Part shown: positions 1-64,000 of the stretch, one piece after another
How the letters are laid out: each line of letters starts with the position of its first letter
Numbering within the stretch: the first letter of the stretch is position 1
Assembly: GCA_947089915.1 (NCBI GenBank)
Contig: CAMUMB010000001.1
Location: forward strand, 1,581 to 65,580
Reading direction: 5' to 3'
DNA from: an uncultured Bacillales bacterium
GTDB lineage: Bacteria; Bacillota_I; Bacilli_A; RF39; UBA660
DNA: 64,000 nucleotides
Made by a program: the position numbers and the translations under genes
Notes under the pieces: model-generated
What the model was told of the DNA's origin: nothing
Databases searched by the model: none
Seen by the model: only the letters and a program-made list of their open reading frames with translations

Positions 1-683
1 CGCTTGATCACGTGCAATATTTAATTGTTCAATTAATTTCATATCTGGATTTTCTATTGTAAAGTAAGTCAGGAATGTTACAAATGCAATCAACGGAGTT
101 GTTAAAAATATTTCAGGAAAATAAGATTGTATAAGCATGGCAACTCCGCCCAAAAATAATAAAGCTATTAAAGGAATAAACTTCTTTTTTTCAACTTTCT
201 TTACACTAATAATTGTAAAAATTAACATTAGTAGCAGACAAACAAAAATAATTGCATATAGAAATGTTACTGCTAAGCCTGATGGATACATAGTATCTCC
301 ACTTACAATATATTCAAATGGCAAAAGCATTAACAATACTACTTCAACACAACTACATAAAAGCAACTGAAATATAATTTTTCGTTGACTAACTTTTTGT
401 CGTGTAATTATAATTATATAATTGAGAAATATATTAATCCATATTACATAGTAAACAAATACCAATCTTGAGATAACTATATAAAATGTAGTATTTACAT
501 CCCAACCAAATAAGAAATATATAGCACTTATAATTTCTAAAAAAGTTCCAAACAATGCCACAATAATTCCTACAGAATATATCTTATTTTCAAAAAGATT
601 TAATCTTTTCTTTGAAAAAAAGATTATAATTAATAATAGCATATATAATGCACTATATGATACTATAGACACACTAGTCATAA
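1..683 (-). CDS. Polytopic membrane protein, 5' part only (gene continues beyond window start). Several TM helices followed by a coiled linker (..ENPDMKLIEQLNIARDQA), resembling the membrane sensor domain of a histidine kinase
   Basis: Open frame on minus strand from ATG at 683-681 to window edge with no stop. Translation is strongly hydrophobic with about 5 predicted TM segments. Absent from ORF track because it is not closed inside the window. Confidence 0.4.
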
Positions 684-734
684 AACCACTCCATTTTATT
701 ACACTATACCACAACTTTTAAAAAAAGAGAAGTT

Positions 735-2513
735 TTAATTTGAAACCTCTCTTTTTAAAGACTTAACTTTTCCACTCAATTTATTATTGTCATCAATAGT
801 CATACTAACATAATCTATTTTGCCACTTCCTGTATATAAAAATTCTTCGTCAAACGAATAATATTTTGGCACTACTTCACGTCCTAATTTTTGAGTAACT
901 AATTGGTTTATTCGTTGTACTAGTAAATTATTGTCAACTACTGTTTGTTTTTCTAAGATAATATGTACCTTAGGAACGGTTCTTAATTCAGCATCATCAA
1001 CACCAGTAACAACACATTTGTGAACTTCTGGTAATTGCATAATTAAAGCCTCCATTTCTGGTGGATATACCTTATTTACCCCACAAACAAATATACGCTT
1101 GCTTCTGCCAGTAATAACTAATTCCCCAGTTTCGTTAATCATCCCTAAATCGCCAGTTTTTAGCCATTTTCTTCCATATGCGTCAGTAATAATAACCTTA
1201 TCAGTTTCCTCTTGATTTTTATAATATCCATTCATAATTGAAGGACCATATATACAAATATCTCCCATTTGATTATAGTCTTTCTCTAGTCCTGTGTCAC
1301 TGTCTAATATACACATATCGTTAAATTTTAACGGAAATCCGACTGTTCCATCAGAATTTTTTGAAGCAAACTTTAAACTAAAAACCCCACAACATTCGGA
1401 AGCTCCATAACCATCAAAAATTTGAGTATTGCAATTTGTTTCCTTTAATACTCTATTTATTTTGTTAGCAGTTTCCGTTGGGAGTTTTTCTCCTCCCGAA
1501 ACAGGAAATTTTAGGAAAGATAATTTTTCTTTACGAAGCCTTGAATTGTTAATTAACGTTTCCCAATGGATTGGTCCACCAAAAACAATAGATGGATGGT
1601 ACTGTACAATTTGACTTACAAAATTTTTAGGATTGGAAACAGGATCTAAAATTGTTTCTAGACCAAAGCATAAAGATAAATGAAGCGAGGTCAGACCATA
1701 AGCTATAAAAGGTGGTAATATATCTAAAAATTTTTCGCCGCGTTTCACGTTATTAATTAAATAATGATGCTCAAAAACTGTGGTATTGATAGCTGTATCA
1801 GAAAGAACAACACCCTTATGTACTCCAGTAGTTCCGCCTGTAAATACGATGGCTGCTGGACGGTTTTCGTAATAATGTCCCCTAATTGCATCCAATTTAT
1901 TAGAAGAATTAGAAATAAAATGACGCCAATTTATCCAATTCTTTGGTATTCCATTTCCTTTCTTAGCATCCTGTAAATTCATAAGACCTCTAATTAAAGG
2001 ATTCTTTGCAGAATTAACTGCAGACAACATTATAATATCTTTTATGTTAGTTTCATTTTTAATATTCTTTAATGTTTTGCATGCATTCTTTATACTTACT
2101 AATATCTCACTATTAGATAAGTTTAAGTCCCTAGCTAACCCATATTCATTCAATCTAGGGTCAATCATACATGCAACTGCGCCTATTTTATTTAATGCAT
2201 AAAAACAGTACGCAGATTCGGGAATATTGGCCATAATTAAAGGAATCACGTCACCTTCATGAACGCCTACCTCCATAAATTTTCTAGCAATCTTATCTAT
2301 ATTCTCTAAAAATTCTTCATAAGTAATTCTATTACCAAAAAAAGAAAAGGCGTAATCACTCATATATTTACTATTGTTTAGATACATATATTCATATAAC
2401 GAAGTATTTGGTTTTTCTTTGTCAACCTCTTTAATAGGATAATTTTCTAACCATTTTTTTTCAACAGACGGTTTCCTGATTAAATCACTTACACTCATAT
2501 TTACTTTTTCCAT
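735..2513 (-). CDS. AMP-dependent synthetase/ligase (acyl-/aryl-CoA or acyl-AMP ligase family)
   Basis: 592 aa. AMP-binding signature FTGGTTGVHKGVVLSDT (T[SG]GTTGxPKG-like), GYGASE core motif and C-terminal GxxKIDY-like lysine motif. Confidence 0.8.
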   Translation of the reverse strand: MEKVNMSVSDLIRKPSVEKKWLENYPIKEVDKEKPNTSLYEYMYLNNSKYMSDYAFSFFGNRITYEEFLENIDKIARKFMEVGVHEGDVIPLIMANIPESAYCFYALNKIGAVACMIDPRLNEYGLARDLNLSNSEILVSIKNACKTLKNIKNETNIKDIIMLSAVNSAKNPLIRGLMNLQDAKKGNGIPKNWINWRHFISNSSNKLDAIRGHYYENRPAAIVFTGGTTGVHKGVVLSDTAINTTVFEHHYLINNVKRGEKFLDILPPFIAYGLTSLHLSLCFGLETILDPVSNPKNFVSQIVQYHPSIVFGGPIHWETLINNSRLRKEKLSFLKFPVSGGEKLPTETANKINRVLKETNCNTQIFDGYGASECCGVFSLKFASKNSDGTVGFPLKFNDMCILDSDTGLEKDYNQMGDICIYGPSIMNGYYKNQEETDKVIITDAYGRKWLKTGDLGMINETGELVITGRSKRIFVCGVNKVYPPEMEALIMQLPEVHKCVVTGVDDAELRTVPKVHIILEKQTVVDNNLLVQRINQLVTQKLGREVVPKYYSFDEEFLYTGSGKIDYVSMTIDDNNKLSGKVKSLKREVSN

Positions 2514-2569
2514 TATAATCCCCCTTCAACATTTGCATATTGTAAATCATTTTTTTTACTTTGTCAAAT

Positions 2570-3205
2570 TTAACCATTTATATTAATATTTCCTAATTTA
2601 TTATCTAATTTCTGTACAATTGTACCATAGCCTATGAAAAATATATAAATCATCAAACAATTTATAAAGACATTAAATAAGCCAAGTTTATCTACATCCA
2701 TATAAGAATATGGATACCTTGCCCCACCTTCAAATTCACCACCTAATAATACATAAACAATATTAAAAATTACATATACTAGTAGAATAAAACTCCAATA
2801 AAATGGATATTCCTTTTTTAGATGTCCTTTTTCCCCAAATATAATATAATCCAAGATTACCAATAAAGGAACATATAAATGAACAAAATTACATTCTAAC
2901 ATATGTCCTGCGTATGCACCTACGCCATCACCTGAGGATAGTAAAATTTGGTATACAAACATTGTGATTGTAATTGCCATTGTAACCATACCTTTTATGA
3001 TATAGTACCAATCATTCTTTTGCAATTTTTTTGTCAATTCCAATATTATAATCACAAAGAAAAACAAAAAGCATAATAAATTACTCTGGATTGTAAAATA
3101 GATAATTCCTTTTTCAAAAGATAATAACTTGAAATTCAAGTATAAACCAATTCCTGACATAACTACAATCAATATTTTAAATAAGAGTGATAATATTCTT
3201 TTCAT
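2570..3205 (-). CDS. Integral membrane protein of unknown function (6-7 TM)
   Basis: 211 aa, strongly hydrophobic with multiple TM helices. No catalytic motif recognised. Confidence 0.5.
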   Translation of the reverse strand: MKRILSLLFKILIVVMSGIGLYLNFKLLSFEKGIIYFTIQSNLLCFLFFFVIIILELTKKLQKNDWYYIIKGMVTMAITITMFVYQILLSSGDGVGAYAGHMLECNFVHLYVPLLVILDYIIFGEKGHLKKEYPFYWSFILLVYVIFNIVYVLLGGEFEGGARYPYSYMDVDKLGLFNVFINCLMIYIFFIGYGTIVQKLDNKLGNINING

Positions 3206-3313
3206 GCAACCATACCTTTTCTTCTATCATTATAGCCTATAAATGAAATTTGGTAAAGCCTACTTGATATTTAGTTAACACTTGCAACAGAAAAGCATGA
3301 ATAATTATCACGC

Positions 3314-5359
3314 CTATTTTTGTAAATATTTCTTTAAAATATTATGTAATTCATTACTATCAATTGGTTTCGATAAATAATCATCGAATCCAGATGCCAA
3401 ATAAGCTTCCTTCTTTCCTACAATCGCATCTGCTGTTAAAGCAATTACAGGTATATTAAATTTTTTATCTGCTTTTAACTGTTTTAATGTTTCTGTTCCA
3501 TCCATTTCTGGCATCATCTGATCTAATAGTATCAAATCATATGGATTTCCTTCTTGAATCAAATCAATACATTCTTGTCCACTTTCTACTTTATCAATGG
3601 TAACTTGATAAGGTTCTAGTAAACGCGTTGCGACTTTCAAATTGAGTTTATTATCATCTACAACAAGAATGCGTTTTCCAGAAGCATCAAAAGGAGTCGC
3701 TTTTCTTTTTCTTACCTTGTGAATACCCAAATCACCAATTGGTGTTTCATCAATGATTTTTTGCGTCACTGTTACAGAAATAGTCGTTCCTTTCCCAACA
3801 ACACTTTCAACGGTTAATTCTCCTTTTAACAAATCAATTAATTTCTTAACAATGGATAAACCTGTATTAGAAGTAATATTATCTGATAGAATTTCACTCA
3901 TCTTTTCTTGCGACATTCCCATACCTGTATCAGTTACTTCTAATGTCAATTTATAATTAGATTTTAATACTTCCCCTTTGGCTTTTAATGTAATTTGCCC
4001 AGCATCTGTATAACGAACGGCATTATCCAGTATATTGGTCATAATCTGACGGAACTTACCACCATCTCCTAACAAAGAAGTCGGAATACTTTCTTCTATC
4101 TCTGTTTGTAAATGAATTTCCTTCTTACCTATTCTTTCTTTGGTAAGGGCAATCAAATCTTTTAGTATTTTTGCAACATTGTATTCTTTTTCATCTAAAA
4201 CTAAAATACCCTTTTCTACTTTAGAAATATCTAGGATTCCATCAATAATTTCTAATAAGTTATTACTGGCACTATTGATATTATCCAAATCTTCTCGAAC
4301 GGGAGTAGATAGTTCCTCTTCCAAAGCCGATTCACTTAATCCAATAATGGCATTTAATGGTGTCCGAATTTCATGAGACATGATAGATAAAAATTCTGAT
4401 TTCGCATCATTTGCTTTCTCGGCTTGTTTTAGAGCATCTTGTAATAACGCATTTTGTCTTCTCATATATTCTGCGTTTTCAGTTACATTTTTAGTTAAAA
4501 TAGTAACTTTTGTCTCTCCTTTACTTACTGTAAAGAAAGCAGTACTTTCCAAATACGTATCTGGATTTTCTTTTAATCGGTAACGAACAGAAATTGGATC
4601 TAACGTTTCTTTTTCTACCAATTCTTTGAAATGATCCATAGAAAATATATCTAAAATAGATGCCTGATCTTCTTCTAATATATAACGGTCTACCATTTCT
4701 TGAAAAGTATGTTCAAATTCGCCAGTTGTATCATTTCCTAAATAAGTAGCATCTTCTTTTAATTTATGAAAATTCATTTCACCTGTTAATACATCTACAC
4801 TCATTTCCATATCATAAGAAATAGATGTAATTTGATTCAATTGTTGTTCTCTTGCTTTGATATCCTTAGTTTGAGATACGAGTAAATGTTGTTGATCATG
4901 TTCCGTTGTAACATCGGATACCAAAATTACATCGTATTGGGAATCACCCTCTAGAAATGGATAGATTTTAATTTTAATCCATCTTGTATGTTGATAAAGA
5001 GGATTGTGATAAGAAAACATTTGTGTTACATATTCTTTTATCCCATCCCAACTCCGTAATTCATTTTGTACAATTGGTGTATGAAAGATTTCTTCAATGA
5101 TTTCTAATTCTGTTTTTTCTTTTTCGATTTCATGCAACCCCAATACATCATATACATTTTTCGTAATATAAATAATATCCCGTTTGTTATGGTCACACAA
5201 AAGGTAAATCGTTTCCGAATTTTTGACAAGAGAATCAAATAATTTATTACGATAATGTCCGCCCTTATGTTTTAAAATACGATAAATAAGTATAACAAAA
5301 ACGAATAAAATAATTGCGATTAAAAAAAACATATTTCTATTCAGTCCATCCAATAACAT
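3314..5359 (-). CDS. Hybrid sensor histidine kinase / response regulator (N-terminal TM, PAS-like region, HisKA, HATPase_c, C-terminal receiver)
   Basis: H-box SHEIRTPLNAIIGLSE. N/G boxes NILDNAVRYT and DTGMGM. Receiver domain ILVVDDNKLNLKV...DLILLDQMMPEMDG...IPVIALTADA. SD AAAGGAG upstream of ATG. Confidence 0.85.
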   Translation of the reverse strand: MLLDGLNRNMFFLIAIILFVFVILIYRILKHKGGHYRNKLFDSLVKNSETIYLLCDHNKRDIIYITKNVYDVLGLHEIEKEKTELEIIEEIFHTPIVQNELRSWDGIKEYVTQMFSYHNPLYQHTRWIKIKIYPFLEGDSQYDVILVSDVTTEHDQQHLLVSQTKDIKAREQQLNQITSISYDMEMSVDVLTGEMNFHKLKEDATYLGNDTTGEFEHTFQEMVDRYILEEDQASILDIFSMDHFKELVEKETLDPISVRYRLKENPDTYLESTAFFTVSKGETKVTILTKNVTENAEYMRRQNALLQDALKQAEKANDAKSEFLSIMSHEIRTPLNAIIGLSESALEEELSTPVREDLDNINSASNNLLEIIDGILDISKVEKGILVLDEKEYNVAKILKDLIALTKERIGKKEIHLQTEIEESIPTSLLGDGGKFRQIMTNILDNAVRYTDAGQITLKAKGEVLKSNYKLTLEVTDTGMGMSQEKMSEILSDNITSNTGLSIVKKLIDLLKGELTVESVVGKGTTISVTVTQKIIDETPIGDLGIHKVRKRKATPFDASGKRILVVDDNKLNLKVATRLLEPYQVTIDKVESGQECIDLIQEGNPYDLILLDQMMPEMDGTETLKQLKADKKFNIPVIALTADAIVGKKEAYLASGFDDYLSKPIDSNELHNILKKYLQK

Positions 5360-5387
5360 ACACTTCGCTCCTTTTCCTACTATATAG

Positions 5388-5417
5388 ATTATAGTCTAAT
5401 TCCGTCTTTTCTGTCAA
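5388..5417 (-). promoter_or_regulatory. Sigma-A-type promoter (TTGACA-N18-TATAAT) for the hybrid kinase gene
   Basis: Minus-strand TTGACA (5417-5412), 18-nt spacer, TATAAT (5393-5388), about 30 nt upstream of RBS/ATG at 5359. Confidence 0.45.
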
Positions 5418-5453
5418 GCAAACCAAGAAAAAAGATAGATGTTTCTCTACCTT

Positions 5454-6524
5454 TTAAAATACACGTTTTCTTAGGAAAGATGGAATATCTGTTTCATCTG
5501 TTCCACTATCTTGTTCATTGTTATCTTCATCTTTCATTTCTTCTCTTCTTGTGAAACTACGAGAATTTTCTTTGTTATTGGATTCGAATCCTGTTGCGAT
5601 AACAGTTACAATGATTTCATCTGTTAGATTTTCATTGATGACTGCTCCAAAAATAGTATTGATATCTGTATTGGCAGAAGTACGAATAACATCAGCTGCC
5701 TCTTCTACTTCAAATAAAGTTAAATTTGGTCCTCCTGTTACATTGATAATCGCATCGGTTGCGCCACTAATACTCGTTTCTAATAATGGACTTTCAACTG
5801 CTTGTCTTGCAGCTTCTGTTGCACGATTTTCACCAATTCCCATTCCAATTCCAATTAAAGCATTACCACGTTTTTCCATAACAGCTTTGACGTCTGCGAA
5901 GTCTAAGTTAATTAAACCTGCAACGGCAATCAAATCAGAGATTGATTGTACCCCTCTTCTTAGGACATTGTCTACTTCTTTGAACGAATCGACAAGTGAA
6001 GTTGATTTATCAATAATTTCTCTTAAACGATCATTTGGAATAATAATTAAAGTATCGACATGTTTTTTTAATTCTTCTAATCCAGCAAGCGCTTGATCCA
6101 TTCTTTTCTTTCCTTCAAAGGAGAATGGTTTGGTTACAATTCCAACTGTTAAAGCACCCATTTCTTGCGCGATATCAGCAATCACTGGAGCAGCACCTGT
6201 TCCAGTTCCACCACCCATACCACAAGTGATGAATACCATATCAGCACCTTCTAAAGCGGCTTCAATTTCATTACGGCTTTCTAAAGCAGCTTCTTTTCCA
6301 ATTTGGGGATTCGCCCCTGCTCCAAGTCCGCTAGTTAATTCTTCTCCAATTTGTATTTTAATAGGAGCTTTAGAATTATTTAAAACTTGTAAGTCAGTAT
6401 TGGCTACAATAAAGTCGACTCCTTTTAATCCTGATTCAATCATACGGTTAACAGCGTTGTTACCACCACCACCAACACCGATTACTTTAATTTTTGCTAA
6501 TTGATCCATTTCTAATCCAAACAT
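5454..6524 (-). CDS. ftsZ: Cell division GTPase FtsZ
   Basis: [15 protein letters not shown] tubulin signature and [14 protein letters not shown]7-loop region. C-terminal conserved tail [16 protein letters not shown]. Confidence 0.96.
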
Positions 6525-6536
6525 ATATTATCCTCC

Positions 6537-7778
6537 TTATTCGCTAAAAAAGTATCCGAATATTTTACCTAACATCGATTCGCTTGAAATGATAGAACTT
6601 TTTTTGGTTGAGGAAAGTTCTTCCATATCGCTTTTACTAATCATTGTATAATCTCTTCCTTTTAGTTTTAATTTGTTGATAAAATATACGATATTTCCAA
6701 CATTTGTTGAAAATTTATTATTTCTAAGTCCAATCATACGAATGTCGCCAACCATAGCTACTTTTCCTAGAACGCTTTCTGCAATTAAGGAAAAATTGTT
6801 CATACTGCTTGTACCACCTGTTATTAGTATATAATCTACTTCTCGTTTTGTCAAAATATTTATTTCTTTTCGCGCTAAAACAAGTATCTCTTCAATACGA
6901 GACATGACAATTTCGGAAGCCTCTAATTGGTTAATTTTAATAACCTCTCCCGTTTTATCAGTGATTTCCATTGTATCATTCACACTGGCGTAATTTTTAC
7001 TTGCGAGTGCGAAACGTTCTTTGACTCTACTGGCATCTTCACTACTTAATTTATAGATATAGGATAAATCATTGTCTATATTTTTGCCACCCATACCCAT
7101 CATGGAATTTTTCACCAAAATACCTTTGTTATATAAAGCAATCGATGTGGTTTCATACCCAATATTAATAACCGCTCCTACCAAATCTTTGATGTCCTTA
7201 TCTCTGACAGAATAAAAATCTCCTATACTATTTAAGGAAATATCGATTACTTCTAAACCAACACTTTCTAACAAATTCACTACTGAGTAAATATTCTTCT
7301 TCGGAGACATTACCATAACAGCTCTTACGGATAAGTTACTTCCTTGCATTCCTTTTGGATCTTTGATTCCTTTTTTTTCATCCAATGTAAAATCAATTGG
7401 GATAACAGTTACCATCTCTTTATTGGGTACTGTCTTTTCCTTCATGGCAAGTTGTAATAAGTCAGTAACATCTTTGCCATCGATGATTTCTTCGCGATTC
7501 AATTCTATCGCACCATTTACCATTACGAAATCGGCTTGATACCCTGGAATGGAAGTAATGACTTTTTTGATTTGAATGCCAAGCATTTGTTCTACTTCAT
7601 TGAGTGCTTTTTTGACACTTTCACTTGCTTCATATACATCTGTAATAAGTCCCTTTTTGATTCCTTTTGATTTGATAGAGGATGTTGCTAGTAAATTAAG
7701 CTTATTTTGAAAAAGCTCACACACGACTACTTTCACAGTATCGGATCCGATGTCTATGCTCGTATATACATGCTTCAT
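6537..7778 (-). CDS. ftsA: Cell division protein FtsA (actin-like ATPase)
   Basis: 413 aa, immediately upstream of ftsZ. N-terminal IDIGSDTVKVVV actin-fold phosphate-1 motif. Confidence 0.92.
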   Translation of the reverse strand: MKHVYTSIDIGSDTVKVVVCELFQNKLNLLATSSIKSKGIKKGLITDVYEASESVKKALNEVEQMLGIQIKKVITSIPGYQADFVMVNGAIELNREEIIDGKDVTDLLQLAMKEKTVPNKEMVTVIPIDFTLDEKKGIKDPKGMQGSNLSVRAVMVMSPKKNIYSVVNLLESVGLEVIDISLNSIGDFYSVRDKDIKDLVGAVINIGYETTSIALYNKGILVKNSMMGMGGKNIDNDLSYIYKLSSEDASRVKERFALASKNYASVNDTMEITDKTGEVIKINQLEASEIVMSRIEEILVLARKEINILTKREVDYILITGGTSSMNNFSLIAESVLGKVAMVGDIRMIGLRNNKFSTNVGNIVYFINKLKLKGRDYTMISKSDMEELSSTKKSSIISSESMLGKIFGYFFSE

Positions 7779-8057
7779 ACTATCATCTCCTATAATCTAT
7801 CCATAATTATACTATAGATTTTTAAAAATGTAAAAGTATTTTCGAAAAAAATCCCAATTTATGAGATTTTAGTTTAAAAATATTGATGATACATATCAAA
7901 TTATGTTAAAGATTTCAAATCTGTAACAATTTTAAAAATTTGTAACATCTTTTTTCCTGAAAACTAAGAAAAATATTTACTAATTGATACAGTTTTAATA
8001 TAAAGAAATAAATTCAAAAAAATATGGAATCAATTAGATGCTAGTTAATAGAAACTT

Positions 8058-8537
8058 TTATCTTTTAATTGCTCCACCATGACATTTTAAAACATAAACT
8101 CTTTCTTCATCTTTAGAAATTGTTTCAATACCTTCAAAATAATCTAAATTACCATCAACTTGAAAGGTATATTTATATCCATTATTTATGTATTCTTTTG
8201 GTCCCCTTACGGGTAAAATATCATCTTCACCAACTTGCATTAGTGCAGGTCTTAACGCACTATCTATAGCCTCCTCACTTAAGTTTTCATTTAATGTTAC
8301 ACCATAATAATTCATTGCCCAAATAGGTGTATTATCGGAAGCATAAACCACTTCTTCTCCTATAAATTTTGTTCCTCCAAAATATGTATCATGATATATC
8401 ATTTTACCATTACTATATTGATAGTCAAACGAACCTTCTCTTGAAGATAATGTCTTTTTTACATTTCCATTCGCATAAGTTTGTTTTTTAGCCTCAATTA
8501 AAAAATTATATAATCCTTTATCCATTATACTCACCAT
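8058..8537 (-). CDS. Hypothetical cytoplasmic protein (159 aa)
   Basis: Complete ORF with RBS. Occupies the position of the small ylxW/ylxX/sbp-type genes between divIB and ftsA in Bacillus. Family not recognised. Confidence 0.5.
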   Translation of the reverse strand: MVSIMDKGLYNFLIEAKKQTYANGNVKKTLSSREGSFDYQYSNGKMIYHDTYFGGTKFIGEEVVYASDNTPIWAMNYYGVTLNENLSEEAIDSALRPALMQVGEDDILPVRGPKEYINNGYKYTFQVDGNLDYFEGIETISKDEERVYVLKCHGGAIKR

Positions 8538-8763
8538 CCTATACCAATTTAGTAATGTTAGTTATTCTAATTTTGCTTTTAAACCTAAGACCTAAAACAA
8601 AGACTAAAAAGAAAACGCTTAACACACCAAAGTTCTACGTATCTCTTTTTTATTGTATGAGATTTCTCTCATCTATATACATAGTATCATAAGCCATAAT
8701 GTCTGTCAAACAAAACTTCATGAACTTAGCATAAATATTATAGATTGCTGATGCAAAATTATA

Positions 8764-8792
8764 TTTACAGATTATTGGACATATAGTATAAT
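8764..8792 (+). promoter_or_regulatory. Sigma-A-type promoter TTTACA-N17-TATAAT driving small-peptide ORF 1
   Basis: TTTACA 8764-8769, 17-nt spacer, TATAAT 8787-8792. Conserved in copy 2. Confidence 0.55.
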
Positions 8793-8868
8793 AAATTTAG
8801 GATATATGTGGTTTTGTCAGATGTCTTCCCTTTCTTTTATAACCATAAATAGAAAGGCGGTGGTGTAT

Positions 8869-8946
8869 ATGAAACAAAATGAAAAATATTTGTATTTCAT
8901 AATCGCCTTGTTATTTCTAACAATTTTTATATTACTATTGAAATAA
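8869..8946 (+). CDS. Small hydrophobic peptide (25 aa, MKQNEKYLYFIIALLFLTIFILLLK), candidate type I toxin
   Basis: SD GAAAGGCGGTG 8-10 nt upstream of ATG. Charged N-terminus, single predicted TM helix and C-terminal Lys. Paralogue in the next repeat. Confidence 0.55.
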   Translation: MKQNEKYLYFIIALLFLTIFILLLK

Positions 8947-9065
8947 CAAAAAAAGGCATCTAATCTATCTATTGATTTGTTAGATGCCAATTCCCAAGAT
9001 AAGGGATGCATTTGACTCACCTAAACCAAATGTATCCTTTTTATAATATGAAGTTGCCTTCATCT
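8947..9065 (-). ncRNA. Predicted antisense RNA 1 (about 120 nt), convergent with and overlapping the 3' UTR of peptide-1 mRNA. Candidate type I antitoxin
   Basis: Minus-strand promoter TTGACA (9100-9095)-N17-TACAAT (9077-9072). 5' hairpin AUGAAGgcaaCUUCAU. 3' terminator GGCAUCUAA-N16-UUAGAUGCC followed by U7 (complement of 8947-8988). Confidence 0.55.
9009..9042 (+). terminator. Rho-independent terminator of peptide-1 mRNA (stem CATTTG/CAAATG plus T-run)
   Basis: Hairpin 9009-9031 followed by TCCTTTTT. Lies inside the region also covered by the antisense transcript. Confidence 0.45.
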
Positions 9066-9153
9066 GTATACATTGTATCAAGTTATTTTGAAGTTGTCAA
9101 ATACCTCACAACATAAACAATAAATTTTTATAGATTGTTAATGCAAAATTATA

Positions 9154-9182
9154 TTTACAAATAGTTAGCTCAATAGTATAAT
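9154..9182 (+). promoter_or_regulatory. Sigma-A-type promoter TTTACA-N17-TATAAT driving small-peptide ORF 2
   Basis: TTTACA 9154-9159, TATAAT 9177-9182. Confidence 0.55.
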
Positions 9183-9257
9183 TGATTTAGGATATATTTG
9201 ATTATGTCAGATGTTTTCCCTTTTCTTTTGCTGTGAAAAAGAAAGGCGGTGATATTT

Positions 9258-9347
9258 ATGAAAAAGAACGAAAAATGCCTCTATTTCATAATTACGCTGT
9301 TATTTATTGTAATATTTGCGTTAATCGCTTTATTATACATAAAATAA
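9258..9347 (+). CDS. Small hydrophobic peptide (29 aa, MKKNEKCLYFIITLLFIVIFALIALLYIK), candidate type I toxin, paralogue of 8869-8946
   Basis: Same SD (GAAAGGCGGTG). KKNEK N-terminus, one TM helix and C-terminal Lys. Confidence 0.55.
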   Translation: MKKNEKCLYFIITLLFIVIFALIALLYIK

Positions 9348-9463
9348 AAGACATCTGATAATCACAACCGTGATTTGTCAGGTGCCAACCCATAATGGGA
9401 TTACATTTGACTCAGCAAAAAATCAAATGTATCCTTTTTTATTGTATGAAGTTGCCTTCATCT
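9341..9463 (-). ncRNA. Predicted antisense RNA 2 (about 120 nt), convergent with peptide-2 mRNA
   Basis: Minus-strand promoter TTGACA (9498-9493)-N17-TAGAAT (9475-9470). 3' imperfect hairpin plus U-run overlapping the stop codon of ORF 2. The sense terminator (ACATTTGA...TCAAATGT plus T6, 9403-9440) lies within the overlap. Confidence 0.5.
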
Positions 9464-9539
9464 GTATACATTCTATCAATTTATTTTGAAGTTGTCAAAT
9501 ACCTCACAACACAGACATTCACGAACAATATATTTTTTA

Positions 9540-10283
9540 TTATGGTAGTAAAGTAAAATATTGTCCTGAATCTAAATTTAGAATTCCTTTTTTATTTCCA
9601 TATTTGCTGATAAATTCCGCATAAATACTAACATAATTATTGATATTCTCTAATTTTTCTAATGTCAAATAGACATAATTGCCATCTCGCATAATAAATA
9701 AGAAACGTTCTTCATCCACATTACTTGGTTGATATATGATTTCTGAAACACGTTCTAAAATAGTAGAATCAATCTCTTGCATTTTTTTCTGAAATGAGTC
9801 ATAAATGGTATCTGGTACATAGTTAAGCAAAACAGGTGCATTCCATTTTTCTTCTATCACTTTTAGATTTGAAAGAATGGTTTTACCAATTGTTTGATTA
9901 TAAAAAAGAGGATAATTTTCGATAATTTTGATATGGATTTCTTTTCCTTTTTTCTTTTCAATGCGAGCAGAAGCAATTCTAGGGTCATTTTTGAGTTTTC
10001 TTACCATATCACTTTTCATTGTCTTTATGATAGATGGATAATTTTGAATTCCTGCTAATTCAATCACTTCTTGATCGGTTAAATAGACATTGCCCTCTAT
10101 ATAAATGTTACGAATGGGAATATCTAAGCATTTAGATAGAATAAAAGCAAAACAAGCAAAGCAAACAAGAACGATGAAAACCCGGCCATAACGTACTTTT
10201 CGACGTTTGATTTTTTTTACCTTTTTTTTAGGTAAAGTTTTTTTCTGATACACTCGTTTTGTTACGCGCTTTTTTTGCTTCAT
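9540..10283 (-). CDS. ftsQ: Cell division protein FtsQ/DivIB (K-rich N-terminus, single TM, POTRA domain)
   Basis: 247 aa, bitopic topology. Sits between murB and the ftsA-ftsZ unit as in the dcw cluster. Confidence 0.8.
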   Translation of the reverse strand: MKQKKRVTKRVYQKKTLPKKKVKKIKRRKVRYGRVFIVLVCFACFAFILSKCLDIPIRNIYIEGNVYLTDQEVIELAGIQNYPSIIKTMKSDMVRKLKNDPRIASARIEKKKGKEIHIKIIENYPLFYNQTIGKTILSNLKVIEEKWNAPVLLNYVPDTIYDSFQKKMQEIDSTILERVSEIIYQPSNVDEERFLFIMRDGNYVYLTLEKLENINNYVSIYAEFISKYGNKKGILNLDSGQYFTLLP

Positions 10284-10295
10284 ATCTATCCCTCA

Positions 10296-11177
10296 TTATT
10301 CTACGATTTCTTGTTCCAATATTAAATCAATTTGATATTTTTCTTTGACTTTTTTTTGAATGGTACGAATGATTGCAACAATATCTTTTCCACTTGCAGT
10401 TCCATCTGTTACAATGAAGTTGGCATGTTTTTCAGATACTTTTGCGCCCCCTACTTGATAGCCTTTGAGGCCTACTTCTTCAATCAATTTCCCTGCTGGA
10501 ATATCATCTGGATTTCTGAAAACACTTCCTGCACTTGGAAATTCTAACGGTTGGGACATTAGTCTTCTTTTTTTACGATCTTCTATAATTTCAATGATTT
10601 CTTCTTTATTGCCTTTTTTTAGAACTAAACTCGCTTCTAAGCAAATATAATCTGGGTGTTGTTTCAAAAAAGAGGTACGATAATGAAAATCTAAATCACG
10701 GTTATACATTCTTTTAATTTTTAATTCTGGTGTAATGACTAAAATACTTTCTACCACATAGCCCATATCACTTCCATAGGCACCTGCATTGTTGAAAATA
10801 GCACCTCCAATCGTTCCTGGGATTCCTGTTGCAAATTCAAGTCCTGTATATCCCATACGAGAAAGCTTAAGCGCCAGTTTCAATGTAGGATAGCCTGCAC
10901 CTACTTGTACTTTTGTATCCTCTATTTTTAAAGTATCAAAGGCATTTAATCGAATTAAAATACCCTCATAATCTTTTTGAAAAATTAAATTAGAACCACC
11001 ACCTATAATTTTATAGGAAAGTTTATTTTCTTTAATATATTCGAGTAAATGAATTAATTCTTTTTGCGTTTCAGGTTCTACTAAAACAGTTACTTTTTCT
11101 TTCAGTTTATAGGTCGTGTAATCCTTTAAGGAAATGGATTCCATTACCTTTCCACATTTTTTCAATTCTTTTATCAC
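10296..11177 (-). CDS. murB: UDP-N-acetylenolpyruvoylglucosamine reductase MurB
   Basis: FAD-binding GGGSNLIF motif, C-terminal MurB domain. GTG start overlapping the murG stop (translational coupling). Confidence 0.88.
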   Translation of the reverse strand: MIKELKKCGKVMESISLKDYTTYKLKEKVTVLVEPETQKELIHLLEYIKENKLSYKIIGGGSNLIFQKDYEGILIRLNAFDTLKIEDTKVQVGAGYPTLKLALKLSRMGYTGLEFATGIPGTIGGAIFNNAGAYGSDMGYVVESILVITPELKIKRMYNRDLDFHYRTSFLKQHPDYICLEASLVLKKGNKEEIIEIIEDRKKRRLMSQPLEFPSAGSVFRNPDDIPAGKLIEEVGLKGYQVGGAKVSEKHANFIVTDGTASGKDIVAIIRTIQKKVKEKYQIDLILEQEIVE

Positions 11178-11178
11178 A

Positions 11179-12255
11179 TTACTTCACCATTTCTTTTAAG
11201 GTCTCATAAATGATTGTTGCACTATTTGGAATATCTAATGTTTCCAAATTTTTTTGCATCATTTTTAATCGTTCGGAATCTTTTATCATTGTATCTACGG
11301 TTCTTACCAAAATATCCCCTTTTAAATCCTTTTCTTCCAATAAAACAGCTGCATCTTGTTTGATAAAATCCATCGCATTTTTGTATTGATGATTGTCAGG
11401 CACATAAGGACTTGGTATTAAAATAGATGGAATTTTAAGTGCAATAATTTCACTCAATGTCGTAGCACCACATCTTGTAATCATAATATCTGCATGATGC
11501 ATCATTTCAATTTGATTTTCGATATAAGGTACCACAAAGACATTTCTTGGAAATTTATTTTTGGAAACCGTTTCATAAGAATCTTTTCCAGTTACAAATA
11601 GAATTTCATATTCTTTATTTTGAAATAGGTTCATTGTTTTCACTAAAATTTCATTCATTTTACTAGAACCGAGTGACCCCATTACAATATAAACCAGTTT
11701 TTTGTCTTTGGATAAGCCATACTTCGTTTTATCTGCTTTTTTGGATGCTCTTGCAGCTTCACTACATGGATTTCCTGTAAATATGGTTTTATATTCTGGA
11801 AAATGTTTCATGGTAGTTTTAAAGGATACCCCTATTTTATCTGTATATTTACTTAAAAATAAATTGGCCTTTCCTGGAACACTATTTTGCTCATGAATAA
11901 ATGTTGGATAGCCTAATTTCTTAGCAGCATAAATGACAGGTCCTGTTACATATCCACCAACACCAATTACTACATCTGGTTTAAATTCTTTCATCATATG
12001 TTTGACTTCTTTGATGCCTTTCATAAAACATTTGATTGTTTTAAAATTTTTCAGTAAATGTTTTCTTTGAAATCCATATATTTCAATCGTCTCAAATGGA
12101 ATTCCTCTTTCAGGAACAATATCTTTTTCCATACGATTGTGTGTTCCAATGTATAAAAATTCACTATTAGGTTCTTTTTCCTTAATTTTATCTATTATGG
12201 CTAATGCAGGATATATATGTCCTCCTGTTCCACCAGCACTTATGATTACTCTCAC
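11179..12255 (-). CDS. murG: Undecaprenyldiphospho-muramoylpentapeptide beta-N-acetylglucosaminyltransferase MurG
   Basis: N-terminal GGTGGHIYPALA motif (GT28). 358 aa. Confidence 0.9.
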   Translation of the reverse strand: MRVIISAGGTGGHIYPALAIIDKIKEKEPNSEFLYIGTHNRMEKDIVPERGIPFETIEIYGFQRKHLLKNFKTIKCFMKGIKEVKHMMKEFKPDVVIGVGGYVTGPVIYAAKKLGYPTFIHEQNSVPGKANLFLSKYTDKIGVSFKTTMKHFPEYKTIFTGNPCSEAARASKKADKTKYGLSKDKKLVYIVMGSLGSSKMNEILVKTMNLFQNKEYEILFVTGKDSYETVSKNKFPRNVFVVPYIENQIEMMHHADIMITRCGATTLSEIIALKIPSILIPSPYVPDNHQYKNAMDFIKQDAAVLLEEKDLKGDILVRTVDTMIKDSERLKMMQKNLETLDIPNSATIIYETLKEMVK

Positions 12256-12353
12256 ATAACCACCATCCTAATCTCATTATATCATAATTCTATGTGATTT
12301 GAGAATATTTTAGAATAATACCCATAAGAAAAGTATCATAATAAAATGATACC

Positions 12354-13235
12354 TTATGACATGATTTTTTTACCTTTTTGATATGGCGGTTTTACATCAC
12401 CATCAAATAGCAATAAAGCAAACTCCTTTTTTAAATCTATTTCTTCCAATAACATAGTCAATACTTCATTCTGAAATGGTAATAATTGGTTAACTACATT
12501 TCTAAAATATTGAGTTGCATTACGACCTGTTTGATGTTTCTCAATCACTTCTTCAATTGTACCACTGACTACAGCACTCTCATCTTTTGTAATTGTATTT
12601 TTTTCCCAGTGTAACTCGTGAATAGATATAGTGTTTTCTGCTTGATTAGAATCATGAGAAAAGCTAGTATTATAAGTAGTTCTATCTTTCGCATTTTCCA
12701 TCTTTTTATTTTTATCACAGGTAGAAATACAGTATTCATATGCTTTTTTCCTATTTGATGATTCTATATAAATGGTTTCTTCTATGTGATTCTTATCTGT
12801 TTTTCTATCAAAATTAATTGACATCATATTTTCTTTCATAGTCAAATTTATATATCCATATTCTTTACTCCAGATAGTTAAACTCTTTCCAAGGCAGATA
12901 CAAACTTGATCCATATTTGGATTTTGTAACATAAATTCATATGTATCATGATTCGTGCCATCCTGTCTTCTAACATTTTGATATCGAATCTTATCACTTT
13001 TAATTTGAGTACAATAGCCAAATACTGCTGGTAAATTCTTTTTTGCATTTTTATGATGGAGTTTTTTCTTTTGAATAAAGCCAATCTCTTTTCCCTTTTC
13101 ATCTACCACCAGATAACGACTGTAATCATCTGGACCAATTACACGATATCCAAATAAATTTAAAAATCTTACTTCACTTTTAATTTCACAACCAAATTCT
13201 TCTTGTTCCATAAATGGATTCCTCCCTCGCTCCAA
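12354..13235 (-). CDS. Hypothetical cytoplasmic protein (293 aa), Cys- and Lys-rich
   Basis: Complete ORF. No recognisable domain. Weak hairpin plus T-run between its stop and murG. Confidence 0.45.
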   Translation of the reverse strand: MERGRNPFMEQEEFGCEIKSEVRFLNLFGYRVIGPDDYSRYLVVDEKGKEIGFIQKKKLHHKNAKKNLPAVFGYCTQIKSDKIRYQNVRRQDGTNHDTYEFMLQNPNMDQVCICLGKSLTIWSKEYGYINLTMKENMMSINFDRKTDKNHIEETIYIESSNRKKAYEYCISTCDKNKKMENAKDRTTYNTSFSHDSNQAENTISIHELHWEKNTITKDESAVVSGTIEEVIEKHQTGRNATQYFRNVVNQLLPFQNEVLTMLLEEIDLKKEFALLLFDGDVKPPYQKGKKIMS

Positions 13236-13279
13236 TATTATAGCATATCCCTTTTTATTTGCATAGAAAAATCAGTACG

Positions 13280-14596
13280 CTATGATACTGATTCATCTGA
13301 TATAGATAATTCTATATTCTTTTTCTTCTTTTCTTTTTTCTTTTTATGTCTCGCTTCTATTGCGGAATCTTTTCTCTTTCCCTTTCTACAGATTACGATA
13401 ATTAAAATGAGTAATAGGAAAAGACAAACACCACCTAAGCATAGACCAATCAATTGATATAAGTTTTTTTCTTCTTCCATCAATTTTATTTCTTCATCAT
13501 AATAAATCTGTAATGTATTTTCTTCACTATTATATAAATAAAGATTTGCCTTTCCTGTTTCAACATTCATTCCATAGATAAGGGCATAGTTGGAAGATTC
13601 CTTTAATTTGTAAGCCGTCACTTCTTTATCATTAATTACAACAATAGATGCATGATAGCGTGCAGGTATTTCCTTTAATTTCATTGGATATAATACGATT
13701 CTTTGAAATGAAAATTCTTGGTATTCCTTGTAACTATTTGCCTCACTATCATAGATATAATAACCAATTGTACCAGTTTTATCTTTAAGACCAACTAATG
13801 TATAATTGGTAATTTCACTATAGTAGGCAGGGACTTCTTCCTCACCTATCATGACAATTGTTTCTACATAATTAGAAGGTGTGATTAATTCTGTCCGTTT
13901 ACGAACTACACTATAAGAACTACCATTGACATTTGCTTCAATGGGATTATATTCTTTGACATTTACATTGAGTACATAAGTTCTAGAATTTCCATTTTGA
14001 GCAGTCACTCTAATTTCAAATCGATTCGCACCCTCAATAACTTCTTTTTCCCCTAGTCCTTCTACACCTGCTGTCCCATCTTCTAGTGAACCTACAATAT
14101 TAATTTTGGTTGTTCCTGGTTCCATTTCTACTGCATATTCTAATTGTTCTTTATTGAATTCAGGAGAAATTCCTACACCTTCAATTCCTAAAGAAGATAA
14201 ATAATTATTAGAAGATAATACCACTACTGGTCTGTTTTTGACAGTAACTGTTACTGACTTTGATGCTGTGTAAGCCGAATTGGTTGAATAATCAGCGACA
14301 TCTTTTGGTATGACAGTAATTGTAGCACTTCCTGCGGCATTTGACTTAAATTTATATGTCACAGTTGCATCATCTATAAAATCGGAAGCAACCCCTCCTG
14401 ATAAAACTGCGCCATTAGAAGATGTAATTGAGAAATTACCAGCTAATCCTGATGCTTTCACCGTAACAACTATATCAGTTCCTACATAAGGAGACGTATT
14501 GCTTACATATACTTCTAAAGAACCAGCATTTACACTTTCACTATATAGGAAAAAAGCACCTAAAATAATAAATATACTACTAATTATTTTTTTCAT
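13280..14596 (-). CDS. Type I membrane / cell-surface protein with Ig-like and cadherin-like beta-sandwich domains, C-terminal TM helix and poly-Lys cytoplasmic tail
   Basis: Signal peptide MKKIISSIFIILGAFFLYSESVNA. Cadherin-like motif LSSLGIEGVGISPEF...RFEIRVTAQNGNSRTYVLNVNV. TM LYQLIGLCLGGVCLFLLLILIIV followed by RKGKRKD..KKKKEKKKK. Confidence 0.65.
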   Translation of the reverse strand: MKKIISSIFIILGAFFLYSESVNAGSLEVYVSNTSPYVGTDIVVTVKASGLAGNFSITSSNGAVLSGGVASDFIDDATVTYKFKSNAAGSATITVIPKDVADYSTNSAYTASKSVTVTVKNRPVVVLSSNNYLSSLGIEGVGISPEFNKEQLEYAVEMEPGTTKINIVGSLEDGTAGVEGLGEKEVIEGANRFEIRVTAQNGNSRTYVLNVNVKEYNPIEANVNGSSYSVVRKRTELITPSNYVETIVMIGEEEVPAYYSEITNYTLVGLKDKTGTIGYYIYDSEANSYKEYQEFSFQRIVLYPMKLKEIPARYHASIVVINDKEVTAYKLKESSNYALIYGMNVETGKANLYLYNSEENTLQIYYDEEIKLMEEEKNLYQLIGLCLGGVCLFLLLILIIVICRKGKRKDSAIEARHKKKKEKKKKNIELSISDESVS

Positions 14597-16503
14597 TCAA
14601 TCACACTATTCCCATTCATAATATAATTTTTAATATTAACATAATCTACTGCTGAAATTGTTCCATCTTGATTTACATCAGCAGCTAATTTATATGCCCC
14701 TGTTAAAGTAGAAGAAGCCATAATACAATTTTTTACTTGTACATAATCTACGGCAGATACTTTTCCATCACCATTGACATCACCGTAAATAACAATACGG
14801 AATGCTTTACTTTCTTGTCCATTTGAAACGGTTACAACATCTCCAGTTCCAAGGGCAGTTCCGTCTTTCAATTCAATGGTTTGATTGTTTACACTCCTTG
14901 TAACTGTCACAGATATATCTTGATTATTTCCTTTGATATTGGCAATTAGGGCTTGGGCAGATGTTCCTAATTTAATTTTGGAAATATAATCATTATTATA
15001 ACTATATGGCGAAGACTCTATAATATTCGTAATAGAAGAAACACGATTTTCTTCCTCTTCTTTGGCTTCTTCATCAATCTTATCTTTTGTTTCTTCATCT
15101 TCTATTGCTGGTAATAAAGAAGGTGTGTCTGGCATATTTTGATATACTGGAATTAAAAATTCAATTGCACTATCTAAAAGTCCATCTATTTTTGAATATG
15201 CCTCATAAGTAGATTTACCTTCTGACATTGGGGCTTGAATATTTGTCATATATTGATGAGAATAATTACCAGCATAATTACTTGTAACATTCCATTTTTT
15301 AAAATATAATGTATTTTGCTTTTTATTAATATAGGATTCTGCGATATAAGAAGCTCCATTTTTTATAGATAATTCAATTGTGGTCCAAGGCCGATTAAAT
15401 GAGGTAGTTTCTGATTCTGTTGCAATATATCCAGAAGCAAAATTAATTGCACAGGCAACTGGGTTAGCACAACTAGAGTTTGCTCCTAAATTGTATACGT
15501 TATAATAAGCTACATCATTAATTTTATTTGTCCCATTGGCAGAACCACTCAATTTTCCATCTGATAAAACAACTTCTTGTTTTGAGCTTGCTGCCAAATG
15601 CACTGGATTAATACTATTGCCATTATAAGTTGCAGCTTCTATATAGGTTTCTGCATATGGATATAAATCGGTATTTTTTAGCACATTTTGCACTACTTCT
15701 AATGTTTGATAGTTACTATTGTAACTTAAATTTTCAAACATAAAGATTTCTTTTTCTGCTAGAAAATTTCTAGGATCTAAATAGTAAGCTACCGTTTGTG
15801 CATTGGCAGCATACCAATTATTGGGTTCTTTAACAATATATTTTTGATTGATAGGATCATAAGATCCTTCTTCTAATGAAATATACTTTGTACCCTTTTC
15901 TAAATCGGTTATCTGAATATAACTCATTCCAACAATACTTTCGTTTTGAACAGATTCGTTCCAATCTAGATTGGTTTGGAAGGCTGTAAAAATCCAATTA
16001 GGATGTGCATCCTTGAGTAATGTTAATCTTTCAAAGTAACTTTCAGGAAAGCCTGCCTTTGTAAATTCTTCGGCATACTTACTTGTATCAACATCCGTTT
16101 TAACAGCATCAGCACAAACATACCCAGTTACTGCCCCAGATTTTGTTGTAATAAAAGTGACTTCCAAAAAGTGACTTTTACAGCTATCAATTGTAGATTC
16201 AACAGGATTATTATAGTTTTTTATTTTTACTTCATCACCTAAATCTAAACAATGTAAAGCTCCTGGTGCTGCATAATTACTATCATATTTTCCATTAACT
16301 TGATATAAGCAACCTTTCCCAGTCATGTCTATATTAGGTTCCTTTGTAATAACTAAATTTCCTTGTGTAATATAAGCAGGAATATTGGTTTTTTCTTCTT
16401 CCACTTCACTTGCAAGTATACTACATGGAAGTAAAAGAAAAATGAAAGACAAAATTAAGATATAATTTTTATTATTTTTCATTTTATCCCTTCTTTCTGC
16501 CAT
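14593..16503 (-). CDS. Secreted protein with C-terminal type I dockerin domain (two Ca-binding repeats)
   Basis: Signal peptide. C-terminal GDVNGDGKVSAVDYVQVKNCIM ... ADVNQDGTISAVDYVNIKNYIM matches the dockerin DxNxDGxxxxxD duplicated repeat. ATGA overlap with downstream gene. Confidence 0.7.
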   Translation of the reverse strand: MAERRDKMKNNKNYILILSFIFLLLPCSILASEVEEEKTNIPAYITQGNLVITKEPNIDMTGKGCLYQVNGKYDSNYAAPGALHCLDLGDEVKIKNYNNPVESTIDSCKSHFLEVTFITTKSGAVTGYVCADAVKTDVDTSKYAEEFTKAGFPESYFERLTLLKDAHPNWIFTAFQTNLDWNESVQNESIVGMSYIQITDLEKGTKYISLEEGSYDPINQKYIVKEPNNWYAANAQTVAYYLDPRNFLAEKEIFMFENLSYNSNYQTLEVVQNVLKNTDLYPYAETYIEAATYNGNSINPVHLAASSKQEVVLSDGKLSGSANGTNKINDVAYYNVYNLGANSSCANPVACAINFASGYIATESETTSFNRPWTTIELSIKNGASYIAESYINKKQNTLYFKKWNVTSNYAGNYSHQYMTNIQAPMSEGKSTYEAYSKIDGLLDSAIEFLIPVYQNMPDTPSLLPAIEDEETKDKIDEEAKEEEENRVSSITNIIESSPYSYNNDYISKIKLGTSAQALIANIKGNNQDISVTVTRSVNNQTIELKDGTALGTGDVVTVSNGQESKAFRIVIYGDVNGDGKVSAVDYVQVKNCIMASSTLTGAYKLAADVNQDGTISAVDYVNIKNYIMNGNSVIE

Positions 16504-16591
16504 AATTCGACTTTATTCCACATATATTATAGCAAAATTAAGGACATATGTACAGTATTTAGCAATAAAAAAAGAGTGGTTTACAAAAAAA

Positions 16592-16638
16592 GGAAAACCA
16601 TAGCACTATAGTTTTCCAAATGTATCCAATTTGGATAC
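16592..16638. promoter_or_regulatory. Two adjacent inverted repeats in divergent intergenic region (GGAAAAC-N12-GTTTTCC and the 17-bp palindrome GTATCCAATTTGGATAC). Candidate operator
   Basis: Perfect dyad symmetry, read directly from the sequence between the dockerin operon start and the pgsA-like gene. Confidence 0.35.
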
Positions 16639-16727
16639 ACTACAGTTTACGTTTCAAAGACTTTTTTTATGCAAAGAATTGATTATAATGAATGAATTTG
16701 TTAAAATAGACTTACTGGAGGACTCAT

Positions 16728-17426
16728 ATGAAAAAACTTAAAATAAATCAAAAAACAGGTAATTTAAAACAAATCATGAAAGAATATAAAAAATGGCTAC
16801 CCAATATGTTAACAGGAATGCGTATCGTTCTAACACCTATTATTATCGCTTTAGGCATCATGAAACAAATTGAGCTTGTCATTGTATTTGCAACACTAGC
16901 TGCGCTTACCGATTGTTTGGATGGCTTGTTAGCACGTAAATGGAATTCAGTAAGTGAAATAGGAGCCAAATTAGATGCGGTTGCGGATAAGATTTTTGCG
17001 ATTGGACTATGTCTTTGTCTCACTTCCCTATTTCCTATTTTATGGGCGGTTGTCGCTTTAGAAACAATTCTAGCAATTTGTAATTTAGTATTTCACTATA
17101 AAAGTAAAAAAACAGAGTCACTATGGATTGGTAAAATCAAAACTACAGTTTTATTTATTACAATTTTATTCGTTATATGTTATCACTTTTTACCTAGTTT
17201 AACAGGAATGGTACAAGGGCTTATTTATGTATGTATGAATTTACAAGTATTATGTATCATTGAGTACTCTTTCAATTTTTATGATAATATGCATCCTATT
17301 ACAGTGGAAGATAATAAAATGCATCAAGAAATTATGCAGGATGCAATGGAAGAAAAAACAATTGAAATCGAACATTTAGATGAACTCATTATGCAATACG
17401 ATGTTCAAGAAAAAGATACGCAGTAG
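16728..17426 (+). CDS. CDP-alcohol phosphatidyltransferase family protein (PgsA-like) with about 50-aa C-terminal extension
   Basis: Motif DGLLARKWNSVSEIGAKLDAVADK = DG-x2-AR-x8-G-x3-D-x3-D. Multiple TM helices. Confidence 0.75.
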   Translation: MKKLKINQKTGNLKQIMKEYKKWLPNMLTGMRIVLTPIIIALGIMKQIELVIVFATLAALTDCLDGLLARKWNSVSEIGAKLDAVADKIFAIGLCLCLTSLFPILWAVVALETILAICNLVFHYKSKKTESLWIGKIKTTVLFITILFVICYHFLPSLTGMVQGLIYVCMNLQVLCIIEYSFNFYDNMHPITVEDNKMHQEIMQDAMEEKTIEIEHLDELIMQYDVQEKDTQ

Positions 17427-17554
17427 TATTTTTTTTTATGTACTTTTCTACGCATATGTATTAACGGTTGGAATTGTTCTTGCATATTTTATTATGGAAA
17501 AGGAGGAATCCGCGTGACTGGGACTACTGGACCAACCGGATCATCGGAGAATTT

Positions 17555-18643
17555 ATGAAAGAGAAAAATTTAAAAATATGTGTATATACCATTTGTAAAA
17601 ATGAAGAACAATTTGTGAATCGTTGGGTAGATTCTATGCAAGAAGCAGATGCAATCTATGTACTGGATACAGGATCTACGGATCATACAGTAGAAATATT
17701 GAAGCAAAGAAATGTAAATGTAGAGACAAAGGTGATCACACCATGGAGATTTGATGTTGCAAGAAATCTTTCTTTGGATATGGTTCCAAGCGATACAGAT
17801 ATTTGTGTCTGTACAGATTTAGATGAAGTGTTTGAACCTGGTTGGCGTAAAAAATTAGAAGAAGCATGGGATGAAAATACAAAACATGCGAGATATAACT
17901 ATAATTGGAGCTTTGATGATAAAGGAGATCCTGCCGTTAATTTTTACATTGAAAAAATACATAGTCGAAATGAATATCGTTGGACACACCCTGTACATGA
18001 AGTATTACGTTATTTTGGTACAACAAAAGAAAATTTCATCACGATAGATAGTATTACACTCAATCATTATCCAGATCATTCCAAATCAAGATCCAGTTAT
18101 TTGCCTTTATTAGAATTATCGGTAGCAGAAGATCCAGAAGATGATCGTAATATGCATTATCTTGGAAGAGAATACATGTACTATGGAAAATGGAATGAAT
18201 GCATTGATACACTAATTCGTCATTTACATTTAAAAAGTGCTACATGGAAAGATGAGAGATGTGCCTCTATGCGTTTTATCGCAAGATCTTATCAATCATT
18301 AGAACGTTTTGATGAAGCAAAAATGTGGTTAGAAAAAGCGATAGAAGAAGCCCCCTATTTAAGAGATCCTTATGTAGAAAGGGCAATACTTGCCTATCAT
18401 TTAAAAGAATTTGATGATGTAATTACATATGGAAAACAGGCATTACAAATTCAAACACATGCTAAAACTTATATCAATGAACCATTTAGTTGGGATTCTA
18501 CTGTATATGATATTTTATCCATTGCATACTATTATCAAGGTGACTTAAAAAATGCAATTAAATATGTCAATTTTGCTTTAGATATGAATCCACAAGATGA
18601 AAGATTACTACAAAATAAACAGTTAATGGAAAAAGAGGATTAG
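17555..18643 (+). CDS. Family 2 glycosyltransferase with C-terminal TPR repeats
   Basis: N-terminal GT-A fold motifs (ICVYTICKNEE..., YVLDTGSTDHT). TPR-like helices in the C-terminal half. ATG at 17555 has GGAG RBS, while the ORF-track start at 17468 lacks one. Confidence 0.65.
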   Translation: MKEKNLKICVYTICKNEEQFVNRWVDSMQEADAIYVLDTGSTDHTVEILKQRNVNVETKVITPWRFDVARNLSLDMVPSDTDICVCTDLDEVFEPGWRKKLEEAWDENTKHARYNYNWSFDDKGDPAVNFYIEKIHSRNEYRWTHPVHEVLRYFGTTKENFITIDSITLNHYPDHSKSRSSYLPLLELSVAEDPEDDRNMHYLGREYMYYGKWNECIDTLIRHLHLKSATWKDERCASMRFIARSYQSLERFDEAKMWLEKAIEEAPYLRDPYVERAILAYHLKEFDDVITYGKQALQIQTHAKTYINEPFSWDSTVYDILSIAYYYQGDLKNAIKYVNFALDMNPQDERLLQNKQLMEKED

Positions 18644-18711
18644 ATTCCCCTTTTTTAATGATTAAAAGGGGCTGAGTAGAAATGAATAAATTCTATTCAG
18701 CCCCTCCTTTT

Positions 18712-19443
18712 TTATTGTAATTGAAATCGATAATGCCCTATAATTCCTTTTTTCTTACTCCATCTTTGTAATGTATCTTCTTCTAATTTAGGTTGTCCTG
18801 CATTATGTATCAAATAAGGAATCCCTTTGGAATTTCTCTTATCTGAAACAATGCCAATATGTTCACTTTTTCCAAATACAACAATATCTCCAGGTTGCCA
18901 CTCTTCTATTTTGGACAAATCATTTGTAAGTATAATAGTATTTCTTTGAAAATAAATATTTAAGTTCGTAACTCTTCTAAAATCAATATTAGGATCTATC
19001 TTTGTAATATTAGGATAAGCTTCCCTATTCTTTTCAATATCTTCTGAAACAAGATCTTTTAACGAATACCCAGCTTCTTTTAAGGCTCTCCAGATGACAT
19101 CTGTACAGACCCCCTCTGTTTCAGGCGGGTATCCACCACTATAATACTTACTCACATACTTTGGTTTAAGTTTTACCTCTTTTTTTGCACCATTTAAAAT
19201 ATCCATATAATCATCAATTCCATTTTGATTGTAATCAATTTCAGAATGAATGATATCGATATGAAAATCGGAGGCAATATAACTTTTTTTGGGAAGAAAT
19301 CTATAATAGTCTAGAACAAAAAGACCAATTAATATCAAAATAAATAAACCTACAAATAACAAGTAGAAAGAACGTTTCATATGATCACCTATTCCATTAT
19401 AACATGAAAAAAGCAAATCACATATGATCTGATTTGCTATCAA
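18712..19443 (-). CDS. Secreted/anchored protein, DUF1287-like (putative cell-wall-associated hydrolase fold)
   Basis: N-terminal TM/signal anchor. Conserved C/H residues (GVCTDVIW...HIGIV). Overlaps upstream gene by 4 nt. Confidence 0.45.
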   Translation of the reverse strand: MIANQIICDLLFSCYNGIGDHMKRSFYLLFVGLFILILIGLFVLDYYRFLPKKSYIASDFHIDIIHSEIDYNQNGIDDYMDILNGAKKEVKLKPKYVSKYYSGGYPPETEGVCTDVIWRALKEAGYSLKDLVSEDIEKNREAYPNITKIDPNIDFRRVTNLNIYFQRNTIILTNDLSKIEEWQPGDIVVFGKSEHIGIVSDKRNSKGIPYLIHNAGQPKLEEDTLQRWSKKKGIIGHYRFQLQ

Positions 19444-19706
19444 ATATTATTATGAATTTTTGATAATAATTCGTGTAATTGATTTAATTCTTCTTCAGAA
19501 AAATGAGATAATAATTCATTTGTATCTAATTCTTTGTTGTGATGTAATAAATGACCACATTTTCTTAAATCCATAATTACTTGTTCACCTGATGATTTAG
19601 GTTCATTATCGTTATTTTGTTTACCAAAATGTTCCATTCCTCTTCCACAGCTTAAATGATCTATGGAACAATGATTTGGACAACATGGACATTTTTCTTG
19701 ATTCAT
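19440..19706 (-). CDS. Small Cys/His-rich protein (88 aa), probable metal-binding
   Basis: CPCCPNHCSIDHLSCG and CGHLLHH clusters. GAAGGA RBS. Co-oriented and overlapping with the DUF1287-like gene. Confidence 0.45.
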   Translation of the reverse strand: MNQEKCPCCPNHCSIDHLSCGRGMEHFGKQNNDNEPKSSGEQVIMDLRKCGHLLHHNKELDTNELLSHFSEEELNQLHELLSKIHNNI

Positions 19707-19735
19707 ATTTTTTCCTTCTTTCTATTCATTTTAAA

Positions 19736-21670
19736 TTATTTGTTATTTATATAAATACATATCATCTGAGCAACCTGTTCATTTCCAATAGATGCATCTA
19801 TACACAAATCATAATTGTTTTTATCTCCCCATTTTTGGTTGGCAATTATACTATAATAATTGGATCTTGATTCATTAGAATCCATTATATGCTTCTTTGC
19901 ATCTTTCTCATTATCATTATAATTTTTCATCACATTTTTCACCTTATAATCCATAGGAGCATAAATAAATATTTTAATTAAACTTGGATTATTTCTTAAA
20001 ATATAGTCTGCAGATCTACCAACAATTACTGCACTACCCTGCTGTGCAATTGCTTCAATTACTTTTGCCTGATTTATAATGGCATCTTTATTGACATCCA
20101 AAGATAAATAGTTATCATATAATTCTTCTATATCATCTGTCCCATGTAACTGATTTCGAACGGCAAATTCCTTGATTTCCTCTTTATCATAAAATGGAAT
20201 ATTTAATTTTTTTGCTACTAATCTCGCAATCTCTTTTCCATTTGTTCCATGTTCCCTTGAAATAGAAATAATAAGATGATTGGATATTTTTGTATCACGA
20301 ATCGTCCCAATTTTAGCATGATAAGATTTTTTTAGAATCAATATGGAAATAAGTGCTGTTAAAATTTCTGAAATAGGGAATGTCCACCATACAATATTTA
20401 CAACTTCATCGGATAAAGTAAACAAATATGCTATTGGAAAAACAAACACCACTAATCTTAGGAAAGAAATCAAAAGAGGCCTTCCCGCATAATGAATGGA
20501 CTGTAATATTCCTTGAACAGCAATCGAAAAGCCCATAAATACAAATCCTAGGCTCGCAATTCTAAGAGCCTTCGTACAAACATGAATCATCTCTGCAGTA
20601 GTTCCTCCTGCAAGTCCAAAAAGTCCTGCAAGTGGATGTGCGAAAACTTCGAATAACACGGTTAAAAGAAAACTTACCATTGAAGTATCAATAATTCCAT
20701 ATTTGATACAATCATCAATTCTATTTTTATCTTTCATACCATAATTAAATGATAAGATTGATATGATTGTATTTGATAAGCCAAATGCTGAAAATAATGC
20801 GACTTGTTGGATTTTATAATAGATACCAAATGAGCCAATTAAGATCGTTTGATCTACTTCTGCAAGCCCTAAAATGGCGTTCATTCCTGCCATCATAACG
20901 GCAAGTAATCCCTGCATAATTGCCGCCGATATTCCAATGCTATAGATTCCCTTTATCAGTTTTCCATTCGGTTTTACATATTTTAAACTTCCATCAATTT
21001 CTTTGTTTTTTGTATAATGGAATAGCATAGCGATAAACAAGGAAACGAATTGCCCTATTATCGTAGCCCATGCAGCTCCAGCAACTCCCATATGAAGTGG
21101 ATAAATAAAGATATAATACAATATAATATTTACGCAGGCACCAGAAATTTGAGAAATAGTAGAAAGCATTGTTTTGCCTGTTGCTTATAGAAATCTCTCA
21201 TATACGGTATAACCGATAGATCCTAGTGATAGACAAGCACATATTTTTAAATAGGTTGTACCCATTTCAATAATTTCTTCCTTGTTTGTAAATAAAGAAA
21301 TAAACCATTCAGAACCAAACCAACCAAATAGTAAAAATACCAAGTAAATACAGATGCTTAAAAAAATCCCATTTCCAGCAACCCGATTCACCTTTTCTTG
21401 TTCTTTTTCTCCTAAACTTTTGGATAAGAGTGCATTTAACCCTACCCCAGTTCCAACTCCAATTGCAATAATCATAATTTGAATTGGAAATGAAAATGTT
21501 AATGCTTGATTGGCAATTGCTCCCTTAGTACCCATATTCGTAACAAAGATACTATCAATCACATTATATAATGCTTGTAATACCATAGAAACAATCATAG
21601 GTAGACCCATCTTCAAAAATAGTTTATTCATTGGAGCAACAGCCATCTTATTTTGCTTTTCTTCTTTCAT
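19736..21670 (-). pseudogene. MATE-family efflux transporter interrupted by one in-frame TAA (at 21185-21187) and fused at the C-terminus to a cytidylate-kinase-like (PF13189-type) domain
   Basis: ORFs 21185-21670 and 19736-21169 are in the same frame, separated only by TAA plus 5 codons (..YERFL*ATGKTMLS..). Together they make 12 TM helices. The C-terminal 180 aa (ISISREHGTNGKEIARLVAKKLNIPFYDKEEI...) resembles the cytidylate kinase-like family. Confidence 0.6.
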
Positions 21671-21815
21671 TTGAATCCTCCTTTACTAGGCGAGAAAAAA
21701 GAGCATAAACCCAAAACTGGATTTACGCTCTTTTAAAAGCCACTCGTCGTACAAGTATAGTATAACAAACTTTTCAATTTTTTTCAAACATGTTTTTAAA
21801 TTTTTACAAAATTGT

Positions 21816-22085
21816 TCACTTATCTTGATTTCGAAAAGGATGCTTTAGTTTATTTTTGATTTCTATTCTAATAATATTCATGGCTATTTCATATATTCGA
21901 TTTGCTTCAGAATTTTCAATCTGTAATTCGTTTATCAAATCTCTTATTATTTTATCTTTACTTTTTTTGCCAAACAAGGATGTACTTTCAAGAATATGAT
22001 TAATAATGATACATTTTTCTTTTTCATAATTTAATTGATTTTGAAGTTCTTGTATAAATTCTGTTTTATGCATTGTCATCGCCAT
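21816..22085 (-). CDS. Hypothetical small protein (89 aa)
   Basis: Complete ORF. Its start overlaps the end of the XRE regulator by 20 nt. Confidence 0.4.
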   Translation of the reverse strand: MAMTMHKTEFIQELQNQLNYEKEKCIIINHILESTSLFGKKSKDKIIRDLINELQIENSEANRIYEIAMNIIRIEIKNKLKHPFRNQDK

Positions 22086-22923
22086 ATATTTTTCCTTTCG
22101 AATCTAATTGAATTTGATAACCATATTCAAAAATATAGGATATACTGAAAATAATAATTCCAAAAATAATATCAATGAGTTCCAACTCTAACTCTAAATC
22201 AATACCTATTATTAATTGTAAAATGAATCCTAAAATATATGGAACAATCATATAAATTATAACATAAAAAGAAATTTTTCTAATGTAGTAAACATTATCC
22301 ATTGTAAAAGGTGTATCGCATTCATTGTTGTTTTTAAACAATTTGTATAAATAATTGGATATCATTCTTAATAGCAGTAACGAAATAATTAATCCCACTA
22401 AGACTATTTCAACATGAATTATGATCTCAGTATTCGTATGATGATCTAAATATTCTGCAACGATTGAGACTTCTGATTCCCTTATGTTTCCAATTACTGT
22501 ATCGTTTGATTTTAAAACATTTCCATCCACATGAATATTTTTGGAAATAAAAGGAACTACAATCATAACGATCAATAATATTCCTGCTCCAACCTCAGAT
22601 ACAATTCTCACAATTTTTGATAATACATAAATCACTTTACTTATCATTTTCATCTTTTTTTGTTTTTCTTTTTTAAACTTAACAACACTCATTTTAATCT
22701 CTTCATCTAATGAATCTATATCCGCAAAATTTTCATGAACCAAATCATTGATTTTACATTTAAAGATATCACATAAGCACATAATATTCTGCATACTTGG
22801 AAAATTCTCTCCAGTTTCCCATTTGGATATAGACTGCCTTGATACTCCAAGTTTTTCTGCAAGTTCTTCTTGTGATATTTTTTTATTTTTTCTAATTTGT
22901 TTCAGATTATCTCCGAATTTCAT
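22066..22923 (-). CDS. XRE-family HTH transcriptional regulator with C-terminal multi-TM domain
   Basis: N-terminal LKQIRKNKKISQEELAEKLGVSRQSISKWETGENFPS (Cro/C1 HTH), then 4-5 hydrophobic helices. AAAGGAG RBS. Confidence 0.75.
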   Translation of the reverse strand: MKFGDNLKQIRKNKKISQEELAEKLGVSRQSISKWETGENFPSMQNIMCLCDIFKCKINDLVHENFADIDSLDEEIKMSVVKFKKEKQKKMKMISKVIYVLSKIVRIVSEVGAGILLIVMIVVPFISKNIHVDGNVLKSNDTVIGNIRESEVSIVAEYLDHHTNTEIIIHVEIVLVGLIISLLLLRMISNYLYKLFKNNNECDTPFTMDNVYYIRKISFYVIIYMIVPYILGFILQLIIGIDLELELELIDIIFGIIIFSISYIFEYGYQIQLDSKGKIYGDDNA

Positions 22924-23092
22924 TAGACATTTCTCCTTTCTGTTGTTAAGTTTATGATAAATTATTATTTTATTCTACCAACTTTTAAGTGCATTTTACT
23001 TATCACGCAAAATTTTACAATTGTTGTTCTGTTTCCTGATTCATTTTCTTTCAATACTCCCATAATAGCGCATACATACTCATATAGCACCC

Positions 23093-23323
23093 CTATGAAA
23101 TAAAAAATAGTAAATCCAATACATCCAATAATTTACTTTTAAATTTTTCACTTAGTTTGCACAGTTTGATTATACTTCCAACCATCAAATAAATACTAAA
23201 TAAACATAGTAACAAACCTAAAATTCCATTGGGAGATTCCAATATAAATAATTGTAAAATAAAGGAGAGTAATCCTATCATAAATAGTACTCCACATAAA
23301 ACCTTTTGATTTTGTTTCTTCAT
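23093..23323 (-). CDS. Small membrane protein (76 aa, 2 TM)
   Basis: Hydrophobic ORF with start near RBS. No similarity recognised. Confidence 0.35.
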   Translation of the reverse strand: MKKQNQKVLCGVLFMIGLLSFILQLFILESPNGILGLLLCLFSIYLMVGSIIKLCKLSEKFKSKLLDVLDLLFFIS

Positions 23324-23359
23324 AAATCTTCACTCTTTTCTATTGAGGTATATCATACA

Positions 23360-24691
23360 CTATCCACAAAACAATTGTACCCAATACGTTTTTCCATTTA
23401 AAGTATATGTCCCAACTCCAATTGTTCTATGCCCAGAAGCAATCATATTATTATAGTGTCCAGGAGAATTTTTCCATGATGTTGCGACTTTTTGGGGAGT
23501 ACCATTATAACCACCTGTTCCATATGCAATATTCTCAGCAAAAATCATACGTTCAAATCCCATATCATCCCCAACAGAGCTCCATGATCTTCCATCTGGT
23601 CTTGTATGACGAAACGTATCAGCATAAGCCATTTCAATTGCGCGAATGGTTGCGAGCACACTCAATTCACGATTTAGAGTTAATGGTTCGGTACTTACTT
23701 CTACTCTATATTCATTGACATATTTGGTAACTTCTTCATAAAGCGCATAACTACTAGTACTTACATTACGTGCTTCTGATTCAAGTTCCTTACTCGTTGC
23801 CTGAAAACCACTTGTATCCAATTCTCTATTGGAACTGATTAATTTCTTATCGGTAGTAGCATTGCTATAGGTGGTAATAGTATAGATATTTGTAACTTTA
23901 TACTTTGTTCCATATTTTCCATCTTCATATGCTTCTTCGGTTTCATTTTTGGTACTCACAACTGTTATCACTGGTTGAGGAGGATTGTTGTTTGTCTCTT
24001 CCTTTGGATTGGAATTATTGTTCGTACTAACTGCTTGATTTGGAGTCTCGTTTATCTCTTTATTTTGAACAGTTAGATGAACCTTTTTCTTCACTTCATT
24101 TAAGGCATTATCACGCGCTACTATGATATACTCTTTTGTTCCAACGGTAGTGTCCAATTCTACAGTATTACCCTCCAAATCTGTTATTGTAATCATACAA
24201 GCAGCATTCGAATTATCCTCACAATGCACAATAAAATCATCAGAGGTAATCTCATCTCCCAAAGTAATTTCTACATCTTTTACTTCTAAAACAGGCGGTG
24301 TCTTATCTACTACTTCTAGAATGGAATGATAAATTTCACCATCTAGTTCAATTGTAACATCATATATTCCAATACTATAAACAATATTCTCATTCAAAAT
24401 CAAGTTTCTATCAGAAACAGTTTCATCTTGATTGATTAATGTAATTTTGACGTCATTTAGATTTATTTTTTCCAAAAAGAAAATTTCATAATCAAGAACA
24501 GTTCCAGAATCCATCACTACTTTGTCTTTGATTTCTATTTTCTTTTGGTCTTCTACTATAGAGGATTTTTTTGGTTTTAAAATCCAATCTCGATTTAGAA
24601 ATACTAAAATTACCGCAACAATTACAAGCATTCCTAGAATAATCAATATGACCTTCTTCTTGGTTATCATTTTCTTTTCTTTCTTATCCAT
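23360..24691 (-). CDS. Membrane-anchored extracellular protein with C-terminal CAP (SCP/PR-1-like) domain
   Basis: N-terminal signal anchor. C-terminal ..WKNSPGHYNNMIASGHRTIGVGTY..WVQLFCG matches the CAP-domain GHYTQ/HFTQ-like motifs. Confidence 0.65.
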   Translation of the reverse strand: MDKKEKKMITKKKVILIILGMLVIVAVILVFLNRDWILKPKKSSIVEDQKKIEIKDKVVMDSGTVLDYEIFFLEKINLNDVKITLINQDETVSDRNLILNENIVYSIGIYDVTIELDGEIYHSILEVVDKTPPVLEVKDVEITLGDEITSDDFIVHCEDNSNAACMITITDLEGNTVELDTTVGTKEYIIVARDNALNEVKKKVHLTVQNKEINETPNQAVSTNNNSNPKEETNNNPPQPVITVVSTKNETEEAYEDGKYGTKYKVTNIYTITTYSNATTDKKLISSNRELDTSGFQATSKELESEARNVSTSSYALYEEVTKYVNEYRVEVSTEPLTLNRELSVLATIRAIEMAYADTFRHTRPDGRSWSSVGDDMGFERMIFAENIAYGTGGYNGTPQKVATSWKNSPGHYNNMIASGHRTIGVGTYTLNGKTYWVQLFCG

Positions 24692-24709
24692 AATCTAAAA
24701 TCCTTCCTT

Positions 24710-25477
24710 TTACGCAATCGTAAATTCGGCGGTTATATAGTGTTTGGTTCCTTCTCCTGCATAAGATGTATCTTTTAAAATCCGATATTTGCCATTTTCT
24801 AGTGTTCCATAATGATATTCCCAATTCACTTTTAATTCTAATGTATGATTTTCATTGACAGAATATCCAATCGTAATAAAAGTCATATCGTGTTTCGGTT
24901 TCATTTCCACCCACACTCCGTTTTCCTCTTTTTCAAGCTGATATCCCTCTCCATAAATATTGTTCCTATCACTGGTATCCGTAATAATGACAGTTGCTCC
25001 TTTATTCGTTAAAGTACCCTTTTTGATTGTCATGGATACATTCTCTAAATCATCTATTTTGATGCTACACTTATTTATTAAGGTTTCTTTTTCTTTGGCA
25101 ATATAAATATCTTGGTTATGGTCTATTGTATTACATGAGATAACATAAAAATCTTCATTTCCAAATTCTTGCTGATTCTCGTCATAGTGATATATGATAG
25201 AACCACCATCTCTTAATGTATCCACATAATTTAATTGTTTCAAAAAATCCCCTACTGTAATTTCCTCGTTCATGAAAGCATCAAATAGGTTAGAACTACT
25301 AGAATGTAAATAAGGAACTTCAAAGGAAAAAGATACATGTCTACCATCATCTAAGGTAAGACCAAGCATAAATAATTCTTGTTGTGAATTGGAAACTTTT
25401 TCTACCTTTTTGCGACAACCAGTACCTGAAATTAGAATACTACAAATAATCAAATGAAATAATACTTTTTTCATCAC
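24710..25477 (-). CDS. Lipoprotein of unknown function
   Basis: Signal peptide with lipobox LISGTG-C. Confidence 0.55.
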   Translation of the reverse strand: MMKKVLFHLIICSILISGTGCRKKVEKVSNSQQELFMLGLTLDDGRHVSFSFEVPYLHSSSSNLFDAFMNEEITVGDFLKQLNYVDTLRDGGSIIYHYDENQQEFGNEDFYVISCNTIDHNQDIYIAKEKETLINKCSIKIDDLENVSMTIKKGTLTNKGATVIITDTSDRNNIYGEGYQLEKEENGVWVEMKPKHDMTFITIGYSVNENHTLELKVNWEYHYGTLENGKYRILKDTSYAGEGTKHYITAEFTIA

Positions 25478-25572
25478 TTCACCTTACCACTTTCTACCCC
25501 ACATTATATCACAAGTTGAAAGATTTTCCTAATCCAATAACCATTAGAAAAGGATCCCTTAGGACCCCTTTA

Positions 25573-25725
25573 TTACATCATATTTTCTAGCTTTTTATTT
25601 GCCTTTTTCATGGTTGCATCTACTGCTTTTTCTACACTCTTCTTTACAGGCTTATTATACTTTTGATACGCCAAAACAGCCCCTGCACCTATACCCATAA
25701 GTGCCATATCCTTAACAAATTTCAT
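25573..25725 (-). CDS. Small protein (50 aa), one hydrophobic helix plus Lys-rich tail
   Basis: ATG at 25725 preceded by GAAGGTG SD. The ORF-track N-terminal extension has no RBS. Confidence 0.4.
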   Translation of the reverse strand: MKFVKDMALMGIGAGAVLAYQKYNKPVKKSVEKAVDATMKKANKKLENMM

Positions 25726-25792
25726 ATTATCACCTTCTCGCCAAAAAATATGAATGTATGCATATACACTATACATACATTCATAGTTTGCA

Positions 25793-28018
25793 TCATTTAC
25801 TCGAATTTATACAGACATTTCTTAACTTTTCACATAAACTCGTTTTGCGAATTCTTTCATGATCATTGGATACACTATAGGTAAATGCTTGTATTTCTCC
25901 CATAACAATTAATTTTTTCTTTGCTCTTGTAACACCTGTATAAATAAGTTTACGATAAAGCATTCTATAATAAGACATGCAAATTGGTAAAACAACCAAT
26001 TCAAATTCACTTCCTTGAGATTTATGAATACTGATAATAAATCCATGTTTGATTTTAGAAAAGTCTTTTGGTAAATATTTTACTTCTAACCCATCATAAT
26101 CTACATAGATCTCATTTTTTTTACTTTTACTCATTTCGGATGGAATAATGCGACTAATAATGCCAATATCACCATTAAACACATTTTCTTCTGGCATATT
26201 GACAAGTTGTAATACTTTGTCGCTTTCCCTAAAAATCACATCTCCTACTTTGATTTCTTGTTTATCCTCTTCTTTGGGATTCCAAATTGCCTGTAACTCT
26301 TGATTGAGACGGTCTATTCCATTTGGACCTGCATACATCGGTGCCATCATTTGGACTCTTTTATAATCATATCCTTTTTCAATTAATTGTTCTGTTAATT
26401 TTTTTAAAGAAGGGCCAATTTGTTCTGGTGAACATTCCAAAAAAGTAAAATCGTTTGTGGTACTTAAGTATTGCTCACTTAAATTGTTATTTTTAATTTC
26501 TTCGGCAAGTACAGGAATATAAGAATCATTACTCTGACGATAAAGTAAATTAAGAGGTATAGTCGTAATACATTCACTGAGAAGCAAATCTTTTAAAATT
26601 TCTCCTGGTCCAACACTTGGTAACTGATGATAATCCCCTACCAAAACGAGTTTGATATTTGTCGTTAACCCTTCTAATAAATGCTCAAATAATTGGGTAT
26701 CAATCATGCTTACCTCATCGACAATAATCAGTTTTTGTGTAGCAGGATTCCATTCATTGACGGCAAATTCGTTGTTATCCTTATTCCATTTTAAAAACCT
26801 GTGAATGGTAGTAGCTGGAAATAAAGTTGCTTCCGCCATTCGTTTACTTGCTCTTCCTGTAGGTGCCAGTAAAGCAATTTCACTTTCTGCCTCGTCTTGT
26901 GATAAATGGTTTAAACTTTGGTATAATTCGACAATGGCTTTGATAATCGTCGTCTTTCCTGTGCCGGGTCCACCTGTAATAATGGTAATATGTTTTTGTA
27001 AAGATTCTCGAATAGCTTTCTTTTGTTCTTCATTATATTCTATTTGTTCCTGCTTTTCTAAGGTTTGAATATTCTCATCTAAATTTTGATATCGTTCATC
27101 TTCCTTTTGAATGAGGTTCCAAATTCGTTTTACAATATATTGTTCTGCATCATGTATCGTTTTTAAATAATAGCGATTTTCTTCTAATACAAATTTATTT
27201 TCCAAACACAAATCTTCTAAATAGCTTTGAAATAAATCAAAATCAACTTCCAAACCTAGGTATTGGTTCATACTTTCATATAAATCTTCTATTACAAAAT
27301 AAGTATCTCCTGTTTCAAAAGAAAGTTTTTTTCCAATGTAAAATAAACAAGCCTTCATACGTCTTTCATCTAATGTATCTATATTGAAATGAGAGGCAAT
27401 ACGATCGAGTTTTGGAAACGTAATTTCTTCTACCTCATCTAAAACTCTATAAATATTATGTTCCAATTCTAAAATGGTATTACCTTTGTAACAATTATAA
27501 ATAGAAAGAGCATCTTTCATGGAAAAGCCAAGTTCTGTTAAATAAACAATTGTTTTATGGCTTTCTTCGTACTTGGTTAAATTTTGAATGATTTGATTTT
27601 GTTTTTTCAAAGAAAGTTTTGGTACTAGATTCAAGCAAGCAGGATCTTCTAAAATACGGTCCAGTGTATTTTCTCCTAATGTTTCAACAATTTTAGTTGC
27701 CATTTTTTCACCAATACCTGAAAATAAATCACTCGATAAAAAGGAGATAATGCCATCCTTGTCCTCTGGTTTCATATGTTCTGATTCTGTTACTTGAAAT
27801 TGTAATCCATATTTAGGGTGATTGACTACCTCCCCTTTGCATAAATACATATCATCTTCTTTTAAATCAGCAAAATAACCCGTAAATGTAATGGTTTTTT
27901 CGATATAGTCTTGTAATTCTTCATCATCGGTTTCTTTTAGCTTCAAAATACCAATGACAAAGCCTTTTTCAGACGAAAAAATACTTCGTTTATAAATTCC
28001 TTTTACATATTTACTCAT
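25793..28018 (-). CDS. recD2: ATP-dependent RecD-like DNA helicase (RecD2 / YrrC family)
   Basis: Walker A ITGGPGTGKTT, DEVSMID Walker B, C-terminal SH3-like region. N-terminus MSKYVKGIYKR.. typical of RecD2. Confidence 0.85.
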   Translation of the reverse strand: MSKYVKGIYKRSIFSSEKGFVIGILKLKETDDEELQDYIEKTITFTGYFADLKEDDMYLCKGEVVNHPKYGLQFQVTESEHMKPEDKDGIISFLSSDLFSGIGEKMATKIVETLGENTLDRILEDPACLNLVPKLSLKKQNQIIQNLTKYEESHKTIVYLTELGFSMKDALSIYNCYKGNTILELEHNIYRVLDEVEEITFPKLDRIASHFNIDTLDERRMKACLFYIGKKLSFETGDTYFVIEDLYESMNQYLGLEVDFDLFQSYLEDLCLENKFVLEENRYYLKTIHDAEQYIVKRIWNLIQKEDERYQNLDENIQTLEKQEQIEYNEEQKKAIRESLQKHITIITGGPGTGKTTIIKAIVELYQSLNHLSQDEAESEIALLAPTGRASKRMAEATLFPATTIHRFLKWNKDNNEFAVNEWNPATQKLIIVDEVSMIDTQLFEHLLEGLTTNIKLVLVGDYHQLPSVGPGEILKDLLLSECITTIPLNLLYRQSNDSYIPVLAEEIKNNNLSEQYLSTTNDFTFLECSPEQIGPSLKKLTEQLIEKGYDYKRVQMMAPMYAGPNGIDRLNQELQAIWNPKEEDKQEIKVGDVIFRESDKVLQLVNMPEENVFNGDIGIISRIIPSEMSKSKKNEIYVDYDGLEVKYLPKDFSKIKHGFIISIHKSQGSEFELVVLPICMSYYRMLYRKLIYTGVTRAKKKLIVMGEIQAFTYSVSNDHERIRKTSLCEKLRNVCINSSK

Positions 28019-28091
28019 TCTATCATTTCCTAACAATATCATTATATCAAACATACGTTCTAATTACAAATAGAAAAAAGTCTTTCGACTT

Positions 28092-28811
28092 TTAACGTGT
28101 TTTTCCTTCTTCAGAATAATTTTGTTGTTCTTCTAAATATTGTTGTTCTAGTCTATATCGTTCTAAAATCTCTTGTGGTAAATATAGTGGTCCATGTTCT
28201 GGACTGGAGTCTCTTGGACTATATTCTTCCAAATCCTTATAATATTCTGCTCTTTGTTTTTGTTGCTGCTCTAATATATGTCTTGCTCCAACGAAAGAAG
28301 CAGTTGCAATCGCGGCTAAAACACCTACCGCTTTTACAAAATTCCCATTTCTTTGCAATTTCATACTCTCGCGGTTATGTACTCTATGTGCTACTTGATC
28401 AAGAGTCTCTTCAAATGACATAACTTCCGTCGTAGTTCCTTTTATTTCATTTGGAATGATTATCGCTAATTCTTGTATTCTTTTTTGAAGTTCTTCTGAT
28501 TTCACATTGATAATCGTTTTTTCTTGAGATACCATTGGTCGAAGATTGTCAAAGTTGTATTTTTTATTAAAAGCATACTGAAAGATTCTATTTTTATTTT
28601 GGTCTAAGTATATCTTAGAATTGTTAATATTTGTATTAACATTTTTACTTGTATTACCGTGTAATAATCTGACGATTTCTTCTATTGTATAATAGTATCC
28701 AGTTGGTATTTTACAATCTTCATACTGAAGATATTCTTTTAATCTAATTTCATTTTGTTCTAGATCAATTGGTTCTAATTCGAATATACGAATTATCGGT
28801 TCTTTACTCAT
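28092..28811 (-). CDS. Hypothetical protein with coiled-coil region and one TM segment near C-terminus
   Basis: 239 aa, complete ORF. No family recognised. Confidence 0.4.
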   Translation of the reverse strand: MSKEPIIRIFELEPIDLEQNEIRLKEYLQYEDCKIPTGYYYTIEEIVRLLHGNTSKNVNTNINNSKIYLDQNKNRIFQYAFNKKYNFDNLRPMVSQEKTIINVKSEELQKRIQELAIIIPNEIKGTTTEVMSFEETLDQVAHRVHNRESMKLQRNGNFVKAVGVLAAIATASFVGARHILEQQQKQRAEYYKDLEEYSPRDSSPEHGPLYLPQEILERYRLEQQYLEEQQNYSEEGKTR

Positions 28812-28841
28812 CGTTTTTCAACTCCTATATGTATTATATTA

Positions 28842-30140
28842 CTATAACTTTATAAAATAGTCAACGTTTTCAACACCATAGCAATATGGATACTCTATTT
28901 GTTCAAGTTTCAGTATTCTCTTTTTCTGTAAGTTTTTATCGTTTGTTTTTACTTTTACAAGTAAATAATTTCCTGTATGTCCTATAATACCATCCTCAGA
29001 AATCGTTTCTGGTAATACTTCCACTTCTTTTCCTATGAACTGTTTCATATACTCTACTTCTAATTGTTTTGAAAGAGAAATTAATATTCGAGCTCGTTCT
29101 TTTTTTGTTGCGTTGTCTAAATGATTTGGAAGTTTACAAGCCGCTGTTCTATCACGTTTGGAAAAGGGAAAAACATGTAGTTTTGCAAATTTTATGGTTT
29201 GAATGGTTTCAATTGTTTCTTTAAATTCCTCTTCTGTTTCTCCTGGAAATCCTGTAATTACATCTGTGGTAATGGAAATATTAGGTCTTATTTTTCTAAT
29301 TTGATTTATTTTTTGGATAAAATATTCCTTGTCATATTTGCGATTCATTCGTTTTAATACTGTATTAGAACCACTTTGTAGTGGAATATGCAAATGATCT
29401 ACTAATACCTGACTTTTCGCAAACACTTCTAATACACGTTCGTTTAACTCTGTTGCTTCAATAGAAGAAATACGAACTCTTTCCAATCCTTCTATTTGGA
29501 TCAAATCATTGAGTAAGTCTGCAAAATCATAATTTTCAAATTCTGCTCCATAATTTCCTGTATGAATTCCTGTTAAGACAATTTCTCTATGCCCATTTTG
29601 AACCAATTCTTTTACTTCTTGTATCACCGTTTTTGGTTTTTTGCTACGAACATTTCCTCTAGTATAAGGTATGATGCAATAAGTACAAAAATTGTCACAT
29701 CCATCTTGGATTTTTACAAAAGCCCTTGTTTTATTAAAATTATTGAGTATCATTGATTCAAATGTTAAATCTTTCATTTCAAGCACATCTTCAATTTTAT
29801 TTTTATGTTCTAAAAATGATTCTATATATCCTACTATTTTAGATTTTCCTTGATTCCCAATTACAATATCTACTCCATCAATTTCAATATTTTTTGCATT
29901 CTGCGCAAAACATCCACAAACTACAATTAAAGCATCTGGATTTTTATGAATCGCATGTTTAATCGTTTTCATCGATTTATGATCTGCAGTATTGGTTACT
30001 GTACAAGTATTAATAATAGAAATATCCGCTAATTCATCTGTAGATACTTCTATATATCCATTATTCTTTAATTGATCACGCATCACATTAGATTCATAGG
30101 TATTGACTTTACATCCTAATGTATAAATATTAAATTTCAT
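28842..30140 (-). CDS. mtaB: Radical-SAM methylthiotransferase, MtaB-like (tRNA t6A37 methylthiotransferase; MiaB/RimO family)
   Basis: UPF0004 N-domain Cys triad. Radical SAM CDNFCTYCIIP, TRAM-like C-terminus. 432 aa. Gene neighbourhood with rsmE as in Bacillus yqeU-yqeV. Confidence 0.8.
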   Translation of the reverse strand: MKFNIYTLGCKVNTYESNVMRDQLKNNGYIEVSTDELADISIINTCTVTNTADHKSMKTIKHAIHKNPDALIVVCGCFAQNAKNIEIDGVDIVIGNQGKSKIVGYIESFLEHKNKIEDVLEMKDLTFESMILNNFNKTRAFVKIQDGCDNFCTYCIIPYTRGNVRSKKPKTVIQEVKELVQNGHREIVLTGIHTGNYGAEFENYDFADLLNDLIQIEGLERVRISSIEATELNERVLEVFAKSQVLVDHLHIPLQSGSNTVLKRMNRKYDKEYFIQKINQIRKIRPNISITTDVITGFPGETEEEFKETIETIQTIKFAKLHVFPFSKRDRTAACKLPNHLDNATKKERARILISLSKQLEVEYMKQFIGKEVEVLPETISEDGIIGHTGNYLLVKVKTNDKNLQKKRILKLEQIEYPYCYGVENVDYFIKL

Positions 30141-30169
30141 AAACCCTCCTAAAAAATAGGCAAGATTGC

Positions 30170-31111
30170 CTACTCTAAATTTTTTCTAAATTCTTTTAAT
30201 GCTTGTAAAAATTCTTCATTTTCCTTTATTTCAGGGCTGATTGGTGGCATATCTAATGTCTGTTCCAAACCATCAATTTTCATATGCGTATGAAACCCAT
30301 AATCTTCTAAGTAATCATTGATTTGATTTTCCTCTAATTCTTGTTCAAATGTCTCAATGATATCCTCTTTATCATCTTCATTTTTTATATCATAAGGGTG
30401 CTGTTCTGCTTTTTGAGATTGAAAAGAGGGCACTTTAGGATATTCAAAATGTTCTTCCATTTTCCCATAGATTGGTGAAATAAAATCGGTGTTTTTGAAC
30501 TTTCTTACAGCCGGTGTTTCTTTTGGTTTTTCTTCAAAAGTATCTGAGATTTTTTCATTTAATATATGTTGTGTCGCTGGCATCGGAACTGCTTCTTCCT
30601 CTGCTTTTGATATTACTTCTTCTGCTACTGGTTCTTTTACATCAATCTTAGCTACATTATTTTCCTTGTTAATTGTTTTTACTAGTTCCTGATAGCTAAT
30701 AATTGATTTTTCTTCTTGTTCTTTTTCAAAAGTTTCCACCACATCTTCTGATTTTGCCTCTAAATCCTGTTGCATCTTTTCTAGCATTTCTTCTATTTCT
30801 GATTTTTTCTCTACAAAATTCTTTTGTGGTTCTTCCATCTTTGTTTCAACCATTTCTACCTGTGTTTCTAGTTCTTCTGCTTTCCTATCTACTACTTGTG
30901 ATTCTGATAGTTCTACTTTCTTCACTTCTTCTAATTGTGGCTTGGCTTTTTTTTCTGTCATTGCACTCATAAGTTCGTTAATCTCTTCTTTATCTTTTTT
31001 TCGATCTTTTACAATAATATAAATCACATTCCCTACCAATAGAAGAATTACAAAAGCAGCAATTACTAACATAATTTGATTGTTAATATCTATATCAATC
31101 ATACACTTCAC
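30170..31111 (-). CDS. Membrane-anchored, highly acidic (Glu/Lys-rich) protein of unknown function
   Basis: N-terminal TM (IMLVIAAFVILLLVGNVIYIIV) followed by a low-complexity E/K-rich region. 4-nt overlap with rsmE. Confidence 0.45.
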   Translation of the reverse strand: MKCMIDIDINNQIMLVIAAFVILLLVGNVIYIIVKDRKKDKEEINELMSAMTEKKAKPQLEEVKKVELSESQVVDRKAEELETQVEMVETKMEEPQKNFVEKKSEIEEMLEKMQQDLEAKSEDVVETFEKEQEEKSIISYQELVKTINKENNVAKIDVKEPVAEEVISKAEEEAVPMPATQHILNEKISDTFEEKPKETPAVRKFKNTDFISPIYGKMEEHFEYPKVPSFQSQKAEQHPYDIKNEDDKEDIIETFEQELEENQINDYLEDYGFHTHMKIDGLEQTLDMPPISPEIKENEEFLQALKEFRKNLE

Positions 31112-31821
31112 TCCATATAATAAAAATTAAGTACACTTAAAATATACATTGGTACTGTTTCTACACGCATAATACGATTGCCTAGTGAAACAGAAATAAA
31201 TCCTAATTCGTTCCACTTTTTTTCTTCTAAGGGAGAAAATCCGCCTTCAGGACCAATCGCTATATTTATTCTATCACAAGTTGTATTTGAATTCAAAACA
31301 AAACGAATATTTCTTTGTGTCTCAGCTGTACTACAAATGAGACTTAGTCCTTCTAGCATTTTCATATTTTTTGGATTTTGGATGGGAAGAATCTCTGGAA
31401 TATCTATACGGTAAGATTGTTCACTCGCTTCTTTACAAATTCGCTTCCATCTTTCTAACTTTTTATCTTCTTTTTCTTCTTTTCGCTTGATAATACTACG
31501 TTCTGTTTCGATTGGGATAATTTTATTTACACCTAATTCGGTTGCTTTTTGGAGAATTAAATCCATTTTTTGTTCTTTTAAAAGAGGTATCAACAATGTA
31601 ATTTTAGGCATTCTATTTTCTTTTACTTCTAACTCTTTTTCCACCATAATTTGGATATTTGTATTTACATTTTCTAGACAACATAAATACACTTTTGTGC
31701 CATACACAACTTGTATTTTGTCATGCTCATCCATTCGCATCACAGTTTTGATATGATAGATGTCTTCTTCATTTAGAATCAATTGATTATCTATTTTTTG
31801 TTTGGCAAAATATCGTTGCAT
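31108..31821 (-). CDS. rsmE: 16S rRNA (uracil1498-N3)-methyltransferase RsmE
   Basis: MQRYF.. N-terminus and SPOUT fold motifs (GPEGGFS). ATG at 31821 has GGAGG SD. The ORF-track TTG start at 31836 has none. Confidence 0.8.
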   Translation of the reverse strand: MQRYFAKQKIDNQLILNEEDIYHIKTVMRMDEHDKIQVVYGTKVYLCCLENVNTNIQIMVEKELEVKENRMPKITLLIPLLKEQKMDLILQKATELGVNKIIPIETERSIIKRKEEKEDKKLERWKRICKEASEQSYRIDIPEILPIQNPKNMKMLEGLSLICSTAETQRNIRFVLNSNTTCDRINIAIGPEGGFSPLEEKKWNELGFISVSLGNRIMRVETVPMYILSVLNFYYME

Positions 31822-31926
31822 AAAGACTACCTCCAATGTTTTCTATTATAACATTTCTTATTGCAAAAGAAAATAGGTATTTTCTACCTATATTATATGC
31901 TTTCTTCTATTGATGCAGAAATAGTT

Positions 31927-32817
31927 TCATGGTAAGTTCGATTCAATCTTACTACATGCCATTTCAACAGTATTTTCAAAATATTCGAAATCAACATCAA
32001 TCCATTCCACATTCATTTGATGACGGAACCAGGTATATTGTCTTTTCGCATAATTACGGCTATGTTGTTTGATTTTGTCTAAGCAATTTTCTAATGTACG
32101 AAATCCACTAAAATAATCAAATAATTCTTTATAACCAATTGGTGCGATAATAGCCTTGGTACGTAATGGTTGTTCGTAAATTTGTCTTGCTTCTTCTAAT
32201 AGTCCGTTTTGCATCATAATATCGACTCTTTGATCAATTCTTTCATATAAAACTGATCTTTCTGTAGTAAGCCCAAGAACAATCGTTGGATAAAGTAATT
32301 GTTCCGCTTTTTCTTTTTTTTCTAAAATCTTTCCAGTTTGTTCATAATAAGAAAGAGCTCGTTCAATTCGTTTTCGGTTATTTGGATGAACCGTAGTATC
32401 TGGATTAATTTGTTTTAGTCGTTTATATAAAACAGATGTTTCTTCTGGATACGATATCACTCCATTTGTTTCTTCTTCTAATTTATAATCGTATAAAGCA
32501 GCTTTGATATAAAGGCCTGTTCCCCCTACTAAAATAGGCGTTTTATTACGGGATAAAATTTCCTCTATTTTGGTTCTACAATCTTTTTGATAATCATATA
32601 ATGTGTAGAGTTCATCCCAATCCTTAATATCAATTAAATGATGTGGAATATTTTTCTTTTCAGATTCAGTTACTTTGGCAGTCGCAATATCCATTTCTTT
32701 ATAGACTTGCGTACTATCTGCATTGATAATTTCTCCATTGTACTTTTTGGCAAGTTCAATGCTTAATTTGGTTTTACCAACCCCAGTAGGCCCCACAATG
32801 CAAATTATTTGATTCAT
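31927..32817 (-). CDS. miaA: tRNA dimethylallyltransferase MiaA
   Basis: P-loop [18 protein letters not shown]. 296 aa. Confidence 0.9.
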   Translation of the reverse strand: MNQIICIVGPTGVGKTKLSIELAKKYNGEIINADSTQVYKEMDIATAKVTESEKKNIPHHLIDIKDWDELYTLYDYQKDCRTKIEEILSRNKTPILVGGTGLYIKAALYDYKLEEETNGVISYPEETSVLYKRLKQINPDTTVHPNNRKRIERALSYYEQTGKILEKKEKAEQLLYPTIVLGLTTERSVLYERIDQRVDIMMQNGLLEEARQIYEQPLRTKAIIAPIGYKELFDYFSGFRTLENCLDKIKQHSRNYAKRQYTWFRHQMNVEWIDVDFEYFENTVEMACSKIESNLP

Positions 32818-32865
32818 ATGTCACTTCCTTTTAAATCCATCATATTTATCAATCAAATATATATA

Positions 32866-32894
32866 TTTACAATATCATAGACGTATAGTATAAT
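32866..32894 (+). promoter_or_regulatory. Sigma-A-type promoter TTTACA-N17-TATAAT, homologous to the promoters of the small-peptide modules at 8764/9154
   Basis: tatatttaca..atagtataat..tagg.tata is shared with 8758-8806. Confidence 0.45.
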
Positions 32895-32969
32895 GATTAT
32901 AGGTATACGAGATAGTTAGGTATTTTACTCAATTCTTCTGTCAAAGGCAGTAGAAAAGAGGTGATTTCT

Positions 32970-33059
32970 ATGATTTTTAAAATGATAGAAAGGTTTAATT
33001 CTTTTGGAATTAGTAGTTGCTTTTGTAGCTATTGTGTTTTACACAATCTTAGTACTTAA
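32970..33059 (+). CDS. Small ORF (29 aa, MIFKMIERFNSFGISSCFCSYCVLHNLST) at the position equivalent to the peptide ORF of the 8.6-9.5 kb modules. Possibly a degenerated toxin
   Basis: Strong SD AAGAGGTGA 6 nt upstream. Followed by hairpin terminator 33082-33118. Confidence 0.3.
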   Translation: MIFKMIERFNSFGISSCFCSYCVLHNLST

Positions 33060-33081
33060 AAATAAGGACTAATCTTAAATG

Positions 33082-33118
33082 AAAACACCGAATCAACATT
33101 GATTGCGGTGTTTTCCCA
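33082..33118. terminator. Hairpin AAAACACCGAATCAA-cat-TGATTGCGGTGTTTT, probable bidirectional terminator between the small ORF and the convergent antisense promoter
   Basis: 15-bp imperfect stem, T-rich on both sides. Confidence 0.4.
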
Positions 33119-33203
33119 TTCAATAAGAATAGAGAATACACTTAACAAGCGATATCAAGTATATCTCTTTTTTTATGATATGAAGTTTACTTCATCTATA
33201 TAC

Positions 33204-33232
33204 ATAATAACAGGTATTATTATATTTGTCAA
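33204..33232 (-). promoter_or_regulatory. Minus-strand sigma-A promoter TTGACA-N17-TATTAT, homologous to the antisense promoters at 9072-9100 and 9470-9498
   Basis: Flanked by the same ATGAAG-N4-CTTCAT hairpin (33179-33194) as the other copies. Confidence 0.45.
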
Positions 33233-33287
33233 ATTTTATATAGATTATTCATCTAAATAATAATTATTCTCTATCTACTTACAATTT

Positions 33288-34313
33288 TTAACGAATAAAC
33301 ATACTATCTCCAAATGAGAAAAAACGGTACTCATGTTTAACTGCTTCTTCATATGCATGCAGAATATGTTCTTTTCCAGCCAGGGCACTTACTAACATTA
33401 ATAATGTCGATTTTGGTAAATGAAAATTGGTAATCAGTGCATCAATTGCTTCAAATTGATATCCAGGATAGATAAAAATATCCGTCCAACCACTACACGC
33501 TTGAAAAGAATGATGCAATTTCATAACCGTTTCCAATACTCTAGTAGAAGTCGTTCCAACTGCAATAATTCTTCTTCCCTCTTTTTTAGCAAGATTTAGT
33601 GTATTAGCAGTTTCCTCATCCATTTGATAAAATTCACTATGCATTTGATGTTTGGTTACATCCTCTACTGAAACTGGACGAAAAGTGCCAAGTCCTACAT
33701 GTAAGGTAACATATAAAATTTGAATTCCTTTGTTAGCAAGATTCTCTAATAATTCATTGGTAAAATGAAGTCCAGCGGTTGGTGCTGCAGCACTTCCCTC
33801 ATTTTTGGCATATACGGTTTGATAACGATCTTTATTTTCCAATTTTTCATGAATATATGGAGGTAATGGCATTTCTCCTAATTGATCCAATATTTCATAT
33901 AAAATTCCTTCATACTGCAACTCAAAAATACGAATTCCCTCTTCTTTTATTTTGATACAAGTAGCTTTTAATAATCCATTTCCAAAAGAAATAGTAGTTC
34001 CAACTTTTACTCTTTTAGCAGGTTTTGTTAAACATTCCCATGTATCATTTTCTTTTTCTTTTAGTAGCAGTAATTCAATAGAGGCATTGGTTTCTTCCTT
34101 AATCCCATAAAGTCTTGCTGGAATAACCTTTGTATTGTTTAATACAAGTACATCTCCTTCTTGTAATTCCCCTAAAATATCATGAAACTGTTTATGTTGT
34201 ATCTCTCCTGTTTTCTTATCTAAAACAAGCATTTTTGAAGTATCTCTTTTTTCAATAGGAGTCTGGGCAATTAAATATTCTGGTAACTCATAATCGAAAT
34301 CTTCTGTTTTCAT
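33288..34313 (-). CDS. queA: S-adenosylmethionine:tRNA ribosyltransferase-isomerase QueA
   Basis: N-terminus [24 protein letters not shown]. 341 aa. Confidence 0.9.
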
Positions 34314-35046
34314 TTATCTCACCTGCTTTCTCTATTGAACACAGTGCTAATTTTAAACTATCTTGCGTATGGACTTTACTTTCTTTCCATTTCATTTCTG
34401 GATATAGCTCTTTTATTCGATTAAAAACCATATCCATATAAGGGTTTTCAAAATCAGAACAATATTGAATATACCCTGATTGATCTGGGTAGATTGTAAT
34501 ATGATAAAATCCAAGTATATTTCGGCAAGAAGCACCTACGTTAATTCCCCCTTTCATATAATTTTGATATATTTCAAATAATTCCTTATCATAAATTAAG
34601 GACTGATTTAAAATAAGTTCATCCATTTCTTCATGAAACAATCCTAGTTCTCTTGGAACATTATAAGAAACTCCATCAAAATCAACAACACAATCCTGCA
34701 AATTTTCAGGACTAATATATTGTTTTTTAAAGAAAACATCATTAACAGGTAAGTAATGATATTTTATTGATTGCGTTGATGTTTTCAAATATAATATTCC
34801 TTCCTCTACATACCATGTAGAATTCTGACGTAATAAAGGATTTACCATTTTATATCTAAGTTCAAATAACAAAAAGTCAAAATAGGGTTTAAAATGGTGA
34901 TAGTTTTTAGAAAATTCCTCAAATCTTATTCCATTATTTTCATTTTCTTCTACATAATTTTTACAAATACTTTCGGCAAACATACCCATTTCATAATAGG
35001 AAATTGTTATCCTTTTGTTCTCATCTGTAATAAATCCTGTTTCCAT
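34288..35046 (-). CDS. Hypothetical cytoplasmic protein (252 aa)
   Basis: Complete ORF overlapping the queA start by 26 nt. No family recognised. Confidence 0.4.
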
Positions 35047-35120
35047 ACACTACTCCGTTCTAGAACTTTATTCAACCAATGTTCTGTTTGTTCCTAATTG
35101 ACATCTTATATTTATAGCCT

Positions 35121-36128
35121 CTACTCAAATATATCTTTTTGATATGCAATTTTTAAATGTTCATATGCCAATTGGGTTACAATTCTGCCTCTACTCGTTC
35201 TTTTTAAAAAGCCAATTTGTAATAGATAAGGTTCATAAACATCTTCAATCGTCGTTTGTTCTTCTCCAATAGAAGAAGCAATAGCTTCAATTCCTACTGG
35301 GCCTCCATTAAACTTTTCAATAATTGATTTTAGCAAATGGTAATCGGTATCATCTAAGCCAATCGCATCTACTTTTAGTTTATCTAGTGCCATTTTTGTA
35401 ATTTCTAAAGTAATGGTTCCATCACCCATTACCATTGCAAAGTCCCTCACACGTTTGAGTAATCGATTGGCAATTCTAGGTGTTCCTCTACTACGTCTAG
35501 CAAGTTCAATTGCAGCATCTTCTTCAATCTCTGCTTCTAAAACACGACCAGTTCGTTTGACAATCTTAGTTAGCTCTTCAACAGTATAATATTGTAGTTT
35601 AGAAACAATTCCAAAACGGTCTCTTAATGGGCTTGATAAATCACCTGCCCTTGTGGTTGCACCTACTAATGTAAATGGTGGTAAATCAATTCGAATATTT
35701 TTTGAAGTGGATTCACTGCCAATCACAATATCCAAAACAAAATCTTCCATAGCAGAATATAAAATTTCTTCTATATATCTTGGCATTCTATGAATTTCAT
35801 CGATGAATAAAACATCGCCTGGTTCTAATGTAGATAAAATAGCGGCCAAATCTCCACTTTTTTCAATGGATGGACCGCTTGCTGTTTTGATGTTACTACC
35901 TAGTTCATTTGCAATAATATAAGCTAAGGTTGTTTTTCCAAGTCCTGGGGGACCATATAGTAATACATGATCCAAAGGTTCTTCTCTCATTTTAGCCGCT
36001 TTGATAAAAATATCTAAATTTTCTTTCACTTCTTTTTGCCCAATATATTCTTCTAAACAATCAGGGCGAATATTTGCTTCAAGTTTATCTTCATTTAGTT
36101 CTTCATTTGTTAAAATTCTGTCTTCCAT
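35121..36128 (-). CDS. ruvB: Holliday junction branch-migration ATPase RuvB
   Basis: Walker [15 protein letters not shown]+ sensor motifs. 335 aa. Confidence 0.93.
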
Positions 36129-36140
36129 GTCATTCCTCCT

Positions 36141-36695
36141 TTATTTTAGTAATAATTTAAGTGCTTCTTTCACCTGTTCTTCTATTTTTAATGAAGAATC
36201 AATTTTTGGAATTACATTCTTTATATCCCCTTGTTTATATCCTAGTGCTTTTAATGTCTCAACTAATTCTTCATTCGTACTCGTATTTTGAATGGTTTCT
36301 TGACTTACTAATTTTCCCTTTAAATCTAGAATAATTTGTCTTGCCACTTTGTCCCCAATTTTAGGAAATTTTTTCAAATATAAAATATTCTCCCTTTCAA
36401 TCGCATCGATAATACCTTCTATAGAGCCTGTCGCAAGCATAGGTAAAGCCATTTTGCAACCTAATCCTTTGACATTAATTAATTTTAAAAATAAATCTTT
36501 TTCTTCTTTATTTGCAAATCCATAAAGAGAAATTTCATCTTCTCTCACATATTGATAAATATATATTTGATACATCTCATTTAAATGAAAAGCATAGGGG
36601 TTTCCTGTGTAAATTAAATAGCCAATACCCTCTTGTTCTAAAACAATATAACTGCTTTCTACTTGTGTTATTGTTCCCTTTATATATTCATACAT
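36141..36695 (-). CDS. ruvA: Holliday junction DNA helicase subunit RuvA
   Basis: N-terminal OB fold MYEYIKGTI.., HhH motifs (GLGCKMALPML). 184 aa. Immediately upstream of ruvB. Confidence 0.85.
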   Translation of the reverse strand: MYEYIKGTITQVESSYIVLEQEGIGYLIYTGNPYAFHLNEMYQIYIYQYVREDEISLYGFANKEEKDLFLKLINVKGLGCKMALPMLATGSIEGIIDAIERENILYLKKFPKIGDKVARQIILDLKGKLVSQETIQNTSTNEELVETLKALGYKQGDIKNVIPKIDSSLKIEEQVKEALKLLLK

Positions 36696-36760
36696 AAAAT
36701 CACCTTATATTCATTATACCATAGCTTTGTTCGTTCTATTAAAAAAATGACAAATAGTTG

Positions 36761-37021
36761 TCATTCAAAATTTATAGTTTCTCTTTCTCCACATTTTACT
36801 TTCTTCTTATCGGTAGCGTTATTTAATATACTTAATTCTGTATCTGTTAATGTATGATTTTGGAAGAATTCTTCTATTTGTGTGTTTTGTTTTTCTAATT
36901 GTCTTTGATATTCCTGCCTAATTTCTTCTTTTGACGGAATACCAACTAGTTTTTCCGCTTCGTTTTGAAAAGTCATTAATTCCTCACGAATTTGATTTTC
37001 TTTTTCTTTACAATTTATCAA
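36761..37021 (-). CDS. Hypothetical small coiled-coil protein (86 aa)
   Basis: Complete ORF. No similarity recognised. Confidence 0.3.
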   Translation of the reverse strand: MINCKEKENQIREELMTFQNEAEKLVGIPSKEEIRQEYQRQLEKQNTQIEEFFQNHTLTDTELSILNNATDKKKVKCGERETINFE

Positions 37022-37220
37022 TTGTTTTCGCTATGTATTAGTTTATGCGTGATGTTTACATAAATCAATATCAAAATAGCCTATAAAAATTATTATTTTC
37101 AATATCATCACGCACTAACTAGGACAGAACGATTGTTTTTGTAATTGCACAATATTCACTTTATCTAATTTCATATTCAACTGTTCTAATTCTGCATACG
37201 TCTTGGGAAAATTTTACAAG

Positions 37221-37541
37221 CTATTTTTTCAAAATTCCTATTGTTTCTAAGAAAGCAATGGTTCCTACTCCTCCGAAACCAATTAAGACAAATCCTAAAA
37301 TTTGTATTATTGGATTACTACTTACAATAACAACAAAAATAACATCAAGAAATACTAACAATAGACAAGGATAGAGCATTCTATCCCATTGTAAAGAAAT
37401 ATCTAATTTAATCTTCTCTCTTTCCAATTTTTCGTATTGTGATATCTTTTCTGTTAATTTTTGATTACGATTTACTAACTTTTGATATAAATCATCTAAT
37501 TTCTGTAATTTTTCATTTATTGTATTCACAAATATCCCCAT
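37221..37541 (-). CDS. Small membrane protein with N-terminal coiled coil (106 aa)
   Basis: 2 C-terminal TM helices. Abuts downstream membrane-protein gene (2-nt gap). Confidence 0.4.
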   Translation of the reverse strand: MGIFVNTINEKLQKLDDLYQKLVNRNQKLTEKISQYEKLEREKIKLDISLQWDRMLYPCLLLVFLDVIFVVIVSSNPIIQILGFVLIGFGGVGTIAFLETIGILKK

Positions 37542-37543
37542 AA

Positions 37544-38680
37544 CTAATCCTTATGATATCGATTATCTAAAGAATTGTCAATTTCATTTTTCTTGTTTTC
37601 TACAATCGTACTTTGGTACGTAGTTTGTAATAAGGTATCATAAAATCGATTTTTCCTTTTGATTAGCCAAATAAAATTAATGATATAGAACAAGAAAATA
37701 AATAATAATCCTAAAAAGCATATCAAAATGGAAGTAGCAGAATTAGGATTTATCTTATTTATAAAATAAACTACACCATATATTATTCCAATCGGAATTC
37801 CAAAATAATAAAAATACAAAATGATATGTCTAAGCAAAATACGAATAAATTTCATATTTGGAGTTTCAAAGGAAACATTTAAAAATTGACTACCTAATGT
37901 TTTTCCATTGGAAAGTAATGGTATGATACCATGATAGATTACAAAAATAATCAAGAATAATTTTATCTTACCAAAAAGAATCATCATTAGAAGAATACCA
38001 TTATAAATAGCGAAATCTAAGCAAAATACAGTTATTCTGCGAAAGCCAGAAACCTGTTTTCCAATTTGAAATGCTTCTTTATCTATTCTATCCCTCGTTG
38101 GTAAAAAACGAGAAAAGATTCCCATGAAAGAATATCCAAGCAATCCGCCTAGTGTATTAATGAGTAAATCATCTACATCAAAAATACGATATGGGTATGG
38201 ATACATGAAATAAAGTCCTGTTAATTGTGTTATTTCAAAGAAAAAACTCAGTAAAAAACTATACCCTAATACATGTTTGAAGTCACACTTGAAATAATAT
38301 CTTAAATACATACCTAACGGAACAAACATAAACAAATTAAATATTACTGTATAGACACAAGGTTCTAATAATGCTTTTAAATAAGTAGATGGATTACAGA
38401 TTACAAAAGAGGTTTCTTTGATAAAATCCAAAATAAAGGTAAATGGAACCAACCTTATCATATCTGGTTTCCATACTACTGTTTCTAATTTTGGCAGTGG
38501 TAAAATGACTAAAAAATAAATACTAATAAGATAAAGAATAAATGAATAGATAATGAAAACACGTAATTTATGAATAGACCCATACTTATGATATTGATGT
38601 AAAATAAAAGGAATGGTAAATAATAGAGCAATAAAGGGAAATACAATGATTGCTTTTTCAATGGAATTGATATAACTCAT
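37544..38680 (-). CDS. Polytopic membrane protein, VanZ-like N-terminal region with RDD-like C-terminal region
   Basis: 378 aa, about 9 TM. ..LINTLGGLLGYSFMGIF.. (VanZ-like) and ..FRRITVFCLDFAIYNGILL.. (RDD-like). Confidence 0.45.
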   Translation of the reverse strand: MSYINSIEKAIIVFPFIALLFTIPFILHQYHKYGSIHKLRVFIIYSFILYLISIYFLVILPLPKLETVVWKPDMIRLVPFTFILDFIKETSFVICNPSTYLKALLEPCVYTVIFNLFMFVPLGMYLRYYFKCDFKHVLGYSFLLSFFFEITQLTGLYFMYPYPYRIFDVDDLLINTLGGLLGYSFMGIFSRFLPTRDRIDKEAFQIGKQVSGFRRITVFCLDFAIYNGILLMMILFGKIKLFLIIFVIYHGIIPLLSNGKTLGSQFLNVSFETPNMKFIRILLRHIILYFYYFGIPIGIIYGVVYFINKINPNSATSILICFLGLLFIFLFYIINFIWLIKRKNRFYDTLLQTTYQSTIVENKKNEIDNSLDNRYHKD

Positions 38681-38780
38681 AGATATGCTACACCTCCTTT
38701 ATCTGTATTAGTATAGCACGCTTCTATCTATAAATAAGTTACAATATTGTAAGAATAAAAGAAAAAATAGAATTTTATTT

Positions 38781-39479
38781 CTATTTTAATATATATGTTT
38801 TTGGAATTTCATAACTTTGAAGTTCTTCTTCAATCGGTAGTTTTTTACTATCAAACCCAAAATCTTTAATATTAATATATCTAGTTGGTCCCTCTTTTTC
38901 GCTATTATGAGCAAATAATACGAATGAGGCTTTCTCATCATCAATTCGAGTAGAAATCACACTAATGCAACAATCATCATACTCATTATACTCATTACAC
39001 AAGGATTCTCCTCGAAATTTAATTATTCCATCAGTATAGCATTTTGTAATCTCTATAATTTTTCCTTCTCTATTCCTAACAACAAAATGACGGTTGTTTA
39101 AAAAGTAAAGGTTATTTTCAAAACGTATTAGATTAACCTTTAAATCCTCTAATTTTCTTGCATTTTCAAGATACGTTTTTAAAAGTGTAATATCATCAGA
39201 TAATTCATCTAAAGTTTGAAATACAGATTCATCAGCAAAATCCATACTATCAAATTCTTCTTTATGCTCTCTTACATACTTTATCATATCTGGATTTTTT
39301 TCTACTAATGTTACTAAATCATTTTTTCCATACAAGGTTGCTCGTTGGATTAATGTTATACGATCAGGAATACTCCTTATATCTGCTACAAAGTTTATAA
39401 CAGGTTCAATTCCCTCTGTTTTAACACATTCAAATAAACGACGCCATCCTGTACTATCTAATGTTCTCTTAATTTCCAT
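38781..39479 (-). CDS. Hypothetical cytoplasmic protein (232 aa)
   Basis: Complete ORF with RBS. No family recognised. Confidence 0.4.
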   Translation of the reverse strand: MEIKRTLDSTGWRRLFECVKTEGIEPVINFVADIRSIPDRITLIQRATLYGKNDLVTLVEKNPDMIKYVREHKEEFDSMDFADESVFQTLDELSDDITLLKTYLENARKLEDLKVNLIRFENNLYFLNNRHFVVRNREGKIIEITKCYTDGIIKFRGESLCNEYNEYDDCCISVISTRIDDEKASFVLFAHNSEKEGPTRYINIKDFGFDSKKLPIEEELQSYEIPKTYILK

Positions 39480-39505
39480 ATCAAAACTCCCCTATCAAAA
39501 TTTTT

Positions 39506-39718
39506 TTAAAATCCTAGTATAAAACAGATTACAAAGAATGCAGCACCTAAACAAAATGTTAATCTTGTAATAAATAATTCTCCACCACGTTCTTTTCTAT
39601 TTTTAAATAGACTGTCATTTCCACCTGTTAAAGCATTAGATGCACTTTCTGCTTTGGCAGCTTGTAATAATACAATCGCAATTAATAAAACTGATACAAC
39701 TAATAATAGAGTCTTCAT
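39506..39718 (-). CDS. secG: Preprotein translocase subunit SecG
   Basis: MKTLLLVVSVLLIAIVLLQAAKAE..GG....LFKNRKERGGELFITRLT..LGAAFFVICFILGF matches the SecG two-TM pattern. GGAGG SD before ATG 39718. Confidence 0.7.
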   Translation of the reverse strand: MKTLLLVVSVLLIAIVLLQAAKAESASNALTGGNDSLFKNRKERGGELFITRLTFCLGAAFFVICFILGF

Positions 39719-39773
39719 ATTTGACCTCCTAACTCCTAATAAGATACCATATTTGAATCGAAAATGCAACTAT

Positions 39774-40349
39774 TCAATCATTTTCATATTGAATTTCAAT
39801 ATAATAAGAATCCATTACACTTAAATTTACTTGTACGATTTGATTTTCTTTTTGAATGGCTTTGAACTGACATATTCCTTCTAACGAAGAATTCCATAAA
39901 TTACATTCCATTTCATATTCTATTTTTTTACTTCCATCTTTATAACTTGTAGTAGAATTGATAATGCCATTTTTGATAAAAGAAGAAAGTTGTCTTGGAG
40001 AAAATAAATTCCAGTCAAATGTTGAGACGACATTGTTATTTTCATCTACAATCATTTCATCAATAATTCTATATGTCTGATTTTGTCCTTCTACTAAAAA
40101 TGTTTCTTCTTTCATTTTACTTCCATAAATATGATAAATTTTGTTTTCATTTTCAATTGTCATAACATAATGGTACTGATTCCATCTTTCATATTGTTCT
40201 TCTACTGTATAACTTATTTTAGAAGATGTTTGAATATTTAATAACAAGAAGATTATTCCAAAAAATAATGCATAAAGACCAATTTGCAATAACGCACGAC
40301 CTCTTGGATTTTTCCACAATGTTTTTATTGTTCCAAAAAATGTTTTCAT
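39774..40349 (-). CDS. Membrane-anchored protein of unknown function (191 aa)
   Basis: N-terminal TM, extracytoplasmic domain. 4-nt overlap with fmt. Confidence 0.4.
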   Translation of the reverse strand: MKTFFGTIKTLWKNPRGRALLQIGLYALFFGIIFLLLNIQTSSKISYTVEEQYERWNQYHYVMTIENENKIYHIYGSKMKEETFLVEGQNQTYRIIDEMIVDENNNVVSTFDWNLFSPRQLSSFIKNGIINSTTSYKDGSKKIEYEMECNLWNSSLEGICQFKAIQKENQIVQVNLSVMDSYYIEIQYEND

Positions 40350-41326
40350 GCTTCAAATATTTTTCCTTTTAATGATTCTTTATTTTGAAAGCCATTGACG
40401 AAATCAATTGCTTTCATTTTGGTTTTTCCTTCTGGTTGAATGAAAGTGAATACGACTTCTCCATTGGATACTTTAACACCAATTCCATCTGGATAAATTT
40501 GCGTAATCTGTCCATCAATTAAATTAGGGTAAGAATTATCGGTCATGTAACATTCCCATACTTTGATAACTTTTCCATCTAACCTTGTATAAGCACCTGG
40601 CCAACTATTCAGTCCTCTTATTTTATTATATACTTGTTTTTTTGTTTGTGAAAAATCAATTTTTTCATCTTCTCTTGTAATATTAAATGCATAGGTTGCC
40701 TCTGATTCTTCTTGTTTGATTCTAGGCGCTGTTCCATCAATAATAGAAGGCAATACTTCTAGTAATAAATCTCTACCTAATATTTTTAACTTATCATGAA
40801 GTGAGGATGCAGTATCATTATCCTCGATTGGAATTTCTGTTTGTGCAATCATATCACCTTGATCCATTTTGGGATTCATATGCATAATCGTAATTCCTGT
40901 TTTTTTATGTCCATCAATAATGGCATGATGAATGGGTGCTCCTCCCCTTAGCTTAGGTAGCAAAGAAGCATGTACGTTGATACATCCGTAGGTTGGATAT
41001 ACAAGTAGCTCTCTTGGTAATAACTGTCCATAAGCGCATGTAATAATTAAAGTTGGATGCAATGCGATAATGTTTTCCCATTCTTCTCTTAACTTAGGTG
41101 GTTGCAGTACTAATATTGTATGTTCTTGCGCAATTTTCTTAATAGGTGTCTCTGACATTTTTCCATTACGCCCAACTGGTTTATCTGGTTGTGTTACAAC
41201 AGCTCTTACATTATAGTGTTCGATTAGTACTTCTAGAATTGGAACTGCAAAATCTGGTGTTCCCATAAATACAATTTTTACTTCTTTTTTCATATTGATA
41301 TCATTTATGTTCATAAAATCATTCAT
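40346..41326 (-). CDS. fmt: Methionyl-tRNA formyltransferase Fmt
   Basis: KIVFMGTPDFAVPILEVL, HxSLLPKxRG motif (HASLLPKLRGGAP). AGGTGA SD before ATG 41326. Confidence 0.9.
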   Translation of the reverse strand: MNDFMNINDINMKKEVKIVFMGTPDFAVPILEVLIEHYNVRAVVTQPDKPVGRNGKMSETPIKKIAQEHTILVLQPPKLREEWENIIALHPTLIITCAYGQLLPRELLVYPTYGCINVHASLLPKLRGGAPIHHAIIDGHKKTGITIMHMNPKMDQGDMIAQTEIPIEDNDTASSLHDKLKILGRDLLLEVLPSIIDGTAPRIKQEESEATYAFNITREDEKIDFSQTKKQVYNKIRGLNSWPGAYTRLDGKVIKVWECYMTDNSYPNLIDGQITQIYPDGIGVKVSNGEVVFTFIQPEGKTKMKAIDFVNGFQNKESLKGKIFEA

Positions 41327-41439
41327 ATTCTCACCTATTTTTATTTTACCATTATATTACAATTTTGTCATGTTTTTATTCTGTATTTCTTATAGAAATG
41401 GAATATGTTATAATAAACTTGTTGTAAGGAGTTTGTGCT

Positions 41440-42084
41440 ATGAAGAAATGGTTAAAATGGTTCATGACAGGTTTTTGGTTATTTTTAATTGGATCTTTAT
41501 TTGGATATGTTTTTGAAGGTGTATTAGAGTTTTTAAAACATGGAGTTTGGGTCAGTAGACCAGGACTTATTTATGGTCCCATTTCTCAGGTATATGGAAT
41601 TGGCTTTATCATTCTATCGGCAGCTCTTTATAAGGTTCAAAAACCCATATATCTATTTTTAGTAGGAACAATTGCAGGTGGGATTGTTGAATATATTATG
41701 TCTTTGATGCAAGAATATATATTTGGTACGATTTCTTGGGATTATAGTAATTATTTTTGTAACATCAATGGAAGAACGAGCCTATTTCATGCCTTAATGT
41801 GGGGACTCATTGCACTTTTATTTATGCAATTTATCTATCCTTTTCTAATGCGGATTTGTGAAAAACTACAAACAAAGTTGGGTTATATTCTAACTGTTAT
41901 TTTATTTCTTCTACTCAGTTTTGATATTTTTATTTCTACTGCTGCAGCAATACGCCAAGATGAACGAAAACACCATATTCCACCTACGAACCGGTTAGAT
42001 TATTTTATCGATAAACACTATCCAGATACAAGAATGGATTCTATTTATAAAAATAAAATGTATCGACAAAAAAGAGATAATTAA
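41440..42084 (+). CDS. Integral membrane protein (214 aa, about 6 TM)
   Basis: Hydrophobic. No catalytic motif. Confidence 0.45.
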   Translation: MKKWLKWFMTGFWLFLIGSLFGYVFEGVLEFLKHGVWVSRPGLIYGPISQVYGIGFIILSAALYKVQKPIYLFLVGTIAGGIVEYIMSLMQEYIFGTISWDYSNYFCNINGRTSLFHALMWGLIALLFMQFIYPFLMRICEKLQTKLGYILTVILFLLLSFDIFISTAAAIRQDERKHHIPPTNRLDYFIDKHYPDTRMDSIYKNKMYRQKRDN

Positions 42085-44252
42085 AATCGAACTGGATTAA
42101 AATCGATATCAAATTGGATATCTTTTTTATTACGGTATATTTCTTGAATTATTTTTAGATTCTCATAAATATCTTCTAGTTTTTTATACTTTAAAATCAC
42201 CTGTACTTGATAAATATGATTCATTTTAGGAATCAGTGCAAAACTAGGTCCTAATACAATTACATTCTTTAATTTTTTCCGTTTCCAATCACTCGCAACC
42301 TTTCTTCCCTCCTCCATTGCACGCTCTTCACTGCTAGATTTTAGAGAAATCAAACATAGGTTACAATAAGGACTATAATGTAATAATTTTCTGATTTTCA
42401 TTTCCTCTTCATAGAAACCTACATAATCGTGTTGTTTTGCTTTTTGAATACTATAATGATCTATGTGAAATCCTTGAATAATGACTTCTCCTTTTAAATC
42501 ATATCTTCCAGCTCTTCCGGCAACTTGAGAAAGTAAATCAAATGTTCTTTCTGCACTTCTAAAGTCAGGAATATTTAAAGTAGAATCGCCATTCACAACC
42601 CCTACTAAAGTAACTTTTGGAAAATTGAGTCCTTTGGCAATCATCTGGGTTCCAATTAGTATTTGATATTTTTGTGATAAAAAATCCTCAATCATACGTT
42701 CATGACTTCCTTTTTTGGTTGTAGTATCATTATCCATACGAAGGATATTCGCCTTCGGAAATTGAACATTCAAATATTGTTCTAGTCGTTCTGTTCCCAT
42801 TCCATATTGTTGCATACCTTCATTATGACACTTTGGACAGATTTCAATTGGCGATGTTGTATAGCCACAATAGTGACATTGCATTTGATTTTTTGTTTGA
42901 TGATATATAAGTGGAATATCACAAGCAGGACATTTGTGTGTATAACCACAATTCTTACAAGTGTGAATCGTTGTGTAGCCTCTGCGATTTAACAATAAAA
43001 TAACCTGTTCTTTTTTGTCTAACTTTTCTTCTATTTTTTGATATAATAGCTCAGATAAAATGGAGTTCCCTTTTCGAATTTCATCTTTCATATCCACCAA
43101 AGTTACATCAGGCAAATTTTGTCCTGTACGATGTTGCATTTGACATAATGTATAGATCCCTGTCTTGGCTCTTGCATAGCTTTCAATCGATGGTGTTGCG
43201 CTTCCTAGAATAACTGGAATTTGATAACGTTTAGCTCTCCATAAAGCAATATCAATCGCATGATATCTTGGGGTATTTTCTTGTTTATAAGTCGTAGAGT
43301 GTTCTTCATCTACAATAATAATACCTAAATTGGTTAGGGGTGCAAAAATGGCACTTCTAGCTCCAATTACAATAGGAACTTCTTTTCGTTCGATTTTACG
43401 CCATTCATCATATTTTTCACCATTGCTTAATCTACTATGTAAAACTGCTATTTGGTCTGGAAATCTCGCTTCAAATGTTTCAATCAGTTGTGGTGTTAAA
43501 CTAATTTCAGGCACTAGAACAATGGCTTCCTTACCTTCTTTTAAGACTTGTTCAATTAGCCGCATATAAACTTCGGTTTTTCCGCTTCCTGTGACACCAT
43601 GCAATAAATAAGGTTGAAAAATCCCTAGTTTTATTTGATTTAATACTACCTTTTGTTCTTCTCGAAGTTCTGGCTTTGTAATGACCTCTCTCATTTTATT
43701 TTTCCTACGATAGATTTCTTCTTCTACTTCTTTTAAGATGTGGTGTTTGATTAAAGTTTGTAAAGCAGATGCGGATATTTGTACCAATTCTTTTTTTGGT
43801 ACTTTTTCTTCAGAATCCATTCTAGCTAGTATTTGTTTTCCAACAGGTGTAATTGTTTTTTCATCATAATTCATGTTTTCCCATATGATATATTTTTCAT
43901 ATTTTTTAGAAATTGTCGTATTTTTTTTTGCTTTTAAAGCAGTTGGCAACATTGTTTGATAAGCATGAATTAAATTACACATTGTTTTTTTTGATAGATA
44001 AATTCCAAGTTCTAATAGTTCCTCATTTAAAACAGGTCTTGCATCAATTACAGATATGATTTCTTTTACTTCATAGTCACCTTCAAAATTGGTATCTATT
44101 TTTAAAATAAACCCTTCTAATTGTTGATGTCCAAAAGGAATAAAAACACGTTCCCCAACCTCAATTTCATTTTCTAATGATTTTGGAACACGATACGTGA
44201 AGGTTTGCGCTAATTGTTTTGCCTTCAATTCTACTAAGACTTGTACAAACAT
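42081..44252 (-). CDS. priA: Primosomal protein N' (PriA helicase)
   Basis: LHGVTGSGKTEVY Walker A, DEEH, Cys4 zinc-binding cluster (CKNCGY..CPACD..CHYCGY..CPKC). ATG at 44252 has GGTGA SD. Confidence 0.9.
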   Translation of the reverse strand: MFVQVLVELKAKQLAQTFTYRVPKSLENEIEVGERVFIPFGHQQLEGFILKIDTNFEGDYEVKEIISVIDARPVLNEELLELGIYLSKKTMCNLIHAYQTMLPTALKAKKNTTISKKYEKYIIWENMNYDEKTITPVGKQILARMDSEEKVPKKELVQISASALQTLIKHHILKEVEEEIYRRKNKMREVITKPELREEQKVVLNQIKLGIFQPYLLHGVTGSGKTEVYMRLIEQVLKEGKEAIVLVPEISLTPQLIETFEARFPDQIAVLHSRLSNGEKYDEWRKIERKEVPIVIGARSAIFAPLTNLGIIIVDEEHSTTYKQENTPRYHAIDIALWRAKRYQIPVILGSATPSIESYARAKTGIYTLCQMQHRTGQNLPDVTLVDMKDEIRKGNSILSELLYQKIEEKLDKKEQVILLLNRRGYTTIHTCKNCGYTHKCPACDIPLIYHQTKNQMQCHYCGYTTSPIEICPKCHNEGMQQYGMGTERLEQYLNVQFPKANILRMDNDTTTKKGSHERMIEDFLSQKYQILIGTQMIAKGLNFPKVTLVGVVNGDSTLNIPDFRSAERTFDLLSQVAGRAGRYDLKGEVIIQGFHIDHYSIQKAKQHDYVGFYEEEMKIRKLLHYSPYCNLCLISLKSSSEERAMEEGRKVASDWKRKKLKNVIVLGPSFALIPKMNHIYQVQVILKYKKLEDIYENLKIIQEIYRNKKDIQFDIDFNPVRF

Positions 44253-44349
44253 ATGTATCACCATATCTATTATAGCAAACAACTTCTATTCTTGTCTATG
44301 ATTGACTTTATTTCATAGAATCCTTATAATGAATTTAAGGAGGTTTAAA

Positions 44350-45977
<1,628 letters not shown>

Positions 45978-46021
45978 TCATTTATTATTATATCACGTAT
46001 AATGAAAAAAGAACGATTCAT

Positions 46022-47760
46022 TTATCGCACTTTACACTTATATTTTGATTTATTTGGTATACTTTCCTTATCGATTGGTGAAATCGTATAATTATGCAAA
46101 AGTTCTACTATTTTTGTCATTTTATTTAAGGCAAGGTTATCATTTGTTGGACAATCTAATAATTCATTTAATCTGGTCCAAACAAATTGTGCATCTTCTT
46201 GTTTTTCTGAATCTAAGCTTTGCATTTGCTGCAATATATAAAATTGTATTTCAATTATTTCATATGGAAAGATATCTTTAATTAAGATTTTTTCTTTCCG
46301 ATTTTGATAAGCGGAAACTATTTCTAAATTTTGTTTTTCTAATTCTTGACTATATTCTGCATCTGCCTTTTTTGTAACTGGTTTTTGCACATCTATTGGA
46401 GTATCTTCTTTTGTTTGACAATTCAATTCGCTCTCTTTTTCTGTTCCATGTGAATTCGAATTATTTTTACCATTTTCTAAATTAAGATTAAGTTTAGTCT
46501 TCTGTACTTCTACCAATTTTTCAAAATCTTGAACAATAGACTTCCAAATACTCTGTTCTTCTTCAGTTAATAAAACTGTTTCATCTAATTTATCATAAGT
46601 AGGTCCATATAACTTAACGATTACATCATAGTATTTTTTAGTATGTTCATTCCACCACTCAATTTGGAGTATCGCATATTCTTTATCTTCTTCCTTGCAA
46701 TATTCAAACATACTTGTTTTTCTTTTTCGCCCAACTATTGTTTCATTCAAATTTTCTCTGTTTAAATCGCAAGAATTTGAATTTTCAGATTTTAGAGATT
46801 TTATACCTTCCTCTATTGTTTTGTAAACAAGAGAAAGATTACTATATACTGTTTTTTTTCACATTTTAAAATACCTGCAACTTGGTCTATAGAATATTTA
46901 GGACGATCAATTCCATTTATATATGTAAAAACAATTTTTAAATCTGTTGAAAAATCATCTAAAATTTCTTGTAACTGTTCTTCTGTCATGTTAAATTGAG
47001 ATAAAAATTCCTCTTTTCCACTATATATTTTGGGTATATCTGTTGAATTCAAATTATCTTTAGTATCTTTTAAAGTGGCAGAAACTGAATTGGCTTTTTT
47101 ATGATCTTCAGGAATAACCTTTTTTTGAATTGGTACAATCTCAGGATTCTTTTTTTCTGGAATAGGGATTGTTATATTTTCTATCATTGTAATATCTCGA
47201 TTTTCTAATAATTTCCCTGTTTGATATGCTTCTAATGCATGATTAACCGCATTTAAACATTTCACTACCTCATCATTACTACATCTTAACTTATCTGCAA
47301 TTTTATAAATATCTAATTTCTTCTTATAATACCCTATAAAACAAGATTTTTGAATTTTAGGTAAGGTATTCAAAATAGCATTGATTTCCGCTACTGTTAC
47401 TTCATAAGTTTGCAAGATATTGCTAATACTATGATAAGTTTTTACATTACTATTTTGATAATTGACTGGCAATTCAAATTTATGGATAAAATAGTTTTTA
47501 ATTTGATAGAAGGAACAACCTTTTTGTTTTAATATCTCTGCAATCAAAAGATAGTTTTCAAATTGAAGTGCACTTTTTTGAAACAATAATTCTTCTGATT
47601 CTGTAAGTACTGCCTTATTATTTTCCTTTAAATAGTTTCCCCACTTTTTTGAAAATATCTTACGAATCGTAAATGGAATAGCGCTATAGACACAATCAAT
47701 TAGATCTCCACTAAAATCTTTATAATATGTATAAATATTTTTTTCATCACGATAGTTCAT
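46022..47760 (-). pseudogene. Gene for a protein with sigma-70 region-4-like HTH, split in two ORFs (46813-47760 and 46022-46750) by a frameshift at an A8 homopolymer (T8 on plus strand, 46852-46859)
   Basis: An extra A in the run makes one continuous ORF of about 570 aa that reads directly into the downstream ORF. The downstream ORF has only a TTG start and no SD of its own. HTH LPKIQKSCFIGYYKKKLDIYKIADKLRCSNDEVVKCLNAVNHALE. Confidence 0.6.
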
Positions 47761-47803
47761 ACAAATCACTCCTTAGTTTTAAAGACAATAAAAAAGAGGG
47801 TGT

Positions 47804-47815
47804 CCCCCCCCCCCC
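47804..47815. repeat. C12 / G12 homopolymeric tract in the 5' leader of the sigma-like gene (G12 on the transcribed minus strand)
   Basis: Read directly. About 45 nt upstream of ATG 47760. Followed on the minus strand by ACA-CCCTC-TTTTTT. Confidence 0.9.
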
Positions 47816-47895
47816 GTTTACAAATAGCAAACCTTTATATTTTTATACTACGCAAACTATATTACAATTGAATTGTAACCCTTTTTATTGCTAAT

Positions 47896-47924
47896 ATAAT
47901 ACCATTATTTTTTTATTTTGACAA
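47896..47924 (-). promoter_or_regulatory. Sigma-A-type promoter TTGTCA-N17-TATTAT for the sigma-like gene. Start of a roughly 130-nt leader containing the G12 tract
   Basis: tgacaa 47919-47924, ataata 47896-47901 on plus strand. Homologous to promoter at 56042-56070. Confidence 0.5.
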
Positions 47925-47985
47925 TCTTTTCTCTTTTATTTGAGTAAATTATGTTATAATAGAGACACATTTGTGAGGTGAAAAC

Positions 47986-49239
47986 ATGATACTAAAAGAG
48001 CTTAATAGTAATGAATTTACAAGATTTACAGATTATTTTCCTACACACTCTTTATATCAAACAAAAGAATATGGATATATAATGGAACACCAAAACTTCG
48101 AAAGTGTATTTTTAGGTTTGATTAATGAAAAAAATCAGATTTTAGTAGCTACTTTAGTCCTAATTGATAAAACACATAACTTTAAATATGCATATGCACC
48201 TCGTGGTTTTTTGATTGATTATAGTAATTTTGAACTACTTGAAATATTTACAAAAGAAATCAAAAAATATCTTGGCAAAAAAAATGTAATCGCAATAAAA
48301 TTGAATCCATATGTATTACGTTATACACATGAACCATGGTGCAATCTAACAAAAAAAGATTCTAATTATGACACTATATTAGAAAATTTTCAAAAACTTG
48401 GTTATCGTCATTTAGGTTACAACAGCTTTTTTGAAAATTTTAAACCTAGATATGAAGCATGTGTTTCACTTGATGTTCCTTATCATCTTCTTTTTAAAAA
48501 TATTCGTAAAGAATTTCGTACAAAAATTAGAAGTGCGGATAAAAAAGGATTGCATGTGTGTTTAGGTACAGAAAAAGATTTGTATTATTTATATTTACAA
48601 ACGCAAAAAAAATATCCACGTGATTTACAATATTTCCAAGATTGTTATCATTTCTTCAAACAAAATCAAATGATAGACTTATTCTATGTAAAATTAGACA
48701 CAACAGAATATCTATCTATTATTACAAAACAGTATCATACACAAGAAGAATTATGCAATACTCTTTCCCAAAAACTTGTAAATGTGGAGGGAAAACTAAA
48801 GGAGAAATATTTAAACCAAAAAATAGCAGCAGACCAACTTTTTCATCAATATAAAAAAGAATTGGTTTATGCAACACGTCTTCTTAGAGATCATGCAGAT
48901 GGAATTGTAATTGCTTCTGCTTTAGTTGTTACAAACCATAAGGAGGCTTATCTATTGATGGATGGATATGACACCAAATACAAACGATTAAATGCAAAAC
49001 ATTTATTGATGTGGAAACTGTGGGAAAAATATAATAAAGAAGGCTATCATACATTTAATTTAGGTGGTGTGACCAATATAGATTTGCAAAAAAATCCATA
49101 TAAAGGTTTGAATGATTTTAAAATTGGATTTCATTCTTCTATTAAAGAATATATAGGAGATTTAGAATTGGTAACAAATAGTGCTCTTTACTTCATGTAT
49201 AAAAATAGCGCACCGATTCGTAATATACTAAAAAAATAA
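47986..49239 (+). CDS. FemAB-family peptidoglycan interpeptide-bridge aminoacyltransferase (FemX/FmhB-like)
   Basis: 417 aa. N-terminal FemAB fold (..HSLYQTKEYGYIME...), central coiled-coil insertion. GAGGTGA SD. Extended -10 TGtTATAAT upstream. Confidence 0.75.
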   Translation: MILKELNSNEFTRFTDYFPTHSLYQTKEYGYIMEHQNFESVFLGLINEKNQILVATLVLIDKTHNFKYAYAPRGFLIDYSNFELLEIFTKEIKKYLGKKNVIAIKLNPYVLRYTHEPWCNLTKKDSNYDTILENFQKLGYRHLGYNSFFENFKPRYEACVSLDVPYHLLFKNIRKEFRTKIRSADKKGLHVCLGTEKDLYYLYLQTQKKYPRDLQYFQDCYHFFKQNQMIDLFYVKLDTTEYLSIITKQYHTQEELCNTLSQKLVNVEGKLKEKYLNQKIAADQLFHQYKKELVYATRLLRDHADGIVIASALVVTNHKEAYLLMDGYDTKYKRLNAKHLLMWKLWEKYNKEGYHTFNLGGVTNIDLQKNPYKGLNDFKIGFHSSIKEYIGDLELVTNSALYFMYKNSAPIRNILKK

Positions 49240-49250
49240 GGCATTTTGTC

Positions 49251-49742
49251 TTATTTTTTATAGGTTTTTTGCTTTTCTAATAAAGATTCTAACTTATGAT
49301 TAAAAACAACTTTTAAATCATTTTGATCTGGATACTTATTATTTACTTCTTTGCATGTTAATATAACCTGTTCTAACCACAAAAATAATTGTTCTAAAAA
49401 ACTATTGGCAGTTTCGATACTTCCTATATTGTATCTTCTAAAGAATTGATCTAGTATTTGAAATTGTGCCATCTCGTAATATTCCATATTTTCATCTTTT
49501 AGTTTTTCTAATACGGGTATTAAATATTCTCCTTGACAAAAAGGCAATGAGGCATTACATTCATAATTTAAATTTAAATCTGGCTTTTCAAAATCTCTTT
49601 TTCTGTTATAGTAATTTCTTAAATTTGAACAAATTTCCAAATGTCTATCGCTAAACTCTTTTTGGTAAAAGTCCGTACTACCCTCACGCACTGCTAACAT
49701 CACTTTATTTACAATTTCTAATTCAAATATTGGTTGATTCAT
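49251..49742 (-). CDS. Hypothetical cytoplasmic protein, paralogue A (163 aa)
   Basis: MNQPIFELEIVNKVM... and conserved SLPFCQGEYLIPVLEKL block shared with the adjacent gene. Confidence 0.5.
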   Translation of the reverse strand: MNQPIFELEIVNKVMLAVREGSTDFYQKEFSDRHLEICSNLRNYYNRKRDFEKPDLNLNYECNASLPFCQGEYLIPVLEKLKDENMEYYEMAQFQILDQFFRRYNIGSIETANSFLEQLFLWLEQVILTCKEVNNKYPDQNDLKVVFNHKLESLLEKQKTYKK

Positions 49743-50271
49743 TTTTTACTTCCCTTCTAAAATCGGGTCTTTGGCGATTTATTTTTTGCTTTACTTCGGA
49801 TTCCTCATAATATTCTTTCAATATTATACAGACTTTTGAATATAAGATAGATTGAAGTTCATCTTCATCCACAAGCAATCTATGATTTTCATCATATGTA
49901 TCTACATATTTTTTAAGATAGGAAAATAAGTTACCCAAAAGACTTTCATCGGATATTGGTACTTCTGTAGAACAATAAATATAGAACTTATTTAGTATCG
50001 ATTGCAATGCCAAATCATAGTATAAGCTACTCTCTTCTCCTAACTTTTTTAATAAAGGTACTAAATAATCTCCATTACAAAATGGCAAAGACTCAATACA
50101 GCATTTTGCTTTTTGATCTTTATTTTTTTGGTCAAAAGAGATTGTTCTTAATACATAATTCACATCACAGTGACTATAAGATAATTCTCTTTGATAGAAA
50201 TCCACTTTCGCATGGCTCATTTTTTCCATAATTTCATTTACAATAACTAATTCATAAATTGGTTGATTCAT
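49723..50271 (-). CDS. Hypothetical cytoplasmic protein, paralogue B (182 aa)
   Basis: MNQPIYELVIVNEIM... and SLPFCNGDYLVPLLKKL. ATG at 50271 has GGGAGTGA SD. The ORF-track upstream extension overlaps the tuf 3' end. Confidence 0.5.
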   Translation of the reverse strand: MNQPIYELVIVNEIMEKMSHAKVDFYQRELSYSHCDVNYVLRTISFDQKNKDQKAKCCIESLPFCNGDYLVPLLKKLGEESSLYYDLALQSILNKFYIYCSTEVPISDESLLGNLFSYLKKYVDTYDENHRLLVDEDELQSILYSKVCIILKEYYEESEVKQKINRQRPDFRREVKNESTNI

Positions 50272-50341
50272 TTTATTCACTCCCCTGATATTTTTAGTAT
50301 ACAAGAATATACAGAAAAAAACAAGCCTTTGCTTGTCTTTA

Positions 50342-51526
50342 TTATTGAATAATCTCTGAAATGTTACCAGAACCAACTGTTCTACCACCTTCACGAATTG
50401 AGAACTTAGTTCCATTTTCGATAGCGATTGGAGCAATTAATTCAACAGTCATTTCAACATTATCTCCTGGCATTACCATTTCAACACCTGCAGGTAATTC
50501 AATAACACCTGTAACGTCTGTAGTTCTGAAATAGAATTGTGGACGGTAATTTGAGAAGAATGGAGTATGTCTTCCACCTTCTTCTTTGGTTAAGACATAA
50601 ACTTGTGCTTTGAATTTCTTGTGTGGAGTAACTGAACCTGGTTTTGCTAATACTTGACCACGTTCAACTTCTTCACGAGCAATACCACGTAATAATACTC
50701 CAGCATTGTCTCCTGATTCTGCATAGTCTAATTGTTTACGGAACATTTCAATTCCTGTAACAACAGTCTTCTTAGTATCTTTAAGACCAACGATTTCAAC
50801 TTCATCGTTAAGTTTCAATTGTCCTCTTTCTACACGACCTGTAACAACAGTTCCACGTCCAGTAATTGTGAATACATCTTCTACTGGCATTAAGAATGGT
50901 TTATCAGTATCACGTGTAGGAGTTTCAATCCAATTATCAACAGCATCCATTAAATCTAAGATTGCCTGCTCATACTTAGCATCTCCTTCAAGAGCTTTTA
51001 AAGCTGAACCACGGATAATTGGAGTTTCATCTCCTTCAAATCCGTATTCATTTAATAATTCACGAATTTCCATTTCAACTAAGTCTAATAATTCTTCATC
51101 ATCAACCATGTCGCATTTGTTCATGAATACAACCATACGAGGTACACCAACTTGACGTGATAATAAGATATGTTCACGAGTTTGTGCCATAGGTCCATCT
51201 GTAGCAGCAATAACTAAGATTGCTCCATCCATTTGTGCTGCACCAGTAATCATGTTCTTTACGTAGTCAGCATGTCCTGGACAGTCTACGTGAGCATAAT
51301 GTCTCTTTTCTGTTTGATATTCCACGTGTGAAGTGTTGATTGTGATTCCACGATCTCTTTCTTCTGGAGCTTTATCAATGTTTGCATAATCTACGAATTC
51401 AGCGAATCCTTTTTTAGATAATACGTTTGTAATAGCCGCAGTTAAAGTAGTTTTACCGTGGTCTACGTGTCCAATTGTACCAATGTTAACATGTGGTTTT
51501 GAACGATCGAATTTTTGTTTTGCCAT
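50342..51526 (-). CDS. tuf: Elongation factor Tu
   Basis: [27 protein letters not shown] motifs. 394 aa. Confidence 0.97.
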
Positions 51527-51662
51527 ATTAAAATTTCCTCCTTTATTTACTTACATAATCTATTTTATATTACTTACCAAAAAATAGCAAGTCATTTTTA
51601 GATTATTCTTTTGATTTTTAAAAACAAAATGTAGAGAGAAAGTAGATAACTACTTATCTCTA

Positions 51663-53735
51663 CTAATTTCCGCCATTTTTCTTAATGACTTCTTCAGCAA
51701 TGTTTCTAGGTACTTCTTCATAATGATCGAATTCCATTGTATAATTCCCACGTCCTTGCGTGTTAGAACGTAAACTTGTTACATATCCAAACATTTCTGA
51801 AAGTGGTACCATCGCATCTATTTTTAAAGCATTTCCTCTCGATTCTTGTCCAAGTGGACGTCCTCTACGAGAAGTAATATCTCCCATTACATTTCCTAGA
51901 TATTCATCTGGTACAACAACTTGTACTTTCATGATTGGTTCTAGTAAAATTGGTTTACATTTGTTCTTTGCTTCTTTCAAAGCCATAGAAGCTGCAATTT
52001 TGTAAGCCATTTCAGATGAGTCGACATCATGGTATGATCCATCAAATAATGTTGCTTTTACGTCAACCATTGGGAATCCTGCAAGAACACCTGTTTTCAT
52101 TGCTTCTTGTAATCCCTTGTCAGTTACTGGTATGTATTCACGAGGAACGACACCACCAACAACAGCGTCAACGAATTCATAACCTTTATCTGGATTTGGT
52201 TCAAATTTGATCCATACGTGTCCATATTGTCCACGACCACCAGATTGTTTGATATATTTTCCTTCACATTCTGCCGTTTGTGTTAGGGTTTCACGATAGG
52301 ATACTTGTGGTTGACCTACGTTGGCTTCTACACCAAATTCTCTTTTCATACGGTCAACGATAATATCTAAGTGAAGTTCACCCATACCAGCAATGATGGT
52401 TTGACCTGTTTCATGGTTGGTACTTGCTCTAAATGTTGGATCTTCTTCGGCAAGTTTTTGTAATGCAATTCCCATTTTATCTTGATCTGCTTTTGATTTT
52501 GGTTCTACGGTTAATTCAATTACAGGTTCTGGGAATTCCATTGATTCTAGAATACATGGATGTTTTTCATCGCATAAAGTATCCCCAGTTGTTGTATTTT
52601 TGAATCCTACTGCTGCAGCAATATCTCCTGCAAATACTTCTGAAATTTCGGTACGATTATTGGCATGCATTAGTAAGATACGTCCTAGTCTTTCTTTTTC
52701 TCCTTTAGTTGCGTTTACTACATAAGAACCACCTGTGATGTGTCCTGAATAAACACGGAAGAATGTCAAACGTCCAACAAATGGGTCTGTCATAACCTTG
52801 AATGCCAATGCACTGAAAGGTTCAGAATCAGATGGATGTCTTTCAATTTCTTTTCCATCCATATCCACACCCTTAATCGATGGAATATCAGATGGAGCTG
52901 GTAAGTAATCTACAACCGCATCTAACAATAATTTAACACCTGTGTTACCTAAGGCAGTACCACACATTACTGGGAAGAATTCAACAGCAAGTGTTCCTTT
53001 ACGGATTGCACGCTTTAATAATTCTACTGGAATTTCCTCTCCTTCTAGGTATTTGTTCATTAATTCATCATCGAATTCCGCAACTGCCTCAATTAAAGCA
53101 CCACGTTTTTCTTCTACTAATGTTTTATATTCTTCTGGAATGTCGGATTCCGTTGCATTTTCTTCTTGGCCTCTATCATAGACATACATTTTTTGATTGA
53201 CTAAGTCTAGAATGGTTTTAAATTCATTTTCTGCACCAATTGGCCATTCGATTGGAGCAAAGTTTACCCCTAAACGATCTTTGATGGTTTTTAAACAGTA
53301 TTCAAAATCTGCACCCATCTTATCCATTTTGTTACAGAAAATCATACGTGGTACTCTGAATTCATCGGCTTGACGCCAAACAGTTTCGGTTTGTGGTTCA
53401 ACTCCAGCTTGTGTATCTAGTAAGGCTACTGCACCATCTAGTACACGAAGGGAACGAGATACTTCAACAGTAAAGTCTACGTGCCCTGGAGTATCGATAA
53501 TATTTAATCTATGACCTTTCCAGAAAGCAGTTGTAGCGGCTGAAGTGATTGTAATTCCACGTTCTTGTTCTTGTTCCATCCAGTCCATTTGAGAAGCACC
53601 ATCATGGGTTTCACCAATTTTATGGATTTTATGGGTATGGAATAGGATACGTTCGGTACAAGTTGTTTTTCCTGCATCGATATGTGCCATAATTCCAAAG
53701 TTACGTGTATTTTCTAAGCTATATTCACGAGCCAT
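51663..53735 (-). CDS. fusA: Elongation factor G
   Basis: [26 protein letters not shown] 53735 with AAGGAAACAAG RBS 19 nt after the rpsG stop. The ORF-track upstream extension overlaps rpsG. Confidence 0.95.
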
Positions 53736-53754
53736 ATTCTTGTTTCCTTTCTTA

Positions 53755-54222
53755 TTACCAACGGTAGTGAGCAAATGCTTTATTTGCTTCTGCCATTTTA
53801 TGTGTATCTTCACGTTTTTTTACAGCTGCACCAGTTCCTTCTGATGCATCAATAATCTCGTTTGCTAAGTTTTCAGCCATTGAATGACCTCCTCTTAAAC
53901 GAGAATAGTTTACTAACCAACGAAGGGCTAATGCTTGACTACGATCAGCTTTTACTTCAATTGGTACTTGATAGTTTGCTCCACCTACACGGCGTGATTT
54001 TACTTCAAGTGCTGGTTTGATGTTTTCCATGGCTTTTTCAAAAACTTCCATTGGGTCTTGTCCTGTTTTTTCTTTTACCATGTCAAATGCACCATATAGT
54101 ATTTTTTGAGCAGTTCCCTTTTTTCCATCATTCATGATTTGATTAATCAATTTAGTAACCAATTTAGAATTGTAGATTGGATCTGCTAAAACGTCTCTTT
54201 TGACTGCACGTCTTTTACGCAT
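53755..54222 (-). CDS. rpsG: 30S ribosomal protein S7
   Basis: 155 aa. [27 protein letters not shown].. Confidence 0.95.
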
Positions 54223-54253
54223 AGTATGCCTCCTTTCTTATCTATATCATTTT

Positions 54254-54673
54254 TTATTTACTAGCTTTTGGTTTCTTTGTTCCATATTTTGAACGTCCTT
54301 GACGTCTTTTATCGATTCCAGCAGTATCTAATGTACCACGTACAATATGATATCTAACACCGATTAAGTCCTTTACACGTCCTCCACGGATTAATACAAC
54401 GCTGTGCTCTTGTAAGTTATGTCCTTCTCCACCAATATAAGCAGTTACTTCATATCCATTGCTCAAACGAACACGGGCATATTTACGTAATGCTGAGTTT
54501 GGCTTCTTTGGGGTCATCGTTCCAACACGTGTACATACGCCACGTTTTTGTGGGGAATTTTGATCTGTGTTTTTCTTTGCACGACTGTTATATCCAATCC
54601 CAAGCACTGGTGATTTACTTTTTCTCGTTTTGTCAGTTCTACCTTTTCTTACTAATTGTTGTATTGTAGGCAT
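54254..54673 (-). CDS. rpsL: 30S ribosomal protein S12
   Basis: [12 protein letters not shown].. with [18 protein letters not shown] before ATG 54673. Confidence 0.95.
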
Positions 54674-54765
54674 ATAAACCCTCCTTTCATTACACACTTC
54701 CAGGTGTTTCATTTTTTAACTTAATGAAAGATTTACCGAAGTAAATCTTGATTAAATCCTTAAAT

Positions 54766-54794
54766 AATATACCACCTTATTGTATGCTTGTCAA
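54766..54794 (-). promoter_or_regulatory. Sigma-A-type promoter TTGACA-N17-TATATT (extended TG) for the rpsL-rpsG-fusA-tuf operon. Leader contains an 8-bp stem with UUCG tetraloop (54729-54748)
   Basis: tgtcaa 54789-54794, aatata 54766-54771. Hairpin AGATTTAC-ttcg-GTAAATCT read on the minus strand. Confidence 0.5.
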
Positions 54795-54809
54795 TTACTT
54801 TTTATGCAA

Positions 54810-55916
54810 CTATTCACTTAATTGTAGCCATACATTATAGATATTAGAAGTTATTTCAGTGTTACCGCTTTTATTTCTCCTTATTTCAAAATATCCAAGT
54901 CCGTCTATTGTTAATATGTTGGTAGACAATACCTTTCTATCAAGTACTTCTGTATACCCTCCAGAGGCACCGGTTTTAAACAAAACTGGCACCGCAAGTA
55001 TCTGCCGACTACTGTTATCTAGCAAATTTACCTCTTCATAAAAGAAATATTCAAAGGCTAGATTAACTATTGGTTGATCTTCTGGAACATGTGATGTTGC
55101 AGATACATCTACATAAATATATGCATAATCAGTCAAATTGATTGGATCTTTCGTATATATTCCCCGACGTTCTTCATTATCTCCTGTAATTTCTAAATAT
55201 AAATAATCTTCTTGTGCTGTCAGTTCTGCTTTATAAGTCTCAAACTCTGCTAGCATTTCCCCATCTAATATAAGATAGTCTGCTAGTTTCTTCGTATCAG
55301 AACATACTTCTGTTTTGCCATTCGTTGTACATACCTTTGCATATGCTGCTTCTGATGGATAAATACATGTATTATTTTCATTCATACCTAAAGCAGTAAT
55401 ATCATCTTCTGTTTTGCCGTAATAACATTTCGTTTCTTTTACAAATGTATTCATTTGTGATTCATAATTTAATATCACTTGAGTATCTGTAAAATTTTTG
55501 CTACTCCAATTTGGTTTGGGCAAATATACGCTAGTATCTCCCACACAATCCTCTCTATCTATTATCTTAGGACTTTCATCATAACCTTTTTCAACACAGT
55601 ACTTTCCTATTTTAGCAATTATACTCATTTGATTGTTTTCTCCTATTACGAGTATTCCACTTTCTGGTTTAGATCCTTTATAAGTTAAGATATCACCTGT
55701 TAAATCAATTGTTTGTTGATATTCTTCTCCTTCTAACATCGATTCCAATTGATAGTTCTCTGCTGCTTCTAAGATCCCATTTACCGATTCTATTGCTGCT
55801 CCTCTTCTTGACTTTTCAATCACATCCATTATCATTGGCGTTGCGATTAGTGCGATTACTGCTAGTATTACGATAACTGCTAATAATTCTACTAATGTAA
55901 ATCCTTTTTTCTTCAT
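54810..55916 (-). CDS. Type IV pilin-like protein (prepilin-type N-terminal cleavage/methylation domain, 368 aa)
   Basis: MKKKG-FTLVELLAVIVILAVIALIATP: class III signal peptide with G(-1), F(+1), E(+5), followed by a large secreted domain. GAGAGGAAGG RBS. Confidence 0.75.
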   Translation of the reverse strand: MKKKGFTLVELLAVIVILAVIALIATPMIMDVIEKSRRGAAIESVNGILEAAENYQLESMLEGEEYQQTIDLTGDILTYKGSKPESGILVIGENNQMSIIAKIGKYCVEKGYDESPKIIDREDCVGDTSVYLPKPNWSSKNFTDTQVILNYESQMNTFVKETKCYYGKTEDDITALGMNENNTCIYPSEAAYAKVCTTNGKTEVCSDTKKLADYLILDGEMLAEFETYKAELTAQEDYLYLEITGDNEERRGIYTKDPINLTDYAYIYVDVSATSHVPEDQPIVNLAFEYFFYEEVNLLDNSSRQILAVPVLFKTGASGGYTEVLDRKVLSTNILTIDGLGYFEIRRNKSGNTEITSNIYNVWLQLSE

Positions 55917-55962
55917 TCAAATCTTCCTTCCTCTCATAATAAACCATAAAAAAAGGGGTATA

Positions 55963-55973
55963 CCCCCCCCCGT
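55963..55973. repeat. C11 / G11 homopolymeric tract in the 5' leader of the pilin-like gene, within palindrome GGGGTATACCCC...
   Basis: Read directly. On the minus strand: G11-TATA-CCCC-TTTTTTT, about 45 nt upstream of ATG 55916. Homologous context to 47804-47815. Confidence 0.9.
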
Positions 55974-56041
55974 TCACAAATAGCTAACTTGTGTATCTAT
56001 GCTATATGCAAACTATTTTATGATTTATTTTTGATAATTTC

Positions 56042-56070
56042 ATTATAAAGCAATCATATCATTTTGACAA
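56042..56070 (-). promoter_or_regulatory. Sigma-A-type promoter TTGTCA-N17-TATAAT for the pilin-like gene. Start of a roughly 120-nt leader containing the G11 tract
   Basis: tgacaa 56065-56070, attata 56042-56047 on plus strand. Confidence 0.5.
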
Positions 56071-56093
56071 GCTATAATTTGCCTTTTTACATT

Positions 56094-57287
56094 CTAATTT
56101 ACATTATAATATTCTTTCTTCTTTTGTTTTTCTTGTTCTAGAAATTGTTTTGCTTGTTCATATTCGTAGTCATATTTATATGGAATTGCCATTTTCAATC
56201 GAAACACTACATCATAAATTGCTTGATACCAGAAATCACATTCATCTTTCTTGCAGCGAAATGTCTCGTATACATAATCAATTCCTTCTTCTAGTAATTC
56301 ATCTAATAAAATTGGATTATGTTTTCTATAAAATTCTATTTTTGGATATAATTTCAAAAATTCTGTTACACTATCCATCTTTATATTTCCTTTACTTCTA
56401 ATTACAGCCATGTAAAATTGATTGATTTTTTCTCTATCGTAGCCAAGTTGAATCATTAAACTAGATATTTGTATCATTTCCTCATCGGTAATTGGTTTTA
56501 AAACTTCCCCTGTATATTCATTATAATATCCTGCAATTTGATTCCTTATTTCTTTATATTCCTTATCTGTTATTATATTCGTATTAGCAGACTTTACTTC
56601 ATATACAACAGATTTGGTTGAATGTTCTTTTTGAGCATTTGATTCCTTTTCTCCTTTTTTCACCTCTTTTTTTAGTGAGGTTTCAATATTAGAACATAAA
56701 CAAGAATCGATACCTAACTTATAAAGTATCTCTATAATTTTTTGAATATCCGATTCTGTATAAGAATGCTTTTTATCAAAATAACATTCCTGCAATTGTT
56801 TGTGTGTGTAAATTAAGGTATTCATTTCTAATGGAACAGGACCTGATTTTAATTTTTTTCTGGCATTTGCTTCATCACGAATTGTATAAATCCCATAATA
56901 TTCACCAAGCATTATTTGATCTACCATATTGTTTGTAATATCCAACATTTTGTAACACTTCTTTGACTCTATATCTTTTTCTTCTAAGATTCCATTTTCA
57001 ATATTGCGTTCTATCAAATATACTATTACTTGGAAACAATCCACTCCTCTTAAGCCACTATCTTGAAGCATAAGCGAAATAACATAAAAATTACCAAATA
57101 AATTTGAACGTTTATTTTTTAGAAACATTAATATATCCCTGTAACCTAAATATTGTATTGAGCTAAATGTCATATCTTTCATATTCCAATTTTCCCTGTT
57201 TGTTTTTTTTCTGTAATTGTACAACTTTTCTTTTATATTAATCATTTCTGTTTCTAAATAATTCTTAAATTTTTCAATTGCGTCCAT
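56094..57287 (-). CDS. Hypothetical cytoplasmic protein (397 aa)
   Basis: Complete ORF with GAGGAAA RBS and TTGACA-N16-TATACT promoter upstream. No family recognised. Confidence 0.45.
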   Translation of the reverse strand: MDAIEKFKNYLETEMINIKEKLYNYRKKTNRENWNMKDMTFSSIQYLGYRDILMFLKNKRSNLFGNFYVISLMLQDSGLRGVDCFQVIVYLIERNIENGILEEKDIESKKCYKMLDITNNMVDQIMLGEYYGIYTIRDEANARKKLKSGPVPLEMNTLIYTHKQLQECYFDKKHSYTESDIQKIIEILYKLGIDSCLCSNIETSLKKEVKKGEKESNAQKEHSTKSVVYEVKSANTNIITDKEYKEIRNQIAGYYNEYTGEVLKPITDEEMIQISSLMIQLGYDREKINQFYMAVIRSKGNIKMDSVTEFLKLYPKIEFYRKHNPILLDELLEEGIDYVYETFRCKKDECDFWYQAIYDVVFRLKMAIPYKYDYEYEQAKQFLEQEKQKKKEYYNVN

Positions 57288-57356
57288 AAAATTTTCCTCA
57301 TTTCTAAAGAAGTAGTATACTAGATTTCTTTATTTTGTCAAGAAAAACATGGCCTC

Positions 57357-58946
57357 TTACGAAATCATGTTGATAAATTGTTGCATTGTTATATTTTTAT
57401 AAATTGGATATCTTGGGACCATATATTTATTGTTACTTCTACTCGCCTTATAATTTCCACCAATAAAGGCTAACTCAAAGCCAACTTCTTGTACTTGCCG
57501 AATCGCAGTACTATTGTATGCATAAAATGGAAAGCAGAATGCTTTTTTACTTCCAGTGATTGCGATAGATTGATTCAAATCATTGATTACCTGTTCGTTT
57601 GTAGAAATCAATAATTGTGCTCCATTTTGATACATTGTATGCATATCATTGGTGTGAGATTCAATATCTAAATTAGGAGAACGATAATTTTCAATATTCC
57701 ACCAACCTGTAATTAAAAATAAAGTAGCATGTAAATTGTATTTTTCTAATAGTGGAATTAATTTATTTCCATTATGTTTTCCTGTTCCTTGTGCCCCATC
57801 ATCGATGGTAAGCAAAACACTTTTTTCTGGAATATTAATTCTTCCATACATCCAATCTCTAAATTCTGTCATGGTTAAGGTATAGTATCCATTATTTTTT
57901 AAATATTGTAATTGTTCTTCAAATTTACTAGTTGCTAAACAAATATTTTCGTTACAAGCTTCTCCACCATCTGGATTATAGAAAAAGTGATAGTTTAATA
58001 CCGCTACTTTCTGCTCCTTTGCGGGAATAATAATAGGTTCTCCCGCCAACATTGTTTTAAATTGTTCCTTTGTAGTTGTTGCTTTCACTTGATATAGATT
58101 TGCACTATTTATTTTTGCAACGGAGTTAGTTGTAGAAAAAGAGATGGATGATGATGTTTTATTATAAAATTGAAATTCTTCTACTGTTCCTTCGCTTTGT
58201 GAAAGTAATAAAATTGCCTTATCTTTTAGTCTAATATTTCCATGTAACCAAGCCTCAAAATCAACTAAAGTTATCGTATGAAACCCTTGTTCTCTTAAAA
58301 ACCCAATTTGTTCTTTCCAATTATCTGTTTCTTTCCATGTTTCCATATTATCAAAATATAAAACAGGAATTTGTTCTGCAACTACTTCTTCTGTATTTTG
58401 ACTTTCAATTACTTCTATATCTTCTGTTTTTGGAATGGCAAAAATCTGTTCTAAATAAGTTATATAATAATTTTCAGCATCTTGATAAAAGATTACAAAA
58501 TCCATTTCTTGATTGATTTGTATTACGAAATTTCCATTTTGATATAAGTTTGTATCCTCTCTCGTATGGATATTCTGATTAAATGCGATATAACTAGGGT
58601 AACTTACTTCTACCTTATCAGCTGGAGTTATATCGGTATAAAAAAGGTAATAATCTGTTCCTGCTATATTAAAATATTGATTGTTCACATTTTTGATTTC
58701 TTCAGTTGTTAATGCAACCTGTATATTATTTTGAATACTGCCACAACTTTCATATTGATTATCCTTCTTACAATATAAATTACCAGTTTGAACCGTAACA
58801 TATTCGCTATAATGTGACTGAATTTCTTTTAATAACTTTTTATCTGCCTCTTTCTTTTGGAAATATTTCATTCCCATATAACCAAGTACTACGAAAATAA
58901 GTGTTAATAAAATACTACCGACTATAATAACTACTCTTTTTTTCAT
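57357..58946 (-). CDS. Membrane-anchored polysaccharide deacetylase (NodB-homology domain)
   Basis: N-terminal TM. C-terminal LLTIDDGAQG...HTNDMH (NodB TFDDG and His motifs). ATG 58946 with GGTGAGG SD. Confidence 0.7.
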   Translation of the reverse strand: MKKRVVIIVGSILLTLIFVVLGYMGMKYFQKKEADKKLLKEIQSHYSEYVTVQTGNLYCKKDNQYESCGSIQNNIQVALTTEEIKNVNNQYFNIAGTDYYLFYTDITPADKVEVSYPSYIAFNQNIHTREDTNLYQNGNFVIQINQEMDFVIFYQDAENYYITYLEQIFAIPKTEDIEVIESQNTEEVVAEQIPVLYFDNMETWKETDNWKEQIGFLREQGFHTITLVDFEAWLHGNIRLKDKAILLLSQSEGTVEEFQFYNKTSSSISFSTTNSVAKINSANLYQVKATTTKEQFKTMLAGEPIIIPAKEQKVAVLNYHFFYNPDGGEACNENICLATSKFEEQLQYLKNNGYYTLTMTEFRDWMYGRINIPEKSVLLTIDDGAQGTGKHNGNKLIPLLEKYNLHATLFLITGWWNIENYRSPNLDIESHTNDMHTMYQNGAQLLISTNEQVINDLNQSIAITGSKKAFCFPFYAYNSTAIRQVQEVGFELAFIGGNYKASRSNNKYMVPRYPIYKNITMQQFINMIS

Positions 58947-59016
58947 TTGCCTCACCTTACTTTTGTATTATACAATAGTTTATAAAGAATAAGCAAGGAA
59001 AAGATTGATTTTACAA

Positions 59017-60363
59017 TTACTTTTGATTCAGATAGTTAAATACAGTTATTTTATCATCAAAAAATTGTTTTTCTCCTTTTACTATTTGATAGTTTTCATG
59101 TCCTTTTCCTAAAATTAACAAGATATCATTTTCTTTTAATAAGTTAATTCCTTTATGAATTGCTTCTGTTCGGTCTAGTTCAATTTCATAATTTGAATTT
59201 TTTAGATTTTGTGTCATATCCTTTATAATATCTTTTGGTTCTTCATTTCTAGGATTATCGGTCGTAAAAATTACATGATCAGATAAACGTGTTGCGATTT
59301 CAGCCATGAGAGGTCTTTTTTCCTTATCTCTATTCCCACCACAGCCAATTATAACATATACTTTTTGATTGGATATTTGATGTACCAGGTTTAACACATT
59401 TTCAACCGCATCTGGTGTATGCGCATAATCTACAATAATTAAGTTATCCTGATCAGATATTTGATCCATTCTTCCAGGTGGTGGTGTGAGGTTTAAAACA
59501 ATTTGTTCTATATTAGGAATACCTAAATATTCTAACACAATGATTACATTTATCATATTGTAAACATTATATTCTCCAATTAACGAAATCTCATAGGATT
59601 TTTCTTCTTCATTATGCAGTAATGTAAATAAGCTTTTATTCTTTTCTAAATGTATAGATGTCATTTGATAATCCCCATCTTTTCCATAGGTAATATTATG
59701 ATTGGTTGGTAATATAAATAAGGAATAAAAATCAATCGCAGTTGGAATAATGGCAATTCCATCCTGCGCTACTTGATAGAAGAGTTTTTGTTTCGCAAGC
59801 GCATAATCTTTCATTGTTTTATGATAATCCAAATGTTCTCTTGTAATATTGGATATGATAGCGACTTCAAATTGTAATCCATAAACTCTTTCTTGTTGTA
59901 ATGCATGACTACTGACTTCCATTACTACATAAGTACACCCCGCTTCCTTTGCCTCCAGTAGCATTTCGTATAATTCCAGTATTTCTGGTGTTGTATTGTG
60001 TAAATCTCTTATCTTCTTTTCTATATAAAATCCAATCGTACCAATATAGGCACATTTTTTTCCTACTTGGTTCAATGCTTGATAAAGTAAAAAACAAGTG
60101 GTTGTTTTTCCATTGGTTCCTGTCATTCCTATTATATGCATATCTTTTAATTGTTCCTTGTATGTTTCTATATATTGTTTTAAATATTCTTTGGTATCAG
60201 GTACAATTATAGTTTCCACCTCGTAAGACCCATATTCAGCAATTATCTTGGTAGCTCCCGCCTCTATCGCATCCTCAATATATTGATGCCCATCTATGTT
60301 TTCTCCAGAAATAGCAATGAAGGAATCCCCCTTCTCAATTTGTCTTGAATCACATCTTAACAT
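59017..60363 (-). CDS. murE: UDP-N-acetylmuramoyl-L-alanyl-D-glutamate--(2,6-diaminopimelate or L-lysine) ligase MurE
   Basis: Mur ligase P-loop GMTGTNGKTTT. DNPR motif (TDNPRNE) in C-terminal domain. GGAGGG SD before ATG 60363. Confidence 0.8.
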   Translation of the reverse strand: MLRCDSRQIEKGDSFIAISGENIDGHQYIEDAIEAGATKIIAEYGSYEVETIIVPDTKEYLKQYIETYKEQLKDMHIIGMTGTNGKTTTCFLLYQALNQVGKKCAYIGTIGFYIEKKIRDLHNTTPEILELYEMLLEAKEAGCTYVVMEVSSHALQQERVYGLQFEVAIISNITREHLDYHKTMKDYALAKQKLFYQVAQDGIAIIPTAIDFYSLFILPTNHNITYGKDGDYQMTSIHLEKNKSLFTLLHNEEEKSYEISLIGEYNVYNMINVIIVLEYLGIPNIEQIVLNLTPPPGRMDQISDQDNLIIVDYAHTPDAVENVLNLVHQISNQKVYVIIGCGGNRDKEKRPLMAEIATRLSDHVIFTTDNPRNEEPKDIIKDMTQNLKNSNYEIELDRTEAIHKGINLLKENDILLILGKGHENYQIVKGEKQFFDDKITVFNYLNQK

Positions 60364-60451
60364 ATAGCACCCTCCACTGTATCGTATGCGTCTTTCAAAT
60401 TCGCGTTCTTCCGTAATTTGGCACAAAAAAAAAGAACCCATTTAAGGATTC

Positions 60452-62548
60452 TTACTTTAAAACCAATTGATTTCCCTCAACATCAACGGTAACTGTTGTA
60501 TTAGGATGGATTTGTTCCATTAAAATGGAATTTGCAAGTAAAGTCTCTAAATTGCGACTCACATAACGTTTGATTGGTCGTGCTCCATATGCTTCATCAT
60601 AGGAAGCTTCAATAATGAAGTCACGAGCTGAATTGGTCAGTTCGACTTTGATTTTCTGATCTTGTAACCGTTCTTCAATTTCCATTATAATTTTATCTAA
60701 GATATCGTATACTACTTCTTTGGTCAATGCATTGAAGATAATAATTTCATCAATTCGGTTGATAAATTCCGGCTTGAAGGTTTGTCTTAATTCTTGCATT
60801 ACCAAAGCATTACTATCGTCTTTATTTTCTAGAATGTAATTACTTCCTAAATTAGACGTCATAATGATAATCGTATTTTTAAAATCAACGGTTCTACCTT
60901 GAGAATCAGTGATTCTACCATCATCTAATATTTGTAATAGAATGTTGAATACATCTCGATGAGCTTTTTCAATTTCATCAAATAATACAATACTATAAGG
61001 GTTTCTTCTAACTGCTTCTGTTAATTGTCCACCTTCATCATATCCTACATATCCTGGAGGCGCTCCGACCAGTCTTGATACAGAATGTGCTTCCATATAT
61101 TCACTCATATCAATACGCACCATATGACGTTCATCATCAAATAGTTCATAGGCTAATGTACGCGCAACTTCTGTTTTACCAACACCTGTAGGTCCTAGAA
61201 AAATGAAGGAACCAATTGGACGTTTGGGATCTTTGATACCAGCACGTGCTCGAATAATTGCTTCACTGACTAGTTTTAAAGCTTCATCTTGTCCTTTCAC
61301 ACGTTTTTTCATATTTTCTTCTAAGTGAATTAATTTTTCTCGTTCTCCACCAACTAATTTTTGAATTGGAATATTAGTCCATTTGGATATGATACCTGCG
61401 ATATCTTCTTCATCGACTGTATCACTTAATATATGAGATGTGTCTTGTCGTTTTAATTCCTCTAATTCTTTCTCCAATTTTGGTAGCATTCCATGTCTTA
61501 ATTTGGCTGCAGTCTCTAAATCATAGTTATTTTCAGCCTGTTCTAAAGAGAATCTACACTTCTCAATTTCATCTTTTTTCGCACTGATACCTTCATTGAT
61601 TTTTTTCTCTGCTTCCCAATCACTTCTTAATTTTGATTCTTTTTCTTTTAAGGTTGTGATTTTTGTCTTTAATTCCTCTACCCTTGCTTTGGATAATTCA
61701 TCTTTATCTTTTTTGATAGCTTCTAGTTCTACTTCTAGTTGCATAATCTCTCTCGTTAAAACATCCAAATCCGTTGGAACAGAATCCATTTGTACCTTTA
61801 TGGTTGCACAAGCTTCATCTACCAAATCGATTGCTTTATCTGGTAAAAAACGATCAGTAATATAACGGTCTGATAAAGTCGCCGCAGCAATCAACGCCTT
61901 GTCTTTGATATTCACTCCATGAAATACCTCAAATCTAGATTTGAGTCCTCTTAAAATGGTAATGGTATCTATTACAGTTGGCTGTCCTACCTGCACACGT
62001 TGAAATCTTCGCTCTAAAGCGCCATCTTTTTCGATATATTTACGATATTCATTTAAGGTAGTTGCTCCAATGACTTTAATTTCCCCTCTTGCAAGCATTG
62101 GTTTTAACATATTGCTCGTATCAATCGCACCTTCTGCACCACTACCCACAATCATATGAATTTCATCAATGAAAAGAATAATATTGCCATCACTCTCTTT
62201 GATTTTCTTTAAAACAGCTTTTAGCCTTTCTTCAAATTCACCACGGTATTTTGCACCTGCAATCAAAGCACCCATATCTAATTCCCAAATCGTTTTTCCT
62301 TTTAGACTATTTGGAACATCACCTTTCACAATACGGCTAGCAAGTCCTTCTACAATGGCTGTTTTTCCTACACCTGGTTCCCCAATTAATACGGGATTGT
62401 TTTTGGTCTTTCTAGATAATATTCTCGTAATACTTCTGACTTCTTCATCACGTCCAATGACAGGGTCTACTTTACCAAGTTTTACACTTTCTGTAATGTC
62501 GCGCCCATATTTTTCAAGGACATTCTCTTCTTGAACATTTTGATTCAT
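60452..62548 (-). CDS. clpB: ClpB-type AAA+ disaggregase lacking the N-terminal domain (two NBDs plus M-domain coiled coil, 698 aa)
   Basis: Starts at ..LEKYGRDIT.. (end of N-domain region in full-length ClpB). GEPGVGKTA and GPTGVGKTE Walker A motifs. Long coiled-coil middle domain. GGGAGGG SD. Confidence 0.85.
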
Positions 62549-62607
62549 CAGTATCCCTCCCTTTTCTTATGATGTCTTTTCATCATTATATTCATTATAT
62601 CACCATT

Positions 62608-62634
62608 TTAGCACTTGTCAAATGTGAGTGCTAA
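62608..62634. promoter_or_regulatory. CIRCE element (HrcA operator) TTAGCACTT-N9-GAGTGCTAA overlapping the -35 of the clpB promoter (TTGACA-N16-TATAAT on minus strand)
   Basis: 17/18 match to consensus TTAGCACTC-N9-GAGTGCTAA. Located 60-85 nt upstream of clpB ATG. Confidence 0.7.
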
Positions 62635-62651
62635 TTTATTGTAAAAAAAAA

Positions 62652-63872
62652 CTAGATACGGAGAATTAAAGTTTGCGTATAAACTCCATCTATAATTTCT
62701 TCTTTTCGACTAAAATATTGTTGCGTCATTTCTTTTAATAATAATGATTTCTCATTGGGTTGTACATAATACAAGTTATTTTTTCCAATCGGATGGGTAA
62801 ATGAAAAATAAATATTTTTTTTATCATGATATCCATTAATATTTATTTGATTCTCATTTGTCTTTTCTAACAAATAAGTACTGTATTCAAACATGTGAAA
62901 TAAATAGCTAGCCAGTTCATTTAATTTTTTGCCCTCTATTGTTTGAAAAACTTTATCTTCTTCTTTAAAATCTATGCTCATACTGGTATGGATTTGTTTT
63001 TGTTGCAATTCATTTATTTTGTAGTAAAAGAGTCCCATTAAGCCACATTTTTGAAGTTTCTGAAGTTGTTCCCATAGATAACCATTGAGATTCGATATAT
63101 CTTCCCTCAATATTTTATCAAGATAGGATTGCCCCTTTTCCCCTTGGTCTTGTAACAAGCTTTGAAGCAGTAAAAGTTGATTTTGATATTTTCTCGCATT
63201 TTTCTCATACTGAAAAAAGGTATTTTCAAATTGTTTCACATCTTCCATTAGTCTTTGATAATCGTCTGATAATTTTTTATGTCTCATTCGCTCTTTTGCA
63301 TATTCGATTAAAAGAATACAAGAAACCAATATAAATAAATAACTGAAAAAAGAGAATGTTTTATTTTGAATATAAAATTGTATTACACTCAAAAGTAAGA
63401 TACTCATAAATACCATAAAGAACCATTTTTTATGTTGTAAATGTTCTAAATACTTTTGAAAAATATATTGAAGGGATAGAAGATGAAATAGAATAATAGA
63501 AAATAGAAAAATCAATAAATTGCCTATGCAATAAAATATTTCTGAGAAGCTCCATGGTAATGAAAACCATAAATTAAGGACCATTGTTACTGTAATTTCA
63601 GACACGACAATCGTGAAAAAGCTAAATAATACGGCGATTCCCGTTTGATAAATGGAGTACCTCCAAATTATTTTTGAAATAGCCCAAACAAATGTAATTT
63701 GTAGAAGAAACATTGGTTTCGCACTATATTGACAGAAAAAACTAACGATTACAAAAAAAATAAAGCAGAGCAAAAATTTATTATTATACGTTCTTACATT
63801 TAATATTTTAGAAACAAAATAAAATGGTAGAAAGCAACTCATGATAGTTGTTAGGATTCGAAAAATTATCAT
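62652..63872 (-). CDS. Polytopic membrane protein (6-7 TM) with C-terminal cytoplasmic coiled-coil domain. AgrC/sensor-like topology but no recognisable ATPase boxes
   Basis: 406 aa. ATGA overlap with upstream ORF. Confidence 0.4.
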   Translation of the reverse strand: MIIFRILTTIMSCFLPFYFVSKILNVRTYNNKFLLCFIFFVIVSFFCQYSAKPMFLLQITFVWAISKIIWRYSIYQTGIAVLFSFFTIVVSEITVTMVLNLWFSLPWSFSEIFYCIGNLLIFLFSIILFHLLSLQYIFQKYLEHLQHKKWFFMVFMSILLLSVIQFYIQNKTFSFFSYLFILVSCILLIEYAKERMRHKKLSDDYQRLMEDVKQFENTFFQYEKNARKYQNQLLLLQSLLQDQGEKGQSYLDKILREDISNLNGYLWEQLQKLQKCGLMGLFYYKINELQQKQIHTSMSIDFKEEDKVFQTIEGKKLNELASYLFHMFEYSTYLLEKTNENQININGYHDKKNIYFSFTHPIGKNNLYYVQPNEKSLLLKEMTQQYFSRKEEIIDGVYTQTLILRI

Positions 63873-64000
63873 TGTTCATCTCCTGATGATAGAATATGAA
63901 CTGCTTTTCGGAATCGTTCACAGGCTGCGTCTGACTTCATTTTTTCGTTTTTTAAATTCTCGTTTTCTGCTTTCAATTGGACATTTTTCGTATGTAACAT
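63869..64000 (-). CDS. 3' end of an ORF that continues beyond the window edge (..LKAENENLKNEKMKSDAACERFRKAVHILSSGDEQ*), translationally coupled to the downstream membrane protein
   Basis: Open frame to the window boundary. Stop TGA overlaps ATG 63872. Confidence 0.3.
   Translation of the reverse strand: MLHTKNVQLKAENENLKNEKMKSDAACERFRKAVHILSSGDEQ

Follow-up and report, generated by a model that had tools for sequence, protein, structure and literature searches.

Homopolymeric contingency tracts are found in the poly-G genes of Campylobacter jejuni, in the porA and opc promoters of Neisseria and in the poly-A stretches of Mycoplasma hyorhinis vlp, and they lie either in coding sequence, where a change in length causes a frameshift, or in promoter spacers, where it alters the distance from the -35 to the -10 box. 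In the attenuation of Bacillus subtilis pyrG, reiterative transcription adds Gs to the 5' end of the transcript, where they serve as an antiterminator, and upstream of Neisseria gonorrhoeae pilE a G4 and a cis sRNA are involved in pilin variation by recombination. In Helicobacter pylori, the tlpB leader contains a variable G repeat that is targeted by the sRNA RepG, differences in its length between strains gradually tuning an operon related to the surface or envelope (PMC8295292). The pil1 locus of Streptococcus gallolyticus, which encodes sortase pili, combines phase variation and transcription attenuation by means of GCAGA repeats in a translated leader peptide, and this repeat gives heterogeneous expression (PMC3894217). 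Finally, a c-di-GMP-II riboswitch is located upstream of pilA1 in Clostridioides difficile (PMC6200980).

The window, i.e., the whole stretch of 64,000 nucleotides from an uncultured Bacillales bacterium analysed here, had been described in a sequence-only reading as carrying two minus-strand promoter and poly-G leader cassettes, and both are present with the described architecture (copies A and B): a common box, ATAGTTTGC..GCTATTTGTRAAC, leads into a G run, a C-rich stretch and a T run. The promoter of copy A (47896..47924; all the features of both copies are on the minus strand) consists of the -35 box TTGTCA (47924-47919), a 17-nt spacer and the TG-extended -10 box TATTAT (47901-47896), with 10 of 12 consensus matches, plus the TG, in the promoter scan. 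The conserved ATAG box and the folded hairpin P1 come next (47816..47860), the 5' strand of P1, GUUUGCGUAG (47857-47848), being followed by a variable loop and then by its 3' strand, GCTATTTGTAAAC, equivalent to GCUAUUUGUAAAC (47828-47816). The G12 tract (47804..47815), hypervariable between strains, forms the 5' strand of a terminator-like hairpin (dG -11.4 kcal/mol) that is completed by the loop ACA, the C/U strand CCCUC and U6 (47790..47803; in DNA letters, CCCTC at 47800-47796 and T6 at 47795-47790), ahead of the ribosome-binding site AAGGAG (47774-47769) and the ATG of gene A (47760). Copy B is laid out in the same order, with the promoter TTGTCA-N17-TATAAT (56042..56070; -35 at 56070-56065, -10 at 56047-56042; 11 of 12 consensus matches), the ATAG box and folded P1 (55972..56016; strands 56013-56001 and 55984-55972), a G9 tract (55963..55971), the loop UAUA, CCCC and U7 (55948..55962; CCCC at 55958-55955, T7 at 55954-55948; hairpin dG -10.0 kcal/mol) and the downstream ATG at 55916.

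These two copies are homologous versions of one control element, with promoter, P1, G run and terminator in common, in front of unrelated genes, as had been proposed. Indeed, GCTATTTGTRAACGGGG with up to 3 mismatches is found at exactly two sites in the window, copies A and B, against 0.19 expected, and none of 100 shuffles gave two or more; G8 runs likewise occur in the tracts of copies A and B only (0.17 expected). The covariance model matches copy A at 47791-47860 (57.9 bits, E=5e-13) and copy B at 55948-56016 (66.6 bits), and a terminator scan of the window finds 15 sites against 3.7 expected, 11 of these 15 being alternative registers of the two G-run hairpins. The mean column identity between the copies is 79%, and their likeness is concentrated in the P1/G-run/terminator block; the colinear similarity first claimed for the whole promoter and leader does not extend to the stretch between the -10 box and P1, where copy A has an additional hairpin.

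P1 is a strand-specific hairpin of 11-13 bp that directly adjoins the hairpin formed by the G run and the C/U stretch, itself followed by U5-10; as predicted by folding, this is an intrinsic-terminator architecture just ahead of the ribosome-binding site. In 43 unique hairpins, the mean free energy of P1 is -10.9 kcal/mol in the sense strand versus -3.7 in the antisense strand, the former being more stable in 41 of the 43. In the covariance-model alignment, 95.4% of P1 cells are paired, versus 48-62% when the partners are slid, although these figures depend on an alignment that is itself fitted to the model. P1 escaped RNAalifold when the input was a MAFFT alignment, in which bulges and loop lengths had put the 5' strand out of register; per-sequence folding and covariance-model alignment were used instead. 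The 3' strand, of 13 nt, hardly varies, 57 of about 60 copies having it in exact form, whereas the 5' strand has many variants, with A or G opposite U and C or U opposite G; in L072 and L076 the 3' strand is divergent and pairing is retained. True compensatory, double-sided changes are found at 2 pairs, a number equalled in 48 of 500 shuffles. The variable loop, of 10-60 nt, contains no aptamer-like conserved core. We also considered the 5' strand as an alternative-sigma or cin-box motif, and rejected this reading, its forms (GCGAATA, GTAAGTA, TCAAATA, GTAGATA) being too variable; neither the alternative-sigma reading nor antisense promoters had a -10 box at the right spacing.

The terminator hairpin is universal, being found in 60 or more copies at about -10 kcal/mol and followed by U5-10, with loops that differ and with some stems extended while pairing is kept, as in GGGGUAUUU..AAAUACCUC. 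In composite copies (L032, L042 and L047), a second, degenerate terminator is located within the P1 loop. The ribosome-binding site lies 10-25 nt past the U tract in both window copies and in most others. In about one third of the copies, a second promoter is found between the terminator and the gene, such as TTGAAA-N17-TACACT or TTTACA-N17-TAAACT before the pilin gene in the rabbit and human MAG sub-groups, so that read-through would not be required there. In both window copies and most others, the terminator lies between the promoter and the start codon without any intervening promoter. An outer helix, P0, can form in copy B (55938..56030), where AAAUAAAUCAUAAAA (56030-56016) pairs with UUUUAUGGUUUAUU (55951-55938; duplex dG -12.5 kcal/mol, z=-2.8). 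It was not retained as a general feature, since this pairing of the 5' flank with the U tract is significant in mouse-MAG pilin copies only and the family mean z is about 0; folding found no antiterminator pairing conserved across the family, P0 being confined to one lineage.

The exact motif, scanned for in one genome per species (185,579 species genomes), gives 53 copies restricted to 8 gut MAGs labelled uncultured Bacilli, with a maximum of 27 per MAG. With the covariance model, 60 matches at E<1e-3 are obtained in the window and the collected loci, antisense matches not exceeding 20 bits, and a metagenome scan yields 10 further true copies along with 5 chance G5 matches. The small regulon suggested by the sequence-only reading is thus regulon-like in its gene set, but it is not small: about 60 copies are found in at least 8 MAGs, mostly before pilin-like genes. 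MAGs from mouse, human, rabbit and Hadza sources have all kept the core, but differ in promoters, loops and 5' UTRs. Canonical sigma-70-type promoters are present at variable distance upstream of nearly all copies, which places the element in transcribed RNA. A relative of different design precedes a more distant pilin homologue (L077), in which a 20-nt spacer containing G10 separates TTGACA from TAAAAT. No Rfam 15 family, c-di-GMP-I and -II riboswitches included, matches at the gathering threshold anywhere in the window; the best sub-threshold hit is SpF03 (E=1.7), with none for copy B. A phage origin was dropped, as viral contigs gave no match, and so was a DNA-uptake sequence, the 13-mer being found inside the element only. 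In agreement with the suspicion that a poly-G leader of this type had not been described, the element is, to judge by its sequence, a multi-copy 5' leader with no earlier description, carried by a small set of uncultured gut Bacilli.

In every case, the element immediately precedes a gene that is read in the same direction. Among the 47 downstream genes, 37 are prepilin-type or pilin-like and the remaining ones include a sugar transferase, a TM2 protein and putative DNA-binding proteins, with at least seven unrelated gene families behind the same leader. Reciprocally, of the 38 prepilin-like N-termini found in the loci, 36 are preceded by the element at a distance of no more than 260 nt. The gene following copy B (54810..55916, minus strand) encodes a 368-aa protein with an N-terminal methylation motif (Pfam N_methyl E=1.4e-7, 31 bits for a cut-off of 21), a long alpha-1 helix and a C-terminal beta-sandwich module, which is predicted to be a type IV pilin or prepilin-type protein by its G-F-T-L-x-E motif and hydrophobic alpha-1 helix. 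The AlphaFold2 model (pLDDT 85) has a helix at residues 8-62, and Foldseek matches carbohydrate-binding modules (entries titled family 16, CBM22 and family 35) as well as a hyaluronan-binding module and an Eph ligand-binding domain. As it joins a pilin alpha-1 helix to a module resembling carbohydrate-binding modules, this protein looks like an adhesin, as far as its predicted structure can tell. Since an exact-protein look-up of the window pilin found nothing, homologues were used for comparison. No PilB-like ATPase signature is present in the window and collected loci.

Gene A, behind copy A, had been read as a frameshifted sigma-region-4-like gene starting at a GTG (47769). The start is instead the ATG at 47760, and the first part of the gene (46813..47760, minus strand) encodes a putative DNA-binding protein of 315 aa; the same product is called in other assemblies, being found in exact form on 7 contigs of mouse-gut assemblies. 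The frameshift, for its part, stands: one more A in the A8 run at 46852..46859 (minus strand) would fuse gene A with the 46022-46750 ORF into 579 aa, an intact 812-aa homologue (P0121) aligns across the junction, and tblastn finds the identical frame change in 6 of 6 other assemblies. The sigma assignment is not supported, as matches of gene A to HTH and Sigma70_r4_2 are weak, the latter falling below threshold (E=0.008, 16.2 bits for a cut-off of 25.7), and Pfam detects no region 2; P0121 carries a precomputed PF08281 match.

Long G runs are confined to the element: in 445 kb of DNA from the window and loci, all 59 runs of at least G7 lie within it, in a host genome of 30.6% G+C. It measures G9-10 in 46 of 55 copies and at least G8 in 52 of 55; only one tract is interrupted, and a non-homopolymeric variant of the stem, AAAAGAGGGG..CCCCUCUUUU, occurs in L047. 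The tract is variable in length: at the copy A locus it is G8 in L051 and L056, G10 in L053 and L052 and G12 in the window, with no substitution in 200 flanking nt, and at the copy B locus it is G9 in the window and G10 in L071 and L014, this orthologous comparison covering two loci and short-read consensus assemblies in which a homopolymer error of about 1 nt may occur. The flanks of L071 and the window are alike by eye over about 60 nt upstream and about 70 nt downstream, and the gene products are 99% identical. Contigs also break at the tract in L054, L055 and L052, which is ambiguous because the element is a repeat as well. An uninterrupted, over-represented homopolymer of at least 8 nt and length differences between strains with identical flanks, two of the signs of a contingency locus, are both observed here. 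As the length of the G run differs between otherwise identical strains, the element resembles, from its sequence, a device by which surface adhesins would vary in phase or dosage.

From G7 to G16, the equilibrium free energy, terminator pairing and Shine-Dalgarno accessibility of both window leaders are essentially unchanged, so that a simple structural on/off switch by the gain or loss of one G is not predicted; a length-dependent equilibrium structure or masking of the ribosome-binding site, with no effect above G7, was accordingly rejected. The explanation that we favour, with about an even chance of being correct, is that the cassette works as an attenuator in the leader, its G tract being hypermutable as at a contingency locus. 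Transcription would start at the sigma-70-type promoter, run through a short A/U-rich 5' end into the conserved hairpin P1 and, directly past it, meet the intrinsic-terminator-like hairpin, in which the pure G run would pair with 3-5 C and part of the U tract; the ribosome-binding site of the regulated gene would follow about 10-25 nt beyond. Where there is no second promoter, as in both window copies, the gene would be expressed through terminator read-through only, and the module would thereby gate expression. The module is found with individually dispersed genes that encode modular type-IV-pilin-like surface proteins, and with a few further genes of envelope or regulatory function. As a hypermutable simple-sequence repeat, the G run would change length by slipped-strand mispairing, so that the leader of each gene could differ between cells and strains. 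Tract length could then affect expression through: (i) termination kinetics, (ii) RNA polymerase slippage as soon as the G run fills the 9-10 bp hybrid, or (iii) the footprint of a P1-binding antiterminator. A more specific version, which we advance tentatively, is that each of dozens of genes for modular type-IV-pilin adhesins in these reduced-genome gut Bacilli is a contingency locus that can be switched on its own, behind a poly-G terminator stem and the conserved hairpin, and that read-through is set by tract length, which at about 9-10 matches the RNA:DNA hybrid, via slippage or via the footprint of an antiterminator bound to P1.

Such a leader attenuator would share features with each of the known systems. 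Like the tlpB leader, it has a variable homopolymeric G repeat in a 5' leader, paired with a C/U-rich RNA segment; unlike in tlpB, this partner is provided in cis, as the 3' strand of the terminator hairpin, each genome has dozens of copies of the repeat, coupled to a conserved upstream hairpin, and the host belongs to a Gram-positive-type Bacilli lineage. With pil1 it has in common a Gram-positive host and a pilus gene behind a leader with a premature terminator and a slippage-prone repeat, but no leader ORF is conserved, the repeat is a G homopolymer forming the terminator stem and the genes are of the type-IV-pilin type. Long uninterrupted tracts in an A+T-rich genome, many surface-protein genes and length polymorphism between strains are reminiscent of C. 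jejuni, Neisseria and M. hyorhinis, whereas here the tract lies in the transcribed leader, inside a terminator hairpin; a G10 placed like a promoter spacer, as in the Neisseria-type tracts, is found only in the distant relative L077. As with the pilA1 riboswitch, a leader RNA with a terminator precedes a type IV pilin gene in a Firmicute, but neither c-di-GMP-I/II nor any other Rfam family is matched and P1 lacks an aptamer-like core. As in pyrG, poly-G RNA in the leader of a Firmicute pairs with the C/U-rich strand of a terminator, except that here the Gs are template-encoded and are the terminator's own 5' strand. Finally, pilE is also a pilin gene preceded by G-rich DNA and a short transcript, but our element differs from that system in orientation and mechanism, having neither a G4 motif nor silent cassettes.

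The strongest competitor to hypermutable attenuation, although we regard it as rather doubtful, is that an RNA-binding protein or an sRNA reads the 3' strand of P1 together with the Gs (GCUAUUUGUAAAC-Gn) and switches all the terminators together, the G run then being a stem only, whose length would drift by neutral slippage. The near-invariance of the 13-nt 3' strand beside a variable 5' strand exceeds what pairing explains, and such a factor would also fit the functionally coherent set of pilin-like, sugar transferase, envelope and DNA-binding proteins, the lack of a family-wide intrinsic antiterminator and the insensitivity of folding to tract length. However, the analysis turned up no candidate factor, and P1 does not overlap the terminator stem, so that stabilisation of P1 alone would not stop termination. 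Moreover, the L047 variant shows that an ordinary stem can serve structurally, and the upkeep of an uninterrupted G9-10 in a 31% G+C genome argues for selection on the homopolymer itself.

It is unlikely that the unit running from promoter to terminator, about 75-110 nt, is instead an independent, multi-copy small RNA gene, whose neighbours would use their own promoters or incidental read-through. The complete promoter and terminator, and the second canonical promoter before the pilin gene in the rabbit and human sub-groups, are what such a gene would need, but in the window copies and most others the ribosome-binding site follows the U tract so closely that there is no space for a promoter, and the unit is invariably placed directly 5' of a gene in the same direction. 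In addition, no trans target complementarity and no Rfam sRNA match were found, SpF03 being the best.

Very unlikely, in our view, is a recombination device, in which pilin paralogues would undergo gene conversion through the homology of the conserved block of promoter, leader and N-terminal coding sequence, with the transcribed G run as the initiating lesion or structure, like the G4 and sRNA of Neisseria pilE. Many dispersed paralogues do have a nearly identical 5' block, and the composite copies suggest inter-copy recombination, but every copy has its own promoter and an intact gene, which leaves no silent cassettes, and the element also precedes non-pilin genes. The frequent contig breaks at the element would be given by any repeat. 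A G4 motif (four runs of at least G3 with short loops) is not present either: there is a single homopolymer of 8-12 G with no other G runs nearby, and one G9-12 run cannot make a canonical three-tetrad G4.

We give as little credence to the idea that the element has no function of its own, being either upstream DNA that was passively duplicated along with a family of paralogues or, as regards the poly-G, an assembly artefact of short-read MAGs. Most copies do stand before paralogous genes, but the diversity of gene families behind the leader and the maintenance of its core across hosts, while its surroundings diverge, argue against passive co-duplication, and the tracts are internal, have unique flanks and are reproduced in independent studies. 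Least credible of all is attenuation by a leader peptide translated across the G run, as in S. gallolyticus pil1, tract length setting the frame and the ribosome stop relative to the terminator: although rabbit-MAG copies have an AUG 15 nt before the G run (GUAUGCUAUUUGUAAAC), from which, reading the sequence by eye, G9 would stop at a loop UAA and G10 or G11 would read through the terminator, the start is not conserved and lies inside the P1 stem, the AUG position being UUG or the stop UAG elsewhere, including copy B, with 29 of 53 copies lacking a plausible start, the AUG-bearing copies lacking a Shine-Dalgarno sequence and a few UUG candidates having an SD-like match.

Whatever the mechanism, the analysis describes an RNA motif that is absent from Rfam, has about 60 examples and is clearly tied to a set of genes. 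Its simple signature, GCTATTTGTRAAC and then a G run, allows such genes to be located and strain-level switching to be tracked in metagenomes. If tract length does tune read-through, as the leader attenuator would have it, this would be a new wiring of simple-sequence phase variation, acting via the stem of a terminator in the mRNA leader. In that case, a large contingency system based on homopolymers would be reported for the first time for type-IV-pilin-like adhesins of Gram-positive-type gut commensals, and it would give a handle on the surface variation of uncultured, small-genome Bacilli in the mouse, rabbit and human gut.

Both cassettes lie on the minus strand of the window, with the architecture that the sequence-only reading had claimed for them. 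Copy A is composed of a -35 TTGTCA (47924-47919), a 17-nt spacer, a TG-extended -10 TATTAT (47901-47896), the box ATAGTTTGCGTAG, a loop and GCTATTTGTAAAC (the latter at 47828-47816), G12 (47815-47804), ACA, CCCTC, T6 (47795-47790), the RBS AAGGAG (47774-47769) and an ATG at 47760. Copy B contains TTGTCA (56070-56065), N17, TATAAT (56047-56042), ATAGTTTGCATATAGC, a loop and GCTATTTGTGAAC (the latter at 55984-55972), G9 (55971-55963), TATA, CCCC, T7 (55954-55948) and an ATG at 55916. Pairwise alignment supports their similarity over the block formed by hairpin, G run and terminator, but not the colinear likeness proposed for the whole leader. The 17-mer common to both copies has no third site in the window, even with up to 3 mismatches; 0.19 matches are expected by chance and two were reached in none of the shuffles. 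The two tracts are the only G8 runs of the window, and a covariance model seeded with 10 sequences retrieves only copies A and B there (57.9 and 66.6 bits). A weak match to this model at 18665-18712 (plus strand; 19.7 bits, E=0.02), between convergent ORFs, in all likelihood represents an ordinary terminator rather than a further copy.

Further copies, whose genome-wide search had been proposed, were indeed found: one genome per species was scanned for 185,579 species, giving 53 matches to GCTATTTGTRAACGGGGGG in 50 loci, all confined to 8 gut metagenome-assembled genomes (MAGs) from mouse, human, rabbit and Hadza samples, labelled uncultured Bacilli, Bacillales or Clostridia. One rabbit MAG holds 27 exact copies. 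A metagenome scan adds 10 true copies, along with 5 chance G5 matches, and the viral contigs scanned contain none. The covariance model detects 60 copies at E<1e-3, its antisense matches reaching at most 20 bits. As assemblies break or are mis-joined at the element, MAG copy counts are probably too low; at L052:1300-1500 and L054:1-20, where assemblies are broken or N-scaffolded, the terminator of one copy is joined to the 3' flank of another. In the 445 kb examined, all 59 runs of at least G7 are within the element. Among 55 copies, the tract is G6 (1), G7 (2), G8 (2), G9 (17), G10 (29), G11 (3) or G12 (1). A single tract is interrupted (GGTGGGGGG in L007), and a few variants carry an ordinary stem instead of the G run, such as AAAAGAGGGG..CCCCTCTTTT in L047.

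The conserved box folds as a hairpin, P1, of 11-13 bp. Over 43 unique versions, its mean folding energy is -10.9 kcal/mol on the sense strand versus -3.7 kcal/mol on the antisense strand, the former being the more stable in 41, and shuffling of the 5' strand costs 6.2 kcal/mol. In the 3' strand, U faces A or G, and G faces C or U; in an alignment fitted to the model, standard pairs make up 95.4% of cells, versus 48-62% when partners are slid. Variation is single-sided in 8 of the 12 pairs. Owing to the almost invariant 3' strand, few pairs (2) change on both sides, a number also reached in 48 of 500 shuffles. Some copies were recovered via protein homology and are hence free of DNA-pattern selection; these have altered 3' strands with pairing kept (GTTAGTTGCAAAC in L072, GCTTTTTGCAAAC in L076). 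At about 10 to 60 nt, the P1 loop differs in length between copies, which speaks for an RNA hairpin rather than a DNA operator of fixed spacing. In three composite copies (L032:792-910, L042:2-120 and L047:24-91), this loop holds a 50-nt insert resembling a second, degenerate terminator plus a UUGUCUAAA segment, which suggests that they may be products of recombination between tandem elements. Copy B and its close relatives also have a strong outer helix (15 bp, z=-2.8 to -4.5) joining the 5' flank to the U tract; this helix is not general across the family.

Every copy is preceded by a canonical sigma-70-type promoter of its own, typically CTTGAAA or TTGTCA, N17 and TGnTATAAT, located at a variable distance (15-45 nt) upstream of the box, which is thus transcribed. 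In the rabbit MAG, at L005, L013, L018, L020, L024, L035, L036, L040, L045, L046 and L048, the cassette promoter is set into a terminator-like hairpin (AAGAATCT-TGTCAAAG-AGATTCTTTTTT) some 60-100 nt before the box, with the -35 in the hairpin loop and the T run as spacer before TATAAT, an arrangement that would make it a compact terminator-plus-promoter insulator.

The G run directly abuts P1 and pairs with 3-5 C, then with part of the U5-10 tract. The loops of this second hairpin vary, some stem extensions still pairing (GGGGUAUUU..AAAUACCUC, GGGGUAAA..UUUACCCC), and its free energy is about -10 kcal/mol; with the U tract, it is built like an intrinsic terminator. In copies A and B, the RBS lies about 15-25 nt past this terminator and no promoter can fit in between, so that expression would need read-through. 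A sub-group of rabbit and human MAG copies has a second canonical promoter between terminator and gene. It is carried by a conserved insert of about 60-80 nt before the pilin start (rabbit: L008, L012, L019, L023, L024, L027, L035, L039, L045-L047; human: L002, L007, L034), containing TTGAAA-N17-TACACT or TTTACA-N17-TAAACT and a small hairpin, UACACUGAUAGUGUA.

The evidence fits best with a leader attenuator in which a hypermutable G tract would form the terminator stem and act as a contingency device for genes of surface proteins. That the homopolymer has a role of its own is supported both by the uninterrupted G9-10, under purifying selection in a genome of 30.6% G+C, and by the existence of working non-homopolymeric variants. 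The phase variation initially envisaged is favoured in one respect, as tract length differs between assemblies at both copies. The exact product of gene A, downstream of copy A, is present in other mouse-gut assemblies, where the upstream 200 nt are identical to the window bar tract length: G12 in the window, G8 in L051 and L056, G10 in L053 and L052; one contig begins within the tract. For copy B, G9 in the window becomes G10 in L071 (product 99% identical) and L014. The 4-nt spread at copy A exceeds the usual homopolymer consensus error, and the poly-G tract appears unstable, although all of these are short-read assemblies and the comparison covers two loci. From G7 to G16, partition-function folding of both window leaders leaves free energy, terminator pairing and Shine-Dalgarno accessibility unchanged. 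Any effect of length would therefore have to be kinetic, or involve RNA polymerase slippage, for which G9-10 would match the RNA:DNA hybrid length, or a factor bound to P1 and the Gs. Such a factor, binding P1 and the adjacent Gs, is the main rival explanation; it is favoured by the near-invariant P1 3' strand and is compatible with the attenuator. An independent sRNA, a recombination device, a leader peptide and a passive remnant are weaker explanations.

Among 47 copies with a readable ORF downstream, 29 precede prepilin-type proteins (MKKKGFTLIELLAVIVIL..., complete ORFs of 196-865 aa), 8 a related MKKKGFATSAILY... class and 10 other genes, among them gene A, a sugar transferase (Bac_transf), a TM2 protein, a Spo0A_C-like protein and several unknowns. 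Conversely, at the loci examined, the element is found within 260 nt upstream of 36 of 38 distinct prepilin-like N-termini; the exceptions are the interrupted-tract copy and the final gene of an operon that bears the element at its first gene. Element-bearing genes are scattered singly among housekeeping genes: the window pilin-like gene (54810-55916, minus strand), adjoining 54254-54712, is directly upstream of rpsL-rpsG-fusA-tuf with its own promoter and leader, and other MAGs have single pilin cassettes amid comparable genes, examples being mraZ/rsmH, the rnf genes, acetate kinase and topA. The model of the window pilin-like protein (pLDDT 85) has an N-terminal helix of 55 residues and, after it, beta-rich modules. 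The beta-sandwich at the C-terminus is similar to carbohydrate-binding modules (PDB entries titled family 16, CBM22 and family 35), as well as a hyaluronan-binding module and an Eph ligand-binding domain; helix and carbohydrate-binding-like module together point to a putative modular, adhesin-like pilin. Also in the window, tuf and the FemAB-family gene are separated by two neighbouring paralogous ORFs (49251-49742 and 49723-50436, minus strand), which share 34% identity and match nothing in Pfam.

The pilin family is large (2,499 matches at E <=1e-5), and its more distant members L075 and L078-L081 are without the element. A neighbouring prepilin-type gene has a G7 within its coding sequence (L079:374-380), on a 633-kb contig otherwise devoid of the element. 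Another distant homologue, L077, has at 520-600 TTGACA, AGT-G10-TGTATGC (20 nt) and TAAAAT. This would correspond, in another lineage, to the classical layout for phase variation through the promoter spacer; the G10 doubles as the 3' arm of a long, imperfect inverted repeat.

Gene A, initially read as frameshifted, proves to be one split gene, composed of a 315-aa ORF (47760-46813) and a 242-aa ORF (46750-46022). The split occurs at an A8 run (46852-46859, minus strand), where one added A (A9) would give a 579-aa product, and an intact 812-aa homologue aligns directly over the junction. The frame change is common to the 6 other assemblies, with A8 in all seven sequences; this run could be a programmed slippage/frameshift site, a second phase-variable tract, or the mark of a fixed pseudogene. 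The sigma-like assignment is weak, similarity to sigma region 4 being below threshold, and the common leader is the sole link of gene A to pilin regulation.

In function, the nearest known systems are two leaders: that of H. pylori tlpB, in which a variable G-repeat is recognised by the C/U-rich loop of RepG (PMC8295292), and that of S. gallolyticus pil1, where slippage of a repeat acts together with a premature terminator (PMC3894217). Unlike either of them, the element has its C/U partner in cis, no leader peptide, dozens of copies and a conserved companion hairpin. A c-di-GMP riboswitch, as precedes C. difficile pilA1 (PMC6200980), is ruled out by the lack of any Rfam match. Literature searches found no description of this poly-G leader element, in keeping with the novelty first supposed. 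The element represents a new motif of RNA leaders and is probably a novel means of coupling homopolymer-based variation to the expression of surface proteins.

Follow-up and report, generated by a model that had tools for sequence, protein, structure and literature searches.

Organization of the locus and junction with the rpsL operon

The window, that is, the whole 64-kb stretch of DNA that was analysed, carries immediately upstream of the rpsL operon a gene for a type IV pilin-like protein, preceded by its own promoter and by a leader that contains a run of nine guanines (the G-run). The features of this locus and of a second copy of the leader are collected in Table 1. A sequence-only reading of the same DNA had set the start at position 54674, which takes in the intergenic region; the gene itself begins at 54810. 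The rpsL ATG (54673–54671) follows the pilin stop (54810) at a distance of 136 nt, and the terminator scan reveals no terminator-like site between them, so that the approximately 135-nt gap, the rpsL promoter, the UUCG-capped hairpin and the lack of a terminator described earlier were all seen again. The hairpin is maintained in the related contig L140 across an A-U to G-U change.

Table 1. Features of the pilin-like locus and of the second leader copy (positions in the window)
Feature	Position	Strand	Basis
rpsL (S12, 139 aa), then rpsG, fusA, tuf	54254..54673	-	ORF
UUCG-capped hairpin, rpsL 5′ leader	54728..54749	-	read from sequence; in fold, z -3.7
rpsL operon promoter, TTGACA-N17-TATATT with TG	54766..54794	-	promoter scan; kept in L140 and L146
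1.28-kb presence/absence unit (promoter, leader, gene)	54810..56093	-	missing from L140, which aligns on both sides
CDS, modular type IV pilin-like protein, 368 aa	54810..55916	-	ORF, Pfam, TIGR02532, AlphaFold2
C-terminal modules, aa 125–368	54813..55544	-	cysteine-rich β domain 136–205; CBM-like jelly roll 212–366
Pilin module, aa 1–124	55545..55916	-	class III signal peptide, α1 helix 8–62, small β-sheet, conserved C107 and C124
Leader copy 1 (covariance model R1)	55922..56049	-	96.3 bits, E 9e-14, filters off
Terminator-like hairpin 2, G9-UAUA-CCCC and U7	55944..55971	-	terminator scan (match 55971-55950)
G9 homopolymer, 5′ arm of hairpin 2	55963..55971	-	sequence
P1 hairpin (GUUUGC...GUGAAC), invariant box AAUCAUAAAAUAG ahead of it	55972..56013	-	covariation
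Sigma-70-like cassette promoter, TTGTCA-N17-TATAAT	56042..56070	-	11/12 consensus positions
Non-pilin gene after leader copy 2, 315 aa, MNYRDEKNIY...	46813..47760	-	ORF
Leader copy 2, G12 at 47815-47804	47767..47892	-	R1, 81.5 bits
Terminator-like hairpin of leader copy 2	47815-47790	-	scan
Promoter-like site of leader copy 2	47924-47896	-	scan

Because no terminator lies ahead of rpsL, read-through from the pilin-like gene into the ribosomal-protein operon, as proposed from the sequence, is physically possible; it is nevertheless unlikely to matter, since rpsL keeps a near-consensus promoter of its own and the pilin-less L140 is likewise without a terminator at this place. The position of the cassette upstream of rpsL is best read as having no functional link to the ribosomal operon.

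A synteny comparison of the region upstream of rpsL yielded one relative without the gene and at least three sublineages with it. Contig L140 encodes an identical S12 protein and its DNA around rpsL is 94% identical to that of the window; there, the upstream gene of 397/417 aa adjoins the rpsL promoter directly and the segment corresponding to 54810 to about 56093 is missing. As a contig with identical S12 misses exactly this 1.28-kb unit, the unit is accessory, the result of a lineage-specific gain or of a loss in the relative. On the other hand, no fewer than three sublineages have the pilin gene at this position: the window and L007; L010 and L135 (93.5% nucleotide identity); and the P0002 lineage, in which the identity of the pilin falls to 79%. 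Since three sublineages retain it, the unit is not very recent: of the recent insertion suggested previously, the accessory character stands and the recency does not. A transposon or integrative cassette was considered and rejected, as the unit contains one gene only and no transposase, and neither terminal inverted nor direct repeats were found flanking it. Both of its junctions weakly resemble the empty site of L140, the resemblance being one of AT-richness only. An apparent alternative 5′ half of the gene in L137 and L139 was also discarded, both contigs being assembly chimeras with a P-type ATPase gene joined at a shared word coding for ITGDN.

A modular type IV pilin-like protein

The 368-residue product has the N-terminus MKKKG/FTLVELLAVIVILAVIALIATP, in which MKKKG/FTLVE forms a class III signal peptide with a short basic leader, Gly, a hydrophobic stretch and Glu at position +5. 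Both Pfam N_methyl (1.4e-7) and TIGR02532 (9.6e-8) match the protein over their cut-offs, which bears out the prepilin peptidase site recognized earlier, and a six-frame scan reveals this prepilin motif as the sole one in the window. Residues G5, F6, T7, L8, E10 and C124 are unchanged across 49 homologues, and pilins of the PDB align to residues 2–98. The AlphaFold2 model (mean pLDDT 90.4) consists of a 55-residue helix and β domains: helix 8–62 and strands 69–119, with pLDDT of 81–92 in this part, correspond to the α1 helix and β-sheet head expected of a type IV pilin, and the two domains that follow, 136–205 and 212–366, are modelled confidently. The gene is predicted to encode a modular pilin, composed of a pilin head, a small cysteine-rich β domain and a C-terminal CBM-like jelly roll. 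The presence of a CBM-like jelly roll on a pilin head makes it probable that the protein is a glycan-binding adhesin. An exact look-up of the 368-residue sequence returned no record, and a cluster look-up for four of its homologues returned no names.

A dispersed family of pilin-like genes

A homologue search with the pilin-like protein yielded 3193 matches, many of which extend over the first ~125 residues only, with up to 87% identity, and continue into unrelated C-termini. The homologues stand alone, after rpmF, before ppdK, before rpsB, between pcrA and ligA, or near typA. Copies of the C-terminal module of the window protein occur twice in one MAG and four times in another. Two paralogues of one assembly are homologous between the -10 box and roughly codon 125, with nothing shared past this point; the 5′ block of paralogues reaches ~97% identity from the G-run to about codon 60. 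Moreover, one C-terminal module was found behind two different pilin heads, so that modules recombine independently. In uncultured gut Bacilli, pilin-like adhesin genes make up a large family with scattered members, to which the pilin gene of the window belongs. Its description as solitary, accurate for the neighbourhood, is misleading for a multi-copy family whose members each stand alone among housekeeping genes. The exchangeable modules of the family either resemble CBMs or show a relation to phage tail proteins. A phage origin was rejected, IMG/VR containing no true matches to the leader pattern and generic pilin helices only.

Assembly genes were sought at three scales. Scanned against Pfam, no ORF of 110 aa or more matched T2SSE, T2SSF, Peptidase_A24 or secretin in the window, which otherwise holds housekeeping genes and genes of unknown function, in agreement with the earlier statement that no pilus ATPase, platform or peptidase gene occurs in the 64 kb. 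Neither an assembly ATPase nor a platform gene lies within 10 kb of six homologues, and the Walker A motif of PilB-type ATPases (GPTGSGKS/T) is absent from 1.1 Mb of related loci. The prepilin peptidase and the assembly genes are presumably encoded elsewhere in the genome, and with so many pilin-like proteins encoded at scattered sites, the question arises by what machinery they are assembled.

PilB and PilC of Streptococcus sanguinis are modular type IV pilins of a monoderm bacterium, the module of PilC being of lectin type (PMC8179133, PMC9934059). The protein of the window shares with them a functional module grafted behind a class III signal peptide and pilin module; here the grafted module is a CBM-like jelly roll. 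The S. sanguinis genes lie within a pil operon beside the machinery, whereas the genes described here are single, dispersed among housekeeping genes, present as many paralogues and equipped with their own promoter and leader, and their products are presumed to be incorporated into a filament. Orphan pilin genes alone are unremarkable; what distinguishes this family is its design, a portable 5′ block composed of promoter, leader RNA and pilin module, together with exchangeable binding modules and a mutable G-run in each leader.

A conserved leader RNA

Dozens of dispersed pilin-like genes are preceded by the conserved leader, which is approximately 100 nt long. The covariance model R1 yielded 79 matches across related loci, and exactly two in the window; every complete copy is followed on its 3′ side by an ORF on the same strand, and a -10-like box is found at constant distance from the leader in 52 aligned copies. 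The predicted fold of leader copy 1 has an energy of -31.5 kcal/mol (z -4.1). Rfam 15 gave no match in the window at the gathering score, nothing credible around leader copy 1 at E up to 5, and nothing in ten other leader-bearing loci at E up to 1; no description of the leader was found in the literature.

From the MAFFT alignment RNAalifold predicted no more than the basal part of P1 and three hairpin 2 pairs, and for this reason the structure was specified by hand and then tested. In the MAFFT alignment, 85.8% of the P1 cells can pair, vs. 35–46% with the partners slid, and six pairs exhibit compensatory changes, a score reached by none of 500 shuffles; the model-fitted alignment gives 90.5% vs. 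49–56%. G-U wobble cells in P1 number 153, A-C cells 17, a strand-specific pairing that is expected for RNA. Ahead of P1, the box AAUNRUAAWAUAGUUUG is kept in sequence, beyond what structure would demand, in all leader classes. A long-range helix, P0, closes a three-way junction at -12 to -14 kcal/mol in the subclass of the window. P0 was rejected as a general feature of the leader and retained for this subclass only, cognate duplexes averaging -5.6 kcal/mol vs. -4.7 for non-cognate ones and the cognate partner having a mean rank of 24th of 61; these values are to be read with the fact that part of the comparison cut the 3′ segment of class-B copies wrongly. No conserved alternative (antiterminator) pairing was found in the leader, and the invariant box and P1 are the candidate control sites.

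The sharply bounded 5′ block and the reuse of one C-terminal module behind two pilin heads could also reflect a role at the level of DNA, the block with its G-run serving as a site of recombination homology or initiation that swaps C-terminal modules or homogenises 5′ ends, loosely like the G4 upstream of Neisseria pilE. We regard this as very improbable: a single run of 9–12 G cannot form an intramolecular quadruplex, the strand-specific pairing in P1 is as expected of an RNA, and the cassette has neither a recombinase gene nor repeats.

The G-run as an arm of a terminator-like hairpin

The G-run lies ~65 nt downstream of the -10 box of the cassette promoter and forms the 5′ arm of hairpin 2. 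The terminator scan found seven sites in the region vs. 1.0 expected. A stable hairpin followed by a U-run, located between promoter and start codon, is present in both window copies and conserved in the aligned copies. Across copies, 99.5% of the cells of hairpin 2 are G-C or G-U in the model-fitted alignment, a stem that cannot display covariation because it always opposes G to C or U. The run itself is purely G in all copies and measures G9–12. Only two runs of at least 7 G exist in the window, each in a copy of the leader, and we estimate that ~0.006 runs of at least 9 G would be expected in 64 kb at 30.6% GC, both strands included. G9 and G12 are both of the length (about 8 or more) at which homopolymers are prone to slippage, and both lie in a leader, a putative regulatory position.

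The length of the run differs between relatives. At the same locus the window has G9, L007 and L010 have G10, and the G-run is the single indel in 7652 bases aligned between the window and L007; likewise, G11 in L005 faces G9 in L013. Within clusters of near-identical leaders G length varies in 3/5 and the adjacent T-run in 0/5, a small sample in which sequencing error is possible. About ten contigs terminate at the G-run or just past it. The G-length differences, drawn from few comparisons, could include errors of homopolymer sequencing or assembly. Each G adds ~0.5 kcal/mol to the predicted stability of hairpin 2, which would fit a graded effect rather than an on/off switch.

The sequence-only reading had combined a recent, solitary pilin insertion with a poly-G-regulated promoter and a possible read-through into the rpsL operon, here taken to depend on G length and to have functional consequences, respectively. 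The absence of the unit in L140, the missing terminator before rpsL and the polymorphic G length agree with it, and yet, taken as a whole, it is improbable. Indeed, the G9 does not lie between the hexamers: it belongs to a hairpin of the transcribed leader, downstream of the promoter at 56070-56042, so that the notion of a poly-G-regulated promoter has to be abandoned. Moreover, the arrangement recurs in sublineages with pilins of just 79% identity, the gene has many paralogues, and rpsL has its near-consensus promoter, with no terminator in the pilin-less relative either.

Some leader copies, of the long class B, have a second promoter-like site past the hairpin; such a site would bypass an attenuator, and the downstream gene may be transcribed separately. 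This observation, together with the own promoter and the terminator-like end, could point to an independent small RNA gene of ~95 nt, present in multiple copies beside surface-protein genes and acting in trans via its C/U-rich tract or its G-run. There is a parallel in Helicobacter pylori, where the tlpB leader contains a variable G-repeat targeted by the C/U-rich loop of the small RNA RepG, with graded control by length (PMC8295292). We consider a small RNA gene to have little likelihood, as in the majority of copies, the two of the window among them, the G-run is 28–52 nt from the start codon with no second promoter, the orientation always matches that of the downstream gene, and the C/U tract and the G-run pair in cis. 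The resemblance to tlpB and RepG concerns a G tract of variable length that is located in the 5′ leader of a surface-related gene and pairs with a C/U-rich RNA; the difference is that here the C/U partner resides in cis a few nucleotides downstream, within a terminator-like hairpin, at dozens of loci, where its regulatory effect is a putative one.

A possible poly-G attenuator

On balance we lean towards a self-contained adhesin cassette under the control of a poly-G attenuator, one of a dispersed multi-copy family whose assembly genes lie elsewhere. Such a cassette consists of a sigma-70-type promoter, the conserved leader of ~100 nt, the conserved pilin module and a C-terminal module that is exchangeable. 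In the leader, the invariant box and the covarying P1 adjoin the G9–12 run; pairing of this run with the C/U tract ahead of the U-run yields a terminator-like hairpin that immediately precedes the ribosome-binding site. Judging from the sequence alone, most transcripts would end at hairpin 2 and expression would depend on read-through. Since the G-run would be unstable and each added G would pair with one further U of the tail, expression might be tuned heritably and copy by copy. A broader proposition, which we advance as tentative, is that of a previously undescribed cis-regulatory leader in which a hypermutable G9–12, beside a conserved box and hairpin, would form a terminator stem whose 5′ arm slides, and which would render dozens of dispersed genes for modular pilins, adhesins and phage-tail-like surface proteins individually and heritably tunable; taken together, these genes would be a contingency regulon that varies the surface of uncultured gut Bacilli. 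Should the proposed function of the leader be borne out, phase or rheostat variation of adhesins in abundant, uncultured gut bacteria would have a new route at the RNA level, and the catalogues would gain a new motif of structured RNA.

In the ops/RfaH, LoaP and UpxY systems, a leader element and a terminator separate the promoter from surface-structure genes, and the conserved leader element and terminator described here are placed alike. Box and P1 could accordingly bind a dedicated regulator, either a NusG paralogue such as RfaH, LoaP or UpxY or an RNA-binding antiterminator, allowing the polymerase to pass hairpin 2; the cassettes would then form a regulon and G length would be incidental. 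The conservation of the box sequence across all classes, the presence of the leader ahead of non-pilin genes as well, which suggests a regulon, and the lack of a conserved alternative RNA pairing able to act factor-free are all consistent with such a factor, and leader-dependent antitermination is typical of surface-structure operons. We nevertheless hold it to be unlikely. No cognate factor for the leader, NusG-like or other, was identified among the genes of the window; nothing in the RfaH, LoaP and UpxY systems corresponds to the invariant G homopolymer, and antitermination would leave unexplained both the pure-G 5′ stem arm of every copy and the G length as an indel hot spot.

The Mycoplasma vlp/vsp genes carry a poly-A in their promoter. 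In the Treponema pallidum tpr genes, a poly-G is located near the promoter (PMC7864442). Both resemble the pilin cassettes in being multi-copy families: promoter and signal peptide form a conserved block, the C-terminal part varies, and each copy has a mutable homopolymer upstream. Their tracts lie in or at the promoter, whereas here the tract belongs to the transcribed leader and makes up one arm of a hairpin, and their export signals are of the lipoprotein or outer-membrane type, in contrast to the prepilin signal found here.

The gene behind the second leader copy

Leader copy 2 precedes a non-pilin gene (Table 1). The orthologous leader copy in L010 reads GGGAGGGGGG. The gene that follows is, in L010, a single ORF of 837 aa with a weak match to sigma-70 region 4 and four repeats; its counterpart in the window is split into two ORFs of 315 and 242 aa.

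The pilin-like gene upstream of rpsL

Pfam N_methyl (1.4e-7) and TIGR02532 (9.6e-8) both match the pilin-like ORF above their cut-offs, resemblance to GspG/ComGC covering the first ~57 residues of its product, so that the gene with a prepilin site proposed in the sequence-only reading is confirmed. A six-frame regular-expression scan of the 64 kb (30.6% GC) yielded no second prepilin motif, and Pfam scans of all window ORFs of at least 110 aa detected no T2SSE, T2SSF, Peptidase_A24 or secretin domain, in agreement with the earlier statement that pilus machinery is missing from this stretch. The rpsL promoter and the UUCG-capped hairpin that had been read in the 136-nt spacer before rpsL were likewise recovered, and the scan found no terminator-like site there, as claimed. 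The related contig L140, which lacks the pilin gene, is also devoid of a terminator before rpsL; the missing terminator is therefore not peculiar to the pilin gene.

The hairpin stem comprises 9 bp and is kept in relatives, with a single A-U to G-U change in L140; the rpsL 5' leader containing it (54674-54765, minus strand, z -3.7) matches no Rfam ribosomal-protein leader. The mechanical fusA ORF (51663-53813, minus strand; 716 aa, GTG start) overlaps rpsG; because relatives call a 690-aa product, the true start is probably an internal ATG near 53735.

Features of the pilin-like locus, its product and the leader copies
Feature	Position	Strand	Remarks
Promoter-like TTGTCA-N17-TATAAT	56070-56042	-	upstream of pilin ATG; scan
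Terminator-like G9-TATA-CCCC-T7	55971-55944	-	after the promoter-like site; scan
Pilin-like ORF	54810-55916	-	368 aa; N-terminus MKKKGFTLVELLAVIVILAVIALIATP
Predicted helix	residues 8-62		AlphaFold2 model
Predicted small sheet	residues 69-119		AlphaFold2 model
Predicted beta domain	residues 136-205		four invariant cysteines; AlphaFold2 model
Predicted beta sandwich	residues 212-366		AlphaFold2 model
rpsL promoter TTGACA-N17-TATATT	54794-54766	-	upstream TG; in the 136-nt spacer
Hairpin AAGAUUUAC-UUCG-GUAAAUCUU	54749-54728	-	in the 136-nt spacer
rpsL	54254-54673	-	downstream of the pilin ORF; then rpsG, fusA, tuf, same strand
Promoter-like site of leader copy 2	47924-47896	-
Leader copy 2	47767-47892	-	G12; terminator-like hairpin; upstream of a non-pilin gene

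A homologue search with the pilin protein returned 3193 matches, nine of them full-length relatives (38-99% identity). Many homologues are alike only over the first ~125 residues (identity up to 87%), followed by 215-615 aa of unrelated C-terminal sequence, in some cases with LRR_5 (leucine-rich repeat) domains, and the homologous proteins P0003 and P0007 join a different pilin head to a C-terminal part as in the window. The C-terminal 244 residues are rare (14 cluster representatives out of 1.84 billion). As judged from its AlphaFold2 model (mean pLDDT 90.4), the protein has the architecture of a modular pilin, known from PilB and PilC of S. sanguinis (PMC8179133, PMC9934059), and we infer that it would bind glycans and be incorporated into a filament.

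A conserved leader with a poly-G hairpin

When the sequences preceding homologous genes at unrelated loci are compared, the whole stretch proves to be conserved, in the order -10 box, ~15 nt, box AAUNRUAAWAUAGUUUG, variable-loop hairpin, GYAAAC, G9-12, loop, C/U tract, U-run and ribosome-binding site. The G9 run of the pilin gene lies downstream of its promoter-like site, which does not support the earlier model of a poly-G promoter spacer. The only two runs of at least seven G in the window fall one in each leader copy. When metagenome contigs were scanned for the leader pattern, 118 stretches matched; a covariance model based on 52 copies finds exactly two leaders in the window (filters off) and 79 among the loci examined, with no matches in unrelated pattern matches and viral contigs. 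No Rfam family matches the leader, and no description of it was found in the literature.

Support for hairpin P1 comes from its ability to pair in 85.8% of cells of the MAFFT alignment versus 35-46% with slid partners, with compensatory changes in six pairs and a score reached by none of 500 shuffles; in the model-fitted alignment the values are 90.5% versus 49-56%. Its non-Watson-Crick cells comprise 153 G-U and 17 A-C, a bias that fits a sense-strand RNA better than a DNA palindrome, base composition contributing to it; a role in recombination at the DNA level is a less likely reading. Hairpin 2, formed by the G-run, is pairing-compatible in 99.5% of cells, covariation being impossible because its 5' arm is always G and its 3' arm always C/U. 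Leader copy 1 is predicted to fold into a three-way junction (-31.5 kcal/mol, z -4.1) whose closing helix P0 is limited to the window's leader subclass.

Variation of the G-run and the cassette as a unit

The window differs from the related contig L007 by 13 substitutions in 7652 bp and a single indel, G9 versus G10. Likewise, the run is G11 in contig L005 versus G9 in L013, and leader copy 2 has G12 in the window, against GGGAGGGGGG in contig L010. Near-identical leaders form five clusters, of which three vary in G length and none in the adjacent T-run; homopolymer sequencing error could account for part of these differences. About ten contigs break off at the G-run or a few bases away from it (L020, L031, L033, L039, L093, L094, L103, L128, L006, L065), so that either G length is mixed within the population or the tract defeats sequencing. 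Since predicted hairpin stability rises by only ~0.5 kcal/mol per added G, each pairing one more tail U, the calculation suggests a graded rather than a binary effect.

The paralogues on L010 and L009, from one assembly, share homology that starts at the -10 box, spans the leader and ends near codon 125 (87% identity overall, ~97% from G-run to codon 60); they are unrelated beyond. What evolves as a unit is therefore the promoter together with the leader and the pilin module, to which interchangeable 3' modules are joined. On the reading we favour, each such cassette would be a self-contained adhesin gene: a poly-G attenuator would gate its expression, the unstable G-run would tune read-through copy by copy, and the product would be processed and assembled by machinery encoded elsewhere, every functional step here being one that we infer from sequence. 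The main rival, antitermination by a factor that acts through the invariant box and P1, is compatible with attenuation. Long class-B leaders (L022, L041, L043, L059, L069) carry an extra ~70 nt after the G-run hairpin with a second promoter-like site, TTTACA-N17-TAAACT, before the pilin gene; this site would bypass an attenuator and also suggests an independent small RNA, a less likely alternative.

Genes downstream of leader copies encode mostly prepilin-type proteins. A second class consists of small membrane-anchored proteins of 220-270 aa (MKKIILGIIIG...QNKTVNNALDELY; L085, L089, L053, L130, L042) that weakly match tail-fibre families in PHROG, and L014:2920-4301 encodes a non-pilin surface protein of 419 aa whose N-terminus is pilin-like (KGFA) and which strongly matches phage tail family phrog_5302 (3e-53). 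The leader also precedes a few cytoplasmic proteins without known function. In L010 (18158-20671; relative 93% identical), leader copy 2 is followed by a single 837-aa ORF with four ~85-aa repeats (SMFEYCEKEDKEYAILQIEWW...) that weakly matches sigma-70 region 4; its window counterpart (46022-47760, minus strand) consists of two separate ORFs, of 315 and 242 aa, and has just one repeat, which could reflect a frameshift or pseudogene together with repeat-number variation.

Dispersal of the cassette

Homologues always stand alone amid housekeeping genes: after rpmF, before ppdK, before rpsB-tsf, between pcrA and ligA, and near typA. A scan of species-representative genomes located the C-terminal module in three MAGs labelled uncultured Bacilli/Bacillales, with two copies in one and four in another. 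Contigs encoding an identical S12 protein were looked up; three sublineages have the pilin gene ahead of rpsL: the window's own (L007, 99.8% nt), L135/L010 (93.5% nt) and the P0002 lineage (L146, L144), in which the pilin is only 79% identical. L140 has no counterpart of window positions 54810 to ~56093, and the stop codon of its 417-aa gene is followed after 30 nt by the rpsL promoter; its identity to the window is 82% in the deacetylase gene, 69% in the 397/417-aa gene and 94% around rpsL. We therefore regard the unit as gained or lost in a lineage-specific manner, though not very recently. Synteny fits the insertion proposed in the sequence-only reading insofar as the unit is missing from L140, but not its recent date, as three sublineages keep the gene, one at 79% identity. 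Neither terminal repeats nor a transposase were found at the unit. Contig ends L137:1-183 and L139:1-183 were discarded as chimeric: they fuse part of a P-type ATPase (VVMITGDN) in frame with the pilin gene, the junction being a shared ITGDNEE-coding word.

Searches of Pfam, NCBIfam and PHROG gave no family for the 397-aa protein (56094-57287, minus strand), whose gene separates that of the deacetylase from the cassette; its conserved counterpart is the 417-aa product of L140:1620-2873 (~69% nt identity).

Other genes of the window

Pfam scans of ORFs of at least 110 aa assign acyl-CoA synthetase, a hybrid kinase, ftsZ/A/Q, murB/G/E, recD2, miaB-like, rsmE, miaA, queA, ruvAB, fmt, priA, eno, femAB, clpC and a polysaccharide deacetylase, several ORFs giving no family match. 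A 636-aa protein (14593-16503, minus strand) has a C-terminal type I dockerin domain (1.8e-17) and adjoins a 438-aa protein (13280-14596, minus strand) with a weak cadherin-like match, which may point to surface complexes of the cohesin-dockerin type in this organism. A MatE transporter (19736-21670, minus strand) is divided between a 161-aa and a 477-aa ORF, the latter with an additional cytidylate-kinase-like domain, and may represent a frameshift or an unusual fusion.

Follow-up and report, generated by a model that had tools for sequence, protein, structure and literature searches.

A poly-G run behind a hairpin in a conserved leader of pilin-like genes from uncultured gut Bacilli: a candidate slippage-tuned terminator

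The leader of a gene for a pilin-like protein carries an uninterrupted run of Gs, raising the question of what such a tract does in the window (the whole 64,000-nucleotide stretch of DNA analysed here), where G+C content is 30.6%, and not below 30% as given in a preliminary description. The run occupies positions 55963–55971 on the minus strand (C9 on the plus strand) and counts nine bases instead of the eleven first attributed to it (55963–55973); a second, homopolymeric run on the same strand, at 47804–47815, holds the twelve bases that its earlier coordinates imply. These are the sole G or C runs above five bases in the 64 kb, the next longest having five, and nine consecutive Gs are counted five times (overlapping) vs 0.03 expected from 100 dinucleotide-preserving shuffles of the window, in agreement with the original view that a run of this kind is improbable by chance. 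Slippage-prone length for G/C runs, taken as at least eight bases, is reached by both G9 and G12, as well as by the modal G10 of the wider leader family.

Anatomy of the two leader cassettes in the window

The pilin-like gene is preceded by a sigma-A-type promoter (56042–56070, minus strand), as previously proposed, with matches at 11 of 12 positions: a −35 element TTGTCA (56070–56065), a 17-nt spacer and a −10 element TATAAT (56047–56042). About 70 nt separate this promoter from the G run, and a −10 hexamer keeps one and the same distance to the leader across the family alignments. The transcribed leader measures about 119 nt and the G run ends 46 nt upstream of the ATG, close to the 120 and 45 nt of the first estimate. 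A conserved 5′ box, AAAUCAUAAAAUAG (56013–56026, minus strand), falls in near-invariant columns of the 53- and 59-sequence alignments, and is followed in the fold by a hairpin, P1 (55972–56013), with a 5′ arm GUUUGCAUAUAGC (56013–56001), a variable loop and a 3′ arm GCUAUUUGUGAAC (55984–55972). This 3′ arm is near-invariant and abuts the G run directly; the order reported earlier is present, with the conserved box GCTATTTGTGAAC at 55984–55972 succeeded by the G run, TATA, CCCC and T7. The 3′-most Gs make up the 5′ arm of a terminator-like stem, the remainder of which (55948–55962, minus strand) comprises the loop UAUA (55962–55959), CCCC (55958–55955) and U7 (55954–55948). The distal leader (55917–55947, minus strand) contains a conserved AUGGUUU after the U-run, a position at which most family copies have AUGGUUU or AUUGUCU, and a purine-rich ribosome-binding site, GAGAGGAAGGAAG (55935–55923).

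Downstream, on the minus strand, lies the gene for the 368-residue pilin-like protein (54810–55916), beginning MKKKGFTLVELL, with a class III signal peptide (MKKKG|FTLVELLAVIVILAVIALIATP), a long N-terminal helix and an all-beta, lectin-like C-terminal domain. Its initial assignment on the basis of the signal peptide is supported by matches to PF07963 (E = 1.4e-7, 31.2 bits against a cutoff of 21.2) and TIGR02532 (31.6 bits, cutoff 16.3). The AlphaFold model has a mean pLDDT of 83.7 and a helix spanning residues 8–61, and Foldseek searches with this model retrieved CBM16, CBM4 and CBM22 folds, a hyaluronan-binding module and SGBP-B (E = 3e-5 to 6e-4). Neither a prepilin peptidase nor an assembly ATPase or platform protein was noticed among the window's named open reading frames. 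Exact-protein look-ups returned no record for the pilin, the 397-residue product of the upstream gene or the deacetylase, and the same look-up for FemAB gave no additional assemblies.

The second cassette, previously noted as a near-identical unit ahead of the gene at 46813–47760, indeed shares the order of parts and is 78% identical over about 250 nt. On the minus strand it comprises a promoter (47896–47924) with TTGTCA (47924–47919), a 17-nt spacer and a TG-extended TATTAT (47901–47896); a 5′ box (47870–47857) and P1 (the two together spanning 47816–47870), with the 5′ arm GUUUGCGUAGUA at 47857–47846 and the 3′ arm (UU)GCUAUUUGUAAAC at 47830–47816; the G12 run; and the terminator remainder (47790–47803), formed by a loop ACA, CCCUC and U6. 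The counterpart of the GCTATTTGTGAAC box reads GCTATTTGTAAAC in this cassette. The gene behind it (46813–47760, minus strand) encodes a 315-residue orphan protein, for which the label ‘sigma-like’ could not be sustained: there is no Pfam match and no PDB relative, a region-4-like stretch resembling sigma-70 model NF006550 stays below threshold (18.9 bits where 173 are required; E = 8e-4), and a homologue search of 5.8 billion proteins returned the protein itself alone. No other consensus promoter occurs between terminator and open reading frame in either window cassette.

Distribution and structure of the leader family

The two window copies belong to a family of about 65 unique copies in at least eight MAGs of uncultured gut Bacilli, from mouse, human and rabbit hosts, with at least 27 copies in one genome and up to about 30 per genome; the cassette is a duplicated regulatory module, as first proposed, and in fact one with dozens of copies per genome. 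Scanning genomes with a 19-nt box-plus-G6 pattern gave 50 loci, all in MAGs of uncultured gut Bacilli, and a covariance model gave 68 hits in 61 loci; a metagenome scan yielded ten loci only, mostly from the same assemblies as the MAGs, and zero matches to the leader among viral contigs led to rejection of a phage origin. The covariance model scores the two window copies at 94.4 and 85.4 bits and, run with filters off, finds these two only (next hit 20 bits, E = 0.4). In Rfam 15, nothing matched when the entire window was searched at gathering thresholds or the pilin leader at E values up to 10, and the second leader gave only hits with E > 1; a description of the P1–Gn–terminator element was not found in the literature searched.

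The genes behind these leaders encode about 35 pilin-like proteins, nine proteins starting MKKKGFATSAILY and two priming sugar transferases. Most targets are large pilin-like paralogues whose N-terminal segment, about 125 residues long, is conserved and whose lectin-like C-termini vary, and functions at the surface or in host interaction are represented among the linked genes by pilin-like proteins with lectin-like domains, a TM2 protein and a priming sugar transferase. A ribosome-binding site and a same-strand open reading frame come 28–160 nt after almost all complete copies. The pilins of TANB77 are Tad-type proteins of 143–236 residues (PMC11680825), and hence not this family.

Family members share a sigma-A promoter, the conserved 5′ box, P1 with its near-invariant 3′ arm GCUAUUUGUAAAC, a pure G run with a mode of ten, and a terminator hairpin in which the last Gs of the run pair with CCCC or CCUC, followed by U4–9. 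The combination of Gn, C-rich segment and U4–9 is found in 59 of the 62 unique copies that have an uninterrupted run of at least six Gs, with folding energies of −8.8 to −15.3 kcal/mol. A G+C-rich hairpin followed by a U-run is thereby placed between promoter and start codon, in the geometry of an intrinsic terminator; insertions in the apical part of the stem are palindromic and keep it intact (GGGG-UAUUU..AAAUA-CCUC; GGGG-UAAA..UUUA-CCCC), compensating changes that bear out the terminator-like hairpin first proposed within this transcribed leader. Through these insertions the distance from the run to any downstream motif varies by up to 9 nt. A fixed-spacing DNA element is ruled out because of the variable apical insert, and a promoter-spacer model of the kind known from Neisseria porA/opc and M. 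hyorhinis vlp fails because that distance is not fixed; an ECF-type promoter spanning the run was rejected along with the spacer switch, the distance varying and the hairpin potential being kept.

P1 is paired in 82.7% of cells across the family, vs 40–46% when the partner is slid, and its changes are one-sided and pair-compatible (C-G 28 / U-G 20; A-U 32 / G-U 26), with the 5′ arm varying and the 3′ arm near-invariant even where pairing permits change. Many of the pairs are G-U in the sense strand and correspond to A-C mismatches in the antisense, which argues for a hairpin at the RNA level in the sense orientation; a DNA palindrome acting as an operator is disfavoured, since it is in the sense strand alone that mismatches take the form of G-U. 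In the formal covariation test for P1 the shuffle control equals the observed value, a test rendered uninformative because the 3′ arm hardly varies, and RNAalifold on the model-based alignment recovers the terminator stem alone. P1 adjoins the terminator arm without overlap, and folding revealed no leader segment complementary to the C/U arm or the G run that could act as a mutually exclusive antiterminator, leaving the weakness of the terminator as the one evident escape route for transcripts.

The run itself is purer than pairing demands: its 5′ Gs can pair with U only, where A would serve equally, and even so a pure stretch of at least eight Gs is present in 59 of some 65 unique copies. In 369 kb of family loci all 53 G/C runs of at least seven lie in leader context, and the run-length histogram is bimodal, with 33 runs of length 5 and four of length 6, then 16, 29 and four at lengths 9, 10 and 11.

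Run-length variation, a proposed mechanism and its rivals

Run length differs, with identical flanks, at three of the eight loci covered by at least two independent assemblies, no difference being seen at the remaining five. The variable loci include both window loci and a third, so the invariance across strains that would have refuted the first proposal is not seen among these assemblies: the pilin locus has G9 in the window, G10 in L058 and in L057, and G6 in L081; the second-cassette locus has G12 in the window, G8 in L001 and in L003, and G10 in L004; and the third, P0013, has lengths of 9, 9 and 11. Two controls are constant, namely an interrupted run, GGAGGGGGG, in three assemblies and, in four, a T9 run ahead of a pilin paralogue that lacks the element. 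Poly-G is error-prone on Illumina platforms, being a known artefact of two-colour chemistry, and part of the polymorphism may therefore be technical; some deviant lengths derive from assemblies at about 3–4× coverage, and the most deviant of all, G6 and G8, were read in a MAG and in an assembly at about 3.7×. Several contigs end at or within the run, and contigs that break at these leaders may also be mis-joined. In L081 the upstream gene and leader of the pilin locus are linked to a pilin gene other than the window's, at a junction in sequence common to the paralogues that may be an assembly chimera, and an apparent insertion between run and gene in L002 contains an N run, marking a scaffold join, and was not used as evidence.

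There is, in our judgement, about an even chance that, in a conserved 5′ leader of the form P1–Gn–terminator, the G run serves as the hypermutable core, a slippage-prone tract that tunes the leader terminator. Transcription would start at the strong sigma-A promoter and the RNA would fold P1 first; the last three to five Gs after P1 would then pair with CCCC or CCUC, with the remaining Gs able to form G-U pairs with the U-run, giving a weak intrinsic terminator of three to five G-C pairs some 45 nt upstream of the start codon. Since this terminator precedes the start codon, the gene would, on this proposal, be expressed from read-through transcripts only. Slipped-strand mispairing at replication would alter the number of Gs, and through it the length and stability of the stem, the count of unpaired Us and the share of read-through. 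With one such leader ahead of each of many paralogous adhesin genes, the result would be a heritable, reversible expression setting for each gene. The analysis shows the anatomy, the family, the conservation of the hairpin, the purity of the run and the difference in length between assemblies; termination at the hairpin, a dependence of read-through on run length and an origin of the polymorphism in slippage in vivo are inferred.

RNAfold assigns each added G about −0.5 kcal/mol and one fewer free U, a small predicted effect; where the preliminary description suggested a phase-variation or attenuation switch, folding predicts a graded response to run length with no obvious ON/OFF. Nearly all copies fall in the narrow mode of 9–10, which could instead reflect a functional need for one fixed length, and slippage may be damped by mismatch repair, mutL being present in at least one relative.

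A fixed role for the run is central to a rather unlikely, if substantial, rival: factor-dependent attenuation, where P1 and/or GCUAUUUGUAAAC-Gn would be recognised by a protein or small RNA that controls termination or translation across a whole regulon, with length differences as neutral drift or sequencing noise. The near-invariance of the P1 3′ arm beside a variable 5′ arm points to a second constraint on the former, to which a trans factor may bind; run lengths cluster tightly at 9–10; the same leader stands before functionally linked genes in several species, in the manner of a regulon; and a leader G repeat targeted by a C/U-rich RNA has a precedent in H. pylori RepG (PMC8295292). Against this, a fixed structural role leaves both the purity of the run beyond pairing needs and its length polymorphism unexplained, 369 kb of related DNA contain no other long C or G run as a partner, no Rfam family matches, and neither a candidate factor nor an antiterminator was identified. 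A mixed case is possible, in which a trans factor acts with length-dependent responsiveness, as for RepG and tlpB in Helicobacter pylori.

Purity and modal length also bear on an improbable set of readings in which the run acts on RNA polymerase or DNA, through pausing or transcript slippage, through a block by an rG:dC R-loop or hybrid G-quadruplex, or by promoting recombination among pilin paralogues. The RNA:DNA hybrid in transcription measures 9–10 bp, matching the modal run, P1 ends exactly at the run, and only G occurs where A could also pair with the U-run; these effects are entirely inferential, however, and the C-run, U-run and compensating stem insertions, which an RNA hairpin explains, would be superfluous. 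A single G10 run is incapable of forming an intramolecular quadruplex. Recombination has a precedent in the G4 element upstream of Neisseria pilE, and would find a suitable substrate for homologous exchange in the conserved N-terminal segment of about 125 residues as well as an apparent product in the L081 linkage, but the junction of the latter lies in paralogue-shared sequence and may be chimeric.

Slightly less probable still is that promoter, P1, G run and terminator constitute a small-RNA gene with a product of about 85 nt, downstream expression being incidental read-through. The terminator does fall about 85 nt after a strong promoter, multi-copy small-RNA families exist in other bacteria, and the weak sub-threshold Rfam hits are to small-RNA families, albeit at E > 1 and consistent with chance. 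The regular presence of a ribosome-binding site and same-strand open reading frame after nearly every complete copy argues against this reading, as does the lack of another consensus promoter between terminator and reading frame in the window cassettes; the downstream genes are functionally related and would otherwise be without promoters.

Leader-peptide attenuation of the S. gallolyticus pil1 type (PMC3894217) would require a short reading frame from 15 nt before the run (xUG CUA UUU GUA AAC GGG...), the number of Gs setting frame and stop and the ribosome disrupting the terminator, and is very unlikely. The triplet at −15 is ATG (18) or TTG (34) in 52 of the 62 unique copies and open through the run, synonymous or conservative changes in divergent relatives preserve M-L-(F/V/I/L)-(V/A)-N, and the frame would end at a UAA just past the run with G9 and at the UAA of AUUGUCUAA with G10. 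A Shine–Dalgarno-like motif, on the other hand, lies upstream in eight of the 62 copies only, the start codon would sit within the stem and loop of P1, there is just a GTG at −6 without a ribosome-binding site in the window pilin copy, and all copies from the window's species carry a TAG stop at −15, on which account the reading was rejected for that species, the ATG or TTG copies belonging to other lineages, where such attenuation may yet operate. Chance or a sequencing or assembly artefact, for which the known poly-G artefact of two-colour Illumina data and the contigs ending at or in the run might speak, is effectively refuted by family-wide conservation, some 65 unique copies sharing one sequence context in more than ten independent assemblies from four host types, with the run always internal to the conserved architecture and a chance expectation of 0.03.

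Significance and comparison with known systems

A tunable terminator of the form set out above might, as a tentative and somewhat doubtful extension, constitute an undescribed class of cis-regulatory RNA and a Gram-positive ‘phasome’ operating through terminator strength, with some 30 copies per genome each setting the independent, heritable and reversible level of one lectin-tipped pilin paralogue, the near-invariant GCUAUUUGUAAAC-Gn perhaps being read by a dedicated trans factor in a manner dependent on G number, and combinatorial adhesin variation resulting in these uncultured Bacilli of the mouse, human and rabbit gut. Phase variation driven by repeats has been studied extensively in Gram-negative pathogens and mycoplasmas and is barely documented in gut Firmicutes; if confirmed, the mechanism would amount to cell-by-cell diversification of a large lectin-like pilus family in a small-genome gut lineage, with a bearing on colonisation, immune evasion and phage resistance. 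The motif of box, G9–11 and C/U run is compact and searchable, and could allow the expression state of adhesins to be read from metagenomic reads. No case of a mutable repeat serving as the leader-terminator stem itself was found in the literature searched, and partial parallels exist in several systems.

Contingency loci with poly-G/C tracts are known from Campylobacter, Neisseria and Haemophilus, and poly-A promoter tracts from the vlp genes of Mycoplasma hyorhinis. The present family resembles these in its many G8–G11 tracts per small genome, its association with surface structures and its multigene families with one tract per member, whereas the tracts of contingency loci lie in coding regions, where they cause frameshifts, or in promoter spacers, and those described here lie in a transcribed leader within a terminator stem. 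In Bacillus subtilis pyrG, attenuation proceeds through reiterative G addition, and again a Firmicute leader poly-G pairs with a pyrimidine-rich terminator strand; the pyrG Gs, however, arise by transcriptional slippage at the 5′ end and form an antiterminator, whereas DNA-encoded Gs here form the putative terminator itself.

In Haemophilus influenzae hmw, a 5′-UTR repeat hairpin is processed by RNase III and repeat number scales expression (PMC12721329). As in our leaders, a transcribed repeat there makes up one side of a hairpin whose other, complementary side is G-rich or pyrimidine-rich, although the hmw repeat is a heptanucleotide and its hairpin a long RNase III substrate without a terminator. 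The G repeat in the H. pylori tlpB-hp0102 leader is targeted by the small RNA RepG with gradual output (PMC8295292), and shares with the present run a homopolymeric nature, a length that varies (between strains there, between assemblies here), a C/U-rich pairing partner and a gradual effect, which for the present run is predicted from folding; unlike tlpB, where the partner is a trans-acting small RNA that acts post-transcriptionally at a single locus, the partner here lies in cis directly downstream, with a U-run, and in multiple copies.

In S. gallolyticus pil1, GCAGA repeats in the leader are combined with a premature terminator, and repeat number sets read-through and heterogeneous pilus expression (Danne et al. 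2014, PMC3894217). Both cases concern a Gram-positive gut bacterium with a pilus gene whose transcribed leader contains a simple-sequence repeat, followed in pil1 by a stem-loop terminator. The pil1 repeat is a pentanucleotide within a translated leader peptide, and it is the ribosome that destabilises the terminator, whereas here the G homopolymer is itself the 5′ arm of the putative terminator stem, the window's species offers no usable leader reading frame, the pili are type IV-like and not sortase-dependent, and the element is present in dozens of copies.

The two window cassettes and the leader family

The leader of the pilin-like gene (56070-55914, minus strand) comprises a sigma-A promoter, TTGTCA-17-TATAAT (56070-56042); a conserved box, AAAUCAUAAAAUAG (56026-56013); an imperfect 13-bp hairpin, P1, with 5′ arm GUUUGCAUAUAGC (56013-56001) and 3′ arm GCUAUUUGUGAAC (55984-55972); a run of nine Gs (55971-55963), where the preliminary description had counted eleven; and UAUA, CCCC and U7, ending at 55948. 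AUGGUUU and a ribosome-binding site rich in purines then lead to the ATG at 55916. The near-identical second cassette of that description was recovered at 47924-47760 (minus strand), with the same order of parts, 78% identity across ~250 nt and a G12 run (47815-47804). These are the only G/C runs longer than five in the 64-kb window, whose G+C content is 30.6% and not, as first stated, under 30%; such runs are indeed unlikely by chance, G9 being expected 0.03 times in dinucleotide-preserving shuffles.

Confidence is high that the element is a genuine regulatory leader, under selection and present in many copies. When one genome per species was scanned with the pattern GCTATTTGTRAACGGGGGG, 50 loci matched, every one in a MAG labelled uncultured Bacilli, Bacillales or, once, Clostridia, from the gut of human, mouse, rabbit and Hadza, with at least 27 copies in a single rabbit MAG and ~9-11 in each of two others. 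A covariance model trained on 59 copies found two copies only in the window (94 and 85 bits; next match 20 bits) and 68 matches in 61 related loci. All 53 G/C runs of seven or more in 369 kb of related DNA sit in the leader, and run lengths show a trough at 6 (n = 4) and a peak at 9 (n = 16), 10 (n = 29) and 11 (n = 4); the same run pattern recurs in another 86 kb taken from relatives that are more distant. An Rfam 15 search of the window and both leaders gave no matching family, and the leader was found neither in the viral contigs searched nor described in the literature searched.

Sequences similar to the Spo0A box of Bacillus (TTTGTCRAA) are present in both window promoters, at the -35 (TTGTCAAAA; 56062-56070 and 47916-47924, minus strand), and at two sites of the family consensus: the leader start, immediately 3′ of the -10 hexamer (ATGTCAAA(A)TAAATCAT), and the stretch after the U-run (ATTGTCTAAA). 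In a mouse MAG (locus L010), one leader-regulated gene encodes a Spo0A_C-like domain. A relative (L079) has genes for SpoVA proteins and, arranged like spoIIAA-sigF, for a STAS-domain protein together with a sigma-70-family factor.

Conserved structure of the leader

Throughout the family, the -10 hexamer lies at a fixed upstream distance and is TG-extended in many copies. P1 is paired in 82.7% of cells, against 40-46% in slid controls; its 3′ arm is near-invariant and its 5′ arm varies pair-compatibly (C-G 28/U-G 20; A-U 32/G-U 26; A-U 17/G-U 17). Since changes fall almost entirely in the 5′ arm, true double compensations were not found, and the shuffle control was uninformative; the many G-U pairs, which exist in the sense strand only, favour an RNA hairpin over a DNA operator.

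The G run begins at the nucleotide directly 3′ of P1. In 59 of the 62 unique copies whose run is uninterrupted, a short loop, a C-rich segment and U4-9 come next, in keeping with the terminator-like hairpin first proposed. The predicted terminator hairpins (-8.8 to -15.3 kcal/mol) contain only 3-5 G-C pairs, with 2-6 G-U pairs. The best evidence for a selected hairpin comes from apical palindromic insertions that differ by lineage (GGGG-UAUUU/AAAUA-CCUC, GGGG-UAAA/UUUA-CCCC), lengthening the stem while preserving its pairing. About 59 of 65 unique copies have a pure run, although its 5′ Gs pair with U only, where A would serve equally; run purity itself, or G-specific recognition, seems to be under selection. 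Decayed or locked copies read GGAGGGGGG, GGTGGGGGG and GAGGGGCG.

Some leaders are longer by a conserved module of ~60-100 nt, placed after the U-run and ahead of the ribosome-binding site. In the rabbit MAG (L014, L018, L024, L025, L029, L030, L033, L041, L045, L051-L053) the module contains an inverted repeat, UAUAGUACACU-GAU-AGUGUAUAUA, and in the window species (L023, L037, L049, L050) it reads AGUGGUGUAAAGAAAGGAGUAAAAGAAUUGAAAGUAG... In two further copies (L038:774-922, L048:1-131), which keep both P1 arms and a G10 run, the P1 loop holds a ~50-nt insertion with a terminator-like hairpin, GAGAGGGUAACCCCCUCU.

Downstream genes and run-length variation

The first cassette precedes a 368-aa protein whose class III signal peptide (PF07963, TIGR02532) bears out its earlier designation as pilin-like. 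AlphaFold models this protein (pLDDT 83.7) with a long helix at the N-terminus, a small head and, C-terminally, an all-beta part that resembles carbohydrate-binding modules as well as other ligand-binding domains of the jelly-roll type (Foldseek E = 3e-5 to 6e-4, target TM-scores 0.4-0.53). Its 2499 relatives (E<1e-5) mostly share the N-terminal third alone, and a paralogue downstream of rpmF lacks the leader, which is thus not universal among paralogues. Across 59 instances, the first ORF 3′ of the leader encodes a pilin-like protein (340-865 aa) in ~35, with the first ~125 residues 38-87% identical to the window protein and an unrelated C-terminus; a protein starting MKKKGFATSAILY in ~9; a Bac_transf priming sugar transferase in two, where the run is short (G6/G7) and the U-run poor; a TM2 protein in one; and a protein bearing a Spo0A_C-like domain in one, the remainder being orphans. 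A second family, starting MKKKGFATSAILYTLLLLF (L012, L019, L027, L028, L033, L034, L047, L054), has a pilin-like charge and hydrophobic helix without Glu at +5, no Pfam family, and variable C-termini (168-508 aa).

The second cassette precedes a 315-aa orphan (46813-47760, minus strand) with no Pfam family or PDB relative, its sole match among 5.8 billion proteins being itself; its previous label, sigma-like, was not upheld, resting on one sub-threshold region-4-like HTH match (residues 117-178). The window is otherwise ordinary chromosome (priA, eno, tuf, fusA, rpsG, rpsL, murE, clpB, a FemAB-family gene). Between femAB and tuf lie overlapping paralogous ORFs of 163 and 182 aa (49251-49742 and 49723-50271, minus strand), both beginning MNQPI(F/Y)EL.IVN and containing SLPFC.G.YL.P.L.KL, with no Pfam or NCBIfam match. 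Directly upstream of the pilin promoter, a 397-aa orphan gene (56094-57287, minus strand; weak sub-threshold ArlX match only) has no terminator of its own ahead of that promoter and also precedes the leader in L057 and L081, loci from other assemblies. Compared with window 54810-57287, L081:2386-3148 (MAG GCA_948579045.1) has the same deacetylase, 397-aa gene and leader. What lies behind the leader differs: another pilin gene (215 aa + 354 aa) ahead of a DHH protein and rplI in L081, and the 368-aa pilin and rpsL in the window, reflecting either paralogue recombination at the shared leader/N-terminus or an assembly chimera. A G7 run in another strain (L066:55-61, Logan SRR24860719), within a partial ORF directly upstream of rpsL whose product is cut by the contig end, could be a frameshift-type tract.

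The tract, earlier put forward as a candidate switch, is not invariant across assemblies. Among copies from different assemblies with identical flanks (or at most 2/30 bases different), the pilin locus (55963-55971) has G9 in the window, G10 in ERZ941005 and ERZ14650998 (34x coverage) and G6 in GCA_948579045.1; copy 2 (47804-47815) has G12 in the window, G10 in ERZ941005 and G8 in ERZ777305 (3.7x) and GCA_948579045.1, the latter two possibly from one sample; and the P0013 locus has G11 in ERZ14864800 (10.6x) and G9 in Logan SRR17684619 and MGBC103251. At five other loci, each represented by two assemblies, the run length agrees; three of these loci derive from a single study. The control runs, an interrupted GGAGGGGGG and a T9, are the same in three and four assemblies, respectively. 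These differences may reflect in vivo slippage or poly-G read error, the lowest values coming from low-coverage data; several contigs have an end within the run. A further candidate variant (L002) was discarded as a scaffold join containing Ns. A leader-carrying relative encodes a MutL homologue (L094:5294-7069), so the lineage probably has mismatch repair, a point relevant to the slippage rates to be expected.

Candidate mechanisms and known systems

In the simplest reading, the leader would be a weak intrinsic terminator with a mutable homopolymer as its 5′ arm; whether termination tuned by tract length is its working principle we judge to be evenly balanced. When tracts from G3 to G14 are folded in each of the two window contexts, the core reaches -6.6 kcal/mol at G4; each further G adds ~-0.5 kcal/mol while turning one tail U into a G-U pair, leaving four free tail Us at G9 and one at G12. 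As the change per G is incremental, folding predicts a graded, rheostat-like effect and not a strict switch, with longer runs inferred to terminate more; it revealed no antiterminator in the leader.

A trans factor, perhaps acting through P1 and its invariant 3′ arm, is a serious possibility. Polymerase pausing or slippage on a run of hybrid length, an R-loop or hybrid quadruplex, and, by analogy with Neisseria pilE, recombination at the run may be entertained as ideas. A leader peptide of the Streptococcus gallolyticus pil1 type (PMC3894217) is suggested by an ATG/TTG 15 nt upstream of the run, with a frame reading through it, in 52 of 62 copies, and by M-L-x-(V/A)-N in divergent relatives, but cannot operate here, since the -15 triplet is TAG in all copies from the window species and Shine-Dalgarno motifs are rare. 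A promoter-spacer role for the run at fixed spacing is excluded by the lineage-specific apical stem insertions.

Tract-length-tuned termination would have several near relatives. S. gallolyticus pil1 likewise combines a repeat with a leader terminator, although it acts through a peptide; in Helicobacter pylori tlpB/RepG (PMC8295292), a variable leader G repeat pairs with a C/U-rich RNA, the partner there being in trans; and in Haemophilus influenzae hmw (PMC12721329), the repeat itself makes a 5′-UTR hairpin. Also close are the poly-G phasomes in Campylobacter and Neisseria, and the vlp family of Mycoplasma. In none of these systems does a homopolymer lie within the terminator stem of a leader that is present in many copies.
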